From a bacterium (GTDB lineage: Bacteria > Patescibacteriota > Minisyncoccia > Phycocordibacterales > UBA6899): a stretch of DNA of 64,000 nucleotides. The stretch covers positions 33,772 through 97,771 of the forward strand of contig JAYUQG010000019.1 of the NCBI GenBank assembly GCA_043756865.1. The letters run 5' to 3'. Positions 1-64,000 of the stretch are shown here, one piece after another (within the stretch, counting starts at the first letter, position 1; every line of letters begins with the position of its first letter). The notes beneath the pieces were generated by a model. It did not search any database and was not told the DNA's origin. It saw only the letters and a program-made list of their open reading frames with translations. The position numbers were made by a program, and so were the translations under genes.

Positions 1-192
1 TTACTAATCGTCGCTCTGCACGCCATACAAGTTTTTCTTGCTTCATACATTTCTGCGTTATTAATTTCTGCTAAATAACGAGAAAGCCCACTTCGTTAGA
101 AGTCTCAGGGAACCAACTGGTGATTCTCTCAGGCTTTCTTAACGAAATGGGCGCGGCACGATCGTGCGGTACTCATCCGTAATATTCAATTG

Positions 193-603
193 TTACTTCT
201 TACTATACCTCTTGTATTTCTGTTCGCGCATCTTGGAGGTGTGGATAAGTTGCGTCCGCTTTTGTCCTTCGACCTTCTTAATCTTTTCCGCCACGTCGGA
301 AGCAAGACTGAGGCTGAAATTCCCGTCGGGGGGCAGTATTACGATGTCGAACCCCCGTTTCCTTGCGTTTTCAAGTATTTTCTTTGGTATGAGGGTTTGA
401 AGCGGTATCCCAACCCCTTTTACGGGATCAAAAACCAGACTGCCAGGCTCTCCCGCCTTGGGAAGTGGCGCAAAGATCCGGGGGTATTCTTCTCCTTTTT
501 TCTCCGCATTGTCCATTGCCTTCACAATGTCTGTTGTTGGCTTTGCGGGCGACGAGTGAAGTTTGGGGTCCACGAGTTGTAGGTAAATTTTCTTTCGTTC
601 CAT
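193..603 (-). CDS. hypothetical basic protein (136 aa)
   Basis: ATG at 603 (rc). K/R-rich termini and balanced composition. Overlapping + strand ORFs (164-400, 190-582) look compositionally worse. No recognisable motif. Confidence 0.35.
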   Translation of the reverse strand: MERKKIYLQLVDPKLHSSPAKPTTDIVKAMDNAEKKGEEYPRIFAPLPKAGEPGSLVFDPVKGVGIPLQTLIPKKILENARKRGFDIVILPPDGNFSLSLASDVAEKIKKVEGQKRTQLIHTSKMREQKYKRYSKK

Positions 604-689
604 ACGCCTTACGCTAGCTAATATGCGGGGGAAAGTAAATGATATTTAGGTAATTGACGAGGGGTAAATTCGTTCTAGGATTTGAGATT

Positions 690-2003
690 ATGAAACACTT
701 AAAACCCGAGCAGTATTATATCGACCTTTATGACCGCCATACGGTAGAGCGGTGCCGTGGGGCAGAACGTTCGTATGCACGAACGGATGATCAACCACAG
801 GAGGAGGAAGGAGTGATCAAAGAAGAAGCAGGGCGCATGGAGAAAATGGTGAGAAAGTTATTTCTTCGCGCGGAAGCGGGAGAGCGATATCTCAATAAAT
901 CGAAGGCGATCCGTGAGTGGATGGATGCCGACAGAAATCGTGATGAATTGTTGGACTCCACACAAGCGCCCGAGGGTATCCGCTGTCTGACGTGTCGGAA
1001 TATTGTGAAGCCAACATTTAATGATCTCTGGCTTGCCACAGAAGACAAAAAACCCGAGCGGGTGCTGTTCATGTATGACTGTCCGAATGAATGTCTCCCG
1101 CGTCGTGCGTTTTTCTCCGATGGTGAGGAGTATCGCGTGAAGCCCGATCTTTGCCCGCGCTGTGATGTCCCGCTCGAAAAGAAGAGTGAGGATGACGGGA
1201 AGAAACTAACAACAACGCGCACCTGTCTGAAGTGTGGATACAGCGATACGGATGAATTCGAGTGGTCCTACAAGAAAGAGGATGAGTTCGATCCAAACTT
1301 TGCCGCCGATCGTGATCGCTTCTGCCTTACCACCGAGGAAGGTCAAAAATACTGGGAGGAAAAGTCTTGGTGGGAACGGATGGCGCAGTTTTCGGAAGAA
1401 ATTAAGAAGCAAAACGAAGATTGGGCGGCAAGGCTGGCAGCTAGCCCAAACGGCTTCATTCTCGAAGGTGTTGGTCGTACTTGTGCGATATGTGGCGATG
1501 GGTCTCGAGAAGGCGGTAGTTGGTACGATTCATACGGCTTGAAATGCTTTGTCTGCCAAAAGGCAATTGATGTCGGAGACATACCCGCCACGCTCGCAAA
1601 TGATAAGGAAAGTTGGTACAGCAAATATAATCTCGAAAGTGCGTTTAGTCTTAAGGGTCCAACTCTCAAGAAGTGGGTCAAGGATGGCGTTATCAAGTCC
1701 CGCGTCATTAGCTATTACGGTAAAGGTACTCATTGTGAGATCTTTCTCATCGAAGACAATAAGGGTTTTCTGCCTCCGAAGGAGATGGTTAAATCACATA
1801 GCGTAAGTGAGGTGAAGGATGTCAAGACTTGGCACCATTCGGAGCCATGGTATCGGTTCGTTGATCCGATGGAATATCTCAAGGACTATGGGATCATTAA
1901 GCATATGCGGGTCGTTCCGCCTGAGGAAATGGCGGCTCGGGAAGAGGAGAAGAAGCGGAAATGGGAGGAGAAACAGGAACGCAAAAAGCAAATGAAAAAG
2001 TGA
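690..2003 (+). CDS. multi-zinc-ribbon hypothetical protein with K/E-rich C-terminal tail
   Basis: ORF-track start 654 is TTG; first ATG (MKHLKPEQ) is at 690. Six Cys pairs (CLTC, CPNEC, CPRC, CLKC, CAIC, CFVC) form three predicted Zn ribbons. Tail reads EEEKKRKWEEKQERKKQMKK. Confidence 0.5.
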   Translation: MKHLKPEQYYIDLYDRHTVERCRGAERSYARTDDQPQEEEGVIKEEAGRMEKMVRKLFLRAEAGERYLNKSKAIREWMDADRNRDELLDSTQAPEGIRCLTCRNIVKPTFNDLWLATEDKKPERVLFMYDCPNECLPRRAFFSDGEEYRVKPDLCPRCDVPLEKKSEDDGKKLTTTRTCLKCGYSDTDEFEWSYKKEDEFDPNFAADRDRFCLTTEEGQKYWEEKSWWERMAQFSEEIKKQNEDWAARLAASPNGFILEGVGRTCAICGDGSREGGSWYDSYGLKCFVCQKAIDVGDIPATLANDKESWYSKYNLESAFSLKGPTLKKWVKDGVIKSRVISYYGKGTHCEIFLIEDNKGFLPPKEMVKSHSVSEVKDVKTWHHSEPWYRFVDPMEYLKDYGIIKHMRVVPPEEMAAREEEKKRKWEEKQERKKQMKK

Positions 2004-2075
2004 TACTTAAAAAATTGGTAACCATGTCATTGGACCACTTAACAGAGCCATATTTTGCGATTTTGATTAATGTGC

Positions 2076-2104
2076 TTGACAATTAGTAGCATATAGAATA
2101 CAAT
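2076..2104 (+). promoter_or_regulatory. sigma70-like promoter (TTGACA-17-TACAAT) upstream of the 2139-9606 gene string
   Basis: TTGACA at 2076-2081, 17-nt spacer, TACAAT at 2099-2104. About 35 nt upstream of the ATG at 2139. Confidence 0.45.
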
Positions 2105-2138
2105 CTTATATAAATATTACCAGTATTTATATAAAACT

Positions 2139-2816
2139 ATGAATAATGACAAAAGAGAAAGTTTCAAGCGACTCTCCCAATCCAGATTAGGAAAGATAAC
2201 AGATGCGCTTGATGTATTGGGTAACTGCTCGAATAAGAGTGCTTACGAGTACACAGAGGAGGATGTATCAGAAATTTTTGGCAAAATTGAGGAGAAAGTG
2301 CGCCAGACAAAATCAAGGTTCAAGCTAGAACCAGCTGTGCTTGTTCCTGGTGACAACAAATCTAAGACATGGAAGCAGCTTGCATCTAGTCTGAAGTCGC
2401 ATGGATCGTTGAATCATGCATTCTCTAAGACACAGTGGGGCCATCATTGCGTGCGGTTTTACATTAGAGACAGCATGTTTTGGATTACATGCTATACCGC
2501 GGATTTTAAAGATGCTGATAAGCGTAGATACGGAATATTTATCTCTTACCCAGGCTTTTTTCAGCGAAGCAATATGAGTGTCAGCCAAAAGGCAGCAGTT
2601 GATTCTTTGCAGTCGCTTTTGATTAAGAATGGCGACAAGATTAACAGTGTCCTGCCAGATGCCTATATTGCCGACAAAGATGCGGACGATGGAGAGTTGG
2701 CTGGATGGACTCGTGATCTAAGTGAGTTTCCATCAGATGAAGCGGCAATCGAATGGCTGAAATCAATGCTCGATACATATTCAGAACTTGTAGTCCCATT
2801 GATAAAAGAAGTTTAA
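2139..2816 (+). CDS. hypothetical protein (225 aa), first gene of the island operon
   Basis: ATG start. The stop is 13 nt before the next gene. No motif recognised. Confidence 0.5.
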   Translation: MNNDKRESFKRLSQSRLGKITDALDVLGNCSNKSAYEYTEEDVSEIFGKIEEKVRQTKSRFKLEPAVLVPGDNKSKTWKQLASSLKSHGSLNHAFSKTQWGHHCVRFYIRDSMFWITCYTADFKDADKRRYGIFISYPGFFQRSNMSVSQKAAVDSLQSLLIKNGDKINSVLPDAYIADKDADDGELAGWTRDLSEFPSDEAAIEWLKSMLDTYSELVVPLIKEV

Positions 2817-2829
2817 AATCTTTGGTTTC

Positions 2830-4338
2830 ATGAAATTAATATCTAAATCAAAGTTTCTTCAATATCTCGAGTGTCCAAAGGATACATGGTTTCTGCTGCA
2901 TATGCCGAACCTTCCGGAATTCGAGGTATCGACTTCTGAGCAAGGCATAATGGATCAGGGGAATGTCGTTGAAGAGTATGCAAAGAAGCTCAAAATATTT
3001 GCTGGGTATATTGAGGTCGAGAAACGGGGAAGAGAAGCAGATGAGGAAATTAGAAAACTTCTATCTCAAAAGGTTCCAGCCATATATCAACCCACCTTTG
3101 TTGCTGATGGATTTGTCATTCGTTGTGACTTCCTTGTGTGGAACAACAATGAAAGGAAGTGGGACCTGTATGAGGTGAAGGGCACTAATTCAAAAAAGGA
3201 TGAAGGGGGTCCACGGGACCACATCTCTGATATCGCATTTCAGGCAATCGTACTTGATCGCGCCGGTGTTTCCATTGGTAATAAATACATCGTCCATCTT
3301 AATAATGAGTATATTCGTGGCGACGAGTTGGATGTCGAACAGCTTTTTATTGTGAGCGACAGTACTGCTCAGGTAAAAGAAATGCTTGATGTTACTTCAG
3401 CACAAATGGAAAAGGCTAAAGAGTATCTCAATCAAGAAAATGAGCCGAAGGATGGTTGTGATTGTCATTTTAATGGTCGCAGTAGGCACTGCGACACGTT
3501 TGAGCGTTCACACCCCGAGATACCTGAATATTCCATACACGATATCTCGCGCATTGGGCTAAAGCCAGACAAGTTGATTCAGCTCATCACCGATGGAATT
3601 TATCATCTCGAGGATATCGACGACACATCAGATTTTAGTGTTATTCAGCAGAACCAAATTCATACCCACAAGACGAAGAAGGAAATTATTGATGTAAACG
3701 AGATTGCCAAGATTCTTGATGGTTATAAATATCCACTATACTTTTTTGATTACGAAACATTTGCGCCAGCGGTACCGATATACCCAGGATATGGAACATA
3801 TCGTCGTATCCCGATACAGTTCTCTTTGCACATCATAGACGAAAGGGGTGGTGCACTCCGTCACGTTGATTATGTACATACTGAAAACTCGGATCCATCT
3901 ATTTCAGTAGCCAAAATACTAGCTGATACGATTGATCCGAATGGCACTGTTCTTGCGTGGAATGTGGGGTTTGAAAAAGGTGTTACAAAAGAGCTTTCTG
4001 AACGCTTGCCGGAGTACAAAATTATACTCGATAGAATTTGTGATCAAATGCAGGATTTGCGTGATGTTTTTTCGAAACAACACTATGTGCATAAAGACTT
4101 TTGTGGGAGTTCAGGGGTGGGGGCTGTTATGGAGGCATTGTTGCCACATATGACATATGACCATCTGCCATATACGGGAAACGATGTTGGTTTCGTCTGG
4201 TGGAAGGATATTGTGAACGACGGAGCAAGTCCTGCTGATCGTGAAAAGAAGACGCACCTCATCCGTGAATACTGCAAACAAGATACTTTTGTAATGGTCG
4301 AAATCTTCCGTATCTTGAGTGATATTGCCAGAAATTAA
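2830..4338 (+). CDS. DUF2779-type nuclease-family protein (N-terminal PD-(D/E)xK / Cas4-RecB-like fold)
   Basis: N-terminus ISKSKFLQYLECPKDTWF resembles the DUF2779 family. A ..D..YEVKGT.. E-x-K motif is present, as is FFDYETFAPAVPIY. 502 aa. Confidence 0.6.
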   Translation: MKLISKSKFLQYLECPKDTWFLLHMPNLPEFEVSTSEQGIMDQGNVVEEYAKKLKIFAGYIEVEKRGREADEEIRKLLSQKVPAIYQPTFVADGFVIRCDFLVWNNNERKWDLYEVKGTNSKKDEGGPRDHISDIAFQAIVLDRAGVSIGNKYIVHLNNEYIRGDELDVEQLFIVSDSTAQVKEMLDVTSAQMEKAKEYLNQENEPKDGCDCHFNGRSRHCDTFERSHPEIPEYSIHDISRIGLKPDKLIQLITDGIYHLEDIDDTSDFSVIQQNQIHTHKTKKEIIDVNEIAKILDGYKYPLYFFDYETFAPAVPIYPGYGTYRRIPIQFSLHIIDERGGALRHVDYVHTENSDPSISVAKILADTIDPNGTVLAWNVGFEKGVTKELSERLPEYKIILDRICDQMQDLRDVFSKQHYVHKDFCGSSGVGAVMEALLPHMTYDHLPYTGNDVGFVWWKDIVNDGASPADREKKTHLIREYCKQDTFVMVEIFRILSDIARN

Positions 4339-4454
4339 TTTTGCTTTACGCCGATTAGTAATGGTTGTAGGGTAATGATTGCCGAGGGTGCATACGGGAG
4401 ATTGTCATGCATCGATCCCACTTGGCATAAAATGCAAAATATCAAAATAAATAT

Positions 4455-5666
4455 ATGAATGAAATTATTTGCCCAAATTGTAAAAAAGCTTTCAAGGTTG
4501 ACGAGACCGGATTTGCCGATATTTTAAAGCAAGTCCACGATCATGAGTTTGAAAAAGAACTAAATTCACGTGAGGAAATGCTAAAAAAAGATAAAGAAAA
4601 TGCAGTTAAACTCGCCGAGGCAAATATTACGAACTCACTGCAGAAAGACATTGCAAAGAAGGATGCTGAACTAGCCGAAATAAAATCCAAAATTAATAAC
4701 GCAGAGCTTGAGAAAAAACTTGCAGTCACTGAAGCGGTCAATAAAATTGAAAAAGAGCGCGATGAACTAGCTGGCGAGCTGAAAAGTAAAGATGCTGAGA
4801 AACAACTACTCGAGACATCACTAAAAGATAAATATACTACTGAGCTCAAGACCAAGGACGATATCATCAAGATGAAAGATGAGGAAATTGCTCTTCGTAA
4901 AGATATGAAGGTCAAGCTTTCAACAAAAATGATCGGTGAAACACTTGAACAACACTGCGAAACCGAGTTTAACAAACTTCGCGCAACTGGATTTCAGAAT
5001 TCGTATTTCGAAAAAGACAACGACGCAAAAACTGGCAGTAAGGGTGATTATATCTATCGCGAAACCGATGATGCTGGTAATGAAATCATTTCTATTATGT
5101 TTGAAATGAAAAACGAAGGCGATGAAACAGCTACCAAGAAAAAGAACGAAGACTTTTTACGCGAACTTGATAAGGATCGCGCCGAAAAAAAGTGTGAGTA
5201 TGCCGTTCTAGTTACACTTTTGGAATCTGAAAATGAGCTTTATAACACCGGCATTGTTGATGTTTCTCATAAATACCAAAAAATGTATGTAGTTCGACCA
5301 CAATTTTTCATTCCCATGATAACTCTACTACGCAACGCATCCATGAACTCGCTTAAGTATAAAGCCGAGCTTGCGGTGGTAAGGAATCAGAACATCGATA
5401 TCACCAACTTCGAGGAAAATATGAACAAGTTTAAAGATGGCTTTAAAAAAAATTATGAGCTTGCTTCAAGCCGATTTAAAATAGCAATCGATGAAATCGA
5501 CAAAACCATTGACCATCTTCAGAAAACCAAAGATGCGCTCCTGTCCTCTGAAAATAACCTTCGTCTAGCGAACAATAAAGCAGAATATCTGACAATCAAA
5601 AAACTGACGCATGCCAATCCTACAATGACTAAAATGTTCGCAGATATTACTGATGCAAGTGAATGA
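4455..5666 (+). CDS. DUF2130 family protein (N-terminal CxxC zinc ribbon, long coiled coil, globular C-terminus)
   Basis: [32 protein letters not shown] is a typical DUF2130 N-terminus. A K/E-rich heptad region follows. C-terminal segment [22 protein letters not shown] has a possible D...ExK motif. Confidence 0.65.
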
Positions 5667-5733
5667 GTACAACCTTTTGACGTTCGGTCGGTTGTATTAC
5701 ATGCAGATAATTAAATAGTGCTTTATCCAGAGT

Positions 5734-6540
5734 GTGGCGAGAGACTGGCTCAACGACCCACCGGCAACCCTCAGTAATGAGAAGGTGCCAACCAGCCCCG
5801 AAAGGGGAAAGATAAACGTCGAAACTCTTTCCTTTGTACGGATGGAGTTTTTATTATTTAGGTTCAAAAACATGAGATCAACAACTATCAGTCGTGAAGC
5901 GTACCTTGGCAGTAAAGAGGAGAAGGAAATTTATGAATTAGAGGAAATAGACAGCAACAAGTATCGGCTACTCGGACGTGCCACAGGGATTAGCATGGAT
6001 CACTGCGTACTCATCGGATCAAATCACAAAAAAGAATTCTGGCACAGAGTGTATGGATTTCAGATTATACAAAATGAAAAAACAGAGAGAGCACTGCTTG
6101 AGGCGGCGCGGAAGATCAAGCCAGAGACCGAGTCGTATGTGACCGTGCAATTCTATGAACGGCTTTCAGAAGAAAAGTATATGTTTATACCCAAGCGCCT
6201 GGAAATTGCTGACCGTCCTGAGTTAAGCAACTTTCCACTTAATATATTGTTCGGCACGGCATGTCTCACTGACAACAACAGACAAATATTCGAAACGTCA
6301 GAATATGTCCCCGACCTCACCACCTTTACAGAGGAAGGTGATGAGCAGAAGTTGCGCTACTACAATTCACTCGATAACACGCGATGCCACTCTGCAGAGA
6401 TTGTGTATAACACAAAAGACCAATCGTATGTCGGTACGAAGTATCGCGGTGATAAACATGCCGGCATGGCTTTTGGTAATGCGTGGGATCCGTTCTTTGT
6501 GCATTTCACAATGCTGGGAGTAGGGGTTAACATTGATTAG
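5734..6540 (+). CDS. hypothetical protein (start uncertain)
   Basis: ORF-track start 5734 is GTG. In-frame ATGs lie at 5842 (MEFLLF) and 5872 (MRSTT; AGGT 11 nt upstream). No motif recognised. The 5' 100 nt are unusually GC-rich. Confidence 0.4.
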   Translation: MARDWLNDPPATLSNEKVPTSPERGKINVETLSFVRMEFLLFRFKNMRSTTISREAYLGSKEEKEIYELEEIDSNKYRLLGRATGISMDHCVLIGSNHKKEFWHRVYGFQIIQNEKTERALLEAARKIKPETESYVTVQFYERLSEEKYMFIPKRLEIADRPELSNFPLNILFGTACLTDNNRQIFETSEYVPDLTTFTEEGDEQKLRYYNSLDNTRCHSAEIVYNTKDQSYVGTKYRGDKHAGMAFGNAWDPFFVHFTMLGVGVNID

Positions 6541-6554
6541 ACTGAGATTCAACA

Positions 6555-6851
6555 ATGAAACCCACAACACCCCAAACCATTTCTCCTGCCAAGATGACGT
6601 TTGCCGTAGAGGCAAACTACGCGTCTTCGGGTTGGAAGACTCTGGTATTCAATTGCTATTGCCATACGCTGTTTGAGGCCGCCGAGGCAATTGGGACAGC
6701 AACACACTGTTCAGTAGCAGAATCAATCCGCTTGGCAGGCGTTGCCGAAACAACTGGCCAAGCAATCGTCATGGAAGGATCAGAATTTGAATGTGAGACA
6801 GCTGCCGGGGTGATTCGCGGCCGTGGACTTACCTCGCTCGCAACGACTTAG
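6555..6851 (+). CDS. small hypothetical protein (98 aa)
   Basis: ATG ORF filling the gap between flanking genes. GC is higher than its surroundings, so it could instead be structured RNA. Confidence 0.3.
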   Translation: MKPTTPQTISPAKMTFAVEANYASSGWKTLVFNCYCHTLFEAAEAIGTATHCSVAESIRLAGVAETTGQAIVMEGSEFECETAAGVIRGRGLTSLATT

Positions 6852-6960
6852 CTTAAATCATGCACCATGTCTAATCTTGGCTAATCTGCAATTGCACTCT
6901 TGCCAAAAATCAGAAAATAAGCATAACAATATATGTATTTTCATGTAGTATTCAAGATAT

Positions 6961-9606
6961 ATGATTATCAAGGGCATATGTCACAGGTGTCATAATTATG
7001 GGGATATCCAGCCGAACGGATATACCATGGAGGGTATTTGTGAAAATTGTATCAAGGGCGCCCAGCGCGAAAAAATACAAGAGCAGGAAAGGGTAGATAA
7101 AGAGCGACAAGAAAGAATTATCGCCGCTCTTGCACCAGCACAAGCTCTCCTGTCAGGTGGGAATATCATCGGCGCAGACCAGGTTGCTCTTGAGCAAGGA
7201 TCGGACGAATTGCTTGATGAATACGAAAAAATTAAGTCTAAGTATATACAAAAGGATTTACGAAACTTGGAGAAAGAACTCGAGGTGGGTGAAGGATATT
7301 TTGACGATGAAAAGGCCGTTGCTCTTTCTAAAACAGGAAAAAATATCCTTGTTCAAGCGCGAGCTGGTTCGGGGAAGACGACTGCAATAGCGTTGCGAGT
7401 GCGCCACCTAATTAAATTTTACGGTGCGAAGCCCGAAGAAATACTCATTCTTGCATTTAACAGGAAGGCAGCAGAAGAGTTTCGACTACGAATCAATAGC
7501 TACTTCAAAGGATCAAATCAAATTGCTACGGAATCTAACACACTAACATTCCATGCTCTCGCGCGTAGAATAGCAAATACTACAAAGAACATATTGCAGG
7601 ATGAGAGCAGGGATGGGAGCGAGGAGGGACGACATGGTGAAGACAAGAAGTTACAGATTGATTTTGTGCGAGAATGTTTTAATAAGGTAGAAAAAGAAGG
7701 ACATGGTCTTATCGAAAAACTTTTCTATCTATTTTTAAAATCGGCGTCTGAAAAAATTGGTGGCTTATTTAGAAACAGCGAGGACTACTATCTATATTTA
7801 CGAAACCTACAACACGTAACGATAGCTGGAGAGATTGTTAAGTCAAGAGGGGAGAAGTATATTGCCGATTTTCTATTCGAGCATCGAGTTACAAAAAATG
7901 GAAGGGAAATTGAATATGCATATGAGCGCAACATTAAAAAGAATATTAATGCAACTCGTCCATATAGCCCCGACTTCTCACTATTTTTTGTTGAAGATGA
8001 GGAGAAATTAGACCTTCAGGCCGTTGTCGAATTCTTTGGTTTTACCGAAAGTTATCCTGGGTACCCCGGGTTTTTTGAATCGCGGGCTGCGTCCAGGTCA
8101 TATCTAAACGAAGCAGAGCAAAAAAGAATATTATTTCGAGATAAGGACATGAAGCTGGTTGAAATGAACGCCAATGACCTGACATCTTCTGCAGATGTTA
8201 AATTAGAAAATAAGGAAGACGCAAACCGGCAGTGGTTTGAGGAAATCCTTCGACAGCGACTTACGCGGTCTGGTTTCGATATTTCTAAAGAGTGCCTAAG
8301 TATTAAGGAAATACTTGCAAAAATTCCCAAGGTGGAAAGAAGAAAAAAAGCATTGGTAAAACAAATAACGCAATTCATTAACAAGGCTCAAAAAATATCT
8401 TACGATCCGGATACGATCAGAACAATTGCGGGAAAAGAGAAGGAAAACGGAAGATTGAGTAAGCGCACAGAGTATTTTATTAAAATGGCATGTCGAGTAT
8501 ATGAGGAATATCATTCCAGACTGGAGAAGGAGCCGTTCACTGACTTCGACGGACTTCTTGTTGATGCAATAAAGAGAATTAAAAATGAAGGTAGCGTCTG
8601 CAAGATATTGCCCAAGGGAGGAAAGGGAGAGTCCCAAGATATAGGAAACATAAAATACATACTTATTGACGAGTACCAGGACTTTTCGAAATTATTTTGC
8701 GAGCTTATTGATGCAATCAGAACAAATAATCCACAAGTTTCATTTTTTTGTGTCGGAGATGATTGGCAGGCTATCAATGCATTTGCGGGCTCAGATTTAG
8801 AATATTTTGATAACTTTGAAAAATATTTTGTTGGCGGCCGTCGAACAAAGTTGCTGACGAACTATCGTAGTTGTGCACACATAATCGAGCATGCTAATTG
8901 TCTAATGAGGGGCAGGGGTGATGATGGAAAACCACAAGCACAAAAAGCTTTCGGTAGAGTGTATCTCATGTCGTTGCTTTGGGTTGAGAACAGACGGGAT
9001 CAAGAATATGAAGCAGAGTTTTTAGAAGATGAAAAATATAGGTCGGCTGCAAAGTTGCTTCTGGGACTTGAGGATGCTGATAAAGCAGCCCCATTTGAAC
9101 TTGTCTCTTACTTAAAAACCGTCGAGAAGGTTGTAAATGATTTGCCGTCGGATAAAAACATCTGCCTACTATTTCGTGGCAACCACATTCGTGGGTCCGA
9201 AATAACCAAATTCACAGAACAAATCCGTGCATGGACATCAGGTAATAAAAATAGAGTCATATGTTCGACGGCCCATGGATTTAAGGGAAAGGAATGCGAC
9301 GCAATCGTTGTGGTTGATGCAAACCATAGAAGTTATCCAAAGTTTCATCCCGACAATGAGCTAATGGAAATACTCGGCGTAACGTTGTCGAAGGTGATAG
9401 ACGAGGAGCGTCGCCTATTCTATGTGGCAATTACGAGAGCAAAGGAAAGTTTATATTTGCTATATGACAACGGTGCGACGGTTGGTATATCGGATTTTAT
9501 TGGAGAAATTGAAAAAGGTGGCTGGAATTATGAGTTAATGTCATCACGTGGCTCAAGTAAGAAGCTAGACGAGGAGCTAGATATGGGTGATGAAATTGCC
9601 TTTTAA
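6961..9606 (+). CDS. SF1 UvrD/PcrA-like DNA helicase with N-terminal zinc ribbon and large 1B-region insertion
   Basis: N-terminal CHRCHNYG..CENC. Walker A AGSGKTT. Motif II YILIDEYQDF, motif III VGDDWQAINAFAGS, motif IV NYRS, motif V TAHGFKGKECD, motif VI FYVAITRAKESLYL. About 400 aa inserted between motifs Ia and II. Confidence 0.8.
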   Translation: MIIKGICHRCHNYGDIQPNGYTMEGICENCIKGAQREKIQEQERVDKERQERIIAALAPAQALLSGGNIIGADQVALEQGSDELLDEYEKIKSKYIQKDLRNLEKELEVGEGYFDDEKAVALSKTGKNILVQARAGSGKTTAIALRVRHLIKFYGAKPEEILILAFNRKAAEEFRLRINSYFKGSNQIATESNTLTFHALARRIANTTKNILQDESRDGSEEGRHGEDKKLQIDFVRECFNKVEKEGHGLIEKLFYLFLKSASEKIGGLFRNSEDYYLYLRNLQHVTIAGEIVKSRGEKYIADFLFEHRVTKNGREIEYAYERNIKKNINATRPYSPDFSLFFVEDEEKLDLQAVVEFFGFTESYPGYPGFFESRAASRSYLNEAEQKRILFRDKDMKLVEMNANDLTSSADVKLENKEDANRQWFEEILRQRLTRSGFDISKECLSIKEILAKIPKVERRKKALVKQITQFINKAQKISYDPDTIRTIAGKEKENGRLSKRTEYFIKMACRVYEEYHSRLEKEPFTDFDGLLVDAIKRIKNEGSVCKILPKGGKGESQDIGNIKYILIDEYQDFSKLFCELIDAIRTNNPQVSFFCVGDDWQAINAFAGSDLEYFDNFEKYFVGGRRTKLLTNYRSCAHIIEHANCLMRGRGDDGKPQAQKAFGRVYLMSLLWVENRRDQEYEAEFLEDEKYRSAAKLLLGLEDADKAAPFELVSYLKTVEKVVNDLPSDKNICLLFRGNHIRGSEITKFTEQIRAWTSGNKNRVICSTAHGFKGKECDAIVVVDANHRSYPKFHPDNELMEILGVTLSKVIDEERRLFYVAITRAKESLYLLYDNGATVGISDFIGEIEKGGWNYELMSSRGSSKKLDEELDMGDEIAF

Positions 9607-9809
9607 GTGACACTCGCCGATCTCATTCCTGTGTCACTTTTGTCACTTTTTCAACGTGCCCGAGACCCTTCGTTGTGATAATCTGAAACTAGGCGATTCG
9701 GCCAAGGTGGGCTTGGCCGACCACGGTTCTAGCTCGAGACGGCCAGCCAAGTTATAGTGAAATGAGGTAACCTCTTGAATTGTTAGCTGGAGGCAGATAA
9801 TATACTGAT

Positions 9810-10904
9810 ATGAATTATACTCGTATTGCTTTTGCTGCATTGTTCATATTTATTATTCTCGTTGTATTTTTTTATTCTAATTATGAATCAAAAGCACCTT
9901 ATGTTGTCCACTCCGGCGACGGCATGGCAGAGCTCCGCATCCCACATGACGCGGTGCTCACGGGTGGAACACTTGCGGACATAAAGATGAGCGCCATTTC
10001 ACCTGCAGAGTTCTTCGCAGAGAGTAATCAACCCACCAACAGCGCAAAGGTGTACAAGCTTGAGCCAAATGGTCTCTCGTTCTCTAAGCCCGCGACAATC
10101 GTGGTGACTTATCCATATGATGCAAAGAAATCATATGCCCCAGTATTTCTCACACATGCAGATAATGGGAGTAGTGTAACTAGCCTCGATATCACCGACG
10201 CACAAGTCGATGAAGCAGGAAAGACAATGACTATTTCGGGCGAACTGAGCCACTTCACTATATTTGTTTCAAACCCCGAACCGCACATATTTGTCGCCAC
10301 CACTCTGCCTGAAGGCAAACTGACAAAATCGATAGGTGAGTCGTTCATACACACACTGCTCGTCACTCCCGGAAAGTGGGAATACACGAATCATCCAAGC
10401 CGGCTCGACCCGAACTATACCGTACGTGTCACCCTAGAAATTGGAAATGGTACGAGATGGAATATGAACAATGATTATCGCAGTCCACACATAATTCGCA
10501 CATCAGGAAGGATGGTGCCAGCGGAAGTGGTGCGCGAGCCAGCTAACCTTGCGGCAGTTGAGGCGTATCGTTTGTCGACCACATTTACATGTCAGACGGA
10601 GGGAGAAGACGCCGCATTTGTAATGGGAGGTGCATGGTTCACGTATACGCTCCAGCTTACTGCGGTTGATTCGGTAAGCAATAGGCCACGTGTTGAACGT
10701 GACAAACGGCTTGGATGGGTTTTACCTCCCACTAACCCGCAAGTGACGTGTATTGCAGGTGCATCGGAGGTTGCCACTACTACGGTCGGGGTCACGGGCG
10801 CAAACGTCAACACGAACGCTACCACCCCCGTTACTCCAAAAAAACCTACGGGAGTAATCACTGTATGTGGACTGCCGGGTGGGCCTGCATGCCCCAAGCG
10901 CTAA
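9810..10904 (+). CDS. membrane-anchored/secreted hypothetical protein
   Basis: N-terminal hydrophobic segment IAFAALFIFIILVVFFY. GGAGG sits 18 nt upstream. Cys-containing C-terminus. Confidence 0.5.
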   Translation: MNYTRIAFAALFIFIILVVFFYSNYESKAPYVVHSGDGMAELRIPHDAVLTGGTLADIKMSAISPAEFFAESNQPTNSAKVYKLEPNGLSFSKPATIVVTYPYDAKKSYAPVFLTHADNGSSVTSLDITDAQVDEAGKTMTISGELSHFTIFVSNPEPHIFVATTLPEGKLTKSIGESFIHTLLVTPGKWEYTNHPSRLDPNYTVRVTLEIGNGTRWNMNNDYRSPHIIRTSGRMVPAEVVREPANLAAVEAYRLSTTFTCQTEGEDAAFVMGGAWFTYTLQLTAVDSVSNRPRVERDKRLGWVLPPTNPQVTCIAGASEVATTTVGVTGANVNTNATTPVTPKKPTGVITVCGLPGGPACPKR

Positions 10905-10994
10905 AAACAATCACTGCAGGAAACAGAAATTACTAAATACATACAGTGCGTCTAAAAAGTACACAAACAAACTAGTACGTGTAAGAATACTAAA

Positions 10995-12260
10995 ATGATG
11001 AAATATATAATTATTGCTCTTGGTGCCGGGATGCTCGGCTACGCACAAGTGAGTATTGCGACAACTGCGGGCTCTGAGATAAAAATCGCTGCTCCTGCGA
11101 GTATCGCAATAATGATGCCACCGGAGATTAGTCTGGCAATCAATGGGGTGGCAGGAAAACCTTTTATTCTTGATGGCACAAAAAGTCAGGATGATGGAGG
11201 TGTGCGTAAATTTCTTTGGGTACAAACCGAAGGTCCTATAGTTCTACTCCCTGACGCAACAGCAGTGAAACTGTTCGTCACTCCGCCACGAGGAGGTACG
11301 TACGTGTTCGATCTTCAGGCGACAGACGCAATTGGCCTCATGACCACAGTACAGCGAGTAAAAGTTGTCGTTGGTGACCCCGATTTCGACCTCATTAAGG
11401 CAAGCCCTCCGCCACCCCCTACACCCACGACTAGTGTTGTGGCAAATCCGCTCTATGAAGACAAAAGTCAGAGTGGGGTAAATCCTGTGTATCAGTCTAG
11501 AGAAATGACAGTCGCACCCACACCTTCTGTTGTAAAACCAAGACCAATGGGTGACTCCGATTCTGATCTTTTAAACAAGATAACCCCGCCACCCTCGCGT
11601 CCCATTAATGACCCCGACCGCGATGGGTATCCAGATGTCATGACCGGCAAAGCGCCCGTGACCCCTCCCATATCCGGTGACCCTGATTTTGACCAGCTCA
11701 ACATTCAGTTCGATGAAGATGCCGACAATGACGGCATACCTTCAATGGACGAAGATATTTTAGAAAACGCAAAGGTGACAGTGCGTGGGTGGGACTTCGA
11801 GAAAAAGGAAGTTATTGCGGCACATCCTGAGCTCGTGAGAAGCTCGGGGGATTTACGAGTATATGCAGAAGCAGTGACTATCGACAACCTGCAAATTACG
11901 AAAGTAAAGATCGACAAGTCCACAATTAAGGTTGACGCAATTGAAAAAGGGAAATTGTTTTGGTTTATACCCGTAGACATGAATTCACAAATCGTCATAA
12001 AGCACGATGATACGTCACCCTCGGAAGACACCGTCACCGTGGATTTGCCATGGTGGAGCATTTTCGTCGACGACGATGTTGATACCGCAGCAATCGAGAG
12101 TGCGGTCACACTTGAACTCGCGGCAACACCGCAGATTGGAGTAGCCACTGGAGAAATAGGGGTTACGCTCACTCGTGTTTCCCGAGTACTCAACAGTCTT
12201 TCGAACGTGCTCAAAACTAAACACGATACAGTCAAGAATTCAATCAACAACGTACGCTAA
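10995..12260 (+). CDS. secreted protein with Ig/PKD-like N-domain and Pro-rich GDPDFD-repeat linker
   Basis: Signal-like MMKYIIIALGAGMLGYA. Repeated VGDPDFDLI / SGDPDFDQL motifs. PPPPPTPTT linker. Confidence 0.5.
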   Translation: MMKYIIIALGAGMLGYAQVSIATTAGSEIKIAAPASIAIMMPPEISLAINGVAGKPFILDGTKSQDDGGVRKFLWVQTEGPIVLLPDATAVKLFVTPPRGGTYVFDLQATDAIGLMTTVQRVKVVVGDPDFDLIKASPPPPPTPTTSVVANPLYEDKSQSGVNPVYQSREMTVAPTPSVVKPRPMGDSDSDLLNKITPPPSRPINDPDRDGYPDVMTGKAPVTPPISGDPDFDQLNIQFDEDADNDGIPSMDEDILENAKVTVRGWDFEKKEVIAAHPELVRSSGDLRVYAEAVTIDNLQITKVKIDKSTIKVDAIEKGKLFWFIPVDMNSQIVIKHDDTSPSEDTVTVDLPWWSIFVDDDVDTAAIESAVTLELAATPQIGVATGEIGVTLTRVSRVLNSLSNVLKTKHDTVKNSINNVR

Positions 12261-12290
12261 TGGCTAGTTGAGTATTAGCCATGCTGCGTT

Positions 12291-12319
12291 TTGTGAGCAT
12301 GAGATAGGCAGTGTATAAT
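12291..12319 (+). promoter_or_regulatory. sigma70-like promoter (TTGTGA-17-TATAAT, TG-extended) for cupin gene
   Basis: TTGTGA at 12291-12296. TATAAT at 12314-12319, preceded by TG. Confidence 0.4.
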
Positions 12320-12326
12320 AGGCGTC

Positions 12327-12722
12327 ATGAAGGGATTTCACACAAACATTGAGACGGAAACGCTGGAGAATTTACACTTTCGCAAAGTGCTTTACACTGG
12401 TACACACATGCAACTCGTGCTTATGACACTCAAGAAAGGTGAGGAGATAGGTTTCGAGGTGCACGCTGATAATGACCAGTTTTTTCGCTTTGAATCTGGC
12501 AGCGGTAAGGTAATTATCGACGACACTGAGTATTCTGTGAGTGATGGTGCGGCGGTTATTATCCCTGCAGGGGCGAAGCATAATGTGGTAAATACGGGAA
12601 CTGATGAGTTGCGGATGTATACGTTATACGCACCTCCGCATCACAAGGACGGGATAGTGCGAATCACAAAAGAAGAAGCTGAAGCGCACGAGGAGGATTT
12701 TGATGGCAGGGCGACTGAGTAG
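12327..12722 (+). CDS. cupin domain protein
   Basis: G(x)5HxH-like core: ..GFEVHADNDQFFRFESGSGKV..IIPAGAKHNVVNTG. 131 aa. Confidence 0.65.
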   Translation: MKGFHTNIETETLENLHFRKVLYTGTHMQLVLMTLKKGEEIGFEVHADNDQFFRFESGSGKVIIDDTEYSVSDGAAVIIPAGAKHNVVNTGTDELRMYTLYAPPHHKDGIVRITKEEAEAHEEDFDGRATE

Positions 12723-12773
12723 GGGGCACAGCACTTCTTGAATCCTGCAGATAGTTTGAGCTATACTAAACGC

Positions 12774-13343
12774 ATGAAACACATACGCCGCATTCATTTG
12801 TCTCTATTATCAGCATTTCGCGCATGGATTCCTCTTGCTGTTGCTATTACGGGAATATTTATCGCCCTCTATTGCACGGGGCAATTTATACTCCGCTCTC
12901 TCGCAAACGAAGAACAGGTGCGTATTAGCGCTGACGTGGTGCGTTACCTCGAAGGAGGAGGAGATCCAATGGCGCTAAACAGCCCCATGCCCACCGATAT
13001 CGGAACAGGTCTTGCACCATATATCATTTTTTACTCACTTGATCTAAGGGCGATGGCAGGCTCTGGTCTTCTAGACAACGAAAGCCCCGTACTGCCACGT
13101 GGAGTGTATGAGTTCACAAAAAAATGGGGTGAGCACCGCCTCACATGGCAGCCAAAACCCGATGTGCGTCACGCTGTGCTTATGCGCCATCTTGATACAC
13201 CCACCGCTGGATATTTATTGGTAGGTAAATCGCTAAAAGAAACTGAGCGTACAATTTGTGTACTCTGGAGCATCCTGAGCGCCTTGTGGGCACTGACAAT
13301 GCTCTTGTCTTTGTTGGCAACGGCAATTATCAAAAAGCCGTAA
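12774..13343 (+). CDS. hypothetical membrane protein
   Basis: ORF-track start 12738 is TTG; first ATG at 12774 (MKHIRR). Two predicted TM segments. Confidence 0.4.
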   Translation: MKHIRRIHLSLLSAFRAWIPLAVAITGIFIALYCTGQFILRSLANEEQVRISADVVRYLEGGGDPMALNSPMPTDIGTGLAPYIIFYSLDLRAMAGSGLLDNESPVLPRGVYEFTKKWGEHRLTWQPKPDVRHAVLMRHLDTPTAGYLLVGKSLKETERTICVLWSILSALWALTMLLSLLATAIIKKP

Positions 13344-13389
13344 GTAATAAACGAAGGATAGCAAAACGGCCACACCTGTGGCCGTTTTG

Positions 13390-14082
13390 CTATTTTGGTG
13401 TTGTAGTCGCCTTCGTGCTTGTCGCTCTGAGTGCGGTCAACTCGGGGATAAGTTGCTCGATTTCCTCCCGAGACTTGAAGCCGTAATAGGGTTTTCTGTT
13501 CACAATAAGTACGGGGAACCGGTCCTCAAGTTTATAGATGGATTTGAGTGTCTCAATAACGGATAGTCCGAGATTGTAGTCGAACGCATACACATGAAGG
13601 GTCTCATAATCCTCGCGCATTGAGGTAAGTACGTAACCCATTTTTGTACAATCATCACAGTCGCCCTCATTGGAGTAGAAATAGATAATGCTTAGCGGAT
13701 TAGCATTACACTGCTTCGTCCGTTCGCGTAACAGCAGATAGTCTTTGATTTGCAGTAGTGAGTAATACTTTTTTAGACTGATAACCTCAGGATCGTCCGC
13801 ACCACGCTGGTCCTCCATATACGCAAGCCGTTTCGCGAGCATGTTTATCTCATTAATGAGAATGGGGTTGCCGCTTTCATCCATCTCGCAAGATACATCG
13901 GCAAGAAGTGCGTACTGAATTTCTGACTCTAATATATTGAGATTGATGTTGTCCTCGATGTTTTTTACCTGTGAAAGGCGTTGCTGATACAGGTAATCCG
14001 AAAAAAGAAAAATAATAGCAAAAATGCCCAGTGTTATAAAAAAAACGAGAATGTATTTTTTTGTATTCAAATCTTGTTGCAT
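13390..14082 (-). CDS. membrane-anchored hypothetical protein with CxxC (CDDC) motif, possibly thioredoxin-like
   Basis: ATG at 14082 (rc). N-terminal TM KKYILVFFITLGIFAIIFLF. GDCDDC motif. Confidence 0.45.
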   Translation of the reverse strand: MQQDLNTKKYILVFFITLGIFAIIFLFSDYLYQQRLSQVKNIEDNINLNILESEIQYALLADVSCEMDESGNPILINEINMLAKRLAYMEDQRGADDPEVISLKKYYSLLQIKDYLLLRERTKQCNANPLSIIYFYSNEGDCDDCTKMGYVLTSMREDYETLHVYAFDYNLGLSVIETLKSIYKLEDRFPVLIVNRKPYYGFKSREEIEQLIPELTALRATSTKATTTPK

Positions 14083-14105
14083 GTTGGATGAATATGGAAT
14101 GAAGA

Positions 14106-15356
14106 TTATCTCCAGCCCGCTTCTTTGGCGGTTATGAGGTTATAAAGTGAGCGCGCAAGCCAGAACGGTGCGATAAGGCCATAAAGTAACACAAAATAGA
14201 GCATATCACGAGAAAACGTAAGTCTCTTTACCGCCATGCGTGTGCCCATTACCATAAAGAAAATAGTAGCAAAAAACAAGCTATAGACGATTAACCTTTT
14301 GAATTCAAGGTTAAGCGCAAACCAGTCGAAGTTCGGCAGGCCAAAATTGAAATGAAATCCTATAGCACTGTATTGTAAGTACTTTTCGTAAAAAAGAATA
14401 AATAGATTCTTAATATATAGTGCACAGAAAAAGAGAGCGATAAATATCGAGAAAAATGCAAAGGGGAGCGTAAGCAGACCCAGATTACCGTACTTGCGGT
14501 TAAAGAACATGAAACGATACTGGAAAAGTGCATTTTTTAGGAAGCCCGTTACCCAACGTACACGTTGTGTGTAAAGCGCGCGCGGCGTGGGGGGGGAGAC
14601 CGTATACACGAGCGCAGTGTGCGAATTCTCAATCTTCATACGATGAGACTGCATGCGCAGTGCCATTTCCATGTCCTCGGTGCTGTATCCATGCACAAAA
14701 CCTCCAATTTTCTCAAAAACGGACCGGCGGTAGATAGAAAAGGGGCCAGGTGTAACATAGAGCCCATTAATCCTGCTAAACACCTTGCGTGTAAACTCTC
14801 CTATCATGTACTCAGTAGACTGAATCCTGCGAAGAACGTTGTCGGGATTATGAATTTGCACAGATGGGGTTACTGCCATAACCTCTGCGTCGTCAAAGTA
14901 TGGGATAATTTCGATTAGGGCCTGATTATCCACGTACGAATCAGCATCAAGACACCCGACGAGGTCACTTGTGGTGTGCGTCAGACCCAGATTCATGGCC
15001 GTATATTTACCTCCATTCTCTTTTGTAAAGACTCGAATTTGGGGGTGTCCATCAAATCGCCTTGCTACCTGCAGAGTGTTGTCTGTAGAGCCATCGTCTA
15101 TGATGTAGATGAAAAGACGGTCTTTGGGGTACTCAAGTGCCAGCAGTGAGTCAACAGTACCAAGTATGGTTTCTCCCTCATTCCAAGCGGGAACCATAAT
15201 GGTGACACTGGGGTATTTTCCGGGCATGCGTTGCTTTCTGGTTGCCGAATGTTCAAATCTTTCCTTGTCTTCAAAATACGTGACAAGCAGAAAAACCTCA
15301 AAATACATGATAAGGAAGAGTAATCCATAGACAGGTAGGGAAAAAAGTTGCTCCAT
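14106..15356 (-). CDS. processive family-2 glycosyltransferase (cellulose/chitin/hyaluronan-synthase-like, membrane integrated)
   Basis: VTIMVPAWNEGE, IIDDGSTDNT, CLDADSYVDN (DxD), QRVRWVTG (QxxRW). Multiple TM helices at both ends. ORF-track start 15458 is TTG; ATG for MEQLF at 15356. Confidence 0.8.
   Translation of the reverse strand: MEQLFSLPVYGLLFLIMYFEVFLLVTYFEDKERFEHSATRKQRMPGKYPSVTIMVPAWNEGETILGTVDSLLALEYPKDRLFIYIIDDGSTDNTLQVARRFDGHPQIRVFTKENGGKYTAMNLGLTHTTSDLVGCLDADSYVDNQALIEIIPYFDDAEVMAVTPSVQIHNPDNVLRRIQSTEYMIGEFTRKVFSRINGLYVTPGPFSIYRRSVFEKIGGFVHGYSTEDMEMALRMQSHRMKIENSHTALVYTVSPPTPRALYTQRVRWVTGFLKNALFQYRFMFFNRKYGNLGLLTLPFAFFSIFIALFFCALYIKNLFILFYEKYLQYSAIGFHFNFGLPNFDWFALNLEFKRLIVYSLFFATIFFMVMGTRMAVKRLTFSRDMLYFVLLYGLIAPFWLARSLYNLITAKEAGWR
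14589..14596. repeat. G8/C8 homopolymer inside the GT2 synthase gene
   Basis: gtGGGGGGGGag read directly; encodes SPPTP on the minus strand. Confidence 0.9.
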
Positions 15357-15715
15357 ATTCTTACAAAAATACCCCGATTTTTCAGGGCTTATGGCAATCC
15401 TAATCCCAAAAGAGCTATAAGTAAAGGCATTTATTGGCAAATACAACCCCATCTTCAATCAGTGCATTTTGGTGAAAATAGACTGAAATCCATTTTGAGC
15501 CTTATTTACCAACAGAAAACGTCAAATTAGATATATTCGATGGGAAATGTCAAATTAAGTTTTAGCAAAAAAAAATCTCTTAAAAAAAATGACCAGATTT
15601 TTAATTGCAATAATACGTTGTATAATATAGCTATTTTCGAGTGTGGAGAATTAGAGTTGCCCCAAAAAGACATGTGGGTACAATGGCTTGGTATTCAAAA
15701 CTGTGCCCAAAGTGA

Positions 15716-15744
15716 TTGACTATATCGGTTAATCATGATATAAT
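15716..15744 (+). promoter_or_regulatory. consensus sigma70 promoter (TTGACT-17-TATAAT) for lytic transglycosylase gene
   Basis: TTGACT at 15716-15721, 17-nt spacer, TATAAT at 15739-15744. 40 nt upstream of ATG 15785. Confidence 0.55.
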
Positions 15745-15784
15745 AAATTTTACGCAGAACTTCAGCTAATACCATCTCCCAAAC

Positions 15785-16513
15785 ATGCAAACCTACAATA
15801 ACCAAGGTGAATCCATCGGTGAACCGACGGGGTCAAAGCGACCCCTTGCCATCAGCATGGGACTATTGGTGCTTCTTGCCACGATTGTCCCACAATCAGC
15901 TCTCGCAGCCACCACATATCTCAGAAACAACGCTGAGCAGTTTGTCGATAGGACAGAGGAGAGATACGGGGAAATGATTGATGTAGCGGGATTGCTGCAT
16001 GATTATGACACAAAGATGATTATTGCGGTCATTATTGTAGAATCTGAGGGAAAGGAGAAGGCCGTATCCCACAAAGGTGCGCAAGGGCTTATGCAGCTTA
16101 TGCCCGGGACGGCTAAGGCCATGGGGGCAAAAGATCCCAAAGAACCCTTTCAAAATATCCTTGCGGGGACAAAGTACCTCAAAGAACTTGAGCGTATTTA
16201 CGGCTTTGATTCCAAGCAAGAGGCGCTTGTGGCATACAACATGGGTCCAACGCGGGCAAAGCGCTGGTTATCTGAATACGATGCAAAAGACTACGGTTAT
16301 GTAAAAAAAGTTATGTACGTGCATGGCTTACTCGAGGCACGAGAACTTGAGGATAAACGCGTGGCGGAAGTAACCGCACAAAAGATGGCAATAGCTGAGC
16401 TGTATGCAATTGGCACGAAGCCCATGATGACCAAGCCAAGAAGTCTTTCACTCACAGAGTTGAACGCCACACTTTCCCGAAAAGAGATACTGCAGAGCGA
16501 AGCGGCGAAATAA
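15785..16513 (+). CDS. lytic transglycosylase (SLT domain), secreted
   Basis: IVESEGKEKAVSHKGAQGLMQLMPGTA ... AYNMG (E-S / GLMQ / AYN SLT motifs). N-terminal signal. Confidence 0.8.
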   Translation: MQTYNNQGESIGEPTGSKRPLAISMGLLVLLATIVPQSALAATTYLRNNAEQFVDRTEERYGEMIDVAGLLHDYDTKMIIAVIIVESEGKEKAVSHKGAQGLMQLMPGTAKAMGAKDPKEPFQNILAGTKYLKELERIYGFDSKQEALVAYNMGPTRAKRWLSEYDAKDYGYVKKVMYVHGLLEARELEDKRVAEVTAQKMAIAELYAIGTKPMMTKPRSLSLTELNATLSRKEILQSEAAK

Positions 16514-16561
16514 TAAACACAAAAAGCACCCTATAGTGGTGTTTTTTGGTATAGTGAAATT

Positions 16562-17305
16562 ATGTTTGATATATCAGTTATATCCGCATTTATTGGCGGA
16601 CTACTTACGTTTCTTGCTCCCTGCACACTCCCACTCATTCCCGCTTACTTGGCTTTTATCGGGGGTACGACCGGTCAGAGTGCACATGGTACGAGCGTGC
16701 GTCGCAACCTGCTTTTGAATGCAGTCTGTTTTATCCTCGGTTTTTCTTTTGTGTTTATTGTCTTCGGAATGGCGTCCGGCGCCCTTGGTACCTATCTTGT
16801 ACTTTATCGCAAAATTCTTGCTCAGATTGGGGGTGTTGTTGTAATCCTGTTCGGCATCTCAATGCTCGGGGTGTTTACATTGCCAAGTATATCCGCAGGG
16901 TGGGGAGGTTTTGTGCCAAAGTGGCTAAAGGCGGGAACAACAAAAGGTTCATTTCTGCTCGGACTGCTTTTTGCACTCGGCTGGAGCCCATGCCTCGGCC
17001 CCGTGCTTGGGACCATCTATATACTTGCAGTAACCAAGGGGACGGTGCTCGCAGGAGGAGCGCTGTTATTTGTATACTCGATGGGACTTGCGTTGCCATT
17101 TCTTGTCGTGGCCTACCTTTATGGTTCTGCGTGGACGTACGTGGGCACACTCGGCAAATTTCTCCCCGTTATAAGCAAGGCAGGCGCAGTGCTTCTGATT
17201 GTCATCGGACTACTCCTTGTCATTGGGCAGTTTGGTATGTTGAATACCTGGGTTATTAACCTTATTGGAGATATTGGGTATGACCGTTTTGTTGAATTGA
17301 TGTAG
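16562..17305 (+). CDS. ccdA: cytochrome c-type biogenesis protein CcdA / DsbD-family thiol-disulfide transporter
   Basis: FLAPCTLPLIPAYLAFIGG conserved Cys motif with a second Cys (WSPCLGP). 6 TM segments. Confidence 0.75.
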   Translation: MFDISVISAFIGGLLTFLAPCTLPLIPAYLAFIGGTTGQSAHGTSVRRNLLLNAVCFILGFSFVFIVFGMASGALGTYLVLYRKILAQIGGVVVILFGISMLGVFTLPSISAGWGGFVPKWLKAGTTKGSFLLGLLFALGWSPCLGPVLGTIYILAVTKGTVLAGGALLFVYSMGLALPFLVVAYLYGSAWTYVGTLGKFLPVISKAGAVLLIVIGLLLVIGQFGMLNTWVINLIGDIGYDRFVELM

Positions 17306-17384
17306 TCCCTAAGTTAAACCCCAGAAGACAGTAGTTGCATGATTCCTGTTGGTTGCAAGTACTCAAAAAAGGTAGAATTACATC

Positions 17385-17894
17385 ATGGATAAAAAAAGCA
17401 CAATTGTTATCGCCGTTATTCTCGGTCTCGCGCTTGTCGGCTTTATCGTGATTTCATTTCAAAAATCTACACTTGATACGCAGTCCGCTACGCAGGACCT
17501 CGCGTCCACAACGCAGTGGATGAATAGCCCCGCTGCTCCGGCGGATAGTCAGCCGATGGCACAAAAAATTGTTATTACTGCAAAGCATGCCTACCGCACG
17601 GGTGAGCATATTATTGTTGGCGAAATCCCACTGCCAACGCAGTGTCACATCCTTGAGTCAAAGGGCATCGCTTCCGCCGACAAAAAACAGGTCTTTTTTG
17701 AGTTCATTTCAACCATTAAAACGGGTGAGGTTTGTGCGCAATCAATCACACCGGCACGTTTTCGAGTGAACGTGAAGGCGGACAAACCGGCACGCCTAAG
17801 CGCCACCCTAAACGGGCAAGAAGTTACCCTCAACCTCATCGAGGCTGGACCAAATGAAGACCTTGAAAATTTTGAGCTCTACCTTAAGGGGTAA
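17385..17894 (+). CDS. membrane-anchored hypothetical protein
   Basis: N-terminal TM TIVIAVILGLALVGFIVI. Confidence 0.45.
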   Translation: MDKKSTIVIAVILGLALVGFIVISFQKSTLDTQSATQDLASTTQWMNSPAAPADSQPMAQKIVITAKHAYRTGEHIIVGEIPLPTQCHILESKGIASADKKQVFFEFISTIKTGEVCAQSITPARFRVNVKADKPARLSATLNGQEVTLNLIEAGPNEDLENFELYLKG

Positions 17895-18033
17895 TGTTGT
17901 CTCTGTCTAGCGCGGAAGCGTCAGGACTTACGTTCCCCGTCTGCCGTCGTAGTCCTTTACTTTTCACGAAAATACAGCCCCTTGCGTATTGGTTTTGACT
18001 CAGCTTCGGTACATTTGCTACCCTAGCGTTACT

Positions 18034-18576
18034 ATGCAAAAACAAAAACAACAGCTTTTACTCATGTTGGTGATTGGGGCGCTCGTAGGTGTATTTGCCG
18101 TTAAGGCATTTAGTGGTGACTCGGCCGATAATCTTAGTCGGGACGACGGGACTACTCCATCGGGTGCTACAACCACAAGTGTGATTGATGCTACGCCGAA
18201 ATCGAGTATTTCCAAAAGCAGCAGTTTTCCTATTCCTCCAAGTGTTCCCGCAAATACTCGGGTTGGGCTTTCGGTGTCAGACCAAGCCGCAGCACGCACC
18301 GTACTCATCTCAGGTCTCCAGACAGCAGAAACAGGATGGGTGGCAGTGTATGACGAAAAAGATGGTGCTCCTTTCTGGATACTTGGCGCACAAAAAATAA
18401 ACCCAAGTGACAAACAGGTGACCGTCGACCTACTTCGACCAGAAGGTATGATTTCAGGTAAGACTTACTTTGCGGCTATTCTCTTCGAGAACGGGGATGG
18501 GGTATTCAACAGGCTCACCGACCTTCCTCCACTCACACCCGACAAGGTAACTATCGTCAGCTTCAAGGCACTATAA
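18034..18576 (+). CDS. membrane-anchored hypothetical protein
   Basis: ORF-track start 17989 is TTG; ATG at 18034 (MQKQKQQLLLMLVIGALVGVFA signal anchor). Confidence 0.45.
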   Translation: MQKQKQQLLLMLVIGALVGVFAVKAFSGDSADNLSRDDGTTPSGATTTSVIDATPKSSISKSSSFPIPPSVPANTRVGLSVSDQAAARTVLISGLQTAETGWVAVYDEKDGAPFWILGAQKINPSDKQVTVDLLRPEGMISGKTYFAAILFENGDGVFNRLTDLPPLTPDKVTIVSFKAL

Positions 18577-18705
18577 GATTTTTCACACTTAAAGACAGGC
18601 ACCTTGTGGTTACCCACAGAATGCCTGTTTTTTAGTTTCCCATGAAGTCATGCTATAATATTTGGGTAGACAGGCTCCTGCGAGGTAAGGCATGTCACTC
18701 TTTAC

Positions 18706-19923
18706 ATGAGAAATATCAGGGTACTAATGTTTGGCTGGGAATTCCCCCCGCATAATAGCGGTGGTCTTGGAACAGCCTGCTATGGACTGACCAAGGGGCT
18801 CACCCTTGCAAATGTTTCGATTACATTTGTATTACCAAAACGCCTCAGTGGTTTCGACCACGATTTTCTCAAAATTGTTTTTGCGAATATTCGCAATATC
18901 AAGCTACGCAGTATCACCAGTCTCATACATCCTTACATTACGTCTGAGAGATACGATGAATACTTGCGCACCGTACCCGAGGGTGCGATCTATGGACTCA
19001 ATTTGTTTGACGAAGTTCGGCGATATGGACTGCAGGCACGTATTATTGCGGCAGAAGAACCACACGACATTATTCACGCTCATGATTGGCTATCGTTTAG
19101 AGCAGGCATTGAAGCGAAACGTGTTTCAGGCAAGCCGCTTGTGGTGCACGTCCATGCCACAGAGTTTGATCGCACTGCAGGTCACCCAAACCAGTACATC
19201 TACGAAGAGGAGCGCCGGGGATTACACGCCGCAGACTGTATTATTGCGGTGTCACAGCACACCAAAAACGTAATCGTTGAACATTACGGCATCGATGCGA
19301 GTCGCGTAGCAGTAGTACACAACGGAATCGACATGGCAGACCACCGCAGATCGCTTCCGCCCGCGCTTGATAACATCCGTCACCACGGGAAAAAGATTGT
19401 TCTTTTTGTGGGGCGCATCACCATTCAGAAAGGACCGGACTATTTTATAAAGGTTGCGAAGCGCGTCCTTGAATACGACAAGAACGTTCTGTTTGTTATT
19501 TCAGGAGCAGGTGACATGGAGCACCAGATTATCAAGCTTGCCTCAAACATGGGACTCTCGGACAGCATTGTGTTTGCAGGGTTCGTACGTGGAGACGACC
19601 TCATGAAACTCTACCGTGCCGCAGACCTCTATGTTATGCCATCGGTGTCGGAACCGTTCGGTCTTACCGCACTAGAGGCACTTGCAAACGGTACCCCCAT
19701 TCTTGTCTCCAAGCAGTCGGGGGTTTCAGAAGTGCTTACACATGCGCTTAAGTCTGATTTTTGGGATATTGACGACATGGCAGACAAAATCATCAACGTT
19801 GTCGGTAGTAAAGGCCTTCAGGAGACACTTGGCGAGTTGGGTTCAAAAGACGTTGAGCACGTTACCTGGGAATCTGCAGCAGGGAAGTGTGTCTCCATTT
19901 ACCAGAATGCTATGAGAAATTAG
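18706..19923 (+). CDS. glycosyltransferase GT4/GT5, glycogen(starch)-synthase-like
   Basis: MFGWEFPPHNSGGLGTACYGL (archaeal-type glycogen synthase N-motif). EPFGLTALEA. Adjacent to the GH57 and GH15 genes. Confidence 0.7.
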   Translation: MRNIRVLMFGWEFPPHNSGGLGTACYGLTKGLTLANVSITFVLPKRLSGFDHDFLKIVFANIRNIKLRSITSLIHPYITSERYDEYLRTVPEGAIYGLNLFDEVRRYGLQARIIAAEEPHDIIHAHDWLSFRAGIEAKRVSGKPLVVHVHATEFDRTAGHPNQYIYEEERRGLHAADCIIAVSQHTKNVIVEHYGIDASRVAVVHNGIDMADHRRSLPPALDNIRHHGKKIVLFVGRITIQKGPDYFIKVAKRVLEYDKNVLFVISGAGDMEHQIIKLASNMGLSDSIVFAGFVRGDDLMKLYRAADLYVMPSVSEPFGLTALEALANGTPILVSKQSGVSEVLTHALKSDFWDIDDMADKIINVVGSKGLQETLGELGSKDVEHVTWESAAGKCVSIYQNAMRN

Positions 19924-19986
19924 TGTGCGTCATGGCGCTGAATCAAAGACGCAATACGTTTTGGATTAGTTTATAACTTTTATCAT

Positions 19987-21303
19987 ATGCCCTCAGTCTG
20001 TTTCTATTTTCAAGTGCATCAACCATACCGCGTCAAGAAGTACCGGATTTTTGATGTGGGCAACGATCACGAGTATTTTAATGACCGCTCTGACCGCGAC
20101 ATCAACAACGAAAAAATCTTGCACAAGGTCGCGAACAAGTGTTATCTCCCGACCAATGCACTTATGCTCGAGCTTCTTGAGCAGCACCCAAAGTTTAAAA
20201 TTGCATATTCTTTTTCTGGTGTTTTCCTCGACCAACTCGAGCAATTCTCCCCAGAAACGTTGCTCTCTTTCCAAAAGCTTGTGGCGACAGGGCGAGTCGA
20301 AATTCTCGACGAGACCTACTACCACTCACTCTCATTTCTCTATTCCAAAGAGGAATTCGTGAAGCAAGTAGAAATGCATCGCGCAAAAGTGAAAAAGCTT
20401 TTTGGCGTAACCCCAACAGTATTTCGTAACACCGAGTTGATATACAACAATGAGCTCGCTGCGTACGTGGAGGGCATGGGCTACAAGGCTATCATTGCAG
20501 AAGGAGCCGACCACCTACTAGGATGGCGCAGTCCGAATTTTCTCTATAAATCTCCAGGGACAAAGAAAATCAAGACCCTACTCAAGAATTACAAGCTTTC
20601 CGACGATATTGCGTTTCGCTTTTCGTCGCGTGACTGGGCTGAGTGGCCACTCACATCTGAGAAGTTTGCTGCATGGATAGGCAATGTAAATGGCAATGGC
20701 AATATTGTGAATCTTTTCATGGATTATGAAACTTTTGGAGAGCACCAATGGGAGGACACGGGCATTTTCAATTTTATGCGAGCGCTTCCGGGTGCAATAC
20801 TGGCAAATCCCGATAATGATTTCGTTACACCATCCGAAGCCGCAGAGAAATACCCCGTTGTAGGTGAGTTTGATGCACACAACTTTGTCTCATGGGCAGA
20901 TGTGGAGCGCGACCTTTCTGCGTGGCTTTCCAACAGTATGCAGCACGAGGCCATCAACAACATTTACGCAATGGAAGCAGATGTTCTTGCTACGGGAGAC
21001 CAGAGCATCATCGAGGACTGGCGCAAACTCCAGACTTCCGACCACTACTATTACATGTGTACAAAATGGTTTGCCGATGGCGATGTGCACAAGTATTTTA
21101 ACCCCTACGACACCCCCTACGAGGCATTTATTGCATTCAACAATGTGATTCACGATCTTCGAATACGTATTGAGGCACGTAAAAAGACGCGACAAGCAAG
21201 CAAGAAACCCGCGAAAGCTGGGGTAACTCCAAAAAAAGTGGCGAAGAAAGTAGCCTCCAAGACATCAAAGAAGGTTGCGAAAAAGAAGGTGGTCAAGGAA
21301 TAG
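19987..21303 (+). CDS. glycoside hydrolase family 57 (alpha-amylase/4-alpha-glucanotransferase-like) with Lys/Ala-rich C-terminal tail
   Basis: CFYFQVHQPYR N-terminal GH57 signature. Tail KKTRQASKKPAKAGVTPKKVAKKVASKTSKKVAKKKVVKE. Confidence 0.75.
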   Translation: MPSVCFYFQVHQPYRVKKYRIFDVGNDHEYFNDRSDRDINNEKILHKVANKCYLPTNALMLELLEQHPKFKIAYSFSGVFLDQLEQFSPETLLSFQKLVATGRVEILDETYYHSLSFLYSKEEFVKQVEMHRAKVKKLFGVTPTVFRNTELIYNNELAAYVEGMGYKAIIAEGADHLLGWRSPNFLYKSPGTKKIKTLLKNYKLSDDIAFRFSSRDWAEWPLTSEKFAAWIGNVNGNGNIVNLFMDYETFGEHQWEDTGIFNFMRALPGAILANPDNDFVTPSEAAEKYPVVGEFDAHNFVSWADVERDLSAWLSNSMQHEAINNIYAMEADVLATGDQSIIEDWRKLQTSDHYYYMCTKWFADGDVHKYFNPYDTPYEAFIAFNNVIHDLRIRIEARKKTRQASKKPAKAGVTPKKVAKKVASKTSKKVAKKKVVKE

Positions 21304-21352
21304 CATTAAATTTTATTTTGAGTTTTACCCATGCTAAACAGCGCATGGTGAA

Positions 21353-23350
21353 ATGTTTTGCTATACTATCCTTATGGCGAAGTCCCTTGCTTTTGGAAAT
21401 GGAACAGTACTCGTTTGCACTGACCAGTACGCACGCGTGCGTGATTTGTATTTTCCCTACATTGGCCTAGAGAATCACGCAGGCGGGAGCAATGCGCATC
21501 GTCTCGGAGTGTGGGTGGACGGGCAATTTTCTTGGCTCGACGATGGATCGTGGGTTATCGATGTACGCTCAGACACTGCATATACTGGCCTTACCAGTGC
21601 GTCGTCTGAGCGACTTGGCATATCGCTACATTTCACTGATGTCCTTTTTAATGAAAAGAACATTTTTTTGCGTAAAATTAAAGTACACAATACGCATTCT
21701 CGCGAACGCGAAGTGCGCTTCTTTGTAAATCACCAATTCGAGATTTATCACTCTGAAAAAGGGGACACTGCATTTTATGACCCCGAGAATAACACGGTGG
21801 TTCACTATGAGGGCAGGCGGGCATTTCTCGTGAATGCATGGCAAGACGATCACGGATTCGATGATTATACCGTCGGAATTTTCCAAATTGAAGGCAAAGA
21901 GGGGACCTACAAGGATGCGGAGGACGGGGAACTTGCGAAAAATGTAATTGAGCATGGTCGTGTGGATTCGACAATTGGCATCAAGCTTGTCATTCCCGAG
22001 GACAGCGTAAAGACATTTCACTATTGGTTCACCGTTGGTGAGTCCGTTGACGAGGTGCGTGAACTGAACAAATATGTACTTGCGCACTCACCAGACGCGG
22101 TGATGAAATCTGCGCGTGACTATTGGCATGCGTGGGTGGAGCGCAACGAGTGGAACTACTACGGCCTCGGCGATAACCTCATTGATTTATTCAAGAAGTC
22201 ACAGTTTTTTCTACGCTCACACGTTGATAACCACGGGGGTATTATCGCTTCGGGAGATTCCGACATGCTTCAGGGGGGGCGAGACACCTACGCCTACGTG
22301 TGGCCACGCGATGCAGCATATGTTTCGGTTACATTAGACTGGCTTGGTGACCGTCATAGCGCAAGGAAATTTTTCGATTTCTGCAACTCTGTTATTACCA
22401 AGGACGGCTATCTGATGCATAAGTATCGCGCAGATTCCTCGCTCGGCTCATCTTGGCATGGATATGTTGTGGACGGAAAACCTGAGCTTCCTATACAGGA
22501 GGACGAGACTGCACTCATACTTTGGGCGCTTTGGGAGCATTGGCTGGCATCAAAGGATCTTGATTACATTGAGTCCATATACAACTCATTTATCGTCAAA
22601 GCAGCTACTTTCCTTGTGTCCTATCGAGACCCATATACCGGTCTACCGAAATCCTCATATAACCTCTGGGAGGAGAAGTTTGGCGTACATACGTATACCG
22701 CCGCGACTGTCTATGCAGGCCTCAAGGTTGCCGCACGATTTGCAGAAATACTTGGTAAAGATCGCTCAGAACATAACTTTGATGACGTTGCTGAAGAAAT
22801 GCGCCATGCAATCATCAAGCACCTCTACGATGAGGAGAAAGGATATTTTATCCGATCTGTTTCGCACGATAAGGATGGAAAACTCACCTACGACAGAACA
22901 CTCGATGCCTCGAGTGCATATGGCATATTTCTTTTCGGTGTACTGCCCAAGGACGATGCAAGACTTGTGCGTGCCATCAACCTCACCAAAGAGCGTCTCA
23001 CTATAAAAACACCGGTACTTGGTATGGCTCGTTATGAAGGTGACCAATACTATCGCAGAGTTGAGGACGTTCCCGGTAACCCATGGTTTATTACCACACT
23101 GTGGTACACGCAATATGCGATTAGTATCGCGAAAAGTGACCATGACTTGGATCAGGTACGCAGCGACCTGAACTGGGTTGAGCGTTCTTCGTTACGATCG
23201 GGAATCCTTTCTGAACAATTGAATCCGCACACGCGTGAACAGCTTGGCGCAGCACCACTTACATGGAGTCATGCCGAATACATTCGTACGGTTATTATGT
23301 ACATGCGTAAGCTCACGGAACTCGGGCTCATAAAAAAACATGTCGAATAA
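21353..23350 (+). CDS. glycoside hydrolase family 15 (glucoamylase/glucodextranase-like)
   Basis: GIIASGDSDMLQGGRDTYAYVWPRDAAY (GH15 YxYxWxRD motif). 665 aa. Alternative ATG at 21374. Confidence 0.8.
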   Translation: MFCYTILMAKSLAFGNGTVLVCTDQYARVRDLYFPYIGLENHAGGSNAHRLGVWVDGQFSWLDDGSWVIDVRSDTAYTGLTSASSERLGISLHFTDVLFNEKNIFLRKIKVHNTHSREREVRFFVNHQFEIYHSEKGDTAFYDPENNTVVHYEGRRAFLVNAWQDDHGFDDYTVGIFQIEGKEGTYKDAEDGELAKNVIEHGRVDSTIGIKLVIPEDSVKTFHYWFTVGESVDEVRELNKYVLAHSPDAVMKSARDYWHAWVERNEWNYYGLGDNLIDLFKKSQFFLRSHVDNHGGIIASGDSDMLQGGRDTYAYVWPRDAAYVSVTLDWLGDRHSARKFFDFCNSVITKDGYLMHKYRADSSLGSSWHGYVVDGKPELPIQEDETALILWALWEHWLASKDLDYIESIYNSFIVKAATFLVSYRDPYTGLPKSSYNLWEEKFGVHTYTAATVYAGLKVAARFAEILGKDRSEHNFDDVAEEMRHAIIKHLYDEEKGYFIRSVSHDKDGKLTYDRTLDASSAYGIFLFGVLPKDDARLVRAINLTKERLTIKTPVLGMARYEGDQYYRRVEDVPGNPWFITTLWYTQYAISIAKSDHDLDQVRSDLNWVERSSLRSGILSEQLNPHTREQLGAAPLTWSHAEYIRTVIMYMRKLTELGLIKKHVE

Positions 23351-24665
23351 TCTCGTTATCACACATCGCAACACGGGGAGAATGAAGCATGGGACACATG
23401 CGGTTCTCGACCAGACCTACCACGAGGAGTTGCTACGAATATCCCGTCTGCGCTCGGGTGCATACGAAACTCGCGAACACGTAATTCGACTTCCCGCAGA
23501 TGCGAGTATGATTGCAGAAACAAAGCATATGGCAGAGCGCTTTTATAGTTCTACGCTTCGCTATGTTGTCGTTATTGGAATTGGTGGCTCAAATCTCGGT
23601 GCCAAAGCGGTGTATGACGCACTGCGTGGCTCACTTGACCTCGCATCACCAAACGAACCAAAAATCATTTTTCTCGACACCGTGAGCACGCACCTACTCC
23701 ATGCCATAACAGAAATGCTGCTCACCAAGACAACGCACGCAGAAGAAATCATTATCAACCTTGTGAGTAAGTCGGGGAGCACCACTGAGAGCATCGCGAA
23801 TTTCGAACTACTGATGGAGACACTTGCATCGCGCCTGCTCGATATCGAAAAGCGCGTTGTTATCACAACAGACAATGGTTCTCCACTGTGGAAGCTGGGA
23901 GAAGAGCGCGGTTACGGACTACTTACTATTCCCAAAATGGTTGGTGGGCGCTATTCAGTATTTTCGACTGTCGGACTCTTTCCTTTGATGCTTGCGGGAA
24001 TTGACGTCGTAGAGCTTTGCGAAGGGGCAAAAAATGTACTTGAGTCACTTGAGCCCAACTCACCATCCGGCAATCGGGCGAAGCGTGCCGCAGAGGAGTT
24101 ATACAGCTATCACAAAAGCGGCTGCAGTATATTGAATTTATTTTTCTTTAACCCTGAACTTGAATCATTAGGAAAGTGGGAACGACAACTTGTAGGGGAG
24201 TCGCTGGGAAAAGAGAAGGATAAGTCTGGAAAGACTGTACATGCAGGCATTACTCCAATCGTTTCCATTGGTTCAACCGATTTACACTCCATGGCACAGC
24301 TCTACTTTGGGGGTCCTCGAGATAAATACACCATGCTTATTCATGCTGGGGAGATAACCTCGAGAAAAATACAAGCGGAACCACTCTTGCCAGGACTTAT
24401 AGCGCACCTCGGTGGCAAATCGCCCACCGAGGTCATGGAGGCAATTTTTTCAGGAGTAATGGACGCTTATACCACAAATGAATTACCCTTTGTCGAAGTA
24501 CGCATGTCGCGACTTTCGGCACATACACTAGGCATGTATCTACAGTGGCGCATGCTCACCGTTATCTACCTCGCACACCTCATGCACGTGGACCCGTTTG
24601 ATCAACCAAACGTTGAAGATTATAAGAAGGGCACGCGAGAGCGGCTCGCATTGCAGAATAAATAA
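23340..24665 (+). CDS. pgi: glucose-6-phosphate isomerase
   Basis: VVVIGIGGSNLGAKAV signature. Overlaps the GH15 stop by 11 nt. Alternative ATG at 23382. Confidence 0.8.
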   Translation: MSNNLVITHRNTGRMKHGTHAVLDQTYHEELLRISRLRSGAYETREHVIRLPADASMIAETKHMAERFYSSTLRYVVVIGIGGSNLGAKAVYDALRGSLDLASPNEPKIIFLDTVSTHLLHAITEMLLTKTTHAEEIIINLVSKSGSTTESIANFELLMETLASRLLDIEKRVVITTDNGSPLWKLGEERGYGLLTIPKMVGGRYSVFSTVGLFPLMLAGIDVVELCEGAKNVLESLEPNSPSGNRAKRAAEELYSYHKSGCSILNLFFFNPELESLGKWERQLVGESLGKEKDKSGKTVHAGITPIVSIGSTDLHSMAQLYFGGPRDKYTMLIHAGEITSRKIQAEPLLPGLIAHLGGKSPTEVMEAIFSGVMDAYTTNELPFVEVRMSRLSAHTLGMYLQWRMLTVIYLAHLMHVDPFDQPNVEDYKKGTRERLALQNK

Positions 24666-24674
24666 CGCAATTTT

Positions 24675-25535
24675 ATGTATATATTATTTGATATTGGTGG
24701 AACAAACATGCGTGTTGCGCTTTCCCGAGACGGCGAGACATTTGATGAGCCCAAAATTATTCCCACACCAAAAGATTTTGATCAAGGCATGCAAGCGATT
24801 AAGTCTCTTGCGGCGGAACTTTCACAGGGGATGACCGTTATTGCCGCTGCGGGTGGCATAGCAGGGACACTGTCGCGTGACCGAACCATATTTTTAAATG
24901 GACCGCACTTGCAAGGGTGGAACAGAAAACCCATTAAGGCCGCACTGACAGAGGCATTCGGGGGAGTACCCACCTTTGTTGAAAATGACACCGCAATCGT
25001 CGGGCTTGGCGAAGCCGTCGCGGGTGCAGGCAAGGGCTATCCTATTTGTGTATACCTGACTGTTTCAACTGGTGTTGGTGGGGTGCGCATTGTCGATCAA
25101 AAGATTGATGTTTCTGCTATGGGGTTTGAACCAGGGCATCAGATTATTGATGCAGGAGGCCTCTTGCGACAAACCTCGGTGGGGGGGCAGGGAACAGACC
25201 TTGAGGGATACGTTTCCGGTACTGCGATCAGCGAACGCTACGGAAAGAAGCCTTATGAAATTACTGACGAAGCATTCTGGGAAGAAATGGCACGACTACT
25301 TGCGTATGGCGTGAACAATACTATCGTCCACTGGTCTCCCGATGTCGTTGTAATTGGTGGATCTATGATGAAAAAAATTGGCATACCCATCGACCGTGTT
25401 CGCGCACATCTTCAGGGAATTCTTCAAATTTATCCTGAACTCCCTAGAATTGAGCACTCGGCGCTGGGGGACATCGGGGGGCTCTGGGGGGCACTCCATT
25501 TTGTGAAGCAGTGCTTAGGCAATGTCACAAAATAA
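24675..25535 (+). CDS. ROK/BadF-type glucokinase
   Basis: ILFDIGGTNMRVAL N-terminal ATPase motif. Central ENDTAIVGLGE region. No ROK zinc Cys motif visible. Confidence 0.7.
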   Translation: MYILFDIGGTNMRVALSRDGETFDEPKIIPTPKDFDQGMQAIKSLAAELSQGMTVIAAAGGIAGTLSRDRTIFLNGPHLQGWNRKPIKAALTEAFGGVPTFVENDTAIVGLGEAVAGAGKGYPICVYLTVSTGVGGVRIVDQKIDVSAMGFEPGHQIIDAGGLLRQTSVGGQGTDLEGYVSGTAISERYGKKPYEITDEAFWEEMARLLAYGVNNTIVHWSPDVVVIGGSMMKKIGIPIDRVRAHLQGILQIYPELPRIEHSALGDIGGLWGALHFVKQCLGNVTK

Positions 25536-25780
25536 CATGGATCGTCTCGCTCTCATATTTACCCCATCTTCAACTTTACTTCAATCTCGGAATCTTCACC
25601 GTAATCCGACTACGCCTCAGCTTCCGCTCAATCAGCAAAGTCGCGACCTAAAAAATAATGAGCAATGCGAATATATTTTTGGAAGTACTCGTGGTGGTGA
25701 ATCTGTGGCAAATCTGAAACCGAATCCGACCATATTATTTAGTGACAGTGCCTAGAAAAAAGTAACAGTATTTAACTATC

Positions 25781-26494
25781 ATGAAAAAGCACCACAGCGA
25801 ACTCGATATTTTTGATGACCAAAAGTCACCATTCTTTGCAATCGCAAACAACACGCTTGCAATAGCTACACTTGTATCAATTTTGGCCATCGTCCTTGAA
25901 ACGGTAAATTCGTTTGCGCACTACCAGCCTATTTTCACGTTGGTTGAGTATACGACCACTCTGCTCTTTGCTGGTGAGTATTTTTTGCGCTTGTGGTTAG
26001 CAAAATCGAAAGCTCGATACGCGTTTAGTTTTTTTGGTATTGTCGACTTACTTGCCATTATCCCCACATTTCTCGGTATTGCGAATCTTACATTCCTTAA
26101 AGCCACACGGTCGTTACGCATCTTGCGCTTACTGCGCATGGTGCGACTTGCCAAACTGGCTAATCCTAAGAAAAGTTTACCCCACCCCGAATCTATATAT
26201 GGCTTAAATGTGGAAATTTACGGAATTGCACTCCTGCTTTCCATATTGCTTCTTGGAAGTGTCTTATTTGTGGTGGAGGGCCACGCTGCGTATGCCAAGG
26301 ATATCCCATCGGGCATGTATTGGGCATTTAAAGTGTTACTCGGGGGTATGCCATTTGAACAGCCGCTAACATTTGCGGGTACAATTGTGCTCGTCTTTGC
26401 ACGATTCGTCAGCTTGGTGTTACTCGGGTTGTTGCTCAGCCTTATGGGAACAGTCATGAGAAAACTCCTTATTGGCACTGAGGCTGACAAGTAA
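25781..26494 (+). CDS. voltage-sensor-containing ion transport family protein
   Basis: S4-like ATRSLRILRLLRMVRLAKL with Arg at every third position. 5-6 TM segments. No canonical K+ (TVGYG) filter. Confidence 0.6.
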   Translation: MKKHHSELDIFDDQKSPFFAIANNTLAIATLVSILAIVLETVNSFAHYQPIFTLVEYTTTLLFAGEYFLRLWLAKSKARYAFSFFGIVDLLAIIPTFLGIANLTFLKATRSLRILRLLRMVRLAKLANPKKSLPHPESIYGLNVEIYGIALLLSILLLGSVLFVVEGHAAYAKDIPSGMYWAFKVLLGGMPFEQPLTFAGTIVLVFARFVSLVLLGLLLSLMGTVMRKLLIGTEADK

Positions 26495-26512
26495 AGCCTC
26501 CTTTGGTTCAAG

Positions 26513-26540
26513 AAAAAACCGCCATGGTTAGGCGGTTTTA
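26513..26540. terminator. bidirectional hairpin between convergent genes
   Basis: aaaaaACCGCCatggttaGGCGGTttta. It overlaps the folA stop codon. Confidence 0.45.
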
Positions 26541-27034
26541 CGTTCGAGATTCAAGAACTTTTGTTTGTACAGATTGCGTTCATCGGCCTGATGCACCGTA
26601 AGCGAAGCGCGGTGCCACTCGAGTGGGTTGTATTCTGGAAAAAATGCATCACAGACAAAACAATCATCCACTTCGGTAATGAACATACGGTTTGCCTTGG
26701 GAAGTGCCTCTTTGTAGATGCTTGCTCCACCCATGATGAATACATCTTCGCTACTACCTTCCCTTGCTGCGACCCGTAGTGCTTCATGGAGCGAGTGGAC
26801 GTGCCAAACGCCTTTTGCGTGCCACTCGGGATCACGGGTTAGGACGATATTCATCCGGTTGGGAAGTGGTTTCTTGATTGAATCAAAAGTCTTCCGTCCC
26901 ATGATGACGGTACGCCCTGTTGTGAGTTCACGAAAGCGCTTCATGTCGCGTGGAATCTTTTCTGCCCACGGTACGGCATTGTTGATTCCAATGCCAAGGT
27001 TTCTATCCATCGCTGCTATGAGTGAAATGATCAT
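26528..27034 (-). CDS. folA: dihydrofolate reductase
   Basis: MIISLIAAMDRNLGIGINNAVPW...GRKTFDSI...LTRDPEWH, classic DHFR. ORF-track start 27064 is TTG; ATG at 27034. Confidence 0.85.
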   Translation of the reverse strand: MIISLIAAMDRNLGIGINNAVPWAEKIPRDMKRFRELTTGRTVIMGRKTFDSIKKPLPNRMNIVLTRDPEWHAKGVWHVHSLHEALRVAAREGSSEDVFIMGGASIYKEALPKANRMFITEVDDCFVCDAFFPEYNPLEWHRASLTVHQADERNLYKQKFLNLERKTA

Positions 27035-27174
27035 GCTGTGTCCTTTTGACGATACCTGTCTCAACTTTCAAGCTTTCCACAGACTCGCATAAAACAGATA
27101 TTTTGTCACCAGTACCAGAATCGCATATTTACTGCTAAAATACGCACAGTTTTGTACAGCAAAATAAGGTAACC

Positions 27175-28551
27175 ATGGACAAAGAACACACACTGCAATC
27201 ACTGCGACATCACGTAAAAGAACTTAAAGGGGGCGGTCTTGTGCTTCTCCTTGATACGGGTGCGCAGATAACACCTGAGGCAGAGGCGATGCTCCAAGCA
27301 CTGTACTCGCGCTCACCTGCAACAGTCCACGAACATCTGCGTACTATCGCCGAGAAGGGCGCAGAAAAATTCATGGCGAGCTTCTATGTGGGCTACGGCC
27401 ACAAGTCTATTGGCGACTGCGGAACGATAACGCTCTTTATCGAAGGTATTTCGATGCTCACGGCAAAGGCAATCCAGGACTGGATGCTCTATTCAGGTCA
27501 GGAAGTTTCCACGCGGTACGTCGATTTTTCCACCCAACGATTTGAAGACCCACTCGCATCAGCAACATCAGCTAAAGCACTAGAACGACTACGGGAGTTT
27601 TATATTTCCGCACTCCCACTTCTCGAGGATGACCTGCAGAAGCGCTACCCGATGGGTGAGGGTGAAAAAGAAACAATGTACGTGAAGGCCATCAAGGCTC
27701 GCGCGTTCGATATTCTCCGCAGCTTTCTGCCCGCTGGTGCGACCACAAGCGTTGCGTGGCATACCAACCTCCGTCAGGCCGCAGACAAAATTGCCCTCCT
27801 TCGCCATCATCCACTCAAGGAAGTGCGCGATGTTGCAGACGGCATTGAAGCAGTATTGATTGAAGGGTACCCAAGCTCATTTGGTCATAAGCGCTACGAT
27901 GCCACAGAGGGGTACAATGCGTCGTGGATGAATGATGCCTACTATCTCGAAGATGACGCATGCCCTGCATTTGCGCTGACGCATGACCTCATCGCCTACG
28001 AGGAATTCACCGCGCGCCCAAACCTTGCCAACATCCTGCGAGGACGTCCACCGAAAACAGAATTACCGAAGTTTTTGGGAGAACTTGGCACAATACAGTT
28101 TCGTTTTCTCCTCGACTTTGGTTCCTTTCGGGACATTCAACGTCAGCGTGCGGTGCATCAGCGCATGCCACTACTCACGTATGTGCATGGTTTTGAGCCA
28201 TGGTACTTGGAACAGCTTCCTCTGGAACTTCGCAGTCGTGCTGAAGCACTACTCACCGAGAATCAGCGTGAAGTCCAAGCACTTACTGCAAGTAAAACAG
28301 AAATGCAATATTTCATTCCAATGGGATACCTTGTAGCAAACAGACTGACCGGTGATATTCCTGCGTTGGTGTATCTTGCAGAACTACGTGCAGGAAGTAC
28401 GGTACACCCAACACTTCAGATTCGCGCAAGAGAAATTGCCACAGCACTTGAAGAGAAGCTTTCCGAACACGGACTCAAGCTTTTTATCGAAGGCGAGTCA
28501 GGAAGGTTCGATGTCAAACGTGGTGCCCAAGATATAATAAAAAAAGAATAG
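27175..28551 (+). CDS. ThyX-like FAD-dependent thymidylate synthase, long tandem-domain form (tentative)
   Basis: WHTNLRQAADKIALLR resembles the ThyX WxxNxRxxxxFLxLR motif. QDWMLYSGQEVSTRY resembles RQWFRHRxxSxNExSxRY but without RHR. The second half has FRDIQRQR. 458 aa, twice the usual ThyX length. Confidence 0.45.
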   Translation: MDKEHTLQSLRHHVKELKGGGLVLLLDTGAQITPEAEAMLQALYSRSPATVHEHLRTIAEKGAEKFMASFYVGYGHKSIGDCGTITLFIEGISMLTAKAIQDWMLYSGQEVSTRYVDFSTQRFEDPLASATSAKALERLREFYISALPLLEDDLQKRYPMGEGEKETMYVKAIKARAFDILRSFLPAGATTSVAWHTNLRQAADKIALLRHHPLKEVRDVADGIEAVLIEGYPSSFGHKRYDATEGYNASWMNDAYYLEDDACPAFALTHDLIAYEEFTARPNLANILRGRPPKTELPKFLGELGTIQFRFLLDFGSFRDIQRQRAVHQRMPLLTYVHGFEPWYLEQLPLELRSRAEALLTENQREVQALTASKTEMQYFIPMGYLVANRLTGDIPALVYLAELRAGSTVHPTLQIRAREIATALEEKLSEHGLKLFIEGESGRFDVKRGAQDIIKKE

Positions 28552-28562
28552 TGAGCGTAGTT

Positions 28563-28597
28563 AAAAACCGAGGCATACCCTCGGTTTTTTCTTTTTT
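28563..28597 (+). terminator. rho-independent terminator
   Basis: aaaaACCGAGGcatacCCTCGGtttttt. Confidence 0.6.
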
Positions 28598-28618
28598 GAA
28601 CTATGTTATAGTGCCGTC

Positions 28619-29836
28619 ATGAGTGACTTTGGCTTTACGATTGTAAAAAAACTAGGTGGAAACTCGCTTGGCAGAGCTGGGGTCATACATACTCCTCACG
28701 GGGATATTGAAACACCGGCATTTATCGTTGTTGGCACGAAGGCCAGCGTAAAGGCGCTGTCCCCAGAACAAGTAAAAGGTCTCGGTGCGCAGGCAGTACT
28801 CGCGAATACGTATCACTTATACCTTGAACCAGGGGAGGCCATCGTCGAAGCACATGGAGGCTTTGGGAGAATGATGGACTGGCATGGCCCAACATTTACA
28901 GACAGTGGAGGATTCCAAGTATTCTCCTTGGGCGCTGCGATGGGTCACGGTGTCTCCAAAATTGCCACAAGCGAAGCAATTGCGAAAAGTGAAGCGGAAG
29001 GAGGGGAGGAAAAAACACATGATAAATTGGCAAAGATTGATGACGACGGAGTCACGTTTCGCTCGTACATCGACGGAAGTGAACATCGCTTCACATCAGA
29101 GCGAAGCATGGAAATTCAACACGCCCTTGGAGCGGACATGTTTTTTGCATTTGATGAGTGCACGAGTCCACTTGCACCTCGTGCATACCAACGCACCGCG
29201 CTAAACCGCACTCATGCATGGGCAAAACGGAGTTTCGATGCACACAAGCGTCTTGGTGTCTCTGTCGCGACAGGGCAACAACAGGCGCTGTTTGGCGTGG
29301 TGCAAGGTGGAGCCCACGAAGACATGCGACGCGAAAGCGCTCGAGTGCTTGGGGCATTAGACTTCGATGGATTCGGAATCGGGGGAAGTTTTACAAAAAA
29401 CGATATTGGAACAGCAGTGCGCTGGGTAAATGAAGAATTACCTGAGTCAAAACCGCGTCATCTACTCGGCATCGGGGAGCCCATCGACTTGTTTCTTGGA
29501 GTTGAAAATGGGGTAGACACTTTTGACTGTGTCGCACCGACGCGAATTGCACGAAATGGCGCACTTTACACAATTGATGGGCGCATCAATATATACAACG
29601 CAAAATTTAGAAACGATATGAGTCCAATATGTGCTGATACGACATGCGCGGCGCACGGCTATTCGAAAAGCTATCTTGCACACCTCTTTCGTGCCGAGGA
29701 GATGTATGCTGCGACAATTGCCTCAATACACAACCTTCATTTTATAGTAAATTTGGTAAAAAATATCCGCCAGTCGATTATGGACGGGCGGTTTGAGGAA
29801 TATAAAGCTGAGGTCATGTCGCGCTACTATAACTAA
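28619..29836 (+). CDS. tgt: queuine tRNA-ribosyltransferase
   Basis: LANTYHLYLEPG, FAFDECTSP, LLGIGEPIDLF, CADTTCAAHG..H zinc site. About 30-aa acidic insertion (KSEAEGGEEKTHDK). Confidence 0.85.
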   Translation: MSDFGFTIVKKLGGNSLGRAGVIHTPHGDIETPAFIVVGTKASVKALSPEQVKGLGAQAVLANTYHLYLEPGEAIVEAHGGFGRMMDWHGPTFTDSGGFQVFSLGAAMGHGVSKIATSEAIAKSEAEGGEEKTHDKLAKIDDDGVTFRSYIDGSEHRFTSERSMEIQHALGADMFFAFDECTSPLAPRAYQRTALNRTHAWAKRSFDAHKRLGVSVATGQQQALFGVVQGGAHEDMRRESARVLGALDFDGFGIGGSFTKNDIGTAVRWVNEELPESKPRHLLGIGEPIDLFLGVENGVDTFDCVAPTRIARNGALYTIDGRINIYNAKFRNDMSPICADTTCAAHGYSKSYLAHLFRAEEMYAATIASIHNLHFIVNLVKNIRQSIMDGRFEEYKAEVMSRYYN

Positions 29837-30199
29837 ATACGGCTTGCGAACCACAAGCAATGTCTCTGTTCGGCTTCCACGTGTCGTACGGGTCAATGCA
29901 ATCTAGGTTGAGATCAAGGTCGAGCTGCTCACCCGCTGCGGTCTTCGCGCCTGAGTTTGGCTTTTTGTGCTCCCCATCATGTCCGAGGGGAAGTATACAA
30001 TGCCCAATGGGGGGACGCGTAATTGAACCCGGACCCCAGATAGCTGCACCACATGCAGTGTCGATGCTCATATGGTCTCCAATTGTGTCTCTATTCATCA
30101 TACATGCATGGCACGCATTTGTGCATAAAGATATGAGGGAAGTGAGGCAAAGAATAACACGCGTTGCCCAAAAGACAATTTTATGCTATCTTGTCAAGT

Positions 30200-32245
30200 A
30201 TGCCATTTAAATTGAAGTCCGACTGGGAACCCGCTGGAGACCAACCCAAAGCAATTGCAGGGTTGCTTTCGGGCATAAATTCGGGTATGCGCTACCAGAC
30301 ATTGCTCGGTGTTACGGGTTCAGGCAAAACATTCACTGCAGCAAATATCATTGCCAAAATTGGAAAACCGACATTGGTTGTAGCGCACAACAAAACCCTT
30401 GCTGCGCAGCTCGCACAAGAATATAGAATGTTTTTCCCTGAGAATGCCGTACACTACTTTGTTTCGTACTACGACTACTACCAGCCTGAAGCATATCTCC
30501 CCACCACGGATACCTATATTGAAAAGGATGCGCAGATAAACGACGAAATCGACCGCCTTCGGCACGCCTCGACACAAGCACTTCTGTCACGAAAGGACGT
30601 CATTATTGTCGCTTCTGTATCGTGTATATATGGACTCGGTTCTCCTGATGAGTATCTCAAAGTAAACCTCAAACTCACCGTAGGGGATAAAATTGCGCGC
30701 AACGACGTGATTCGCAAACTGGTAAACATATACTTCGAACGCACAAACGCAGATCTTGGCCCCGGAACGTTCCGCGGAATAGGCAATACACTTGAAATTA
30801 TGCCAACAGGTGAGATTATGATTTACCAACTGACTTTTTCAGGAAGCCTGATACAGCAAATACAAAAGATTGATCCAATAACACGAGCAGTGGTGGGCGA
30901 GCTTGATTCGACGTTTTTCTTTCCCGCAAAACACTTCATCACTTCTCTTGAAGAACGCAAACGCGCACTCGGCTCCATTCAGGAAGAATTAACAGCACAG
31001 CTTGCAGTATTTGCAAAAGAAGGAAAAATACTCGAAGCAGAACGCTTGAAACGACGTACGCGCTACGATATGGCCATGATTGAGGAGGTGGGGTACTGCA
31101 GTGGAATCGAAAACTATTCGCGTCATTTTTCAGGAAAAGCTCCAGGCGAAGCTCCCGATACGCTACTTTCATATTTTCCGCACTTAAGTGACGGAACTCC
31201 TGACTTTCTTACCATTATAGACGAGTCACACGTTACCATACCGCAAATACGAGGTATGTTTGCGGGTGATGCGTCACGTAAGAAAACACTAATTGAGCAC
31301 GGTTTTCGACTTCCATCTGCTGCCGACAATCGGCCGCTGAAGTTCCCCGAATGGGAGCAGCGTGTAGGAACAGTAATTTTCACCTCAGCAACACCATCTG
31401 TCTATGAACATGACGTGGGTGAACAGGTTGTGGAACAAGTCATACGACCAACCGGACTCGTGGACCCTGAGATTATTATCCGACCTGTCGTTTCAAATGC
31501 TACGTATCCCGGTCAAGTTGCCGACTTTATCGACGACGCTATAAGAACGGCAAAAAAGGATGAACGTATTTTGGTGACCACACTCACAAAAAAAATGGCT
31601 GAAGACCTTGCAACGTATCTCAAGGAAAAAGGTGTAAAGTCGGAATACCTCCATAGTGACGTTAAGACAATCGAACGTATAAAAATTCTTACGGAGTTTC
31701 GCAAGGGTACATTTGATTGTCTCGTTGGCGTGAACTTGCTCCGCGAAGGACTCGACTTGCCCGAAGTTTCCCTCGTGGCTATTTTTGATGCGGACAAGGA
31801 AGGATTTTTACGTTCTGCAACTTCGCTGATACAAACCATGGGGCGCGCGGCCCGAAATGTTTCTGGTAGAGTACTCTTGTATGCCGACATCATGACTGGG
31901 TCGATGGACGCCGCTATCAAGGAGACAAATCGTCGCCGTGCCGTACAGCTCGCGCACAACAAAGCCCACGGGATTACTCCGGTGTCTATCAAGAAGAAAA
32001 TCAAGGACATCACCGAAGAACTTCAGTCTGTACACGAAAAAACCTTGAAAGCACTTTTTGTACTCGACAAGAAGGCATATGACAAAAATCCTGAAAAAAT
32101 TATTAAGCAGAAGGAAAAACAAATGCTCGCGGCGGTGAAGGAGCTTGATTTTGAAACTGCAGCCCTTCTGCGTGATGAAATAAAGATGCTTCGCGGAGAA
32201 ACTGTAACGCCACGTGGTGACGTTGCAAGGAGAAAGAATAGATAA
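30200..32245 (+). CDS. uvrB: excinuclease ABC subunit B
   Basis: FKLKSDWEPAGDQPKAI, GVTGSGKTFT, YFVSYYDYYQPEAY, C-terminal UVR motif. ORF-track start 30164 is TTG; ATG at 30200. Confidence 0.9.
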   Translation: MPFKLKSDWEPAGDQPKAIAGLLSGINSGMRYQTLLGVTGSGKTFTAANIIAKIGKPTLVVAHNKTLAAQLAQEYRMFFPENAVHYFVSYYDYYQPEAYLPTTDTYIEKDAQINDEIDRLRHASTQALLSRKDVIIVASVSCIYGLGSPDEYLKVNLKLTVGDKIARNDVIRKLVNIYFERTNADLGPGTFRGIGNTLEIMPTGEIMIYQLTFSGSLIQQIQKIDPITRAVVGELDSTFFFPAKHFITSLEERKRALGSIQEELTAQLAVFAKEGKILEAERLKRRTRYDMAMIEEVGYCSGIENYSRHFSGKAPGEAPDTLLSYFPHLSDGTPDFLTIIDESHVTIPQIRGMFAGDASRKKTLIEHGFRLPSAADNRPLKFPEWEQRVGTVIFTSATPSVYEHDVGEQVVEQVIRPTGLVDPEIIIRPVVSNATYPGQVADFIDDAIRTAKKDERILVTTLTKKMAEDLATYLKEKGVKSEYLHSDVKTIERIKILTEFRKGTFDCLVGVNLLREGLDLPEVSLVAIFDADKEGFLRSATSLIQTMGRAARNVSGRVLLYADIMTGSMDAAIKETNRRRAVQLAHNKAHGITPVSIKKKIKDITEELQSVHEKTLKALFVLDKKAYDKNPEKIIKQKEKQMLAAVKELDFETAALLRDEIKMLRGETVTPRGDVARRKNR

Positions 32246-32275
32246 TACCATTGAGACAGACACTTGGAGTGACTG

Positions 32276-32608
32276 ATGAAACATCCCGTTCGTTTGACAA
32301 AAGAGGGACTATTTTTTGTCCTTGGTAAGCTCTATTATGCCGAGGCACTGCTTTGCACTAAGTTTGACGGTGAGCTGACGGAGCCGATTGGCGTAGACGA
32401 AGCACTCGCGCAACTCGAAGAGGCAAAAGAGCCGCTGCTCATAATCGTGCTTGGCCCGCCTGACGTACGGGACGAGTTTACCGCGTATCTCGCTGCAACT
32501 TATGAGATTATGTTAAATCTCGACATGGCGGTCACAACAGAGTCTCCACTGACTACCACCGACATCCATCTCTCAATAGTGCCTGATACCGATATGCCGT
32601 CCACGTGA
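32276..32608 (+). CDS. hypothetical protein (110 aa)
   Basis: GGAG 11 nt upstream of the ATG. No motif recognised. Confidence 0.4.
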   Translation: MKHPVRLTKEGLFFVLGKLYYAEALLCTKFDGELTEPIGVDEALAQLEEAKEPLLIIVLGPPDVRDEFTAYLAATYEIMLNLDMAVTTESPLTTTDIHLSIVPDTDMPST

Positions 32609-32648
32609 CGGTTTTATATTACAGAGCAAAGAGTGGTATAATATTCCC

Positions 32649-33824
32649 ATGATTGCTGCAAGTGTTGGTGTTGGAACAGGGAATGACGCATACAAAGCAG
32701 GCGTCGAAGCCTGCACGCAAGCCCTTTTGGGAATACCCGATGGTAGTGTATCGGCACTTATAGTATTTGGTTCAATCAGTTTAGATCAAGACAAGCTTAT
32801 TGAGGGAATCAAGGCCACCGCCCCCGGAGGACTCATCATTGGTTGCTCCACAGCGGGCGAAATATCAAGTGAAGGATTTTCGAATGAGAAAAGCGTTGTC
32901 GTTTTGGCAATTGCGTCAGATCAAATCCAATTCTGGGGTGGGGTGGGGAACCACATACTTTGGAACCCCAAACAAGCAGGGGAAGAGTGTGCGAATCAAT
33001 TGCAATACAACTCACATGGATACATTACTTCGTGCCTCACCTTTTTTGATATCCTTTCAGGAAACGGTGACCAGACACTTGCGGGACTCTTGGGTGGTTT
33101 GGGTGCACACTTTCCGGTATATGGCGGAGCGGCGGCAGATGACATGTTTTTTTTTGAGACCTTTCAGTACTTAGGAGACAAGGTCTACAAAAATTCAATA
33201 GTAGGAATGGGAATCTCGGGAAATTATCATGCGGTGGGTGTCACACACCACGGCTTTCTTCCTATCGGAATCGCGCGTAAGGTCACCAAAGCAGAAGACA
33301 CCACACTCTATGAGCTCGACGGAAAGCCTGCTGCATCAATATATGAAGAATACTTTGGAGAAGAACATCTCTCAGAGTTACACGAAGGCTTACTTCCGTC
33401 TCTCGCAGTGTCGTATCCGCTCGGCGTGTTTCTGCCTGAAAGCAACGACGTGGTACTCAGAAATCCTATTTTTGTTGACCAGAAGGGAGCAATGACGTTC
33501 ACCGCAGCAATACCTGTAGGAGCGGAAATTCGTCTCATGATTTCAGACATCGACCGCGCACTAGAAACAACAGAATCGGCTGCGCGTGAAGTCCTCGAAA
33601 AGCTCGGCGGGAAGACTCCAAAGGCGGTCATCATGGTAAGCTCCGTAGCAAGAAAAAGAATGTTGGGTCTGCGGGCCGATGAGGAAATCCAAATCGTCCA
33701 GCGCATCGTGGGACGCGATGTTCCCATTGCTGGATATTACACATACGCACAGATTGGAGGCTTGCTGGGCGAACAAGTTCCACTTCATAACGGCTCACTA
33801 TTGATTTGGGCGCTTGGAGAATAA
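32649..33824 (+). CDS. FIST-domain sensor protein (tentative)
   Basis: About 390 aa Gly-rich alpha/beta protein immediately upstream of a histidine kinase and a receiver. Layout is consistent with the FIST N and C domains. Confidence 0.45.
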   Translation: MIAASVGVGTGNDAYKAGVEACTQALLGIPDGSVSALIVFGSISLDQDKLIEGIKATAPGGLIIGCSTAGEISSEGFSNEKSVVVLAIASDQIQFWGGVGNHILWNPKQAGEECANQLQYNSHGYITSCLTFFDILSGNGDQTLAGLLGGLGAHFPVYGGAAADDMFFFETFQYLGDKVYKNSIVGMGISGNYHAVGVTHHGFLPIGIARKVTKAEDTTLYELDGKPAASIYEEYFGEEHLSELHEGLLPSLAVSYPLGVFLPESNDVVLRNPIFVDQKGAMTFTAAIPVGAEIRLMISDIDRALETTESAAREVLEKLGGKTPKAVIMVSSVARKRMLGLRADEEIQIVQRIVGRDVPIAGYYTYAQIGGLLGEQVPLHNGSLLIWALGE

Positions 33825-33875
33825 ACCAAAATTACTTGCACACGTACCCAACTATCACGTAACATTGTTACAGTT

Positions 33876-35309
33876 ATGCAAAATGAACATCATCCTGGCA
33901 CGCGCACGCAATCAACTGGCTGGATTATCGATGCGCGGTGGTACTACGCACCCCTAGCATTTCTTTTAGGCATTATCGCAAAAGAAGAGGTGGATTATGC
34001 AAATACGACCATTATTCTTGTCGTATCACTTTTTGTTGTACTACTCTGTAACGGATTTTTTTATTATTTTATTAAAAAGTCCGAACACCTTGAAATTCCT
34101 AACGAGCATGTATACATGCTCAACCTCGCTCAAATTGGTCTCGACCTGCTCTTTTTCTTTATCGTTATGCTCTTCACGGGGGGCGGAGTGGAGAGCGTTG
34201 GGCACTCATTTTTCTTCGTACCCATCATTGTTTCGATGATAATTTTTGGATTTCGCGGTGCTGTTGCTGTCGCGGTTTCCTCGGGATTTTTGGTTCTGCT
34301 CTCGGTACTCGTCCATTCAAATGTATTAATCCCACTCATTATGCCGGGTGAAACTCTGGTGGTGACCAAAGAGCTTTCGCTTACGCTTGCAGAGGCGGGG
34401 ATTATATTTATGATTTATCTCCTGACGGGCTTTTTTGGAGGCTACATCTCACGCCTCATTCGCGCGCGCGACCTGCTTTTGCTTGAACAGATAAAAAAGG
34501 AGGAAGGTCATGTAGTTCGCCTCGAAGAGCTCACCAAAGAGTTCGACAAGAGTGCAAAACTTTTGGTGCGTCGCGACCTTGAGCTTACTAGTGCGAACGA
34601 CAAACTAACTCAACTTGACCGCATGAAGTCAGAAATTATTTCTGTTGTTGCACATCAATTGCGCACCCCGCTGTCGGCGATTAAATGGACACTAAAAATT
34701 CTTCTCGATAAGGGAGCAGGCGACATTACAAAGGAACAGGAAGAGCTACTGAGCAAAGGGTTCGAGTCTAATGAGCGCATGATTACGCTCATCAACGACA
34801 TGCTTGCAGTAGACCGCCTCGAATCAGGAAAGCTTAAGTATAATTTTGTCCCTGTACAGTTTGAAGAGCTGGTACAAGACATGATTAGAAGTTTGCTTCC
34901 ACTGGCGACACAAAAGAATATACGCGTCGAGTTCACTTCACCCAAAACACTGCTTCCGAAAATAAAAATTGACCCCGACAAAATGCGGGACGTCCTTCAG
35001 AATCTTATCGACAACGCAATCAAGTACACCAAGGTGGACGGTCTCGTTTCAGTTGGAGTTGTTGCAGAAGGAGATGAACTCCATTTTTGGGTGAAAGATA
35101 ATGGTATTGGCATCCCCGATGAAGAAAAAGACAAAATTTTCTCCCGCTTTTTTAGAGCTGACAATGCTGTGCATACCGCGACAGACGGTTCGGGCCTTGG
35201 TCTGTTTATTGCCCAAAGCGTTATCAAGCGACATGCAGGAAAAGTCTGGTTTGACAGTGTGCTTAACGAGGGAACAACATTTCACGTCCTTTTACCACTT
35301 GGATCATAA
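33876..35309 (+). CDS. sensor histidine kinase (multi-TM N-terminus, HisKA + HATPase_c)
   Basis: H-box ISVVAHQLRTPLSAIKW. N-box LQNLIDNAIKYT. G1 DNGIGIP. G2 GSGLGLFIAQ. Confidence 0.8.
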   Translation: MQNEHHPGTRTQSTGWIIDARWYYAPLAFLLGIIAKEEVDYANTTIILVVSLFVVLLCNGFFYYFIKKSEHLEIPNEHVYMLNLAQIGLDLLFFFIVMLFTGGGVESVGHSFFFVPIIVSMIIFGFRGAVAVAVSSGFLVLLSVLVHSNVLIPLIMPGETLVVTKELSLTLAEAGIIFMIYLLTGFFGGYISRLIRARDLLLLEQIKKEEGHVVRLEELTKEFDKSAKLLVRRDLELTSANDKLTQLDRMKSEIISVVAHQLRTPLSAIKWTLKILLDKGAGDITKEQEELLSKGFESNERMITLINDMLAVDRLESGKLKYNFVPVQFEELVQDMIRSLLPLATQKNIRVEFTSPKTLLPKIKIDPDKMRDVLQNLIDNAIKYTKVDGLVSVGVVAEGDELHFWVKDNGIGIPDEEKDKIFSRFFRADNAVHTATDGSGLGLFIAQSVIKRHAGKVWFDSVLNEGTTFHVLLPLGS

Positions 35310-35339
35310 GCTGGACGAAACATGCTATACTGACACATT

Positions 35340-36182
35340 ATGGAAGAAACTATACCCAAAAAAATACTGGTTGCCATGGAAGATACGCCAATTCGTGTGT
35401 CTATTCTTCACATGCTCCAGTCAGCGGGTTTTGCAGTGACCCTTGGTGACTCCGACGCGGAGATTCAAACAGCACTTAATTCGACAAATCCCGACCTTAT
35501 TGTGCTCAATCTTGCGCTTCCGGGAGTCGATGGTCTTGCTGTTCTTGAGGTAATTCGAGGAAACCCCAATCCCTCGCTTGCTGCAACTCCTATTATTGTC
35601 GGCTCCGCAACAGGAGATATCGTGGAAATTGGGTCGGCATTAAAGTTTAGAATCAACGATTACTTTATTAACTCCAGCTTTGATCCCATTGCATTCTTTT
35701 CAAAAGTTTCAAAACAGCTTGGAATGGCAAACCTTCCCCCACCAATCATCCTTGTTGCCGCACCGCTCGTGAGTGAGGGAAAGCCTCCAAAATTACTCAT
35801 TGTTGAGGATGACAAATTTCTCCGCGACCTCGCTACAAAAACTTTGGAAAAACAGCGTCTGCAGGTTATTGCAGCTGTCGATGGAGAACAGGGAATTGCG
35901 CTTGCGGAGCAAGAGCTGCCGGATATTATACTGCTCGACATACTACTGCCGGGAATCGATGGGTTTGAAGTGCTGCGCAGAATTCGCGCCAATCCCGCGC
36001 TCGCGAAAACGAAAGTGGCAATGCTTTCTAACTTTGGACAACGCGAAGACATCGAGAAAGCACTAAAGCTTGGAGCAGACAAATTCTTCGTGAAGGCGAA
36101 TTTCACACTCGGCGAAATAGTTGCAGAAGTGAATGAATTAACGGCTAGTCAAAAACAGCATGAGCACCCACCACTCAATTGA
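35340..36182 (+). CDS. tandem receiver-domain protein (REC-REC, no output domain); first REC has Asn at phospho-acceptor position
   Basis: REC1 DLIVLNLALPGVDG (N replaces D). REC2 DIILLDILLPGIDG canonical, with DD pocket and conserved K. Confidence 0.7.
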   Translation: MEETIPKKILVAMEDTPIRVSILHMLQSAGFAVTLGDSDAEIQTALNSTNPDLIVLNLALPGVDGLAVLEVIRGNPNPSLAATPIIVGSATGDIVEIGSALKFRINDYFINSSFDPIAFFSKVSKQLGMANLPPPIILVAAPLVSEGKPPKLLIVEDDKFLRDLATKTLEKQRLQVIAAVDGEQGIALAEQELPDIILLDILLPGIDGFEVLRRIRANPALAKTKVAMLSNFGQREDIEKALKLGADKFFVKANFTLGEIVAEVNELTASQKQHEHPPLN

Positions 36183-37506
36183 GGAGTTTATGAATGAGGT
36201 CACTCTCAAGAATCCCAACGAAAAAGAGTTTGAGCAAGCGGTACAGGAAGTTGCGGAAACCATTATTCCCTTTATTGCAGCCCATCCTAAATATCAGGGT
36301 TTCAAAATTCTTGAACGACTTGTAGAGCCGGAGCGTACAATAATCTTCCGAGTGCCGTGGGTGAACGATGCGGGCGTCATTCAAGTGAATCGTGGATATC
36401 GTGTACAGTTTTCAAGTGCAATTGGCCCGTATAAGGGAGGCTTACGTTTTCACCCATCAGTCAATCTTTCAATACTTAAATTTCTCGGCTTTGAGCAAGT
36501 GTTTAAGAACAGCCTCACGACGCTCCCACTTGGGGGGGGGAAAGGTGGCTCGAACTTTGATCCAAAAGGGAAGTCAGATGCAGAGGTGATGCGATTTTGC
36601 CAATCATTTATGTCCGAGCTTTTTCGCCACATCGGAGCAGACACCGATGTGCCGGCCGGCGATATCGGAGTAGGGGGCAGAGAAATCGGGTACCTCTTTG
36701 GGCAATATAAGCGCCTCGCAGACCAATACACGGGTGTATTAACAGGAAAGGGTTGGGGTTGGGGGGGCAGCCTCATGCGACCCGAAGCGACGGGCTATGG
36801 CGCCACCTACTTTGCTGAAGCGATGCTCGAAACAAAAGGGACTACGCTGGAAGGTAAAACTATCATCCTTTCCGGTTCGGGAAATGTTGCGCAGGGGGTT
36901 GCCGAGAAAGCACATGCACTGGGCGCAAAGGTTATCACTATGTCTGACTCCGATGGCTATATTTATGACAAAGACGGGATTGATATTGAGAAACTTACCT
37001 TTATTAAAAAACTGAAAAACGAAAAGCGTGGACGCATCAAGGAATACGCTGATAAATTTAATGTGCGCTATATAGAAGACGCAAAACCGTGGGGAGAAAA
37101 AGGTGACCTCGCATTTCCTTGCGCGACCCAAAACGAGCTCGACAAGGCAGGTGCTGACCGATTGATTGAATCCGGCGTTTTTGCGGTTATTGAAGGTGCA
37201 AATATGCCCACTACACCTGAGGCGGTTGAAATACTGCATACCGGTGGCGTGCTCTTTTCTCCTGGGAAAGCCTCAAACGCGGGAGGAGTCGCAACATCAG
37301 GCCTCGAGATGTCTCAGAATAGCCAACGCCTCTACTGGACGGCAGAGGAGGTTGATGCCAAGCTGCACGCAATTATGAAGCAAATACACCACACCTGCGT
37401 GGAACACGGGAAAGACGAAAAGGGCAATGTAAACTACGTCCGTGGGGCAAACATAGGAGGATTTGTCCGTGTTGCAGATGCAATGCTCGATCAAGGTGTA
37501 GTCTAA
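36160..37506 (+). CDS. gdhA: NADP-specific glutamate dehydrogenase
   Basis: [18 protein letters not shown] signature. N-terminus SIEEFMNEV...EFEQAV matches the GdhA N-terminus. Overlaps the receiver gene by 23 nt. Confidence 0.85.
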
Positions 37507-37561
37507 ATCTACTATCGCGAGCGCTTTATTTTTTCTCCAAAGCGTGTTATGATGCGACGCT

Positions 37562-40225
37562 ATGGCTGACAAGAAACCGAAGGCGTCCGAACTCTCTTCA
37601 ATAATTGTGAGAGGAGCGCGTACGCATAATCTCAAGAATATTACGGTAGAAATGCCCCGCAATAAAATGGTGGTTATTACGGGGCTTTCGGGTTCCGGAA
37701 AATCATCGCTTGCATTCGACACCATATTTGCCGAAGGACAACGTCGCTACGTCGAATCACTATCTGCCTATGCTCGTCAATTTCTCCATCAGATGCAAAA
37801 ACCAGATGTGGATGAAATTGTCGGACTTTCTCCTGCTATTTCAATTGACCAGAAATCACATTCCTCAAATCCGCGCTCGACCGTAGCAACTATCACCGAG
37901 ATATATGACTATCTCCGCGTGTTGTATGCACGTATTGGTATTCCGCACTGTCTCACCTGTGGCAAACCCATCAAACGACTTACAAACGAAGAAATCATGA
38001 ACTTTGTTTTTGAGCGCGTTGACGTCATCGGCAAGCATGCTCCCAAGGACACAGTGCTTGGCGTTCAATATTCTGCGCTCAAAGTCGGTATCTATGCTCC
38101 TGTGGTGCGTGGGAGAAAAGGTGAGTACTATCAGCTACTGTACGATTACCTCTCGAAAGGATATTCACGCGCACGCATCGACGGAAAGCACAAGAATTTA
38201 CGCGAACAAATCATTCTGACCAAAACAAAAAAACACGATATTGATATCGTCGTTGATGAGTTTTTTATATCCGAGTTTACAGACAACACAAAGGGCGTAC
38301 GTGAGCGACTGGCAGAAGCCGTTGAGCGAGCGCTCGACGAAACTGACGGACTTGTCCGCATGGTCATAGGCGACGAAGACCGCCTGATGTCTGCAAAGTT
38401 TGCTTGTCCCGATGACGGATTTTCATACCCTGAGGTTGAGCCGCGACTCTTTTCGTTTAATTCACCAGCAGGGGCGTGTCAGGGGTGTAATGGGTTAGGA
38501 ACAAAGCATTTCTTCGGTGACGAGCCATGTGAGGTCTGCCACGGTGCGCGATTGCGCGAGGAAGCCCTACATGTAACTATCGGAGATGCGGATGCTCGTG
38601 CGGAGGCAGAACTCAGCAAGAAAAAAATCGGAGACACCATTCCCCGAGGGAAAAACATTACACAAATTACCGACTTGTCGATTGAAGAGGCAGATGCATT
38701 CTTCAGGTCGCTTTCGCTTACGCCGACGGAAAAAGAAATATCTAATGTCGTGATAAAGGAAATTCAATCACGTCTCACCTTTATGCGCGACGTGGGTATC
38801 GGCTATTTAACGCTTGGGCGACGCGCCAATACACTCTCGGGCGGAGAGGCCCAGCGTATCCGCCTCGCATCGCAACTCGGCTCGCGTCTCGTTGGTGCAT
38901 TGTACGTGCTCGACGAACCAACAATTGGTTTACATCAGCGCGATAACGACCGGTTAATCAAAACACTGCGTGATTTATGCGACATGGGCAACACCATCAT
39001 TACCGTTGAGCATGACGAGGACACTATTTTCGCTTCTGACTACCTAATCGACATAGGACCAGGGGCGGGCGTACACGGTGGCGAAGTAGTTGCCTCCGGC
39101 TACCTCGAGGAATTGCTTCTGAACAAAAAAGAAAAGTCGCTTACACTGGACTACTTGCGTGGTGACAAGCAAGTAGCAATACCTGAAAAACGTCGAGATA
39201 AAGAAAAGGGTACACTCCAAATACGCGGAGGAAGGGCGTTCAATATCACGAACATGAATGTAGATATCCCGCTTGGGAGACTCGTTGCTATCACTGGCGT
39301 GTCTGGGTCTGGGAAATCAACCCTCCTCTATGAACTCATATACAAAAACCTCCAAGCACGTTTCGAGCGCAAATATCGTTCGGCAAAGACCTACAACTGT
39401 GCTTCATTTCTGGGAACGGAGTACCTCCACCGTACTATTCTCATCGACCAATCACCAATTGGACGCACCCCGCGTTCAAATCCCGCTACCTATACTGGAG
39501 CATGGACATTTATTCGCGACATGTTTGCGGAGACGGAGGAGGCGAAGGTGCGCGGATGGAAGCCATCGCGATTCTCTTTTAACGTAAAGGGAGGCCGCTG
39601 TGAAGCCTGCGAGGGAAACGGCATGATTGCAGTGGAAATGCACTTTCTCCCCACGGTATATGTGCTTTGTGATGTATGCCAAGGTAAGCGCTTCCAAAAG
39701 GAGACACTTGAAGTGAAATTTAAAAAGAAAAGCATATACGAAATACTTAAGATGACTATCGAGGAAGCGCGGGATTTCTTCCAAGATATTCCCGCCATTT
39801 CCGACAGATTACGCTCGCTCACCGACGTGGGGCTTGGGTATTTGGAATTAGGCCAGTCTGCTACAACACTTTCCGGTGGAGAGGCTCAACGTGTCAAAAT
39901 CGCATCGGAACTGTACCGTCCGCTTATGCAGCGCACGATGTACTTACTTGATGAGCCAACAATTGGCCTGCACTATGAGGACGTTAAAAAACTCATTGAA
40001 ATTCTCCAGACACTTGTCGACAAGGGAAATTCAGTCCTGTTGATTGAACACAATCTTGACGTTATAAAATCTGCGGACTATGTCATAGATATCGGCCCAG
40101 AGGGTGGAGCTGGCGGTGGACAACTGACGGGTAAGGGCACACCGGAGGAGCTCGCTGGAAATGCGAAGTCCTACACTGGTCAGTACCTCAAGAAGATGCT
40201 ATCGAAAAGAAAAAAGGGATCCTAG
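37562..40225 (+). CDS. uvrA: excinuclease ABC subunit A
   Basis: Two ABC modules ([10 protein letters not shown] / [10 protein letters not shown]; LSGGEAQR x2). Zn-finger Cys clusters. Confidence 0.9.
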
Positions 40226-40365
40226 TCCTCCCATCGGTTTTTTTGATTTCCTTTAGCTGTACCAAGGTAAAGCCCGACAGAAGCAATGCTTGTCTCAACT
40301 GGAGACGAACACAAGCGGTGACAGCTCGGTTGTACGAGAAATTTCTTCCTTAAAATGACGTGTAA

Positions 40366-40758
40366 CTATTGTGCGGCGTGAGTCAGCAGATAACCCTTGC
40401 TTGCGAGGAGCTGCAGGATATCGTCGAGAATATTTTTTGTGGAGAGCTCTTTTTCTGCAGTGCGGTAAATCGGACGCAAGTGCTCAATGAGTGACGAAAT
40501 GAGTGCTGCAATTTCACCATCCGTCACTGCTTCATTACTCTTCATAAGCGTGAGGTGTTGATCTGAAATGACCGAGAAGAATGTCCAAATTCTGCGCTCG
40601 CACTCTCGCTCTGCCAAGGTACCGTCACGTACAGCACATTTAAAACCAAAAAGCTTGCGTTCTGTTTCCGCAATAAGGGTTTCGGGCTTGTTAAGGTCAA
40701 CGGTAATTTGCCCCTTTTTTGCACCAACGGGTTTTACTCCTTTCGGTATTTCTTTCAC
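40366..40758 (-). CDS. hypothetical protein (130 aa)
   Basis: GTG start at 40758 (rc). No motif recognised. Confidence 0.35.
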   Translation of the reverse strand: MKEIPKGVKPVGAKKGQITVDLNKPETLIAETERKLFGFKCAVRDGTLAERECERRIWTFFSVISDQHLTLMKSNEAVTDGEIAALISSLIEHLRPIYRTAEKELSTKNILDDILQLLASKGYLLTHAAQ

Positions 40759-40794
40759 TCCGTAAGTATCTCACATTTATTTTTATGTGAAACG

Positions 40795-40990
40795 TCTACT
40801 GACCCTCCCGAATTAACTTAACAAGAACAAACATGATCACTTTTGTTTCCTGCGCAGTCATGGAGCGCAGAATGCCTTGAGACGTAATAGGATTACGGTG
40901 AAAAGGTATTTTGCGTGAAGGACAAGCAGGAGATAAAAGTGGCGTGTTTTTCGTTAAGGTAATTCGGGAAGGTCAGTAACTGTACACACG
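40795..40990. repeat. MITE-like palindromic element, copy 1 (~190 bp, long imperfect terminal inverted repeats)
   Basis: CTGACCCTCCCGAATTAAC...GTTAAGGTAATTCGGGAAGGTCAG. About 90% identical to copy 2 at 46461-46649. Contains internal hairpin CTGCGCAGTCATGGAGCGCAG. Confidence 0.7.
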
Positions 40991-41037
40991 TCCACTGTCC
41001 TCGTCGCGATGAGCGAGATGCGCTAGTATTCTACAAT

Positions 41038-42282
41038 ATGACGCTAACTGAGCTGAAGGCTGCAAAACTCCCAGATTTGCCGGGAATATATACATTTCTG
41101 GATAGTAAGAAGTCGATTCTCTATATCGGAAAAGCGACGTCACTCCAATCGCGAGTTCGGAGTTATTTTGCAAATGACCTGCTGCATACACGAGGAAAGC
41201 ATATCGTCGACATGGTGACGCTCTCTACGTATGTTGAGCACACAATTACTGACTCAGTGCTCGAAGCGCTCGTGCTCGAAGCAAGCCTCATAAAGCGCCA
41301 CCAACCCTACTACAACACAAAAGAGAAAGACGGAAAAAGCTGGAATTACGTTGTTTTTAGTAACGAGCTATTTCCAAGTATCACCACTATTCGTGAACGT
41401 ACCATGCTCACAGGAAAAGATGAGCAAGAACTGGGTTTTAAAAAGATATTCGGGCCATTCCCGAGCGGTGGAAACCTCGAGGAAGCACTACGTATCATTC
41501 GAAAGATATTTCCTTTTCGCGATACATGTACACCAAATGCGGGTAAACCATGCTTCAACCGCCAAATCGGGCTCTGCCCCGGAGTGTGTACTGGCGAAAT
41601 GAGCAAAGCCGAGTACGGCAAACGCGTTCGAGAAATTTCATTATTTCTCGGAGGAAAAAAAACCCGCCTCGAGACGCTGCTCACCAAAGAAATGCACGCA
41701 TGCGCAAAGAAGCTGCAGTTCGAAGAGGCGGGGGAATACAAGCGTATGCTTTTTGCACTCCGCCACATCAAAGATGCGTCGTTGATTAAAGAGGACATAC
41801 GGGAAGAATCGCGACGTAGCTCCCGCACACGCAGCAAGCCGTTTCGCATCGAAGCGTATGACATTGCGCACATTTCAGGCAAATACACCGTAGGAGTAAT
41901 GACCGTAGTTGAAGATGGCGTTCCGAATAAGTCCGAGTACCGTAAATTTAAAATTCGCATAAATCCCGACCGCCCCGATGACACACTCCATCTCGAGGAG
42001 ATACTTTCTCGTCGTCTGCGGCACTCCAATTGGCAATTTCCCGATATTATTGTGGTAGACGGCAGCACTGCCCAGAAACGACGTGCGGAACGCACTTTGG
42101 CGACGCTCAATCTCAGCATTCCCGTACTCGGTGTAGTAAAGGACAACAGACACAAGGCGAAAGCAATTATCGGCAACAAGGAACTCGCCGTCTCCTACAA
42201 ACGGGGCATACTCATAGCGAATCTCGAGTCCCACCGCTTTGCGGTCGAATACCATCGGTTACTCCGTGGACGCTTGGGATAA
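41038..42282 (+). CDS. uvrC: excinuclease ABC subunit C, short form lacking C-terminal (HhH)2 region
   Basis: GIY-YIG N-terminus (LPGIYTFLD..ILYIGKA). UVR domain (FEEAGEYKRMLFAL). Catalytic region RIEAYDIAHISG / DIIVVDGS / ESHRFAV. 414 aa. Confidence 0.75.
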   Translation: MTLTELKAAKLPDLPGIYTFLDSKKSILYIGKATSLQSRVRSYFANDLLHTRGKHIVDMVTLSTYVEHTITDSVLEALVLEASLIKRHQPYYNTKEKDGKSWNYVVFSNELFPSITTIRERTMLTGKDEQELGFKKIFGPFPSGGNLEEALRIIRKIFPFRDTCTPNAGKPCFNRQIGLCPGVCTGEMSKAEYGKRVREISLFLGGKKTRLETLLTKEMHACAKKLQFEEAGEYKRMLFALRHIKDASLIKEDIREESRRSSRTRSKPFRIEAYDIAHISGKYTVGVMTVVEDGVPNKSEYRKFKIRINPDRPDDTLHLEEILSRRLRHSNWQFPDIIVVDGSTAQKRRAERTLATLNLSIPVLGVVKDNRHKAKAIIGNKELAVSYKRGILIANLESHRFAVEYHRLLRGRLG

Positions 42283-42316
42283 CCTTTTGGAGAGTTTGTG
42301 CGTTATACTAATCATC

Positions 42317-43282
42317 ATGAACAAGATACGTGTTGGAGTCGTGCGCGGTGGACCATCGAGCGAATATCCGGTTTCCTTAAAAACAGGGGACCACGTGCTT
42401 CGCCAGCTCGACACACTCAAATACGCCCCAATTGATATTTTGCTTTCCACGCACGGCGAGTGGTATATGAACGGCGCGCTTACTGACCTTGCAACTATTT
42501 CTGCTCACGTAGACGTCATTTGGAACGCGCTGCATGGGGAATATGGTGAAGATGGAAAACTTCAGCAGGAGCTCGATTATTTTAATATTCCTTACACGGG
42601 CTCAGGCGCGCTCGCTTCTTCGCTTGGGATGCACAAAGGTCTTGCGAAAGAACGCTTTAAGGAAGCAGGGCTCACCGCACCGGAGGGTGATCTCATTCCC
42701 AAGGAAGAAGTGTCGCGGGAGCGCGCATTCGAGCTCTTTCGTGGTAGACACTTACCGCTCATTGTGAAACCCGTCTCGGGTGGCTCATCGATAGCAACCG
42801 CCTTTGTAAACACATTCGAAGAACTTGACCGAGCAATACACGAAGCCAGCCAATTTGGAGATGTGCTCGTCGAGGAAGTAATCGAAGGGAAGGAGGCAAC
42901 AGTTTGCGTTATAGATGGTTCGGGAAAGGGCGAACATTTTGTACTCTATCCCATCGAGATTGTTCCGCCTTCGGATAAGACGTTTTTTGACTACGATGCA
43001 AAATATTCGGGTGAAAGTGCAGAAATATGTCCAGGAAGATTTCCGCTGTCTGTGCACTCGGAATTACGCGACCTCGCAACCAAAGCCCATATTGCGATTG
43101 GTGCGAAACATTATTCTCGGACAGATTTTATTGTTTCCCCGAAAGGAATTTACATACTTGAAATAAACACACTCCCAGGACTGACCGAAGAATCACTTTT
43201 GCCAAAGGCGTTGAAGAAAGGTGGTGTCGCAATGCCAGATTTTCTCGACCATGTTATCGGACTTGCACTCGCACAGAAATAA
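42317..43282 (+). CDS. ddl: D-alanine--D-alanine ligase
   Basis: KIRVGVVRGGPSSEYPVSL, EVIEGKEATV, EINTLPGLTEESLLPKA. ORF-track start 42239 is TTG; ATG at 42317. Confidence 0.85.
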   Translation: MNKIRVGVVRGGPSSEYPVSLKTGDHVLRQLDTLKYAPIDILLSTHGEWYMNGALTDLATISAHVDVIWNALHGEYGEDGKLQQELDYFNIPYTGSGALASSLGMHKGLAKERFKEAGLTAPEGDLIPKEEVSRERAFELFRGRHLPLIVKPVSGGSSIATAFVNTFEELDRAIHEASQFGDVLVEEVIEGKEATVCVIDGSGKGEHFVLYPIEIVPPSDKTFFDYDAKYSGESAEICPGRFPLSVHSELRDLATKAHIAIGAKHYSRTDFIVSPKGIYILEINTLPGLTEESLLPKALKKGGVAMPDFLDHVIGLALAQK

Positions 43283-43306
43283 CGCGAGTCAGCTAGCCAA
43301 GTCAAA

Positions 43307-43330
43307 CCCCGAAAACTCGGGGTTTTATTA
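43307..43330 (+). terminator. rho-independent terminator after ddl
   Basis: aaaCCCCGAaaaCTCGGGGttttatt. Confidence 0.6.
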
Positions 43331-43415
43331 TTTCCGCATGTGTGGCACAATATGCTGCAAAATAGAGATATACACTATTGTAAAAACGTGATTATCCTGT
43401 ATGCTCTTTATTGTC

Positions 43416-43488
43416 GGGCCGTTAGCTCATCTGGTAGAGCACCGCATTTGCAATGCGGGGGTGGCAGGTTCGAGTCCTGTACGGTCCA
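43416..43488 (+). tRNA. tRNA-Ala (anticodon TGC)
   Basis: Cloverleaf by eye: acceptor GGGCCGT/ACGGTCC, D-arm GCTC..GAGC, anticodon arm CCGCA-TTTGCAA-TGCGG, T-arm GCAGG-TTCGAGT-CCTGT, discriminator A. No encoded CCA. Confidence 0.85.
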
Positions 43489-43496
43489 CAAGCGTC

Positions 43497-43523
43497 AAAA
43501 AACCTGCCCTTGGGCAGGTTTTT
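43497..43523 (+). terminator. rho-independent terminator after tRNA-Ala(UGC), nested in a longer inverted repeat
   Basis: aaaaaCCTGCCCttgGGCAGGttttt. The outer arms GTCCACAAGCG (43484-43494) and CGCTTGTGGAC (43524-43534) are also complementary. Confidence 0.6.
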
Positions 43524-43745
43524 CGCTTGTGGACCGTAGCAAGCTAACTGCTTGGCTTGCGTAAGGACTCGAAAGGCTTTGCGATGTTTATGAAGCATTC
43601 TGATGCTGAATAAACCGCAAAGGCATACAGTCCTCGTAGAGGAAGAGTCATGTGTAATTGCTTGTCGAGATTTCTTTGCAGCAAAAGCGTAGTAGATTTT
43701 TGTTGAGGCGCAAATATAAAACGCCCACCAGCGTCTTATTATTTG

Positions 43746-43818
43746 TGGACCATAGCGGACTCGAACCGCTCACCTCATCCATGCCATGGATGCGCTCTAC
43801 CAGATGAGCTAATGGCCC
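43746..43818 (-). tRNA. tRNA-Ala (anticodon GGC)
   Basis: rc reads GGGCCAT-TA-GCTC-ATCTGGT-AGAGC-G-CATCC-ATGGCAT-GGATG-AGGTG-AGCGG-TTCGAGT-CCGCT-ATGGTCC-A. It is convergent with the other tRNA-Ala. Confidence 0.8.
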
Positions 43819-43900
43819 AGAATACGATTATACATATTTTGACCGCATTGTGTAGGATACAGCAGACTCCAAAGCCTCAAAATGCTACAATATACCTGCA

Positions 43901-44377
43901 GTGCTTACATATTCACCGATTCTCAATCGTCTCTACAGACTACTTCTGGCAGCCGAGTCTCTCGTTGGCAAGCAAATTCACGGCGCACAGGCTATCGTCT
44001 GCAGGGGAGACGAGGTGCTACTTATCAAAACTACCTACCGACCATTCTGGGAATTTCCCGGAGGTAAGATTGAGCCACTTGAAGCACCCGAATCTGCAGC
44101 TATTCGAGAGACGAAAGAAGAGACAAGGGTATTTATAAAAAGTATCGAGCGAAAGCTTGGTACGTATACAAGAAAGCATATCTTCAACTCCATTACCATC
44201 CACGTATATGTGGCGGCTGAATGGGAGGAGCTTGATTTGTGGCGGCCCAACCTTGAAATAGCAGAAAAGAAATTCTTCCCCTTAAGCGACCTCCCGCCCG
44301 ACACCTCACCTGCGACGCTGCGTCGCATTGCGGAGATGGGCACTCTGGGGCACCGTGAATTTTCTTTAGAATGGTGA
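43901..44377 (+). CDS. NUDIX hydrolase
   Basis: Nudix box GGKIEPLEAPESAAIRETKEETRV. ORF-track start is GTG; the true start is uncertain. Confidence 0.7.
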   Translation: MLTYSPILNRLYRLLLAAESLVGKQIHGAQAIVCRGDEVLLIKTTYRPFWEFPGGKIEPLEAPESAAIRETKEETRVFIKSIERKLGTYTRKHIFNSITIHVYVAAEWEELDLWRPNLEIAEKKFFPLSDLPPDTSPATLRRIAEMGTLGHREFSLEW

Positions 44378-44459
44378 TATACTCTCCACGAGCAAGCTCG
44401 TGTTCATGCGATGCTTTGTGTGAACTCTTCATTTTTGCCACGTACCATAAAACTACAAC

Positions 44460-44969
44460 ATGCAAAATATAAAACTCTTGATATTCTTAGGTACAATAGT
44501 ACTTATTGTTGGCACAATTTTTGGATTTTTTATACAACAAAGTATTGATAATAGGGCGCATCTGGCAGAAGATGGTGCGAAACGCGAAAAGAGTGCGATG
44601 GTCATGCCATATGATCTTGATGAAACGAAACATGTATTTCACGAACTTCCGAGTGGTGGAATGTTCCACCTCTATACAAGTGCAACGAATACGCAGCAAA
44701 TTGCGCTTATTCAAATGCGTCTCAAGGTTGAGTATGAGCGATTTCGCAAAGGAAATTTCTCTGATCAGATAAGACTATATGGTGCAGATATTCCTGGATC
44801 AGAAGGAATGTCAGAAAATTTTTCCCAAATTCAATTTATATATACCGACCTTCCTATTGGTGCGCAAATTCAGTTTATCGCAAGCGATCCGAAGGTGATT
44901 CAGGCAATTCATAGATGGATTCGCATACAACTCGTTGAGCATGGGGCTGACGCAAAGTCGTATATGTAG
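44460..44969 (+). CDS. membrane-anchored hypothetical protein
   Basis: N-terminal TM LLIFLGTIVLIVGTIFGFFI. Confidence 0.45.
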   Translation: MQNIKLLIFLGTIVLIVGTIFGFFIQQSIDNRAHLAEDGAKREKSAMVMPYDLDETKHVFHELPSGGMFHLYTSATNTQQIALIQMRLKVEYERFRKGNFSDQIRLYGADIPGSEGMSENFSQIQFIYTDLPIGAQIQFIASDPKVIQAIHRWIRIQLVEHGADAKSYM

Positions 44970-44975
44970 TCTTCG

Positions 44976-46358
44976 ATGAGTAACATGAAACTACAGTATA
45001 CAAGCAAGATTGGTTGGCCGCTACTTATCCTGCTTTCTTTTATTCCACTGATTATCTGGATGTTCACGCCGTATTCGCTCGACCAACGCTTCATACGAGG
45101 TGGGCAATTCAATTATGGGCTCACAATGCAGGCGCTCGGACAAGCATTGGGGCTTGTGGGTATGGCAATGTTCGCACTCAATCTTGTTCTCGGAGCCAGA
45201 CTTGCATGGATCGAAGGCCTTTTTGGGGGAATGAATAAAGTGTATATAGCTCACCACATCTTGGGTGGACTTTCATTCATCCTTCTCCTTCTTCACCCAT
45301 TGTTCCTTGTCGCCCAATATATTACCGCCGGTGCTAAAGGTATGCAAAATGGTTTTATAACTTTTGTAGCGAATCCTCATTGTTATGCGAATTTCGGTGT
45401 AACAAACCCTGAGTGCTCATACTTATGGGGTGTTATTGCCCTTATTCTCATGATCCTTTTCTTAGTGATCACTTTTTTTGGAAAACTTCCGTATCACATT
45501 TGGAAACTCACTCATAAATTTCTTGGCGTCGCGTTTTTCTTTGGCGCTCTTCATGTGCTATTCATCCCAAGTGATGTGACGGCAGTTGCTGTCCTTAAGT
45601 ACTACATGTTTTTTCTTGTTGTGATCGGTTTTACGGGGATCTTTTACCGCACGATCCTCGGTTCAATACTTGTTCCACGTACCGAGTACGTTATCGACGA
45701 AATCAAACAGGTCAACCCGACTATTGTTGAAATTGTCATGCACCCCAAGAATGATAAAAAATGTATTACCTACAAACCGGGGCAGTTTATCTTTATCGGT
45801 TTTCCTGACGTAAGCGGACTCGGTGAGGTGCATCCGTTTTCCCTTTCTTCGCAACCCGAGGGAGTGTGCATCTCTATCGGCGTGAAGGGTCTGGGTGACT
45901 ACACGAAGCGACTGAATGAACTGAGGCCGGGGATGCGTGCCATTATCGAAGGTCCCTTCGGGCGCACATCGTACATTTACTATCCAAAGAAAGACCAAAT
46001 CTGGATTGCAGGTGGAATCGGGATCACTCCCTTTCTTGGCATGGCGCGCAGCCTGAAGCATGATGATGAATACAAAATTGACCTGTATTATTCTGCGATG
46101 TCTCTCGAAGATGCAGCATTTGATGCTGAACTCAACGCCCTTGCAGTAGGTAATCCGAATTTTAGGCTTATCCCTTGGTATGGAAAGGAAAAAGGATTCT
46201 TAAGTGCTGATGCTATCATCGCAGAGAGCCATGGTGTGCTCGGAAAAGAAATTTTCCTTTGTGGACCTCCCGGAATGATGAAGGCACTGAAGACTCAATT
46301 TGCAAAATGGAAAGTACCAGTCGCAAATATCCACTCCGAGGAATTCTCGATGAATTAA
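44976..46358 (+). CDS. NOX/ferric-reductase-like transmembrane flavocytochrome (heme TM domain + FAD/NAD-binding FNR-like domain)
   Basis: Paired His on TM helices (HHILGG...LLHP; HKFLG...LHVLF). HPFSLSS (FAD site). GGIGITPF (NAD site). CGPPGM. Confidence 0.75.
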   Translation: MSNMKLQYTSKIGWPLLILLSFIPLIIWMFTPYSLDQRFIRGGQFNYGLTMQALGQALGLVGMAMFALNLVLGARLAWIEGLFGGMNKVYIAHHILGGLSFILLLLHPLFLVAQYITAGAKGMQNGFITFVANPHCYANFGVTNPECSYLWGVIALILMILFLVITFFGKLPYHIWKLTHKFLGVAFFFGALHVLFIPSDVTAVAVLKYYMFFLVVIGFTGIFYRTILGSILVPRTEYVIDEIKQVNPTIVEIVMHPKNDKKCITYKPGQFIFIGFPDVSGLGEVHPFSLSSQPEGVCISIGVKGLGDYTKRLNELRPGMRAIIEGPFGRTSYIYYPKKDQIWIAGGIGITPFLGMARSLKHDDEYKIDLYYSAMSLEDAAFDAELNALAVGNPNFRLIPWYGKEKGFLSADAIIAESHGVLGKEIFLCGPPGMMKALKTQFAKWKVPVANIHSEEFSMN

Positions 46359-46369
46359 TTTTATATCGT

Positions 46370-46459
46370 ATGTGGCTTAAAAAATTCGTAGCAGTTACAC
46401 TCGTCATTTTCGCAATAACACTCACCGTGTTTATTATGATTGGCCTTGTGGGTGTATAG
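46370..46459 (+). CDS. 29-aa hydrophobic micro-ORF (single TM) immediately after the NOX-like gene
   Basis: ATG 11 nt after the NOX stop. Peptide MWLKKFVAVTLVIFAITLTVFIMIGLVGV. It ends exactly at the MITE copy 2 boundary. Confidence 0.25.
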   Translation: MWLKKFVAVTLVIFAITLTVFIMIGLVGV

Positions 46460-46460
46460 C

Positions 46461-46649
46461 TCTACTGACCTTCTCGAATTAACAAGAACAGACACGATCA
46501 CTTTTGTTTCCTGCGCAGTCATGGAGCGCAAAACACCTTTAGGCGTAATTAATTACAGTGAAAAGGTATTTTGAGTGAAGGACAAGCAGGAGATAAAAGT
46601 GGCGTGTTTTTCGTTAAGGTAATTAGGAGAGGTCAGTAAGTACGCAACG
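46461..46649. repeat. MITE-like palindromic element, copy 2
   Basis: CTGACCTTCTCGAATTAAC...GTTAAGGTAATTAGGAGAGGTCAG. It sits between convergent genes. Confidence 0.7.
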
Positions 46650-46977
46650 TGTGGTACTTTGCTTTTTCCCACGCAATCATTCCACCAAGGACATTTACCG
46701 CATTGTGGTAGTCATGGTCAGCAAGTGTGTCGCACGCAGTTTCACTGCGGCCACCACTGCGACAAATAAAGTAAATTCTCGATGCACGTTTGAGCTCGGG
46801 GATATGCGCTTCGATTGAGGAAAGTGGTATGTGTGTAAATCCCGCGATATGACCCTCATCCCATTCTTCATGTGTACGCACATCCACAAAGAGCGCACCA
46901 TCTGGATGAGCAAGTGCCAGTTTAACCCCCTCAACCGAGATTGCGTTACGACCAGTGTTCTTTAACTTATCTAACAT
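46633..46977 (-). CDS. rhodanese-domain sulfurtransferase
   Basis: Active-site loop CRSGGRS. 114 aa single rhodanese domain. Confidence 0.75.
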   Translation of the reverse strand: MLDKLKNTGRNAISVEGVKLALAHPDGALFVDVRTHEEWDEGHIAGFTHIPLSSIEAHIPELKRASRIYFICRSGGRSETACDTLADHDYHNAVNVLGGMIAWEKAKYHTLRTY

Positions 46978-47202
46978 ATATGCTTATTCTAGCAGAATAT
47001 GCACGGACCTTCCTGCAGGTCTGACACCATTGCTCATTAACTACTTCCGAATGAGTTCCTGAGGTGACACCTTCCAAGGCTTAGGAGTCATCCCAAGAAC
47101 TCGCAGATACAGAAAAGTTTAATTGGAGACGGTATGACACAGATTGACGCAGGAGCATGACACCGATACTCTAAATCGAGAACGATTTTGGAGGTGAGAG
47201 TC

Positions 47203-47835
47203 ATGGATGAAAAAGACGGGGAACATTATACTACGGAGCTCTATGTCACCGATTGCGAAGCGGCAATTCGGAGGGTCGATAAAGCCGTATTTGTGAACGC
47301 AGGAAAAGCACCGGCACAAGTGTTCGTCATAGATGAATTCCCAGATGCGGGGATTACCGGTGAACACATAGGGAGAGTGCTCAGTTTTTTTCGTCATTAC
47401 CCCGGTGCGCAGCTCTTTCCAAACGAACATATTGTGCGGCTCGAAAACACACAAGAATGCTACGTCATCTGGAGGCGACAGCTTATACGAAAGATCGAAC
47501 GTATGCTCGCTAACCCCAATCACAGCGGCCTCGGAGACCACGCCCTTCAAGGGCTTTGGTTCATGATGGGCGTCGGACTTGTGCGGAGGCGCGTACTCTA
47601 TCGGAAAGAGTGGTTTCCCGACGCAAAACTACGCGATACGCGCGCACTGCGCAAACATGCACACCTGCTTGGTGACGATATCTTTCTTGCGCTCCGTAAT
47701 TTGGAACTGAAACACGAGGGGAACGATGAGCGCCCCGTTGTACTTGATATTCACCTGACACAGGAACTCGTTACTGCCGCCCAAAATAGCGGAATGACGG
47801 ACGAAACGGCACTCCAATTTGTGAGCACCGACTGA
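47203..47835 (+). CDS. hypothetical protein upstream of helicase-nuclease
   Basis: ORF-track start 47188 is TTG; ATG at 47203 preceded by GGAGGTGA. The opposite-strand ORF 47119-47550 is shorter. No motif recognised. Confidence 0.35.
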   Translation: MDEKDGEHYTTELYVTDCEAAIRRVDKAVFVNAGKAPAQVFVIDEFPDAGITGEHIGRVLSFFRHYPGAQLFPNEHIVRLENTQECYVIWRRQLIRKIERMLANPNHSGLGDHALQGLWFMMGVGLVRRRVLYRKEWFPDAKLRDTRALRKHAHLLGDDIFLALRNLELKHEGNDERPVVLDIHLTQELVTAAQNSGMTDETALQFVSTD

Positions 47836-47842
47836 CCACAAC

Positions 47843-47872
47843 CGCCCACATCCTTCTGTGAGGCGGTTTTTT
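47843..47872 (+). terminator. rho-independent terminator
   Basis: aaCCGCCcacatccttctgtgaGGCGGtttttt. Confidence 0.55.
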
Positions 47873-47917
47873 GACTCAAGAGTCTGCATGATAACCGGTG
47901 CGTGGTACAATGCGCCC

Positions 47918-50900
47918 ATGCACGCGAGCAAGAAATTTGATGAGGCATACCAGAGTCTCAATACGGAGCAGAAAATAGCAGTCGATACTATCGACGGACC
48001 CGTGATGGTCATTGCAGGTCCCGGTACAGGGAAAACACAAGTACTCGCACTTCGCGTCGGAAACATTCTCAAAAAAACTGATGCACGCCCCGGCAATATT
48101 CTTTGTCTCACATTTACTGATGCGGCGGCTATCAACATGCGAGAGCGTCTTGCGCGACTTATTGGCGCAGAGGGCTACAAGGTTGCCGTGCACACCTTTC
48201 ATAGTTTCGCGAGCGATATCATCGGTGCATATCCTGAATACTTTTATCATGGAGCTGACTTTCTTCCCGCCGACAACCTCAAGCAACTCGAAGTACTGGA
48301 AGAAGTATTTGCAGAACTCCCTCGCAGTAACCCACTCGCGTCAAAGCATGGAGACGAATACACCTATTTACGCGACGCGAAAAAGGCAATTCAATCACTC
48401 AAGCGTGCAGGACTGACACCTGAAGAATTCAGTGCAATCATAGAAGAAAACAAAAAGAGCCTTGGAGTAATTTCTCAAGGCATAGACGGTGTGTTTGCTG
48501 ATAGGTTATCTCAGAAAAGCATTGCGTTGGCAGCAGATCTTGCGGCATCACTGGCACGCCTGCCCGAGCAAGCGGGTGCCACGACGCGCACGCTGTCCCA
48601 CACGGTTGCAATTTCACTTACGCGCGCAGTTGCACTCGCACAGGAAGAGGAAAAGACGGCACCACTCTCGGCGTGGAAGGAAAAGTGGGCCAAAAAGAAT
48701 GAGGAGGGCGAACGTGTGCTCAAAGATGCACTCTATGTTGAAAAAATGGAGGCACTGATGTACGTGTACCGTAGGTACCGCGAGCTCATGCACCGTGAAC
48801 GGTATTATGACTTCGACGACATGCTACTCGACGTCGTCTGCGAATTATCCAAAAGCACATCACTGCTTTCGGACTTGCAGGAACGTTATCAATACATTCT
48901 CGTCGACGAGTTTCAGGACACCAACGATGCGCAACTACGCCTTGTGCGACTCCTTGGTAACGCGGAGGTTAATGAAGGAAAGCCAAACATTATGATTGTC
49001 GGCGACGACGATCAGGCAATTTATCGTTTTCAAGGTGCAGAGATTTCTAATATTCTAGATTTCCCAAAACAGTTCAGCGCACATGCACTCGTGGTGCTCA
49101 CAAAAAACTATCGCTCGACACAACACATCCTCGATGTCGCACGAGAGGTTATTGAGAAAAGCGAAGAACGTCTTGAGTCTGTTATCCCTACACTAGAGAA
49201 GAAGCTAGTCGCATCGCGACCTGAGCTCGGAGCAGGCAATATCGTCCACATGTTGTTACCAACACGCACCCACGAGTATGCCTATATTGCGCGGGAAATA
49301 CACGACCTCATCGACAAGGGGCATGATCCTTCTGAAATTGCGATTATCACGCGAAAGCATCGCGAGCTCGAAGACGTAGCACGCGTACTGGTGAGTGCGG
49401 GAATTCCTATCAACTACGAGCGAAAGCAAAACGTATTTGAGGAACCGCACGTAAAAATACTTATAACGATGGGGCGCTTCGTCTCGTCACTTATGCGTGA
49501 TGGTAAGGTGCCCGCCGACCACTTACTCCCCACCATTCTCTCAGCACCGTTTTGGGGACTTTCTCGTGAAACTATTTGGGACATATCCGTCAGTGCCGCA
49601 ACACGTATTGACCGCATGTGGCTCAACGCCATGCGTGAGCATCACGATACCAGTGTCAGAGATATTGCGAATTGGTTCATACGACTCGGGGCTGACTCTC
49701 ACCACGACCCACTTGAGCGCATACTCGACGAACTCATCGGCACCGAGGACGTACTCCTACCAGGCGGAGGAGGGGAAGAGGAGACCCATGAGACTTCCGC
49801 AACCCCCCATGCAAAGTCAAAGCGCGTGCGCTCATTCAAGAGTCCATTTCGTGAATTTTATTTTGGTAATGATGCACGAAGTGGCGCGGAATCAACGTAT
49901 CTGCTATTTCTCTCAAGTCTTCGCGTCTTCATGAACACACTGAAAGTGTTTAAGAATGGAAAGCCACTCTTTATTAACGATATCGCGCTTTTTGTAGATA
50001 TGCATGAACGGCACGACATCGCACTTCCCGACACAACCCCATTTGTCAGTGCGAAAAAAGCCGTACATTTGATGACTGCACACAAGGCGAAAGGGCTTGA
50101 GTTCGAAACCGTCTTTGTTGCCTCATGCCAAGAAGAAATATGGGCGGGGCGAGGTTTTCCAAATAAACTTCCATTTCCGACAAATCTACCCATCGAGCCG
50201 GGGGAAGGGGGCGACGACAGGCTACGCATCTTTTACGTCGCAATGACACGTGCGAAAAAGCATTTGTATATCACCTCGTACCGCAAAAGTGACTCAGGCA
50301 AGGACTCGTTGAAAATCGGCTTCATCGTACCAGAGACAGACGGGGGCGCTATTGCTACGCACCTCTATGAGCAAGAGACCGTTATTTCTGCAGAGGAAAT
50401 AATGCGTGACATGTCGGAACACACCGTGAATCCTGCATATTTTTCCGTCACTCTCGGTGAACGCGCAATACTCGAAGAGCGGGTAAAGGATTATCACATG
50501 AGCGTCACACATCTCAATAATTTTCTTGATGTAACAAACGGTGGTCCTGCATATTTCTTGGAACAAAACCTGTTGAGCTTCCCGCAAGCGAAAAGCCCGA
50601 GTAGTGTGTACGGCTCCGCAATGCACAAAGGAGTCGAGCGATTTTATACGGAATTGAAAAAAACAGGAAAGGTGCCGTTGGAGGATAAATTGCTCGCGGG
50701 ATTTCGTGACGAAATGAAACGTGGACGCATCACCGAATCAGAGTATAAACATTTCTTGCGTGCGGGTGAAGAAGCGCTGCCTGTGTGGTATCGCGAGCGA
50801 GGAAAATTTGCCGACAAAAAGCACTACTCGGAGTTTAATTTCAAGGGGCAAGGTGTCGTTGTCGACGGTGTGCCCATAGTTGGGAAAATAGACAAAATGA

Positions 50901-51289
50901 TAGAGAACGATGGCGTCATGCAGGTCTGTGACTTCAAAACAGGCAAGGTCAAAGAAAACTGGGAGGGCAAGGATGCGCGTGAAAAAATCACACTTACTAA
51001 CTATCGACGTCAGTTGCTGTTTTACAAGCTACTGGTCGAGCACTCACATACATTTGAACGTTGTCGTGTCGAAACAGGCACACTGGAGTTTCTCGAGCCC
51101 AAAGAAGGCAAAATCTGTGAACTAGCGCTTAATTTAACCGACACCGAGACAGAACGCCTTGCAAAGCTTATCGTTGCGGTTCATGCAAAAATAATCGCAC
51201 TGGATTTTCCAGATGTATCGGCATACACAAAGGACCTCGCAGGAATTCTGCAATTCGAGGAGGACCTACTTTCTGGTGTGTGCGTATAA
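47918..51289 (+). CDS. UvrD/PcrA-type SF1 helicase fused to C-terminal RecB-family PD-(D/E)xK nuclease (AddA-like)
   Basis: AGPGTGKTQ, YILVDEFQDTND, VGDDDQAIYRFQGA, NYRS, TAHKAKGLEF, FYVAMTRAKKHLYI. C-terminal nuclease motifs GKIDK.. / VCDFKTGK / YRRQLLFYKLL. Upstream alternative starts: GTG at 47858, ATG at 47888. Confidence 0.85.
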   Translation: MHASKKFDEAYQSLNTEQKIAVDTIDGPVMVIAGPGTGKTQVLALRVGNILKKTDARPGNILCLTFTDAAAINMRERLARLIGAEGYKVAVHTFHSFASDIIGAYPEYFYHGADFLPADNLKQLEVLEEVFAELPRSNPLASKHGDEYTYLRDAKKAIQSLKRAGLTPEEFSAIIEENKKSLGVISQGIDGVFADRLSQKSIALAADLAASLARLPEQAGATTRTLSHTVAISLTRAVALAQEEEKTAPLSAWKEKWAKKNEEGERVLKDALYVEKMEALMYVYRRYRELMHRERYYDFDDMLLDVVCELSKSTSLLSDLQERYQYILVDEFQDTNDAQLRLVRLLGNAEVNEGKPNIMIVGDDDQAIYRFQGAEISNILDFPKQFSAHALVVLTKNYRSTQHILDVAREVIEKSEERLESVIPTLEKKLVASRPELGAGNIVHMLLPTRTHEYAYIAREIHDLIDKGHDPSEIAIITRKHRELEDVARVLVSAGIPINYERKQNVFEEPHVKILITMGRFVSSLMRDGKVPADHLLPTILSAPFWGLSRETIWDISVSAATRIDRMWLNAMREHHDTSVRDIANWFIRLGADSHHDPLERILDELIGTEDVLLPGGGGEEETHETSATPHAKSKRVRSFKSPFREFYFGNDARSGAESTYLLFLSSLRVFMNTLKVFKNGKPLFINDIALFVDMHERHDIALPDTTPFVSAKKAVHLMTAHKAKGLEFETVFVASCQEEIWAGRGFPNKLPFPTNLPIEPGEGGDDRLRIFYVAMTRAKKHLYITSYRKSDSGKDSLKIGFIVPETDGGAIATHLYEQETVISAEEIMRDMSEHTVNPAYFSVTLGERAILEERVKDYHMSVTHLNNFLDVTNGGPAYFLEQNLLSFPQAKSPSSVYGSAMHKGVERFYTELKKTGKVPLEDKLLAGFRDEMKRGRITESEYKHFLRAGEEALPVWYRERGKFADKKHYSEFNFKGQGVVVDGVPIVGKIDKMIENDGVMQVCDFKTGKVKENWEGKDAREKITLTNYRRQLLFYKLLVEHSHTFERCRVETGTLEFLEPKEGKICELALNLTDTETERLAKLIVAVHAKIIALDFPDVSAYTKDLAGILQFEEDLLSGVCV

Positions 51290-51312
51290 AAAAACAGCCC
51301 CTCATGGGGCCG
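51288..51312 (-). terminator. rho-independent terminator of lipoprotein gene (minus strand)
   Basis: rc reads GCCCCatgaGGGGCtgttttttta. Confidence 0.5.
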
Positions 51313-51324
51313 CTTGCGCGTGCA

Positions 51325-51849
51325 TTACGGCTTGCGTTTGACCTTGAGCCAGCCTTCGAGCTGGCGGTTGATGATGCCTTCGCGGTATTCCTTGGAAAGT
51401 ACTTCGCCTGAGGTGCTCTTGAAGGTCAGATTCTTGACCCGATTACCGTCTTCGACCTCGTGTATCGTGACGCTTAGCACCTGCGCGCAGTCGGCGGGAA
51501 GCTCGTAGTTCACTGGCGTACCAGTCCAACGCGAGATTCCACGCGTACGCAGAGTGGACGAATCCTGCCCATGCGGGACCCAGCGAATGATGCCTTCGAG
51601 GGGGCTCACATCCTTGAACTCCTGCGTGTAGACGTAGCCGTCGTCCGCCGTGAACGTCACATCTTTGATGGTCGAACCGGAGTCCTTTTCCTTGTGGAAA
51701 CTGACTCCGATGACTTCCTTCATGTGCGCGACCTCAAGCACCTGCGCATGTTCACGTCCCATGAGTCGCGAGACATCACGTCCGCAGCCGGAGACGGCAA
51801 GTGTAGATGAAATTGCGAGAGCAAGAGCTATAGTGGAAAAGATGCGCAT
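51325..51849 (-). CDS. putative lipoprotein
   Basis: MRIFSTIALALAISSTLAVSGC lipobox. GGAG 10 nt upstream. ORF-track start 51915 lies further upstream. Confidence 0.55.
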   Translation of the reverse strand: MRIFSTIALALAISSTLAVSGCGRDVSRLMGREHAQVLEVAHMKEVIGVSFHKEKDSGSTIKDVTFTADDGYVYTQEFKDVSPLEGIIRWVPHGQDSSTLRTRGISRWTGTPVNYELPADCAQVLSVTIHEVEDGNRVKNLTFKSTSGEVLSKEYREGIINRQLEGWLKVKRKP

Positions 51850-51966
51850 GAGTACACACTCCATTGGTTGAGAAGAAGCCACGGTAATTATAGCACAAAT
51901 AGTTGACAAAAGCAAGTATCGTGGTAGTTTTGATGCTTAGATACAGTCACCTAGGGGAGTAATGTT

Positions 51967-52299
51967 ATGGCACTTGTCGAAATCGACCATGTTCTGGGCA
52001 CGCTCGAAAAAGAGTTCAGTGTCTGTCTGACGCTCAAGCAGCGACAGGAAGCGCGAGGCATTTACGGTGTCATGGTGCGACTTGCACTCATACACACGCT
52101 CAAGTCAGAAACTCTGCGCATGATTTTCAGCAAGCTGAAAGACCTGCCCGAGGGTTACGCACATGCCGAGCAAATCATGTTGTTTGCGACACCCGATGAG
52201 TGCAAACACATACAAGTTGCGCAAGCCGTATCCCAAGCGATAGGCAGGGCAGCGCGAACGTCGCAAAGCAATGGCAACTTCCCCCCGCTCTTTTCGTGA
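51967..52299 (+). CDS. hypothetical protein (110 aa)
   Basis: ATG ORF. No motif recognised. Confidence 0.35.
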   Translation: MALVEIDHVLGTLEKEFSVCLTLKQRQEARGIYGVMVRLALIHTLKSETLRMIFSKLKDLPEGYAHAEQIMLFATPDECKHIQVAQAVSQAIGRAARTSQSNGNFPPLFS

Positions 52300-52349
52300 G
52301 TACAACCGTCAACTTGGCGGTTTTTTTGTATCTCCACTACAATATAGGA

Positions 52350-53864
52350 ATGGCTAATCTCAGGCAGACTCTCTATGCGTGGCGAGACAATGAGGCGGCG
52401 ACACGGGGTGTCGAGCTTTTTCGCATACTCCCGAATACTGCCCTCGAAGAGATTGTACGCAGTGTCCCCAAGACGAGAGAAGAGTTAATGGCCATCAAGG
52501 GCATTAAGGATGCGAAGTTCGCTCAGTTTGGGCAAGTCATTCTTGGACTTGTGGCGAATCACACCGCAACTGCACTACATGGAGATGTCGCACCGAAAAC
52601 TGATGATGTGCCACCCGCGCAAAAAGAAGAAAAGAAGGCATTTTCGGTTAGTGCATATCTCGACATCATCAACAGGGAGTTGTGGAGACTGCGCGCACGC
52701 GTGCAGGGTGAAGTCACGAGTTTTAAGTTTCAAGGTAGCGCAGTGTACCTCGCACTGAAAGATGCAGCGGACGACAGCACCCTCAATGTATTCATGTGGA
52801 CGCGTGACCAAGTGCTCTCCGGCATTGAGCTCCGCGAAGGACTCGAAATTGTTATTGAAGGAAGATCAGAAATCTACAAACCCTCAGGGAGATTCAGTTT
52901 TCGTGCTGAGACAATGGAGCTCGTAGGCGAGGGTGCGCTAAAAAAAGCATACGACACGCTGAAGAAAAAGCTGGAAAGCGAAGGACTCTTTGATGTTGCG
53001 CGCAAGCGCGCGCTACCAGAATTTCCGGAGCGTATCGGCCTCATCACCTCGCGCACAGGTGCGGTTATACATGATTTTTCGACAAACCTTGGGAGATTTG
53101 GCTACACGATTTCATTTGTAGACTCGCGCGTTGAGGGCACACTCGCAGTGAAAGACATTCTCAAAGCAATTGAACTGGTACAAACAAAACACATAGACGT
53201 ATTGGTGCTCATACGCGGAGGGGGAAGTTTGGAGAGCTTACAGGCCTTCAACAACGAAGCAGTGGTCCGCGCACTTATCGCTGTGCCTGTTCCAGTGATT
53301 TGTGCTATTGGTCATGACAAGGACGTACCACTCGCACAACTCGTGGCAGATTTTGCACCATCGACACCCACTGCAGCCACTACATTACTTAATAAATCGT
53401 GGGAGGATGCGCGTCATGAAATGCGTCTACACGAGCGAGAAATAGTCTCTCGTTATGAACGTGTGCTCTGGTCAAACACCGATGTTATCGCAAGCACTGT
53501 GGCACACATAGAAACATTCTTTGGGCGAATCATAAAGCCAATAAAAGCGTTAACGCAAGATTTCGAAGGACACACACGTACACTCGAGTCTTGGTTTGCA
53601 ACCACTCAAAGAGAACTCCAAAATACAAAAAAGGAAATGTTGCGCCTTTCTGAGCGCGGACACAGCGTACAGAGTGCACTACTTGAGGCATGTACTAAAT
53701 CTCTCGCAATGCACGACCCCATGCGCCAGCTAAAACTGGGCTATAGCATTCTCCTTAGGCAGGGAAAAGTCCTGCGTTCGGTAAAACAACTCGCCCCGGG
53801 GGACAATTTTGATGCACAGCTTTCCGATGGTACACTGTCCGCAACACTCAACCACAAGGAGTAA
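52350..53864 (+). CDS. xseA: exodeoxyribonuclease VII large subunit with N-terminal HRDC-like domain
   Basis: OB-fold plus catalytic core (ITSRTGAVIHDF, LIRGGGSLESL, AIGHDKD). N-terminal about 65 aa resemble an HRDC helix bundle (ELFRILPNTALEEIVRSVPKTREELMAIKGI). ATG at 52350 with AGGA upstream. Confidence 0.8.
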   Translation: MANLRQTLYAWRDNEAATRGVELFRILPNTALEEIVRSVPKTREELMAIKGIKDAKFAQFGQVILGLVANHTATALHGDVAPKTDDVPPAQKEEKKAFSVSAYLDIINRELWRLRARVQGEVTSFKFQGSAVYLALKDAADDSTLNVFMWTRDQVLSGIELREGLEIVIEGRSEIYKPSGRFSFRAETMELVGEGALKKAYDTLKKKLESEGLFDVARKRALPEFPERIGLITSRTGAVIHDFSTNLGRFGYTISFVDSRVEGTLAVKDILKAIELVQTKHIDVLVLIRGGGSLESLQAFNNEAVVRALIAVPVPVICAIGHDKDVPLAQLVADFAPSTPTAATTLLNKSWEDARHEMRLHEREIVSRYERVLWSNTDVIASTVAHIETFFGRIIKPIKALTQDFEGHTRTLESWFATTQRELQNTKKEMLRLSERGHSVQSALLEACTKSLAMHDPMRQLKLGYSILLRQGKVLRSVKQLAPGDNFDAQLSDGTLSATLNHKE

Positions 53865-53883
53865 TATCCACCACCTAAACACC

Positions 53884-54093
53884 ATGACAAAGTCACAAAC
53901 AAATCTCACTGACGCAATGAAAAAGCTGCGGGGGATTATCGAATGGTTTGAATCGCAAGACGAAATAGATGTCGAAAAGGGACTGGAAAAAGTGAAGGAA
54001 GGGGCAGTACTCCTAAAGCTTTCAAAAGTCCGACTAAAGGAACTTGAAAATGAATTTGAAGATATCAAAAAAACGCTTGCCGATAATGACTAG
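53884..54093 (+). CDS. xseB: exodeoxyribonuclease VII small subunit
   Basis: 69-aa helical protein (LRGIIEWFESQD...LEKVKEGAVLLKLSKVRLKELENE) directly after xseA. Confidence 0.7.
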   Translation: MTKSQTNLTDAMKKLRGIIEWFESQDEIDVEKGLEKVKEGAVLLKLSKVRLKELENEFEDIKKTLADND

Positions 54094-55837
54094 GGGTTAC
54101 TGGGGTGAAAGGTTGGCGCGCACGTTCATTGTGTTCGCGCTCGTACTGTTTCCACACTTCGCAATTGCGGACAGCGAAATCATCAGCGCGTTTACGACAC
54201 ATTTTGAAATTAATGTGAATGGAAGCGTTAATGTTCAGGAAGAAATCGTATATGATTTCGGTCCAAACGCCGTAAACAAGCATGGTATTTACCGCGAAAT
54301 CCCCCTACAGTTTTCGATACCGGGTGAGCGTACGGCGCGGCAGATTGAGATTTCGAGCATTATGGTTACTGACGGAAGGGGTAATCTGAGACCATCCCAA
54401 TACACTGGAGGCGGAAATTATGTCTCACTCAAAATAGGTGACCCTGATGTCACGGTCACCGGACCCCAGCTCTACGTTATTCGTTATACCGTATGGGGTG
54501 CATTGATTTCGTTACCTGATAAAGACGAATTTTATTGGAATACCACTGGAGAAAAGTGGGCTGAGCCCATACTACGCGCAAGAGCTGAAGTAGTGTTGCC
54601 CGTACCCGCACAAACCGAACTTATATCGCACGTCTGTTATGCGGGGCCACCACAAAGTGACCTACGCTGCACAAGCACGACGACACCCGATACGATTGCC
54701 ACAGAGTCGCGCATGGTGGTCTTTGAGGAAAACGCGGGCCTCGCTCCCCATTTTGGAATGACAATTGCGGTAGGGGTACCAAAAGGCATATTCAATGTCC
54801 CTGCCGCAAAATTTACCCCCGAACCGGACACCAGCACATTTTGGGGGAAGTTGCGCACTATTTCGTTTGTATCCACATTACTGATTCCCATTGCCACCTT
54901 TGTTGCGATGTGGAGAATTTGGTCAAAACGCGGACGTGACCCAAAAGGCAGAGGAGTAGTAATTGTCGCATATGATATTCCCAAACACTTAGGAGTGCTC
55001 GAACTTGCATACCTGAGCAAGAACACCCTCGAACACAATGCACTTTCCGCCGCGCTTGTAGACCTCGCGATTCGCGGATATCTAACTATCGAGCGCATCG
55101 TCACAAAAAAACTTTTCATTGACACCGAAGACTTCCGGATTACATTCCTGAAAGAGGTAGGTACAAGCAAGTTAAGTATTGCGGAGAAAATTCTCTATAA
55201 CGAGTTTCGTGACCATGGGGACACACTGCTGCTCTCATCGCTGTCACACAAGCTCACGGGGTTAAGCGCTATACTCGGAACACAGGTTGCGGAAGACCTC
55301 ACACAAAAGGGGTACTACACGGAGAATCCTATCAAGGTGGGGCAGAATTATTTTATTGCTGCGGTAGGATTATTCTTTTTTGGAATGTTTATTCCACTGC
55401 TCAACATTGCTATCGTTATGAGTGCAATCATTATTTTTGTGTTTGCCCTATTGATGCCTAAACGCACTGAGGACGGTGTGCTGCTGGTGGAGGAGATTGC
55501 GGGATTCAAGGAATATCTTTCTGTTGCAGAGAAAGACCGAATTGACTTTGTGAATGCACCAGATAAAGACCCGAAGAGTTTTGAGCGTTTTTTGCCATAC
55601 GCAATGGTGTTTAAGGTGGAAAAAGCATGGGCCTCCAAGTTCAAGGATATTTATACCAACAAAGACTCTGCACATTGGTACAGCGGATCAGGTGCCTTTA
55701 ATGCCGCGACACTTGTTGCAGGTATGGACGCGTTTGATACGAGCACTGCTTCTGCTTTTTCGTTAGAAGGTGGCGGTTCTAGTGGAGGCGGCTCCGCGGG
55801 AGGAGGTGGTGGGGGCGGCGGAGGAGGAAGTTGGTAG
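54086..55837 (+). CDS. DUF2207-like membrane protein with Gly-rich C-terminal tail
   Basis: Signal peptide. Large extracellular domain. 3 TM segments. Tail GGGSSGGGSAGGGGGGGGGGSW. ORF-track start 54044 is TTG; ATG at 54086 overlaps the xseB stop. Confidence 0.6.
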   Translation: MTRGYWGERLARTFIVFALVLFPHFAIADSEIISAFTTHFEINVNGSVNVQEEIVYDFGPNAVNKHGIYREIPLQFSIPGERTARQIEISSIMVTDGRGNLRPSQYTGGGNYVSLKIGDPDVTVTGPQLYVIRYTVWGALISLPDKDEFYWNTTGEKWAEPILRARAEVVLPVPAQTELISHVCYAGPPQSDLRCTSTTTPDTIATESRMVVFEENAGLAPHFGMTIAVGVPKGIFNVPAAKFTPEPDTSTFWGKLRTISFVSTLLIPIATFVAMWRIWSKRGRDPKGRGVVIVAYDIPKHLGVLELAYLSKNTLEHNALSAALVDLAIRGYLTIERIVTKKLFIDTEDFRITFLKEVGTSKLSIAEKILYNEFRDHGDTLLLSSLSHKLTGLSAILGTQVAEDLTQKGYYTENPIKVGQNYFIAAVGLFFFGMFIPLLNIAIVMSAIIIFVFALLMPKRTEDGVLLVEEIAGFKEYLSVAEKDRIDFVNAPDKDPKSFERFLPYAMVFKVEKAWASKFKDIYTNKDSAHWYSGSGAFNAATLVAGMDAFDTSTASAFSLEGGGSSGGGSAGGGGGGGGGGSW

Positions 55838-55876
55838 CAATTTAATTTAACATTTTAGTACAATAACAACACACAT

Positions 55877-56080
55877 ATGGATACAGAGATACTAAAAAAA
55901 CTGGAGAATCTTGAGGCAAAAATTGATGCAATTTATGTTTCCACAGAACAGACGCGGAAATATTTCTTTTGGACTATGGTACTCACCGTAGTGGTGTTTG
56001 TCGTTCCACTTATTGGTCTTATGTTTGTGATTCCGACATTTATTTCAAGCTATACCGCAGGGATGGAGGGGTTGATGTAG
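55877..56080 (+). CDS. small membrane protein (67 aa)
   Basis: Coiled N-terminus plus one TM (FFWTMVLTVVVFVVPLIGLMFVI). Confidence 0.4.
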   Translation: MDTEILKKLENLEAKIDAIYVSTEQTRKYFFWTMVLTVVVFVVPLIGLMFVIPTFISSYTAGMEGLM

Positions 56081-56102
56081 GGTGGGCTGATGTTTAAACA
56101 AA

Positions 56103-56122
56103 CTCCCCGCATAAGCGGGGGA
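56103..56122 (+). terminator. perfect 8-bp hairpin (CTCCCCGC-ataa-GCGGGGAG) after the small membrane gene
   Basis: Read directly. There is no strong U-tract, so terminator function is uncertain. Confidence 0.35.
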
Positions 56123-56131
56123 GTAGTGTAT

Positions 56132-56416
56132 TCATTCAACGCACGCGAGGTGGTGAACCTTGGCGCGATGTACTTCGATGACTTTTCGGATTGCGTCCTT
56201 GAGATTGCGCGATTCTGTCCCACATGGATCGCTTACATGCTTGCAACGCTTGATTTCTGTTTCGAAAAAACCTTGAGGAAAACGATGTTCTTCGAGCATC
56301 ACCATGAAGTTTCCACCACTGTTGTTGACGCGGCACACATAAGTATCACCCTCGTACATGGCACTTACGCTTACGATGCGTAATGCCTCATCGGGATTGT
56401 ATTCGCCAATTTTCAC
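56132..56416 (-). CDS. hypothetical protein (94 aa), possible last gene of SulP operon
   Basis: GTG start. Preferred over the overlapping + ORF 56090-56383, which would have to encode through the perfect hairpin. Confidence 0.3.
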   Translation of the reverse strand: MKIGEYNPDEALRIVSVSAMYEGDTYVCRVNNSGGNFMVMLEEHRFPQGFFETEIKRCKHVSDPCGTESRNLKDAIRKVIEVHRAKVHHLACVE

Positions 56417-56519
56417 TTGTCACCCCATGCTTAGTCTTTATGTATTCTAAAACAGAGAATTATCCTCTGACATCTGTCACCCCAAAGAATTGTGTGTTCT
56501 TACGAAGAGTGCAATATGC

Positions 56520-56936
56520 CTAGACCTCATCAACAGTCCAAACTTTTGGATTTTCTGTCTCGTGCGCCCAAAGTCCCACGACCGTGACCACAAGCTCGGG
56601 ATCAATTTCTTGAATCAGTTTTTTTGTCGTTTCCACATCACTTGAAATGCACACACAATGTGCGTCATGGTCGATGGGGTTTCCCGCGCAATCATCGTGT
56701 CCTACGACAGAGACCGTACGAGAGCCGTGGTTTATTATTGAAATTTCAAGCTTACGCTTTAGCCATGCGCGCTGTTCAGGGGTCATATTGAGCTCAAATG
56801 CATCCATTCCTGGTTCGGTAATGGAGTCGATAAAATCGAGGCCATATTTCGCTTTCATCCACGTCACTGTAGCATCGAGCGAGCGCCCGTCCATGCAGTT
56901 AATCGTCGTTCCGAATGTTAAATTTGCATGTGCCAT
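56520..56936 (-). CDS. small beta-carbonic-anhydrase-like zinc-binding protein (tentative)
   Basis: CMDGR ... VVGHDDCAGN mirrors the beta-CA CxDxR / HxxC(G) zinc-ligand motifs with similar spacing. Only 138 aa. Directly downstream of SulP. Confidence 0.4.
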   Translation of the reverse strand: MAHANLTFGTTINCMDGRSLDATVTWMKAKYGLDFIDSITEPGMDAFELNMTPEQRAWLKRKLEISIINHGSRTVSVVGHDDCAGNPIDHDAHCVCISSDVETTKKLIQEIDPELVVTVVGLWAHETENPKVWTVDEV

Positions 56937-57093
56937 GATGAAGTGATTAGCGAGTGATGGGAAAGAGTATACTCCTAGTCCGACAAAAGCAAAAGACCAG
57001 CATTGCGAGTGCTAACTACTGGGGTATGAAAAACCTCGCCCGTGGGCGAGGTGCGATTGGAAAGTACAAACTGTCAGTGCGATGAAGCGCTAA

Positions 57094-58791
57094 TCAGTCG
57101 GCTGACATCAGCCTTTTTGACGAGTGGCGAACGAGTGCCGCCTTTTCGTGTCTCGAGAGTTTTTTCAAACCTCCATCACCGTCGAAACACTTGAGGCAGA
57201 TTCGGTTCTTGCCGAGCCGTTCAATGGTGTTGAGCGACGGGTGGTCGACCATGGTTACCTCGTCCCCACAATGCAGGACGATTGCCTTTACGTCACTAGG
57301 CGCATAGATGTAGTGCGCATTCAGGAACACAACCGGACCAGAAAGATGGATGTGGTAGTTTCCATCAATCATCTTGGAACTTGCAACCGGATTTCTGAAG
57401 AGGCTCCGGAAAACAAAGAACGGCGATGCGTTCGGCTGATGCGTCTTATGTGCCGCCCACAGTGCAATCGCATACACGATCATGAATTCCATGGCCATGG
57501 CGGCTGCCATCCCCCAAAGAATTTCACGGCTATACGCAGCAACACCAACACCGGTTGCAAAGACGGCAAACTGGCCGAGGCCAATATGCGCAAAGTGCAA
57601 CCAAACGCGCGGAGCGCACATCGCGCCTGCCGTAATGGCGATAACCGCAGAAAGTCCGGAGAGCGGAAGGTGGTTAATTACCTCACGTGTAGTTGCAAAG
57701 TAGACAGAGATGAAGATGAACAGGCCGCAGAACGCACCCGACCACAGTGTCTTCGCACCGAGGCTGATATTGAGGGAACTCTTGAGTCCGCCCCAGATGT
57801 GCGTCAGCGCTCCAAAGAAGGAGCCGATGAAGTTTGCGGTGCCCATCGCCTTGAGCGTCAGATTGGGATCCGACGTGCGCTTGTAGTGATCCTTCGCATC
57901 GATACCTTTTGCTGTCGCTGTTGACTCAATCGCATCTACCAAAGTCAGAATCACGACTGCCCACAAAAAGTCCTTCCAGATACTTGGGTCCATCCAGACG
58001 CCAGCAAAGTTTGGAATAACCACTCCTGATGCAAATGGGTCTGCGGGCAAGTGAATGCGGAACTCTGGAGGAAGTAGGAACCAGTAGGAGAGGCCGAGCG
58101 CGAACACCGCCGCTAAGACCTGCGCAGGTATGTAGCGCAAGAATGGCAGTCTCTTGCGCAAGAGGAGAAGCGTCGCCAAGAAAACAAGCGTCGATGCTCC
58201 AATAACAAACACACTCTGGTTTATTTGCGGAATACGCGCAGGAATTTCCGTAAGAATTCCCCACACATCTTGCGACTGAAACTTCACCCCAAAGAACACG
58301 GGGATTTGTTTGACTAGAAGCGAAATGCCGATCCATGCAAACATGCTTTCTACTACCGCATCCGAAAACAACGCGGCGAATCGTGCGAGCTTGAGTTTGC
58401 CAATGATAAACATCAGCACACCCGTGCACATTACGACCGGAAGAAAGAGTGAGTACCCGAGCACTTGGTCACCGTGCCCCAGCTTGTCGATGGTATCGGC
58501 AATAATCGGAGCGAGCGCAGCGGCCGCTCCAGCCACACCAAGGTACGAGCCGCCCATAAACGGGAACAGCACGCACGCAATGATTGCCGAGATGATGCCG
58601 CTCATGGGCGGTGCATGCGAAATCGACGATATCGCGAGGGCAAATATGAGTGCCACGGGGAAAAGCGCAAACCCCGCCGGTAGGTCATAGCGAAGGAATC
58701 GCAGACCTTGTAGTCCATTTTGTGGTACTACATCGGGTGCGGGGTTAAAAAACTCTCGCAACCGATTCCAGACACTTTGGATGTTTGTCAT
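57094..58791 (-). CDS. SulP/SLC26 family anion transporter with C-terminal STAS-like domain
   Basis: DLPAGFALFPVALIFALAISSISHAPPMSGIISAII and ANFIGSFFGAL..GLKSSLNISLGAKT match the SulP signature regions. Confidence 0.75.
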   Translation of the reverse strand: MTNIQSVWNRLREFFNPAPDVVPQNGLQGLRFLRYDLPAGFALFPVALIFALAISSISHAPPMSGIISAIIACVLFPFMGGSYLGVAGAAAALAPIIADTIDKLGHGDQVLGYSLFLPVVMCTGVLMFIIGKLKLARFAALFSDAVVESMFAWIGISLLVKQIPVFFGVKFQSQDVWGILTEIPARIPQINQSVFVIGASTLVFLATLLLLRKRLPFLRYIPAQVLAAVFALGLSYWFLLPPEFRIHLPADPFASGVVIPNFAGVWMDPSIWKDFLWAVVILTLVDAIESTATAKGIDAKDHYKRTSDPNLTLKAMGTANFIGSFFGALTHIWGGLKSSLNISLGAKTLWSGAFCGLFIFISVYFATTREVINHLPLSGLSAVIAITAGAMCAPRVWLHFAHIGLGQFAVFATGVGVAAYSREILWGMAAAMAMEFMIVYAIALWAAHKTHQPNASPFFVFRSLFRNPVASSKMIDGNYHIHLSGPVVFLNAHYIYAPSDVKAIVLHCGDEVTMVDHPSLNTIERLGKNRICLKCFDGDGGLKKLSRHEKAALVRHSSKRLMSAD

Positions 58792-59129
58792 TTTTACTCC
58801 GTTCTATTCAGTTTTCAAGGTACGATTTGTCGAACACAGCAAGCACACCATAGGCCACATATGTCCGGAGGAGAAATCTAGGGTGGATTGAAGTCTTCAA
58901 GATGAAACTTCAATGCACGATACATCACTCCTCTGGGCACGCGAAGCCAAATATTTTCCTATTAAGGAAGAGGTCATTATTATCTTTTTTAAGATACAGT
59001 CAAGCTGATTTATGCACTTTATTATTCTATCATAATATTTAGTAAATGTCAATAATTTACCGCCAAGGGTAAGTTATTCTTCAAATACACTTTCATTTCC
59101 TTAACAAACGTGTTACGTTAGAGCCACTT

Positions 59130-59873
59130 ATGGAAGGAATCCACGTCTCTATTGCAGCCGAGAAACTCACCGTATGGATGGGTGTGCCTATCACAAATAC
59201 GCTCTTGATGAGCTGGATTGTTGTGGCTGTGATAATCACGCTTTCGCTTTTGCTCAACCGTAAACTCGCGGTTATCCCTGGGGCGTTCCAGTCTGTCGTT
59301 GAGGTGCTTGCATTCGAGCTCACCAAGTTTGTCGAAGAAACGCTTGAAAACAAAGAATTAGCACGCCGCTTTACGCCACTCCTATTGGCGATTTTCGTCT
59401 TTATACTCATCGGTAACTGGCTTGAGTTCATTCCGGGGGTTGAAAGTATCCGCTACATCCACGACGGACACTCGGTGCCGCTTCTGCGTTCCATGAATAC
59501 CGACCTCAATATGACCCTCGCGCTCGCCATTATCGCATTTGTAACTATCGAAGTTACCGGAATTGTTGTTATTGGTTTCTGGAAGTACGCGGGAAAATTC
59601 ATCAACTTTAGCTCCTTTATCGGTTTCTTTGTTGGTATCCTCGAACTCCTTTCTGAAGTCATCAGACTCATTTCCTTTTCCTTCCGTCTTTTCGGAAATG
59701 TCTTCGCAGGAAGTGTACTCGTCATGATTATCACTTTTCTGGTACCATACATCATTCCTGTGCCTTTCATTTTATTTGAAGTGTTCGTGGGCTTGATCCA
59801 AGCAGCAGTGTTCATGTTGTTGACACTGTTCTTCATCAAGCTCGCGATCATGAATACTCACGAAGCGCACTAG
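59130..59873 (+). CDS. atpB: F0F1 ATP synthase subunit a
   Basis: SFSFRLFGNVFAG (conserved Arg of subunit a). 5-6 TM segments. Confidence 0.85.
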   Translation: MEGIHVSIAAEKLTVWMGVPITNTLLMSWIVVAVIITLSLLLNRKLAVIPGAFQSVVEVLAFELTKFVEETLENKELARRFTPLLLAIFVFILIGNWLEFIPGVESIRYIHDGHSVPLLRSMNTDLNMTLALAIIAFVTIEVTGIVVIGFWKYAGKFINFSSFIGFFVGILELLSEVIRLISFSFRLFGNVFAGSVLVMIITFLVPYIIPVPFILFEVFVGLIQAAVFMLLTLFFIKLAIMNTHEAH

Positions 59874-59946
59874 TGCGTGGGGTGAGTGGAAATGTGGGGG
59901 AGTTGTATATATTTAGAAGCCTTATAAAAATTAATTCAACATCAGT

Positions 59947-60174
59947 ATGGAACTTGAAGGAGTGAAATTGATTGCCATGGCAATCGCCGTCGGTCTCGGA
60001 GTTTTCGGTCCCGGTATCGGTCTCGGAATTTTGGTCGGTAAAAGTGTCGAAGCAATTGGACGCAATCCTGACGCGTACGGCAAAATTTTTTCTACAATGA
60101 TTCTTGGTGCCGCACTTACTGAGGCACTTGGTATTATCGCTATCGTTGCTGCATTCCTTATTCGATTCTTGTAA
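59947..60174 (+). CDS. atpE: F0F1 ATP synthase subunit c
   Basis: 75-aa hairpin with GxGxGxG and the conserved carboxylate in LTEALGIIA. Confidence 0.85.
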   Translation: MELEGVKLIAMAIAVGLGVFGPGIGLGILVGKSVEAIGRNPDAYGKIFSTMILGAALTEALGIIAIVAAFLIRFL

Positions 60175-60192
60175 TCCGCGAATTACGCCGCC

Positions 60193-60642
60193 ATGGAGAT
60201 TTTTCACGCATTTGGAATAGACTGGAAGCTCATCACCATTCAGGGGATAAACTTCGCCGTGGTGCTTTTTGTGTTACATCGCTACGCCTATAAGCCGATT
60301 ATGGTGCTTATTGCCAAGCGCCAAGCGCTCATCGCCGAGGGGGTCAAAAATGCAGAGGACGCAACCAAGGAGAAAGAGCGCATCGCGATTGACCGCGACC
60401 TCACACTCCAGTCTGCGCGCGAAGAGGGTGGCAAGATATCTGATGGCCTACGGAAGCAAGGAATTGCAGAAGAGCGCGAAATAGTGCGTGTTGCGCAGGA
60501 GAAAAGCAACACCATCCTTGCAGATGCACGTGAGCTAGCCGAAAAAGAGCGCGCGCACATTCTGCGTGAGGCAGAGAGAGAAATCGCTCGCATGGCGGTG
60601 CTTGGTGCCGAAAAAATTCTTCGTAACGGACAAAAAGCCTAA
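60193..60642 (+). CDS. atpF: F0F1 ATP synthase subunit b
   Basis: N-terminal TM followed by a long charged helix. Confidence 0.75.
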   Translation: MEIFHAFGIDWKLITIQGINFAVVLFVLHRYAYKPIMVLIAKRQALIAEGVKNAEDATKEKERIAIDRDLTLQSAREEGGKISDGLRKQGIAEEREIVRVAQEKSNTILADARELAEKERAHILREAEREIARMAVLGAEKILRNGQKA

Positions 60643-60644
60643 TC

Positions 60645-61049
60645 ATGAGAGCCTCTTGGTACGCAAAAGCACTGTACGCACTCGCTGACGAAGGGAAAAC
60701 TCCCGACGATGTGCTGGTGCACAATCTCCTTGCAACCGTGAATGCCAATGGTCATGCGCACATGTTTCCCGCAATTCTGCGTTCGCTTGTGCGTATCGAC
60801 GCGAAGGAGGCAAAAAAACACACTATCGAGGTTACAACGGCAGCAGATACCACCCAAGAAGACGTAGGTAAGTTACTGCGCAAAGAACAATTCGCCACAC
60901 TGCTCTCCACCGACCACAAACGTGTTGTACGCAAAGTCGACCCCACTATCGTTGGCGGAGTCATCGTCAAAACACACGCAAAGATGATAGACACAAGCCA
61001 CAAAGCTGCACTCGTTCACCTTTATCAGGAAATGACCGCCAAATTATAA
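60645..61049 (+). CDS. atpH: F0F1 ATP synthase subunit delta (short form)
   Basis: C-terminal [17 protein letters not shown] delta motif. Only 134 aa. Confidence 0.65.
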
Positions 61050-61068
61050 ATATTGCCCATTACTCACC

Positions 61069-62628
61069 ATGGAACACATCGTAGAAAAACTGAAGAAGCA
61101 AATTGTCGAATTCACCCCCAAAGTGCGCTCTGAAAAGATTGGAGTGGTTGTTTCGACAGCAGACGGAATCGCTGAAGTCGACGGTCTCGACGATGTGATG
61201 ATGGGCGAGATGGTCATGTTTGACGTGAGCGAGGGAAAGAACCTCGAGTCGTCACTTGGCCAAGGCGATGCATTGATTGGTATGGCGCTCAACCTCGAAG
61301 AAGACACCGTAAAGGTGGTTATCTTGGGTGACGCACTCAAGGTGAGCGAGGGAATGACCGTAAAGGCAACGGGCAATATCCTTTCGATTCCTGTTGGGGA
61401 TGACCTTATCGGTCGCGTTGTAGACCCCTTGGGCAATGCAATCGACGGAGGCTTGCCCATTCAGGGCGTACAGCGCAACCCAATTGAGCGCAAAGCGTAT
61501 GGTGTTATCGAACGAAAGTCTGTTTCGACACCACTGCACACGGGTATCAAGGCGATAGACGGCATGGTGCCTATTGGCCGTGGTCAGCGCGAGCTGATCA
61601 TCGGTGACCGCCAGACAGGGAAGACAGTGATTGCCATCGATACTATTTTAAATCAGCTAAACGAGCCGAAAGACAAGCGACCTATTTGTATTTATGTCGC
61701 AATCGGACAGAAGGACTCCAAGATTGCGCGCATCGTACAGCAACTCAAAGACCGTGGAGCGATGGAATACACTATTGTGGTTTCTGCTTCGGTATCTGCG
61801 TCCGCAGCACTGCAGTTCCTTGCACCATACGCAGGTGCTGCAATTGGCGAGTATTTTATGGATGCCGGCAAAGATGCGCTCGTCATCTACGACGACCTCT
61901 CGAAGCATGCCGTGGCATATCGCCAGATGTCGCTCCTTTTGCGCCGTCCTCCTGGCCGTGAAGCGTATCCCGGAGACATTTTCTATCTTCACTCCCGTCT
62001 CCTTGAGCGTGCAGCGCGCCTCTCCGACGCAATGGGTGGAGGCTCACTCACCGCACTTCCCATCATTGAAACACAGGAGAATGACGTATCTGCGTACATC
62101 CCTACAAACGTGATTTCGATTACAGACGGACAAATCTACCTCGAAACAGATTTGTTCAACAAAGGCATCCGCCCCGCTATCAACGTTGGAGTTTCTGTAT
62201 CTCGCGTAGGTTCGTCCGCACAGACAAAGGCAATGAAGAAAGTTGCTGGCAAGCTGCGCCTCGAGCTTGCGCAGTTCCGTGAGCTTGAAGCATTCGTGCA
62301 GTTTTCTTCCGACCTCGATGAAGACACGAAACGCCGCATCGAGAAGGGAAAGCTCATGGTGGAAATCTTGAAGCAAGATAAAAATGCGCCACTCCCATTT
62401 GAAAAAGAAGTGACCATTATTTTCATCGCCGGTTCTGGACTTTTTGACAATGCGGATAAGAGCAAGATTGCGCAAATTGAGGAAGGGTATTTCGCTATGC
62501 TCACTGCACAATATCCTGAAGTCCTGAAGAACATCGCCGAGTCGCGCGACCTCTCTGACGAGTCACAGGCCACCCTGAAAGCCGCAGCAACCGAGTTTAA
62601 AAGAGGAAATACACTCTTCGTCGCATAA
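61069..62628 (+). CDS. atpA: F0F1 ATP synthase subunit alpha
   Basis: [18 protein letters not shown] Walker A. Typical alpha length. Confidence 0.9.
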
Positions 62629-62634
62629 ACATCT

Positions 62635-63567
62635 ATGTCGCTCAAAGCAGTCAAAAGCAAAATAAAGTCGATAGACAAGACTCGCCAAGTTACAAAGGCA
62701 ATGGAGGCTGTTTCTGCTGTGAAGATGCGCAAAAGTCAGGCGAACGCGATTGGCATGCGACCGTACGCACTTTCAGCACTCAAAATCCTCCGCAGTATTT
62801 CCGGTGCACTGGAGGCGGCGAATCATCCGCTCACCACACCGCGTGAGGTCAAACGTACCTGTGTGGTCATCGTCTCGGCAGACAAAGGCCTTGCGGGTAG
62901 CTATGGTTCTTCACTGCTCAAAGAGACATACCGCTTTCTTGATGCGCATGGCCTCACTACAGAAAACACGGGCCTTATCATCATTGGAAAGAAAGCATTC
63001 GAGCATTTCACCAAGCGCGGGTGGCACGTCGAGGGATACCACGAGAAGTGGAGCGACCAAGTCACTTTCGACTCCGTTCGTCCACTTGCCGAGCAGCTAA
63101 AAGCACTATATCTCGACGGCAAATATGACCGTGCGTTTATCGTTTACACGAACTTCATCTCGACCTTAAAGCAAAGTGTGTACGCGCGTGAGCTTCTGCC
63201 TGTGCGCTTTGAAGGCATCGAGGAGGTTGTCCGTGGTATAACCCCACTGAAGGGTAAATACTCGGAACTCCGCGAGACCGCCGAGCCGACCGCGGTAAAA
63301 GAATACACATTTGAGCCCAGTGCGGAACATGTACTTTCCGAGCTCATCCCAACACTCTTCAATATTCAAATCTTCCATTCTGTGCTTGAGGCAAACGCAT
63401 CCGAACATTCCGCGCGTATGATTGCAATGAAGAATGCGTCCGACAATGCAGGTGAAATTTCGCGAGGTTTAAAAATTTATTTTAATAAAGTACGACAAGC
63501 GGCAATTACTAAAGAAGTATCTGAAATCGTCGGGGGCATGGAATCAATGAAAGTGATAGATGCATAA
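62635..63567 (+). CDS. atpG: F0F1 ATP synthase subunit gamma
   Basis: MSLKAVKSKIKSIDKTRQVTKAMEAVSAVKMRK N-terminus and ...ITKEVSEIVGG C-terminus. Confidence 0.85.
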   Translation: MSLKAVKSKIKSIDKTRQVTKAMEAVSAVKMRKSQANAIGMRPYALSALKILRSISGALEAANHPLTTPREVKRTCVVIVSADKGLAGSYGSSLLKETYRFLDAHGLTTENTGLIIIGKKAFEHFTKRGWHVEGYHEKWSDQVTFDSVRPLAEQLKALYLDGKYDRAFIVYTNFISTLKQSVYARELLPVRFEGIEEVVRGITPLKGKYSELRETAEPTAVKEYTFEPSAEHVLSELIPTLFNIQIFHSVLEANASEHSARMIAMKNASDNAGEISRGLKIYFNKVRQAAITKEVSEIVGGMESMKVIDA

Positions 63568-63591
63568 TTTATTTATTTTAGAATCAACAAC

Positions 63592-63951
63592 ATGGCTACA
63601 GTATCAAAAGAAGATGTAATCGATGCAATTGCAGAAGAAAGTGAGGAGCGACTCGAGCTTCTCTCCGAATTGTGGAGGAGCATGAATGAGGAAGGAGGCA
63701 CCACTCCGGCAAAGTATGTTGCACACTCGCTTGCCTGCGCAGAGATGCTTTATAAGGCGAAGGCGTATCAGGATACCCTCGACTGGCTCGAGACCATCGG
63801 CGAGGAGATTATCAAGGCAGAGGGGGAGGAAAGTGAGGCATATGTTGCATTCTCAGAAGACGAAGACCTCGAAACACTCCGCATGAATGCACTCGACAGA
63901 AGTGGTCTGGAGGAAGAGGAGGAGGAGGAGTTCAGTGGTGACGACGAATAA
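63592..63951 (+). CDS. acidic hypothetical protein (119 aa) in the position where atpD is expected
   Basis: ATG ORF with an E/D-rich C-terminus (EEEEEEEFSGDDE). No ATPase motifs. Confidence 0.4.
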   Translation: MATVSKEDVIDAIAEESEERLELLSELWRSMNEEGGTTPAKYVAHSLACAEMLYKAKAYQDTLDWLETIGEEIIKAEGEESEAYVAFSEDEDLETLRMNALDRSGLEEEEEEEFSGDDE

Positions 63952-64000
63952 TCAGCCATCAGTCAGTAGTTATAAGTAATAGTAATAAGTAACTAGTTCA

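Follow-up and report, generated by a model that had tools for sequence, protein, structure and literature searches.

A predicted fused flavin-dependent thymidylate synthase of Patescibacteria whose two ThyX domains carry complementary active-site residues

The 458-aa product of a gene at positions 27175..28551 (+ strand) of the window, that is, the whole 64-kb stretch of DNA analyzed here, is probably (roughly 0.7) a ThyX-type flavin-dependent thymidylate synthase in which two ThyX domains are fused and carry complementary sets of active-site residues; of the four sites of a dimer, two would be complete and two dead. We call this predicted pseudo-heterodimeric fusion double ThyX. Canonical ThyX is a homotetramer, and three subunits contribute to each of its four active sites: subunit A supplies the RHR motif and the Arg174 equivalent, subunit B a Ser/Thr and the Arg165 equivalent, which contact the FAD phosphates, and subunit C the Ser88/Arg90/Tyr91 set (PMC6514825). 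Here after, residues of T. maritima ThyX are marked Tm (the reference sequence used was 100% identical to PDB 1KQ4) and those of M. tuberculosis ThyX Mtb, and all features inside the gene lie on the + strand.

The N-terminal ThyX domain (residues ~12-236, 27208..27882) is the counterpart of the subunit B and C contributions. Pfam Thy1 (PF02511) matched the protein in this half only, at 57.5 bits over residues 41-233 (cutoff 24.8), and hhalign aligned the half with T. maritima ThyX over 195 columns (E = 2e-4). Two motifs reported in the earlier note, W-x-x-N-x-R...LR and S..RY, were found here as W195-x-x-N198-x-R200...L209-R210 and S112-T-R114-Y115. The latter (27508..27519) aligned with Tm Ser88/Arg90/Tyr91, which act in dUMP binding and catalysis (PMC11940539, PMC8316439), and S-x-R-Y was kept in 315 of 322 relatives. 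By the same alignment, R182 (27718..27720; 311/322) corresponds to Tm Arg147, N198-L-R200 (27766..27774) to Tm Asn163/Arg165 (Mtb Arg190), and the invariant GHKSIGDCG loop (27397..27423) places H76 at Tm His53, S78 at Tm Thr55 (Mtb Ser71) and D81 at Tm Glu58. S78 and D81 of this loop were found in all 81 loci compared and H76 in 79; the loop is also the segment of lowest pLDDT in the monomer model, which fits a loop ordered by ligand or by a partner subunit. Weak Pfam matches to LexA_DNA_bind and HTH_20 at residues 7-63 were rejected, being below threshold and within the ThyX fold.

What the N-half lacks is the equivalents of RHR and Arg174. The position of the lost RHR is taken by D102-W103-M104 (27478..27486) in alignments with both C. 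glutamicum and T. maritima ThyX; position 102 was Asp in 81/81 loci, and none of the 322 members had RHR at this site. The loss had been proposed before as a replacement by MLY, and the loss itself holds, but MLY (residues 104-106) lies two residues off in these alignments. Tm R174 faces an alignment gap. The residues kept are S112/R114/Y115, S78, R182, R200, E110 and H76.

The C-terminal domain (residues 237-458, 27883..28548) is the counterpart of the subunit A contribution. R323-Q324-R325 (28141..28149), the RQR already noticed in the second half, is a Q variant of the ThyX RHR motif and aligned with Tm R78-H79-R80, which makes the FAD phosphate/ribityl and dUMP contacts. Position 324 was His in 73 and Gln in 8 of the 81 loci, and family-wide (n = 322) the motif read RHR in 247, RQR in 71 and R-(H/Q)-R in 318 members, canonical RHR being the consensus. 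R405 (28387..28389), present in 322/322 members and 80/80 genome loci, was matched by HMMER and hhalign alignments to Tm Arg174, which activates dUMP (PMC8316439), and is retained in this half only. With R323-Q/H-R325 and R405 the C-half keeps the subunit A set and nothing else of the site: equivalents of Ser88/Arg90/Tyr91, Arg147, Arg165 and His53/Thr55 were missing from its alignment to T. maritima ThyX. That hhalign alignment was weak (E = 0.007, probability 5.5%), so single equivalences other than RHR and R405 are less certain.

ThyX signatures had been said to occur twice, which does not hold at the motif level, since the C-half has neither W-x-x-N-x-R nor S-x-R-Y and gave no Pfam match. 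A check with the Thy1 HMM for two matches likewise returned the single N-half match, but the predicted structure of the protein has the three-dimensional ThyX fold, in the C-half as well. Because Pfam Thy1 also matched the C-halves of 23 of 32 relatives, the C-half is, on the predicted fold and on these relatives, a ThyX domain. BLASTP and hhalign gave no significant similarity between the two halves, even with the 322-sequence alignment, and sequence alone thus cannot demonstrate duplication. When PDB sequences were searched (phmmer, hmmsearch) with the protein and with profiles of the family and of the C-half, the C-half had no match and the N-half matched C. glutamicum ThyX weakly. Proteins of 100-360 aa matching the C-half profile were considered as free-standing halves and dismissed as truncated gene calls, because they begin either at arbitrary internal points or at the conserved Met252.

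Taken together, the equivalents of Tm R78, H79, R80, S88, R90, Y91, R165 and R174 each occur once per chain, divided between the halves, with Gln in place of H79 in this protein. S112, R114, Y115, S78, R182, R200, R323 and R325 were conserved in 81/81 loci, and the degenerate positions were conserved too (D102 81/81, L333 78/81, Q378 80/81). As judged from these alignments, the degeneration is complementary and matches the known subunit origin of the residue sets. The earlier note had suggested an intramolecular pseudo-dimer with one degenerate active site; fused, degenerate ThyX halves are indeed present, but the loss is not one-sided, both halves being degenerate in complementary ways.

A protein in which both domains fall short of essential residues might also be a catalytically dead ThyX pseudoenzyme with a structural, regulatory or nucleotide-binding role. 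Neither domain alone has the full RHR-x7-8-S motif with S-x-R-Y: the N-half has D-W-M in the RHR place and keeps S107...S112-T-R-Y, and the motif is complete only across both halves combined. The profile scores are low as well, NCBIfam TIGR02170 (thyX equivalog) giving 26.1 bits, far under its cutoff of 87.9, in addition to the modest Pfam score. Against this, the losses are exactly complementary by known subunit origin (PMC6514825), the kept residues are invariant or nearly so across 322 divergent sequences, a pattern typical of selection acting on an assembled site, and in these genomes it is this family that, linked to tmk, SHMT and dut, is the candidate for thymidylate synthase. We consider a dead enzyme highly improbable.

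For a working enzyme, the residue sets suggest the following assembly. An ancient duplication and fusion would have placed two ThyX domains in one chain, and two such chains would pair to form a pseudo-tetramer, its C-halves lying diagonal to each other and its N-halves filling the remaining positions. Of the four sites in this dimer of fusions, two would be complete and catalytic and two dead. The reaction would presumably be the usual one, in which NADPH reduces FAD and the methylene of CH2-THF passes through the flavin to dUMP, yielding dTMP and THF. A thymidylate synthase assembled otherwise, with one intra-chain site, a higher oligomer or 'dead' sites re-used for NADPH or an effector, is rather unlikely. 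The predicted monomer (pTM 0.88) does leave room for it, showing fixed packing of the N- and C-halves and not which canonical interface this packing mimics, and the conservation of D102, L333 and Q378 at degenerate positions hints at a retained role. Nevertheless, a canonical site takes three subunits and this chain has two domains, with the subunit B and subunit C sets both in the N-half, so that two N-halves, and hence at least two chains, are needed to complete a site. The dimer of fusions can be extended to a broader reading, to which we give slightly less than an even chance: most Patescibacteria (CPR) may make their thymidylate with an obligate 'half-of-sites' ThyX, a natural single-chain heterodimer whose two complete and two dead sites per pseudo-tetramer were fixed by duplication, fusion and complementary residue loss, and D102, L333 and Q378 at the dead sites may have been turned to a new use, for example in binding NADPH or an effector.

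The family is widespread. At least 527 species-level genomes carry the gene, the proteins fall into 1107 clusters at 50% identity, the residue split is near-invariant across the 322 relatives, and all named relatives are Patescibacteria, the closest from Ca. Lloydbacteria. Many database copies are unnamed or called 'hypothetical protein'. Chlamydia ThyX has about 529 aa, and relatives of 500-550 aa were checked as possible Chlamydia-type ThyX, a link that would have tied the family to a characterized enzyme; their database matches were to Patescibacteria only, including Absconditabacterales. Cluster names were uninformative on this identity. Our literature search found neither a biochemically characterized member of the family nor a description of any ThyX with a duplication or fusion, nor an account of how CPR bacteria synthesize thymidylate.

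The genes around double-thyX bear on its function. Among 81 loci, the neighbors included thymidylate kinase (60), SHMT (26), dCTP deaminase (25 plus 16), dUTPase (25) and dCMP deaminase (22), and one locus has an operon of double-thyX, DHFR, dUTPase, thymidine kinase and thymidylate kinase. In another, a thyA remnant lies 10 bp downstream of double-thyX, truncated to profile positions 205-266 of 266. These neighbors and the remnant support a working thymidylate synthase, as far as gene content can indicate. PolB, a ThyX homologue, methylates UMP/dUMP in polyoxin biosynthesis, and on its model double ThyX could be a ThyX-fold flavoenzyme that methylates another nucleotide or performs related chemistry instead of making dTMP. 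We regard such a role as quite unlikely, because the neighbors represent the dUMP-to-dTMP-to-dTDP pathway and SHMT with no secondary-metabolite cluster, a thyA remnant adjoins the gene in one locus, the gene is spread over so many genomes of minimal-metabolism organisms, and the dUMP-contacting residues (equivalents of Ser88, Arg90, Tyr91, Arg174 and Arg78) are all retained. No thyA was found in a search of the whole window, in agreement with the earlier note; the best tblastn match to ThyA (14397-14591, E = 0.18) lies inside a family 2 glycosyltransferase and was discarded as chance.

In the window, double-thyX is divergent from folA, encoding dihydrofolate reductase (DHFR; 26528..27034, - strand). 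Both reading frames and the intergenic region between them (27035..27174, exactly 140 bp) were verified as previously described. The folA product has 168 aa from the ATG at 27034, and the mechanical ORF reaches further, to a TTG at 27064. The Pfam DHFR_1 (PF00186) match (184 bits) covers profile positions 2-159 of 159, that is, full length, and the N-terminus (MIISLIAAMD...PW...D30...F34) is one that we take to resemble E. coli DHFR. The top NCBIfam models were DfrA3-like and type 3 DHFR (135 bits for type 3), all scoring below the exception or equivalog cutoffs, indicating an ordinary chromosomal FolA and no named resistance allele. A scan of the 140-bp region for a sigma-70-like promoter gave no match, and no Rfam family reached the gathering score there. 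Downstream of double-thyX, a terminator-like hairpin with a T-run (28563..28599, + strand; 11-bp stem with 5 G-C pairs) begins 12 nt past the stop codon, which suggests that the gene is transcribed alone, apart from tgt (28619).

The pairing of DHFR with ThyX had been called unexpected, an objection that falls away because DHFR is needed both to make folate de novo and to salvage oxidised folates, whichever type of thymidylate synthase is present (PMC1971073). Chlamydia trachomatis is listed as FolA-positive (PMC1971073), and all six tabulated Chlamydiae genomes have ThyX and none has ThyA (PMC5954106). Of 80 related loci, only 3 have DHFR next to double-thyX; the adjacency is a lineage-specific, ordinary pairing, with divergent linkage in Lloydbacteria only, plus one independent operon. 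It adds no puzzle and fits organisms obliged to reduce scavenged folate. Most likely the divergent DHFR is only a loose functional partner, which would reduce salvaged folate or DHF to THF and so fill a pool then cycled by SHMT and ThyX. Physical linkage of thymidylate synthase with DHFR is known from thyA-folA operons and bifunctional DHFR-TS, and the window is similar in this respect. The difference is that ThyA-linked DHFR recycles DHF from every turnover, whereas the product of ThyX is THF and DHFR here would serve pool entry only, by salvage or de novo synthesis.

ThyX is a target for antibacterial drugs, and as its active sites are shared by three identical subunits, the contribution of each subunit is hard to separate experimentally. 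A natural fusion with the residue sets on separate domains would allow asymmetric mutagenesis without engineering and would be a clear case of duplication, fusion and complementary loss turning a homo-oligomer into a pseudo-hetero-oligomer. If the 'half-of-sites' reading is true, double ThyX would be a structural class of thymidylate synthase not described before and a natural asymmetric scaffold for assigning subunit contributions in ThyX catalysis. A very large, poorly understood bacterial radiation appears to have it as its thymidylate synthase, and metabolic reconstructions of these organisms may miss it, given the sub-cutoff NCBIfam thyX score and the poor database naming.

We finally compared double ThyX with known systems. 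Canonical ThyX/FDTS (T. maritima TM0449, PDB 1O26/5CHP; M. tuberculosis Rv2754c, PDB 2AF6) is a single-domain protein of about 220-250 aa, to which double ThyX shows 12-21% sequence identity; each canonical subunit carries the whole motif set and the four sites are identical, whereas in double ThyX at most half would be complete. Among solved structures, the N-half profile matched best the 'atypical' ThyX of C. glutamicum (PDB 3FNN/3GE9; E = 0.11), which, however, has one domain and still carries RHR. PolB of Streptomyces cacaoi (PDB 4P5A) is also single-domain and belongs to antibiotic biosynthesis, in contrast to the primary dTMP metabolism around double ThyX. Thermus thermophilus Thy1 (PDB 6J61), a Foldseek match, is likewise longer than usual ThyX, but by its PDB title the addition is an extra C-terminal domain on a complete ThyX and not a second ThyX domain that shares the catalytic residues.

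The ORF listing places the DHFR gene at 26528-27034 on the minus strand, counted from its ATG (168 aa), and the double-thyX gene (458 aa) at 27175-28551 on the plus strand, with a gap of exactly 140 bp between them, as the earlier note had described. The 168-aa product matched the whole Pfam DHFR_1 profile with 184 bits, which identifies it as a full-length dihydrofolate reductase. Among the NCBIfam models it was closest in type to chromosomal type 3 DHFR, and it fell below the cutoff of every named resistance allele. A terminator-like hairpin (28563-28589) with a T-run lies 3′ of the double-thyX gene, before tgt at 28619.

Two Thy1 matches had been proposed as the check for a repeated ThyX, and Pfam gave one, at residues 41-233 (57.5 bits), with no Pfam match in the C-half (residues 237-458). 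The NCBIfam thyX equivalog reached 26 bits, short of its cutoff of 87.9, the similarity between the two halves was undetectable by BLASTP or profile-profile comparison, and the sole match in PDB sequence searches was a marginal one of the N-half to Corynebacterium glutamicum ThyX. When the C-halves of family members were scanned alone, Thy1 was matched in 23 of 32 (best E = 6.5e-7), and the AlphaFold2 monomer model of the whole protein, built from an input alignment of 60 sequences (pLDDT 86, pTM 0.88), displayed the identical strand and helix order in both halves. Because the model has the fold order twice and the C-halves of relatives match Thy1, we conclude that two ThyX domains are fused in tandem in this protein, and that in its lineage the second has diverged beyond the reach of HMM searches. 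Model confidence was lowest (pLDDT about 41) at GHKSIGDCG (27391-27420, residues 73-82), the family's most conserved motif, which is consistent with a loop that is ordered only with FAD, folate or a partner chain.

Diverse family profiles (322 sequences) were aligned with HMMER and hhalign to Thermotoga maritima ThyX (Tm; 100% identical to PDB 1KQ4/1O26), and the resulting residue equivalences agreed with an alignment anchored on the motifs and with the secondary-structure prediction. The N-half keeps H76/S78/D81 (Tm His53/Thr55/Glu58), S107, Q109 and E110 (Ser83, Asn85 and Glu86), S112/R114/Y115 (Ser88/Arg90/Tyr91), R182 (Arg147) and N198/R200 (Asn163/Arg165), has K98 at Arg74, and has lost Arg174 in an alignment gap. 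At the RHR motif (Tm 78-80) it carries D102-W103-M104, so that the 'MLY' reported in the earlier note is two residues off, while the RQR of the second half was correctly placed, at R323-Q324-R325. The C-half also keeps R319 (Arg74) and R405 (Arg174), and E303 (Glu58) as the only one of its triplet; it has lost Arg147 (Q378) and Arg165 (P396), is not conserved at Ser83, Asn85 and Glu86, and has non-conserved Leu/Thr/variable residues at Ser88/Arg90/Tyr91. In the Mycobacterium tuberculosis and Helicobacter pylori structures, subunit A of each site supplies RHR and the Arg174 equivalent, subunit B binds the FAD phosphates by a Ser (Tm Thr55) and the Arg165 equivalent, and subunit C supplies the Ser/Arg/Tyr triad (PMC6514825). 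Catalysis depends critically on Ser88, Arg90 and Tyr91, and dUMP is activated by Arg174 (PMC11940539, PMC8316439). With the subunit origin of each residue assigned from the literature, the residues retained in the C-half are precisely those of subunit A, and those retained in the N-half are precisely the sets of subunits B and C. The idea of an intramolecular pseudo-dimer thus holds for the two fused domains but is incomplete, as both halves are degenerate, in complementary fashion.

Since the subunit-B and subunit-C residues both lie in the N-half, a single chain would be unable to form a complete site, and we infer that the protein assembles as a dimer of fused chains. If the sites of the D2 tetramer are taken as (A,B,C), (B,A,D), (C,D,A) and (D,C,B), and N-halves occupy B and C while C-halves occupy A and D, two sites would be complete and two would lack every one of the residue sets. 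To a different oligomeric solution, or to dead sites put to new use, we assign a small but appreciable chance.

The split is widely conserved. Among the genome loci, S78, S112, R114, Y115, R182, R200, R323 and R325 were each found in 81 of 81 and R405 in 80 of 80, and at the lost positions other residues have become fixed (D102 in 81/81, L333 in 78/81, Q378 in 80/81). In the 322 diverse full-length members, S-x-R-Y was present in 315, R-(H/Q)-R in 318 (RHR 247, RQR 71) and R405 in all, and an N-half RHR in none. The RQR of the window is therefore a common family variant; in the genome set it is typical of a Lloydbacteria-related clade and a few others. That the protein is a dead pseudoenzyme is very improbable, as the losses in the two halves are exactly complementary and the remaining residues invariant.

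The family is large: with 90% clustering, the query matched over 4200 proteins, and the C-half profile matched 1107 clusters at 50% identity, the best 150 of which were all two-domain proteins or fragments thereof; family members are encoded in at least 527 species-level genomes. The closest named relatives of the 458-aa protein are from Candidatus Lloydbacteria (76% and 70% identity), which places the organism of the window in the Patescibacteria, and all informative organism names were of Patescibacteria (CPR), including Lloyd-, Colwell-, Kaiser-, Nomura-, Yonath-, Uhr-, Moranii-, Dojka-, Komeili- and Absconditabacteria and others; a few MAG records are deposited under other labels such as 'uncultured Gammaproteobacteria' and 'Burkholderiales'. 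One divergent, high-GC member (P0262, 547 aa, NCBI source) shares the split, with STRY in the N-half and QRHR in the C-half, has a low-complexity, frameshift-like C-terminal tail, and possibly lies beyond the usual CPR lineages. Long ThyX proteins also occur elsewhere, for example in Chlamydia.

Neighbors were counted in 80 related loci plus the window. Thymidylate kinase was found in 60 of the 81, SHMT in 26, dCTP deaminase in 25 and a long form of it in 16, dUTPase in 25, a dNMP-kinase-like protein in 24, dCMP deaminase in 22 and MazG in 9. Other recurrent neighbors, with no obvious link to the dTMP pathway, are ribosomal protein L11 and NusG (41 loci each, both identified by eye alone from their sequences) and, in 27 loci, a SIMPL/DUF541 protein. 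Parcubacteria GW2011_GWA2_36_10 (LBRC01000035.1, 358-3876) has a compact dTMP operon in the order double-thyX, DHFR (4-bp overlap), dUTPase, thymidine kinase and thymidylate kinase. In a Dojkabacteria locus (JAYRWD010000044.1), a 92-aa ORF 10 bp downstream of double-thyX (7366-7644) matched Pfam Thymidylat_synt (72 bits) over no more than its 62 C-terminal positions; this apparent thyA remnant suggests that thyA was replaced by the double thyX at this very site. The neighbors, the operon and the remnant point to conversion of dUMP to dTMP. A PolB-like action on a different substrate is unlikely, given this primary-metabolism neighborhood and the retained dUMP contacts. Within the 64-kb window, none of the pathway neighbors of the relatives was found, and no thyA, as the earlier note had stated; its housekeeping genes are pgi, a ROK kinase, an ion channel, tgt, uvrB, a two-component system, gdh and uvrA.

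Elsewhere in the window, a full-length SAM riboswitch (Rfam RF00162, 64 bits; 5720-5818, plus strand) overlaps the mechanical GTG start of an ORF without Pfam match (5734-6540, 268 aa), whose true start is probably downstream; this would be a CPR gene under SAM regulation that is so far uncharacterised. Upstream of pgi and the ROK kinase, a glycogen/alpha-glucan gene run (18706-23350) encodes a GT4/GT5-like glycosyltransferase, a GH57 enzyme and a GH15 glucoamylase-like enzyme, and indicates a putative storage-polysaccharide metabolism. Neighboring DUF2779 (502 aa) and DUF2130 (403 aa) proteins (2830-5666) lie upstream of a UvrD-like helicase.

The family assignment is already known, many members being labelled 'FAD-dependent thymidylate synthase' in databases; the literature searched, the coverage of which was incomplete, yielded no account of a fused ThyX with complementary degeneration of its halves. 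A major bacterial radiation apparently uses this protein as its standard thymidylate synthase. It offers a clean, testable example of how an active site is partitioned once genes have fused, and the enzyme is of interest both for its mechanism and for pharmacology.

The pairing with DHFR is a feature of the lineage and not of the family, because DHFR adjoins double-thyX in only 3 of the 80 related loci: two from Lloydbacteria with the divergent layout of the window, and the independent co-directional Parcubacteria operon. The earlier note regarded this pairing as unexpected should ThyX be the sole thymidylate synthase, but it is ordinary. The product of ThyX is THF (PMC11940539), and DHFR is still required to reduce DHF from de novo synthesis and salvaged folic acid or DHF (PMC1971073). 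Where biosynthesis is minimal, as in this organism, the simplest interpretation is that the DHFR has a salvage role, supplying the SHMT/ThyX cycle. Chlamydia trachomatis is listed as FolA-positive (PMC1971073), and the Chlamydiae are tabulated with ThyX in six of six genomes and ThyA in none of the six (PMC5954106).

Follow-up and report, generated by a model that had tools for sequence, protein, structure and literature searches.

The 64,000-nt stretch of DNA analysed here (the window), from a genome of the Patescibacteria, carries a palindromic sequence of about 175 nt at two places, and the question that it raises is what kind of element this is and how it came to occupy both sites. [quoted passage not shown] With a probability of roughly 0.8, the element is a non-coding, non-autonomous MITE that was moved in trans, probably by a transposase of the IS630/Tc1-mariner type. 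The MITE reading is supported by the inverted termini, the TA on both sides, the sites that are empty in relatives, the stop codon and the spacer length that are restored when the element is removed, and the lack of any conserved coding, and this evidence selects it over the REP-like option as well.

By blastn, copy A (40795-40979) matches copy B (46461-46639) on the same strand with 88% identity over 185 columns (E = 1e-63), and lowering the word size to 7 nt brings up no further significant match in the 64-kb window. The two-copy repeat had been described at first pass as about 90% identical and as reaching 40990 and 46649; the repeat itself is confirmed, but its right ends had been placed about 10 nt too far. 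In a global alignment from TA to TA, 160 of the 182 columns are identical, the remainder being 16 substitutions and 6 gap columns, five of which make up one left-arm deletion in copy B. The identical runs reach 35 and 50 nt, and conservation within the element is highest in mid-stem. Read base by base, each copy consists of a core that runs from CTGACC to GGTCAG and is bordered by TA on either side, with the following features in the window:

40799..40976, + strand: core of copy A, 178 nt, CTGACC...GGTCAG
40797..40798, no strand: left TA of copy A, putative target-site duplication
40977..40978, no strand: right TA of copy A, putative target-site duplication
40797..40827, + strand: left terminal inverted repeat of copy A (31-nt arms, 87% complementary)
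40948..40978, - strand: right terminal inverted repeat of copy A (31-nt arms, 87% complementary)
46465..46636, + strand: core of copy B, 172 nt, with a 5-nt left-arm deletion relative to copy A
46463..46464, no strand: left TA of copy B, which before insertion belonged to the rhodanese stop TAG (read as CTA in + orientation)
46637..46638, no strand: right TA of copy B
46633..46635, - strand: present rhodanese TGA stop, from the right terminus of copy B (...ACT TAC TGA)

On the + strand, each copy folds into one full-length hairpin, at -98.1 kcal/mol and with 74 pairs in copy A (z = -14.2, none of 200 shuffles being as good) and at -73.0 kcal/mol in copy B (z = -8.75 against shuffles), in agreement with the palindromic structure that had been noticed before folding. 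The arms, then put at about 55 nt, are in fact about 85-90 nt long and form inverted repeats almost from end to end, and the 'internal perfect hairpin' CTGCG...CGCAG does not hold up, since it has only 5 bp, is imperfect in copy B (CGCAA) and is absent from the minimum-energy fold. The element termini are of the type TACTGACC..., with the terminus sequence TACTGACCYTCCCGAATTA, and a scan of the 64-kb window for the 19-nt terminus TACTGACCYTCYCGAATTA, allowing up to three mismatches, returned four occurrences, which are the four element ends, where 0.03 would be expected by chance; no extra terminus beyond these four was found in the window.

Homologues of UvrC and ferric reductase assign the window to a Candidatus Lloydbacteria-like member of the Parcubacteria, in the candidate phyla radiation, and the history of the two sites was read from related Lloydbacteria-like genomes with protein identities of 76-84%. 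Copy A lies between divergent genes, one for a hypothetical protein (40366-40758, - strand) and one for a UvrC-like protein (41038-42282, + strand). In the relatives L029 and L030, whose UvrC proteins are 84% and 81% identical, the order UvrA, hypothetical gene, UvrC and Ddl is kept and the element is absent. The spacer between the divergent genes measures 279 nt in the window versus about 117 nt in L029 (with the UvrC start as read by us) and 99 nt in L030, and taking out the core and one TA leaves a spacer of 99 nt, the very length seen in L030. The flanks then align (...CGTC-TA-ACTGTAC... in the window, ...GCTC-ACTGTGC... in L030), and the gene-proximal conserved blocks (TAAGTATCTCA on one side and CTCGTCGC followed by TAnTAT on the other) lie outside the insertion and are intact. 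Copy A was inserted midway along a divergent promoter spacer of 99 nt, where the relatives are too diverged for the ancestral dinucleotide to be read from them.

Two further features of this locus were observed in passing. In the alignment with L029 and L030, conserved -10-like boxes were spotted by eye at a distance of only about 7 nt from the uvrC start codon (TAGTAT, 41025-41040) and from that of the divergent hypothetical gene (GATACT on the - strand, 40758-40775), and this spacing suggests leaderless mRNAs, or mRNAs with a very short leader, for both genes. Moreover, the UvrC of the window has a length of only about 414 aa, with GIY-YIG, UvrC_M and RNaseH-like domains, as do its homologues from more than 100 Parcubacteria relatives, while the classical UvrC is longer, at roughly 600 aa.

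Copy B lies between a small ORF on the + strand and a rhodanese gene (46633-46977, - strand). The small ORF (about 46372-46460) directly follows a ferric-reductase-like gene (44976-46358, + strand) and encodes a hydrophobic peptide of 29 aa, MWLKKFVAVTLVIFAITLTVFIMIGLVGV; it is conserved in relatives, as MWLKNSVRITLIIFTISLVGFLLIYLFNF in L031 and as a called gene of 29 aa in L035, and probably represents a real small membrane protein, judging from this conservation. The order ferric reductase, small ORF and rhodanese is kept in L031/L032, L035 and L036, where the ferric reductases are 79%, 77% and 76% identical, respectively. The stop codons of the small ORF and the rhodanese gene are 1 nt apart in L031 and overlap in L035, and no element-sized insertion is present between the two genes in L036. 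In the window, the rhodanese frame ends ...CGT ACT TAC TGA, with the TGA inside the element, whereas taking out the core and one TA gives ...CGT ACT TAG, 2 nt from the stop of the small ORF, and the reconstructed C-terminus ...LRT* resembles ...VVR* of L035. Since removal restores the rhodanese TAG, copy B entered the TA of that stop codon, and its terminus provided the new stop together with one additional tyrosine.

Both copies are insertions at TA that took place in the lineage of this genome, with TA now on both sides, and the reconstructed empty sites read ..ACGTCTAACTGTAC.. and ..TAGCTCTAAGTACG.. The 9% substitutions between copies A and B, together with the decay of copy B, suggest that the insertions are old. 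Same-species Logan contigs, assembled from three or four sequencing runs, invariably break within both copies (at 40835, 40949, 46521 and 46595), so both sites are filled in all of those runs. In our reading, these breaks are explained by the 35- and 50-nt runs that the two copies share and, because such runs suffice to break an assembly, the breaks are no proof of further copies.

The two known copies lie 5.66 kb apart in direct orientation, an arrangement that would also be produced by a local, non-transpositional duplication, in which ectopic recombination or repair placed a second copy of a hairpin-forming spacer at a distance of 5.7 kb. However, sites A and B are both empty in relatives, so neither copy occupies an ancestral position; the boundaries of the two copies coincide to the base, fall on the tips of the palindrome and are each bordered by TA, with at most 3 nt of shared flank beyond them; and a stop codon interrupted with a clean 2-nt footprint is what transposition typically leaves. 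Such a duplication is therefore very improbable. The first-pass annotation had named a genome-wide total of two copies, together with a lack of target-site duplications, as the mark of a local duplication; on the second point, the TA flanks on both copies and the empty sites in the relatives speak against a plain one. A composite transposon made of the two copies and the intervening 5.7 kb was also considered and rejected, since the genes stand in the same order in the relatives, which lack the repeat.

Insertion by transposition raises the matter of the enzyme. Bacterial MITEs are shorter than 200 bp and have terminal inverted repeats, terminal TA and target duplications (PMC2229807), and IS630-family elements insert into TA, which is duplicated in the process, an inverted terminus of about 24-30 bp being enough for transposition of the IS630/Tc1-mariner family in vitro (PMC2170065). 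The element agrees with the general description of a bacterial MITE in its cores of 178 and 172 nt without coding capacity, its terminal inverted repeats, its TA flanks and its filled versus empty sites, and with that of an IS630/Tc1-mariner-derived MITE in its insertion into TA with a 2-bp TA duplication. From this choice and doubling of the target, taken together with the terminal inverted repeats, we propose a DDE enzyme of the IS630/Tc1-mariner type. In the sequence, a duplicated TA looks the same as a TA that belongs to the inverted terminus beside a single target TA; the IS630-type assignment, which is drawn solely from this TA signature, is probable, and so is mobilisation in trans. A transposase encoded elsewhere would bind the termini, about 20-30 nt in length, and then cut and paste the element. 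Copies that are transcribed would form long hairpins; if adjacent genes were affected, this would be incidental and would not explain why the element exists. No transposase had been seen in the window at first pass, and this was upheld by domain searches: 55 of the 60 window ORFs of at least 70 aa contain no transposase domain (DDE, Y1_Tnp or other), and the remaining five were identified by other means as UvrA, UvrC, Ddl, ferric reductase and a UvrD-like protein.

Mobilisation as single-stranded DNA by an HUH/Y1 enzyme has to be weighed at this point, either as a REPIN moved by a RAYT or as an IS200/IS605-type palindromic element placed 3' of a short target (e.g., TCTA), without target duplication. 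The whole unit is one hairpin, which is the form taken by REPINs, and the element resembles these RAYT-mobilised REP doublets in being non-coding, in folding as one long imperfect hairpin and in lying between genes. In addition, TC precedes the left TA and A follows the right TA in both copies, so the left flank TCTA fits a target motif; these shared flanks, seen at n = 2 sites, may reflect a target preference. The equivalence of duplicated and terminal TA in the sequence suits this alternative too. Nevertheless, the termini are true inverted repeats and the TA flanks are symmetric, whereas the ends of IS200/IS605 elements are not inverted repeats of each other. REPINs are usually shorter, consist of two short REP palindromes, lack TA flanks or a TA duplication and are accompanied by a RAYT gene. 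Here the unit is about 175 nt long, an informal look at the arms revealed no pair of short REP-like palindromes, and neither a Y1/RAYT domain nor a RAYT gene was seen among the ORFs of the window. Transfer by a single-strand mechanism is accordingly unlikely, and transposition of a MITE by a DDE enzyme is the reading retained.

No reading frame is conserved between copies A and B. Their short ORFs differ, and a small peptide gene was rejected for this reason. The - strand of copy A is open over the whole element (40799-40972, 58 codons), bounded by the stops TGA and TAG that the termini themselves make, but indels in copy B break this frame; it is probably due to chance, the odds of one open frame among six being estimated at about 0.3.

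The structured-RNA option would make the element a functional RNA that was duplicated by chance and whose + strand transcript is under selection; it could act, for example, as an sRNA in the form of a long double-stranded hairpin, or in cis by stabilisation or termination. The + strand does fold much better than the - strand, for which the values are -73.7 kcal/mol in copy A and -56.8 kcal/mol in copy B; both copies are oriented like the adjacent + strand genes; and conservation peaks in the middle of the stem, where the identical 35- and 50-nt runs are found. The stronger + strand fold follows from an excess of G-U over A-C among the arm mismatches of that strand, which amounts to just 6 versus 2 in copy A and 5 versus 2 in copy B and is not significant (p of about 0.3 by our binomial estimate). 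Furthermore, the stem changes between copies A and B comprise 0 compensatory pairs, 6 one-sided changes that keep the pair, 5 broken pairs and 4 gapped pairs, and with no covariation between the copies and a non-significant G-U bias, selection on RNA structure was rejected. Searched with the covariance models of Rfam 15, which include 6S RNA, neither copy gave a match at the gathering score or even at E <= 1, and 6S RNA or another known RNA was rejected on this ground. Consensus scans returned no promoter-like site, no intrinsic terminator and no terminator-like T tract in or beside the element, and its absence from the relatives at both sites means that it is no conserved gene or regulator of these loci. 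A functional RNA is therefore quite unlikely, and the structured-RNA option of the first-pass annotation is not sustained.

A more elaborate version, in which the MITE was exapted as a hairpin RNA module, is unlikely. Transcribed from the + strand, the element would then provide about 75 bp of nearly perfect dsRNA that is processed, for instance by RNase III, or that insulates or stabilises flanking transcripts. Its MITE family would at the same time be specific to the clade and still active, and the streamlined genomes of Patescibacteria would contain an IS630-like partner for it. If this were true, the G-U bias of the + strand and the conserved middle of the stem would reflect selection.

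Further copies of the MITE, or an autonomous partner element, were sought in several collections. Among species-representative genomes, a 19-mer of the right arm gave 11 matches, all of just 19-21 nt and in unrelated taxa, and among metagenome contigs, a 20-mer of the left arm gave 16 matches, each of just 20-23 nt. Viral contigs yielded 0 matches to four patterns, including a degenerate terminus, and plasmids and phages yielded no match by blastn in distant mode. Six-frame translations of both copies, compared with 5.8 billion proteins as a test for mis-called genes, retrieved nothing at E <= 1, and in the window and the contigs fetched from relatives, sensitive blastn found copies A and B alone. 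No autonomous partner element was found in any of these collections. Because the scans need exact words and the collections are without the source genome, these negatives say little about the copy number in the host.

Among known systems, one of the closest in description is RUP of Streptococcus pneumoniae, an IS630-Spn1-dependent MITE that is likewise short and non-coding, has terminal inverted repeats, inserts into TA and forms a hairpin, and that is mobilised in trans (PMC2229807). RUP differs in its 107 bp, in its approximately 108 copies and in termini that match a known IS630-family element, whereas the element described here has 172-178 nt and was seen in two copies; the comparison is one of descriptions, with no sign of relatedness in sequence. 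Correia/NEMIS elements of Neisseria and ERIC elements of enterobacteria are also MITEs of less than 200 bp with terminal TA and target duplications, mostly intergenic and forming long hairpins when transcribed (PMC2229807), and they can alter neighbouring transcripts via RNase III or RNase E (PMC10969869). However, they are confined to their own taxa, reach hundreds of copies and have documented effects on expression, and the present element belongs to a bacterium of the candidate phyla radiation. Autonomous insertion sequences of the IS630/Tc1-mariner family, such as ISY100, share the insertion into TA with TA duplication (PMC2170065) but are about 1 kb long and encode a DDE transposase, while the element here encodes nothing.

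The element represents a new family within a well-known class, a real but ordinary small transposon relic, which opens no new mechanism and answers no long-standing question. Genomes of the candidate phyla radiation are small, no papers describing MITEs in these bacteria were found in the literature searched, and clean pairs of filled and empty sites constitute a small, concrete data point on transposon activity there. Two practical consequences can be pointed out: the repeat breaks short-read assemblies at both copies, and copy B rewrote the end of a gene via a new stop codon.

Other structured features were observed elsewhere in the window. A SAM riboswitch (S-box) aptamer is located at 5720-5818 on the + strand, with 64.1 bits versus a gathering score of 44.4; it coincides with the beginning of the listed ORF 5734-6540, whose real start must lie further downstream. 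Two tRNA-Ala genes face each other, TGC at 43416-43489 on the + strand and GGC at 43745-43818 on the - strand, forming a 76-nt inverted repeat that is 76% complementary, with 251 nt between its arms, and Logan contigs of the same organism also break at this pair (43444 and 43773). At 43480-43538, a 20-nt inverted repeat, 90% complementary and with a 19-nt spacer, reuses the 3' end of tRNA-Ala(TGC) as its left arm (TACGGTCCA...) and may be a processing or terminator hairpin. Finally, just upstream of a sulfate-permease-family gene (57094-58791, - strand), a 33-nt inverted repeat at 58862-58939, 76% complementary and with a 12-nt loop, may be a leader structure.

Follow-up and report, generated by a model that had tools for sequence, protein, structure and literature searches.

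The window, the 64,000-nt stretch of bacterial DNA analysed here, carries on its minus strand the genes for a SulP-family permease, a short beta-class carbonic anhydrase (CA) and a lineage-specific protein, together with several candidate regulatory elements (Table 1). All three open reading frames lie exactly where the first-pass annotation of this DNA had placed them.

Table 1. Features of the SulP-CA locus, in the order in which the minus strand is read (positions are those of the window)
Feature	Position	Strand	Basis
Sigma-70-like promoter match, TTGACA-17-TAGAAT, 11/12	59052-59024	-	consensus match only
Sigma-70-like promoter match, TTGACT-16-AATAAT, 10/12	59003-58976	-	consensus match only
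Conserved leader of ~90 nt, putative SulP 5' UTR, ending 63 nt before the ATG	58855..58944	-	alignment, folds, covariance model
SulP/SLC26-family anion permease, 565 aa	57094..58791	-	PF00916, E 6.9e-46
Terminator-like GC-rich hairpin and T-run between SulP stop and CA gene	57033..57052	-	8-bp stem with 6 GC pairs, then TTTTT
TATACT (-10-like) box, 29 nt upstream of the CA start codon	56966..56971	-	read from sequence
Beta-carbonic anhydrase, F-clade (Caut-bCA-like, Pfam PF20393 Pro_CA_2), 138 aa	56520..56936	-	Pfam, fold, conservation
Lineage-specific 94-aa protein, GTG start after GGGGTG	56132..56416	-	same-strand homologs
Terminator-like hairpin CCCCGC-TTAT-GCGGGG with T-rich tail, after the 94-aa gene	56105..56120	-	sequence
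Convergent 67-aa membrane-protein gene facing the 56105..56120 hairpin	55877-56080	+	

Candidate transcription signals and the downstream gene

The hairpin between the SulP and CA genes recurs in the closest relative (L095), where a compensatory change has turned a C-G pair into U-A, and a hairpin with a T-run stands at the same place in all seven clade members, the stem sequences differing from one to the next. The TATACT box is found in 7/7 clade spacers, and the sequence block around it is unchanged in L095; a search for a matching -35 element gave no good candidate, and we regard the box as a candidate CA promoter. The intergenic gaps measure 114-190 nt and the two genes never overlap. An Rfam scan of positions 55800-59300 gave nothing convincing, its sole match being a sub-threshold PsrR1 over the terminator hairpin. 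A single operon would have neither terminator nor promoter between its genes, and elements resembling both occur here; the SulP and CA genes appear to be conserved neighbours in separate transcription units, and read-through from SulP into CA may occur.

Upstream of SulP, tandem promoter matches (58976..59052) precede the leader, and both hexamer pairs are kept in L095, L003 and L007. The outer stem of the leader pairs a Shine-Dalgarno (SD)-like 5' strand (GAGGAG) with an anti-SD-like 3' strand (CUCCUC); its internal loops are conserved and its apical hairpin is variable, and minimum-free-energy folds from 7 species reach the same architecture. A covariance model (R1) scores nine distinct leader instances at 52-93 bits, and no Rfam family matches the element. 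A pattern scan of metagenomes returned 74 loci, only three of which (two distinct sequences) are real by the covariance model, and 73 other loci yielded no further instance. The leader precedes either SulP or, in other genomes, an uncharacterised protein family that we call X. A conserved upstream ORF within the leader was considered and rejected, the 15-codon ORF of the window being truncated or absent in other species.

The public gene call passed over the 94-aa ORF and chose an antisense 97-aa ORF (56090-56383). In L004 the gene next after the CA gene encodes a same-strand homolog of the 94-aa protein, L007 has two copies in that place, and P0029 is a further homolog; the proteins share the invariant residues H44, C58, H60, P64, C65 and H83, and in the homologs the opposite strand is interrupted by stops. 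Neither Pfam nor NCBIfam contains a match. L095, L003, L005 and L008 lack the gene. It is a real gene, and an accessory one that forms no obligatory part of the SulP-CA pair.

A short beta-carbonic anhydrase

The C-x-D-x-R and H-x-x-C motifs to which the first-pass annotation had drawn attention are present in the 138-aa protein as NCMDGR (C14, D16, R18) and GHDDCAGN (H80, C83), with C14, H80 and C83 as predicted zinc ligands and D16-R18 as the dyad. Among 150 family representatives, gathered without motif patterns, C14 (145/145), D16 (149/149), H80 and C83 (150/150 each) are invariant, and R18 is kept in 145 of 149; judged from these sequences, the motif residues are no chance resemblance. 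Substitutions relative to the closest relative fall 8/5/63 by codon position, which indicates purifying selection on the gene. The protein covers profile positions 4-120 of the 125 in PF20393 with 114.3 bits (cut-off 30), and the same family is matched by all 28 close homologs and by 86/86 representatives. RefSeq already labels family members 'carbonic anhydrase'. Longer members result from one tandem duplication or from one-off fusions (methyltransferase, GIY-YIG, TIR, MerE) that have no common theme.

The AF2 model (pLDDT 89.7) has the alpha/beta fold of beta-CAs in the expected topology, in which beta1 has the Cys at its C-terminal end and beta3 terminates at His-x-x-Cys, and its top Foldseek matches are beta-CAs, e.g. 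Cab (1g5c). Profile-profile alignment (hhalign) places H80 and C83 on H98 and C101 of E. coli Can (E 2.4e-4 in one comparison). The kinship is visible only through the fold, the Pfam cross-match and such profile-profile comparison: PDB chains searched with the protein (phmmer) and with its profile (HMM) yielded no beta-CA match, and PF00484 reaches only E 0.07 with the window protein itself. These two results would suit a coincidental occurrence of CxDxR and HxxC in an unrelated small protein, to which we assign a negligible probability, as it is contradicted by the fold searches, the invariant motif residues, the in-register profile alignments and the PF00484 cross-matches of 42/86 representatives (best E 8.9e-06).

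The F clade of beta-CAs was described by Pander et al. 2019 (PMC6690855) around its founding member Caut-bCA (CLAU_3021) of Clostridium autoethanogenum, a dimeric 124-aa enzyme with a kcat/KM of 3.1e7 M-1s-1 that complements E. coli can and is impaired by a His tag at its N-terminus. Its members measure 124-142 aa, have a CxDxR-HxxC spacing of ~64 aa as compared with ~55 aa in clades A-D, and are frequent in uncultivated bacteria and archaea (PMC6690855). The window protein agrees in length and in spacing, 61 residues separating R18 from H80, and the primer-derived termini of Caut-bCA (NSDFAVLLNCM, INENFEVEKL) agree with the family consensus and with member P0076; the primer-derived DNA was not found in viral or metagenome collections. 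By these traits and termini, rather than by the full sequence of Caut-bCA, the PF20393 family fits the F clade. Text matches in the literature for PF20393, Pro_CA_2 and IPR046871 were solely unrelated 'ProcA2' lanthipeptide papers.

The claimed shortfall of about 60 aa relative to known beta-CAs does not exist, since characterised F-clade enzymes span this very length. The suggestion of a new variant likewise gives way: the 'minimal CA' subclass has been on record since 2019, includes one active, kinetically characterised type member, is curated in Pfam and is named in RefSeq. The observation stands, but most of it is ordinary: the 138-aa protein joins a described subclass in which one member is proven biochemically.

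A QxP motif C-terminal to CxDxR is found in 'most' F-clade members and is entirely absent from clade D beta-CAs (PMC6690855). The window clade is without it: the window protein reads R18-S-L-D-A as against the family consensus R-x-Q-x-P, and position 20, which is Q in 70/81 family sequences, is L or V in the window clade. QxP being typical rather than strictly defining, this is a departure from a typical trait and not from a strict definition. The loss, the additional invariant residues D37, S66 and H70 (role not assigned) and the caution of Pander et al. that an M. thermoacetica-like subclade is possibly poorly active (PMC6690855) would fit a protein that kept the beta-CA fold and zinc site and is no CO2 hydratase, acting on COS or CS2 (as COSase and CS2 hydrolase do) or persisting as a low-activity or regulatory derivative. 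We consider this improbable: clade D does without QxP altogether, D37, S66 and H70 occur throughout the family and thus presumably in its active members too, a length of 138 aa fits the short Caut-bCA-like subclade, and the vicinity holds no sulfur-metabolism genes. Catalytic activity as a CA is, on this evidence, a confident prediction for the 138-aa protein.

The SulP permease and its neighbourhood

The Sulfate_transp match (PF00916) spans residues 33-393 of the permease, the transmembrane core of SulP, and PDB matches to SLC26/SulP structures cover the membrane domain alone. It had been annotated as a SulP/STAS transporter, and the first half of that name holds; for the second, STAS (PF01740) gave no Pfam match even at E 10 in the window protein, its isolated tail or four orthologs. 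The ~105-aa C-terminal tail is conserved in the clade and STAS-like by eye, and its AF2 model is poor (pLDDT 54.8). The permease scores far under the BicA, DauA and TIGR00815 cut-offs. Because it reaches 85 bits against the 880-bit BicA equivalog cut-off (NCBIfam NF050096), its substrate is only putative, and we lean slightly towards bicarbonate. A 768-aa relative of fusion-like size (P0187) was considered as a SulP-CA fusion and rejected, as it has no recognisable CA domain.

In seven genomes (the window, L095, L003, L004, L005, L007 and L008) the CA gene comes next after SulP and shares its strand. Of the linkage proposed in the first-pass annotation, the adjacency is thereby borne out; the operon that it implied is weakened, the arrangement being confined to one small clade, with a hairpin and a -10-like box between the genes and the 94-aa gene missing from the closest relative. 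This clade is Lloydbacteria-like and comprises the window, L095 and 5/7 of the nearest species representatives. SulP lies near the CA gene in 0/73 other family loci, and when the neighbours at 76 family loci were clustered, no partner emerged as conserved beyond lineage-level synteny. The next relatives, L006 and L009, retain the frame atp...CA...DUF2207/xse without SulP, so the adjacency could be inherited synteny. The CA would then be a stand-alone housekeeping enzyme of the F clade and SulP a passenger in an inherited block (atp operon - SulP - CA - DUF2207 - xseBA), functionally uncoupled from it and perhaps carrying sulfate or another anion. The signals between the genes in 7/7 species, the gaps without overlap and the failure of SulP as a BicA equivalog all suit such an arrangement, as does the precedent of Caut-bCA, whose gene lies in a phage-like cluster of uninformative context (PMC6690855).

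Against this stands the company kept by related permeases. Beyond the clade, the top-scoring relatives of SulP are ~515 aa long and have no STAS, and four of the eight outgroup SulPs examined (P0192, P0193, P0194 and P0196, on unrelated contigs) immediately adjoin a same-strand, Can-like classical beta-CA (PF00484), which supports a bicarbonate/CA partnership; one further member of the eight adjoins PurE. CA-linked SulPs without STAS are moreover a recognised clade, the Rv3273 type, which is reported never to occur without a beta-CA adjoining or fused to it (PMC6458275) and to which can2-sulP clusters and SulP-beta-CA fusions belong (Felce & Saier 2004; Acidithiobacillus ferrooxidans, PMC6458275). 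The window SulP is itself juxtaposed to a beta-CA gene, a likeness in gene context. Finally, the SulP slot beside the F-clade CA in L006 and L009 is not empty: it is occupied by X (CxD...HxPCG), which hints at a functional tie between slot and CA gene. We judge the uncoupled arrangement rather unlikely, and functional coupling of SulP and CA to be narrowly the better reading.

The proteins of family X measure ~185-235 aa and carry C-x-D ... H-x-P-C, followed in most members by G-A-A. Comparison of X with Pro_CA_2 by hhalign was not significant (E 0.046, probability 1%). X may be a very divergent zinc protein of the beta-CA fold.

Proposed inorganic-carbon handling and comparison with known systems

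We hypothesize that the 138-aa protein is a cytoplasmic, short F-clade (PF20393) beta-class CA, probably dimeric by analogy with Caut-bCA, in which Cys14, His80 and Cys83 would hold Zn2+ and the Asp16-Arg18 dyad would orient a zinc-bound water or hydroxide for attack on CO2, in the reversible reaction CO2 + H2O <-> HCO3- + H+. The neighbouring SulP would most likely carry bicarbonate across the membrane, and the two proteins together would manage the inorganic carbon of a Lloydbacteria-type Parcubacteria cell, supplying HCO3- for biosynthetic carboxylations or balancing pH and CO2. SulP would form a unit with its own promoters, structured leader and terminator, the CA gene would use its own -10-like box, and the 94-aa gene would be optional. 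Taken as a whole, this explanation of a short CA and a bicarbonate permease in separate transcription units is one that we hold to be reasonably probable. Synteny, fold, membership of the family and conservation of the ligands are shown; catalysis by this particular protein, bicarbonate as the substrate of SulP and a coupling of the two are predicted.

Its modest novelty is one of context: a single Parcubacteria lineage has an F-clade CA beside SulP where, elsewhere, a Can-type CA flanks a STAS-less permease. That context lends independent genomic support to the ideas that F-clade proteins act as CAs in vivo and that such a SulP carries bicarbonate, and it suggests that CPR bacteria with reduced genomes invest in inorganic-carbon handling. 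The leader and the CxD...HxPCG family, both found incidentally, are the parts of most interest. As a speculation that we think more likely wrong than right, the leader could be an undescribed cis-regulatory RNA of Parcubacteria, an SD/anti-SD-type switch for inorganic-carbon genes; were this true, the locus would be a small carbon-handling module under regulation, its parts interchangeable and the short CA alone constant.

Among known enzymes the closest comparison is with Caut-bCA and the F clade. The window protein shares with them a very short chain with only ~10-13 residues ahead of the first zinc Cys, an N-terminus of the form F-x-x-x-[IL]-N-C-M-D-G-R, H-x-x-C ~61-64 residues further on, and every zinc ligand along with the Asp-Arg dyad; such proteins are widespread in uncultivated bacteria and archaea. 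Unlike most F-clade members, the window clade has S-L-D-A in place of x-Q-x-P after CxDxR, and it shares only ~30-45% identity with other family representatives. Whereas Caut-bCA is encoded in a phage-like cluster and its activity was measured, the window gene adjoins a SulP permease and the activity of its product is predicted. The clade D 'minimal' beta-CAs Cab (Methanothermobacter thermautotrophicus, PDB 1g5c) and Rv1284 (1ylk) are longer, at ~163-170 aa; in the window protein, by contrast, the first beta-strand begins after only 7 residues, and clades A-D space CxDxR and HxxC by ~55 aa, clade F by ~64 aa.

The permease resembles BicA, the cyanobacterial SulP-type Na+/HCO3- symporter, in its SLC26/SulP core (the BicA model aligns with residues 30-389; PDB 6ki1, E 8.4e-08) and differs from it in having no Pfam-detected STAS and in belonging to a non-photosynthetic CPR host. 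As in the can2-sulP or Rv3273 type, a SulP without recognisable STAS lies directly beside a same-strand beta-class CA, and four of the nearest outgroup SulPs have exactly such a neighbour, a Can-like CA. In contrast to that type, with its Can-type partner of ~210-250 aa, the window SulP has an F-clade CA beside it, a terminator-like hairpin separates genes that neither overlap nor fuse, and the SulP retains its conserved ~105-aa C-terminal tail.

Gene content and synteny of the locus

The three minus-strand open reading frames that the first-pass annotation had listed were recovered with exactly matching coordinates and lengths, and the 565-aa product is, as it had proposed, a SulP/SLC26 permease. 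The host is a Parcubacteria-group bacterium, and a GFS-labelled set of 'Candidatus Lloydbacteria' MAGs supplies the nearest genomic relatives of its 138-aa carbonic anhydrase (CA); an identical copy of the CA lies on a 187-kb NCBI contig. The order atp operon (divergent) - SulP - CA - ... - DUF2207 - xseB - xseA is syntenic across the SulP-bearing clade, which comprises the window, its closest relative L095, and the Lloydbacteria-like loci L003, L004, L005, L007, and L008. Loci L006 and L009 share the same frame without SulP.

Coordinates of features at the locus and in related loci (positions without a locus handle are those of the window)
Feature	Position	Strand	Basis or context
XseA (exonuclease VII large subunit)	52200-53864	+	Flanking gene
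DUF2207 membrane protein	54044-55837	+	Flanking gene
67-aa single-TM protein	55877-56080	+	Flanking gene
Terminator-like hairpin after 94-aa gene	56105-56120	-	Sequence reading
94-aa ORF, GTG start	56132-56416	-	ORF reading
CA, 138 aa	56520-56936	-	N-C14-M-D16-G-R18 and G-H80-D-D-C83-A-G-N
TATACT box after hairpin, 29 nt before CA ATG	56966-56971	-	Conserved in all 7 clade genomes
Terminator-like hairpin and T-run, SulP-CA gap	57033-57052	-	Conserved in 7/7 clade genomes, compensatory change
SulP/SLC26 permease, 565 aa	57094-58791	-	PF00916, E 6.9e-46, residues 33-393
Leader element, ~90 nt	58855-58944	-	Conserved in all seven SulP-bearing genomes
Promoter-like site, conserved	59003-58976	-	338-nt SulP-atpB region
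Promoter-like site, conserved	59052-59024	-	338-nt SulP-atpB region
F-type ATP synthase operon (atpB, atpE, atpF, atpH, atpA ...)	59130 onward	+	Flanking genes
Leader instances, SulP genomes	L095 1999-2080, L003 186-276, L004 2797-2874, L005 62-139, L007 2931-3024, L008 2732-2799
Leader instances, X loci	L113 789-881, L132 7671-7757
X family members	L113 946-1605, L132 7815-8510, L006 ~1018-1572, L009 2981-3682, L032 4087-4680	+, +, +, +, -

The 94-aa frame that follows the CA, previously noted as an unknown, is a real gene, as judged from homolog conservation, a GGGGTG Shine-Dalgarno-like site upstream, and the terminator-like hairpin; a public gene call (Logan contig) instead took an antisense 97-aa ORF at 56090-56383 (+). 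In L004 and in L007, which carries two tandem copies, homologs come immediately after the CA gene in its orientation; stops break their antisense frames, and there is one database relative (P0029). The gene is nevertheless accessory, since it is absent from L095 as well as from L003, L005, and L008; in L095, 21 nt separate the CA stop from a convergent 70-aa gene. No Pfam or NCBIfam family matches the product, whose invariant residues (H44, C58, H60, P64-C65, and H83) are compatible with, and suggest, a small metal-binding protein.

A conserved leader and the X proteins

Besides two conserved promoter-like sites, the 338 nt that separate SulP from the divergent atpB include a leader that is kept in 7/7 SulP-bearing genomes despite SulP identities of only 38-84%. 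Single-sequence MFE folding leads to a shared architecture across all the species: the outer stem, with an SD-like 5' strand (GAGGAG / GAAGGA) and an anti-SD-like 3' strand (CUCCUC / UCCUUC), encloses both conserved internal loops (GUAYCGYG ... CCCUARA) and an apical hairpin whose sequence and length vary. A covariance model scores 52-93 bits in nine distinct instances versus 41-44 bits on the antisense strand, and 88% of pair cells are canonical versus 30-55% after sliding of the 3' partner. The element has no Rfam match and is a candidate new cis-regulatory RNA, with modest covariation (3 pairs change on both sides, and 15/500 shuffles reach the observed score).

A metagenome pattern scan for the leader returned only two new distinct instances, at L113 (= L128) and at L132, the latter in the matching slot next to the atp operon. 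Both precede an uncharacterised protein of ~220-230 aa with C-x-D-G ... H-x-P-C-G-A-A, not SulP. In L006 and L009, members of this X family (~185-235 aa; invariant C-x-D ... H-x-P-C), for which neither Pfam nor the PDB gave a match, stand upstream of the CA gene in the slot otherwise taken by SulP; in L032 an X homolog lies next to the CA gene in convergent orientation. An alignment of X with Pro_CA_2 by hhalign (E 0.046 over 112 columns, not significant) pairs C-S-D-G with C-M-D-G-R and H-x-P-C-G with H-x-D-C-A-G, and a relationship between the two can be offered as a lead. The leader and the X family could both repay further work.

A short beta-carbonic anhydrase, probably of the F clade

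The CA matches Pfam PF20393 ('Pro_CA_2, putative carbonic anhydrase') at 114.3 bits against a cut-off of 30, and the classical PF00484 at E 0.07 only; all 28 close homologs also match PF20393. When 1.84 billion cluster representatives were searched exhaustively with an HMM, 933 clusters passed E <= 1e-3 and 529 passed E <= 1e-10; most are stand-alone proteins of 120-140 aa. Among 86 representatives, PF20393 is present in all and PF00484 reaches E <= 0.1 in 42 (best 8.9e-06). Within the top 150, taken without motif-based selection, the motif residues are conserved (C14 145/145, D16 149/149, R18 145/149, H80 150/150, and C83 150/150); D37 likewise never varies, and S66 and H70 hardly do. Compared with the closest relative (protein 92% identical), the gene carries 8/5/63 substitutions by codon position.

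In a confident AlphaFold2 model built from 25 homologs (pLDDT 89.7, pTM 0.85), strand 1 ends with C14 and strand 3 with H80-x-x-C83, and the model's top Foldseek matches in the PDB are beta-CAs (Cab 1g5c, E 4.4e-05). Profile-profile alignment of the family with E. coli Can and a five-member Can-type alignment sets H80/C83 on Can H98/C101 (E 2.4e-4). The PF20393 score, ligand conservation, fold, and profile alignments thus bear out the beta-CA-like structure and predicted zinc site read from the motifs in the first-pass annotation.

Among the long family members (including P0030, 266 aa, P0036, and P0040), some carry the short CA domain twice in tandem within a single chain, an arrangement similar to that in Porphyridium, whose beta-CA has two repeats (1ddz), and others are isolated fusions to methyltransferase, GIY-YIG, TIR, or MerE-like segments.

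The earlier description of the protein as a new variant, ~60 aa shorter than known beta-CAs, is out of date, because F-clade lengths have been published and RefSeq already names members 'carbonic anhydrase' in Clostridium, Guptibacillus, Thermosulfurimonas, and Methanobacterium. Pander et al. (2019) characterised Caut-bCA of Clostridium autoethanogenum as a dimeric enzyme of 124 aa and 14.2 kDa (kcat 2.1e5 s-1, kcat/KM 3.1e7 M-1s-1) that complements an E. coli can mutant; its subclade spans 124-142 aa, has a CxDxR-HxxC spacing of ~64 aa versus ~55 aa in clades A-D, and draws its orthologs 'relatively often' from uncultivated bacteria and archaea (PMC6690855). Most members carry a QxP motif C-terminal of CxDxR, which is wholly missing from clades D and E (PMC6690855), and our family consensus reads F-x-T-A-I-N-C-M-D-G-R-x-Q-x-P. 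By termini alone, the Caut-bCA cloning primers (M-N-S-D-F-A-V-L-L-N-C-M... and ...I-N-E-N-F-E-V-E-K-L; PMC6690855) match this consensus and P0076 (N-F-A-T-L-L-N-C-M-D-G-R... and ...W-I-N-Q-N-F-E-V-E-K-V). We read the window CA as an F-clade beta-CA of already known type in a Parcubacteria genome, resembling that clade in its 138 aa and the 61 residues between R18 and H80, whereas its own clade differs from most F-clade members in having S-L-D-A where x-Q-x-P is expected.

Linkage of the carbonic anhydrase to SulP

Among 80 CA-family loci (one genome per species), SulP is the next gene upstream, in the same orientation, only in L003, L004, L005, L007, and L008, where the CA is 50-83% identical. 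No SulP was found at the other 75 (L006, L009, and 73 others), which span Clostridium, Bacillus-type Firmicutes, Methanobacteria, Nitrosopumilales, Zixibacteria, Chloroflexota, and more, and comparison of neighbours found none conserved family-wide. A further membrane-transport neighbour of an F-clade CA occurs in L009, where a fragment-like ORF of 122 aa (4181-4546, +; Ion_trans PF00520, E 1.1e-06) comes after the CA gene.

Within the clade, SulP and CA look like two apparently insulated transcription units, with read-through possible, since gaps of 114-190 nt show translational coupling in none of the genomes and contain a TATACT box after a GC-rich hairpin and T-run (7/7 genomes). The stem sequences differ, and those of the window and L095 are set apart by a compensatory change of C-G to U-A.

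Pfam detected no STAS domain in the window SulP, its isolated tail, or four orthologs, and PDB matches cover the membrane domain only. The clade shares a conserved tail of ~105 aa (L-F-R-N-P ... H-x-x-L-x-G-P-x-V-x-x-N ... V-x-x-V-D), for which the AF2 model is of low reliability (pLDDT 54.8). Because the permease scores far below the BicA, DauA, and TIGR00815 cut-offs, its substrate can only be inferred.

The analysis shows family, fold, ligand conservation, and synteny, and we infer CA activity, SulP substrate, and coupling as follows. C14, H80, and C83 would bind Zn2+ while D16-R18 position the catalytic water, and the enzyme, probably a dimer like Caut-bCA, would equilibrate CO2 and HCO3- in the cytoplasm, with HCO3- as the putative substrate moved across the membrane by SulP. 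E. coli without Can does not grow at atmospheric CO2 (PMC6690855), and most bacteria depend on CO2 and bicarbonate for essential carboxylation reactions (PMC8552792); it is plausible that a Parcubacteria cell with its reduced genome has the same requirement.

Outside the clade, the best-scoring SulP relatives (25-32% identity, ~515 aa) lack STAS and are often CA-linked. A Can-like classical beta-CA is next downstream on the same strand of P0193, P0194, and P0196, and precedes the SulP on the same strand in P0192 (Kushneria); none was seen beside P0187, P0188, and P0195. The STAS-less P0190 is followed by PurE (AIRC family; L091 2888-3415), a different inorganic-carbon-related neighbour; purine-ring carboxylation depends on CO2/bicarbonate.

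This pattern agrees with the published statement that Rv3273-type SulPs lack STAS and without exception adjoin a beta-CA or are fused to one (PMC6458275). At the window locus, the CA sits next to SulP in a layout already familiar from Can-type CAs. Since the outgroup SulPs are often CA-linked, in line with the Rv3273-type rule, we lean slightly towards a functional bicarbonate-transporter/CA pair at the window locus, one in which, in contrast to the Can-type pairs, an F-clade CA would replace the usual partner of SulP.
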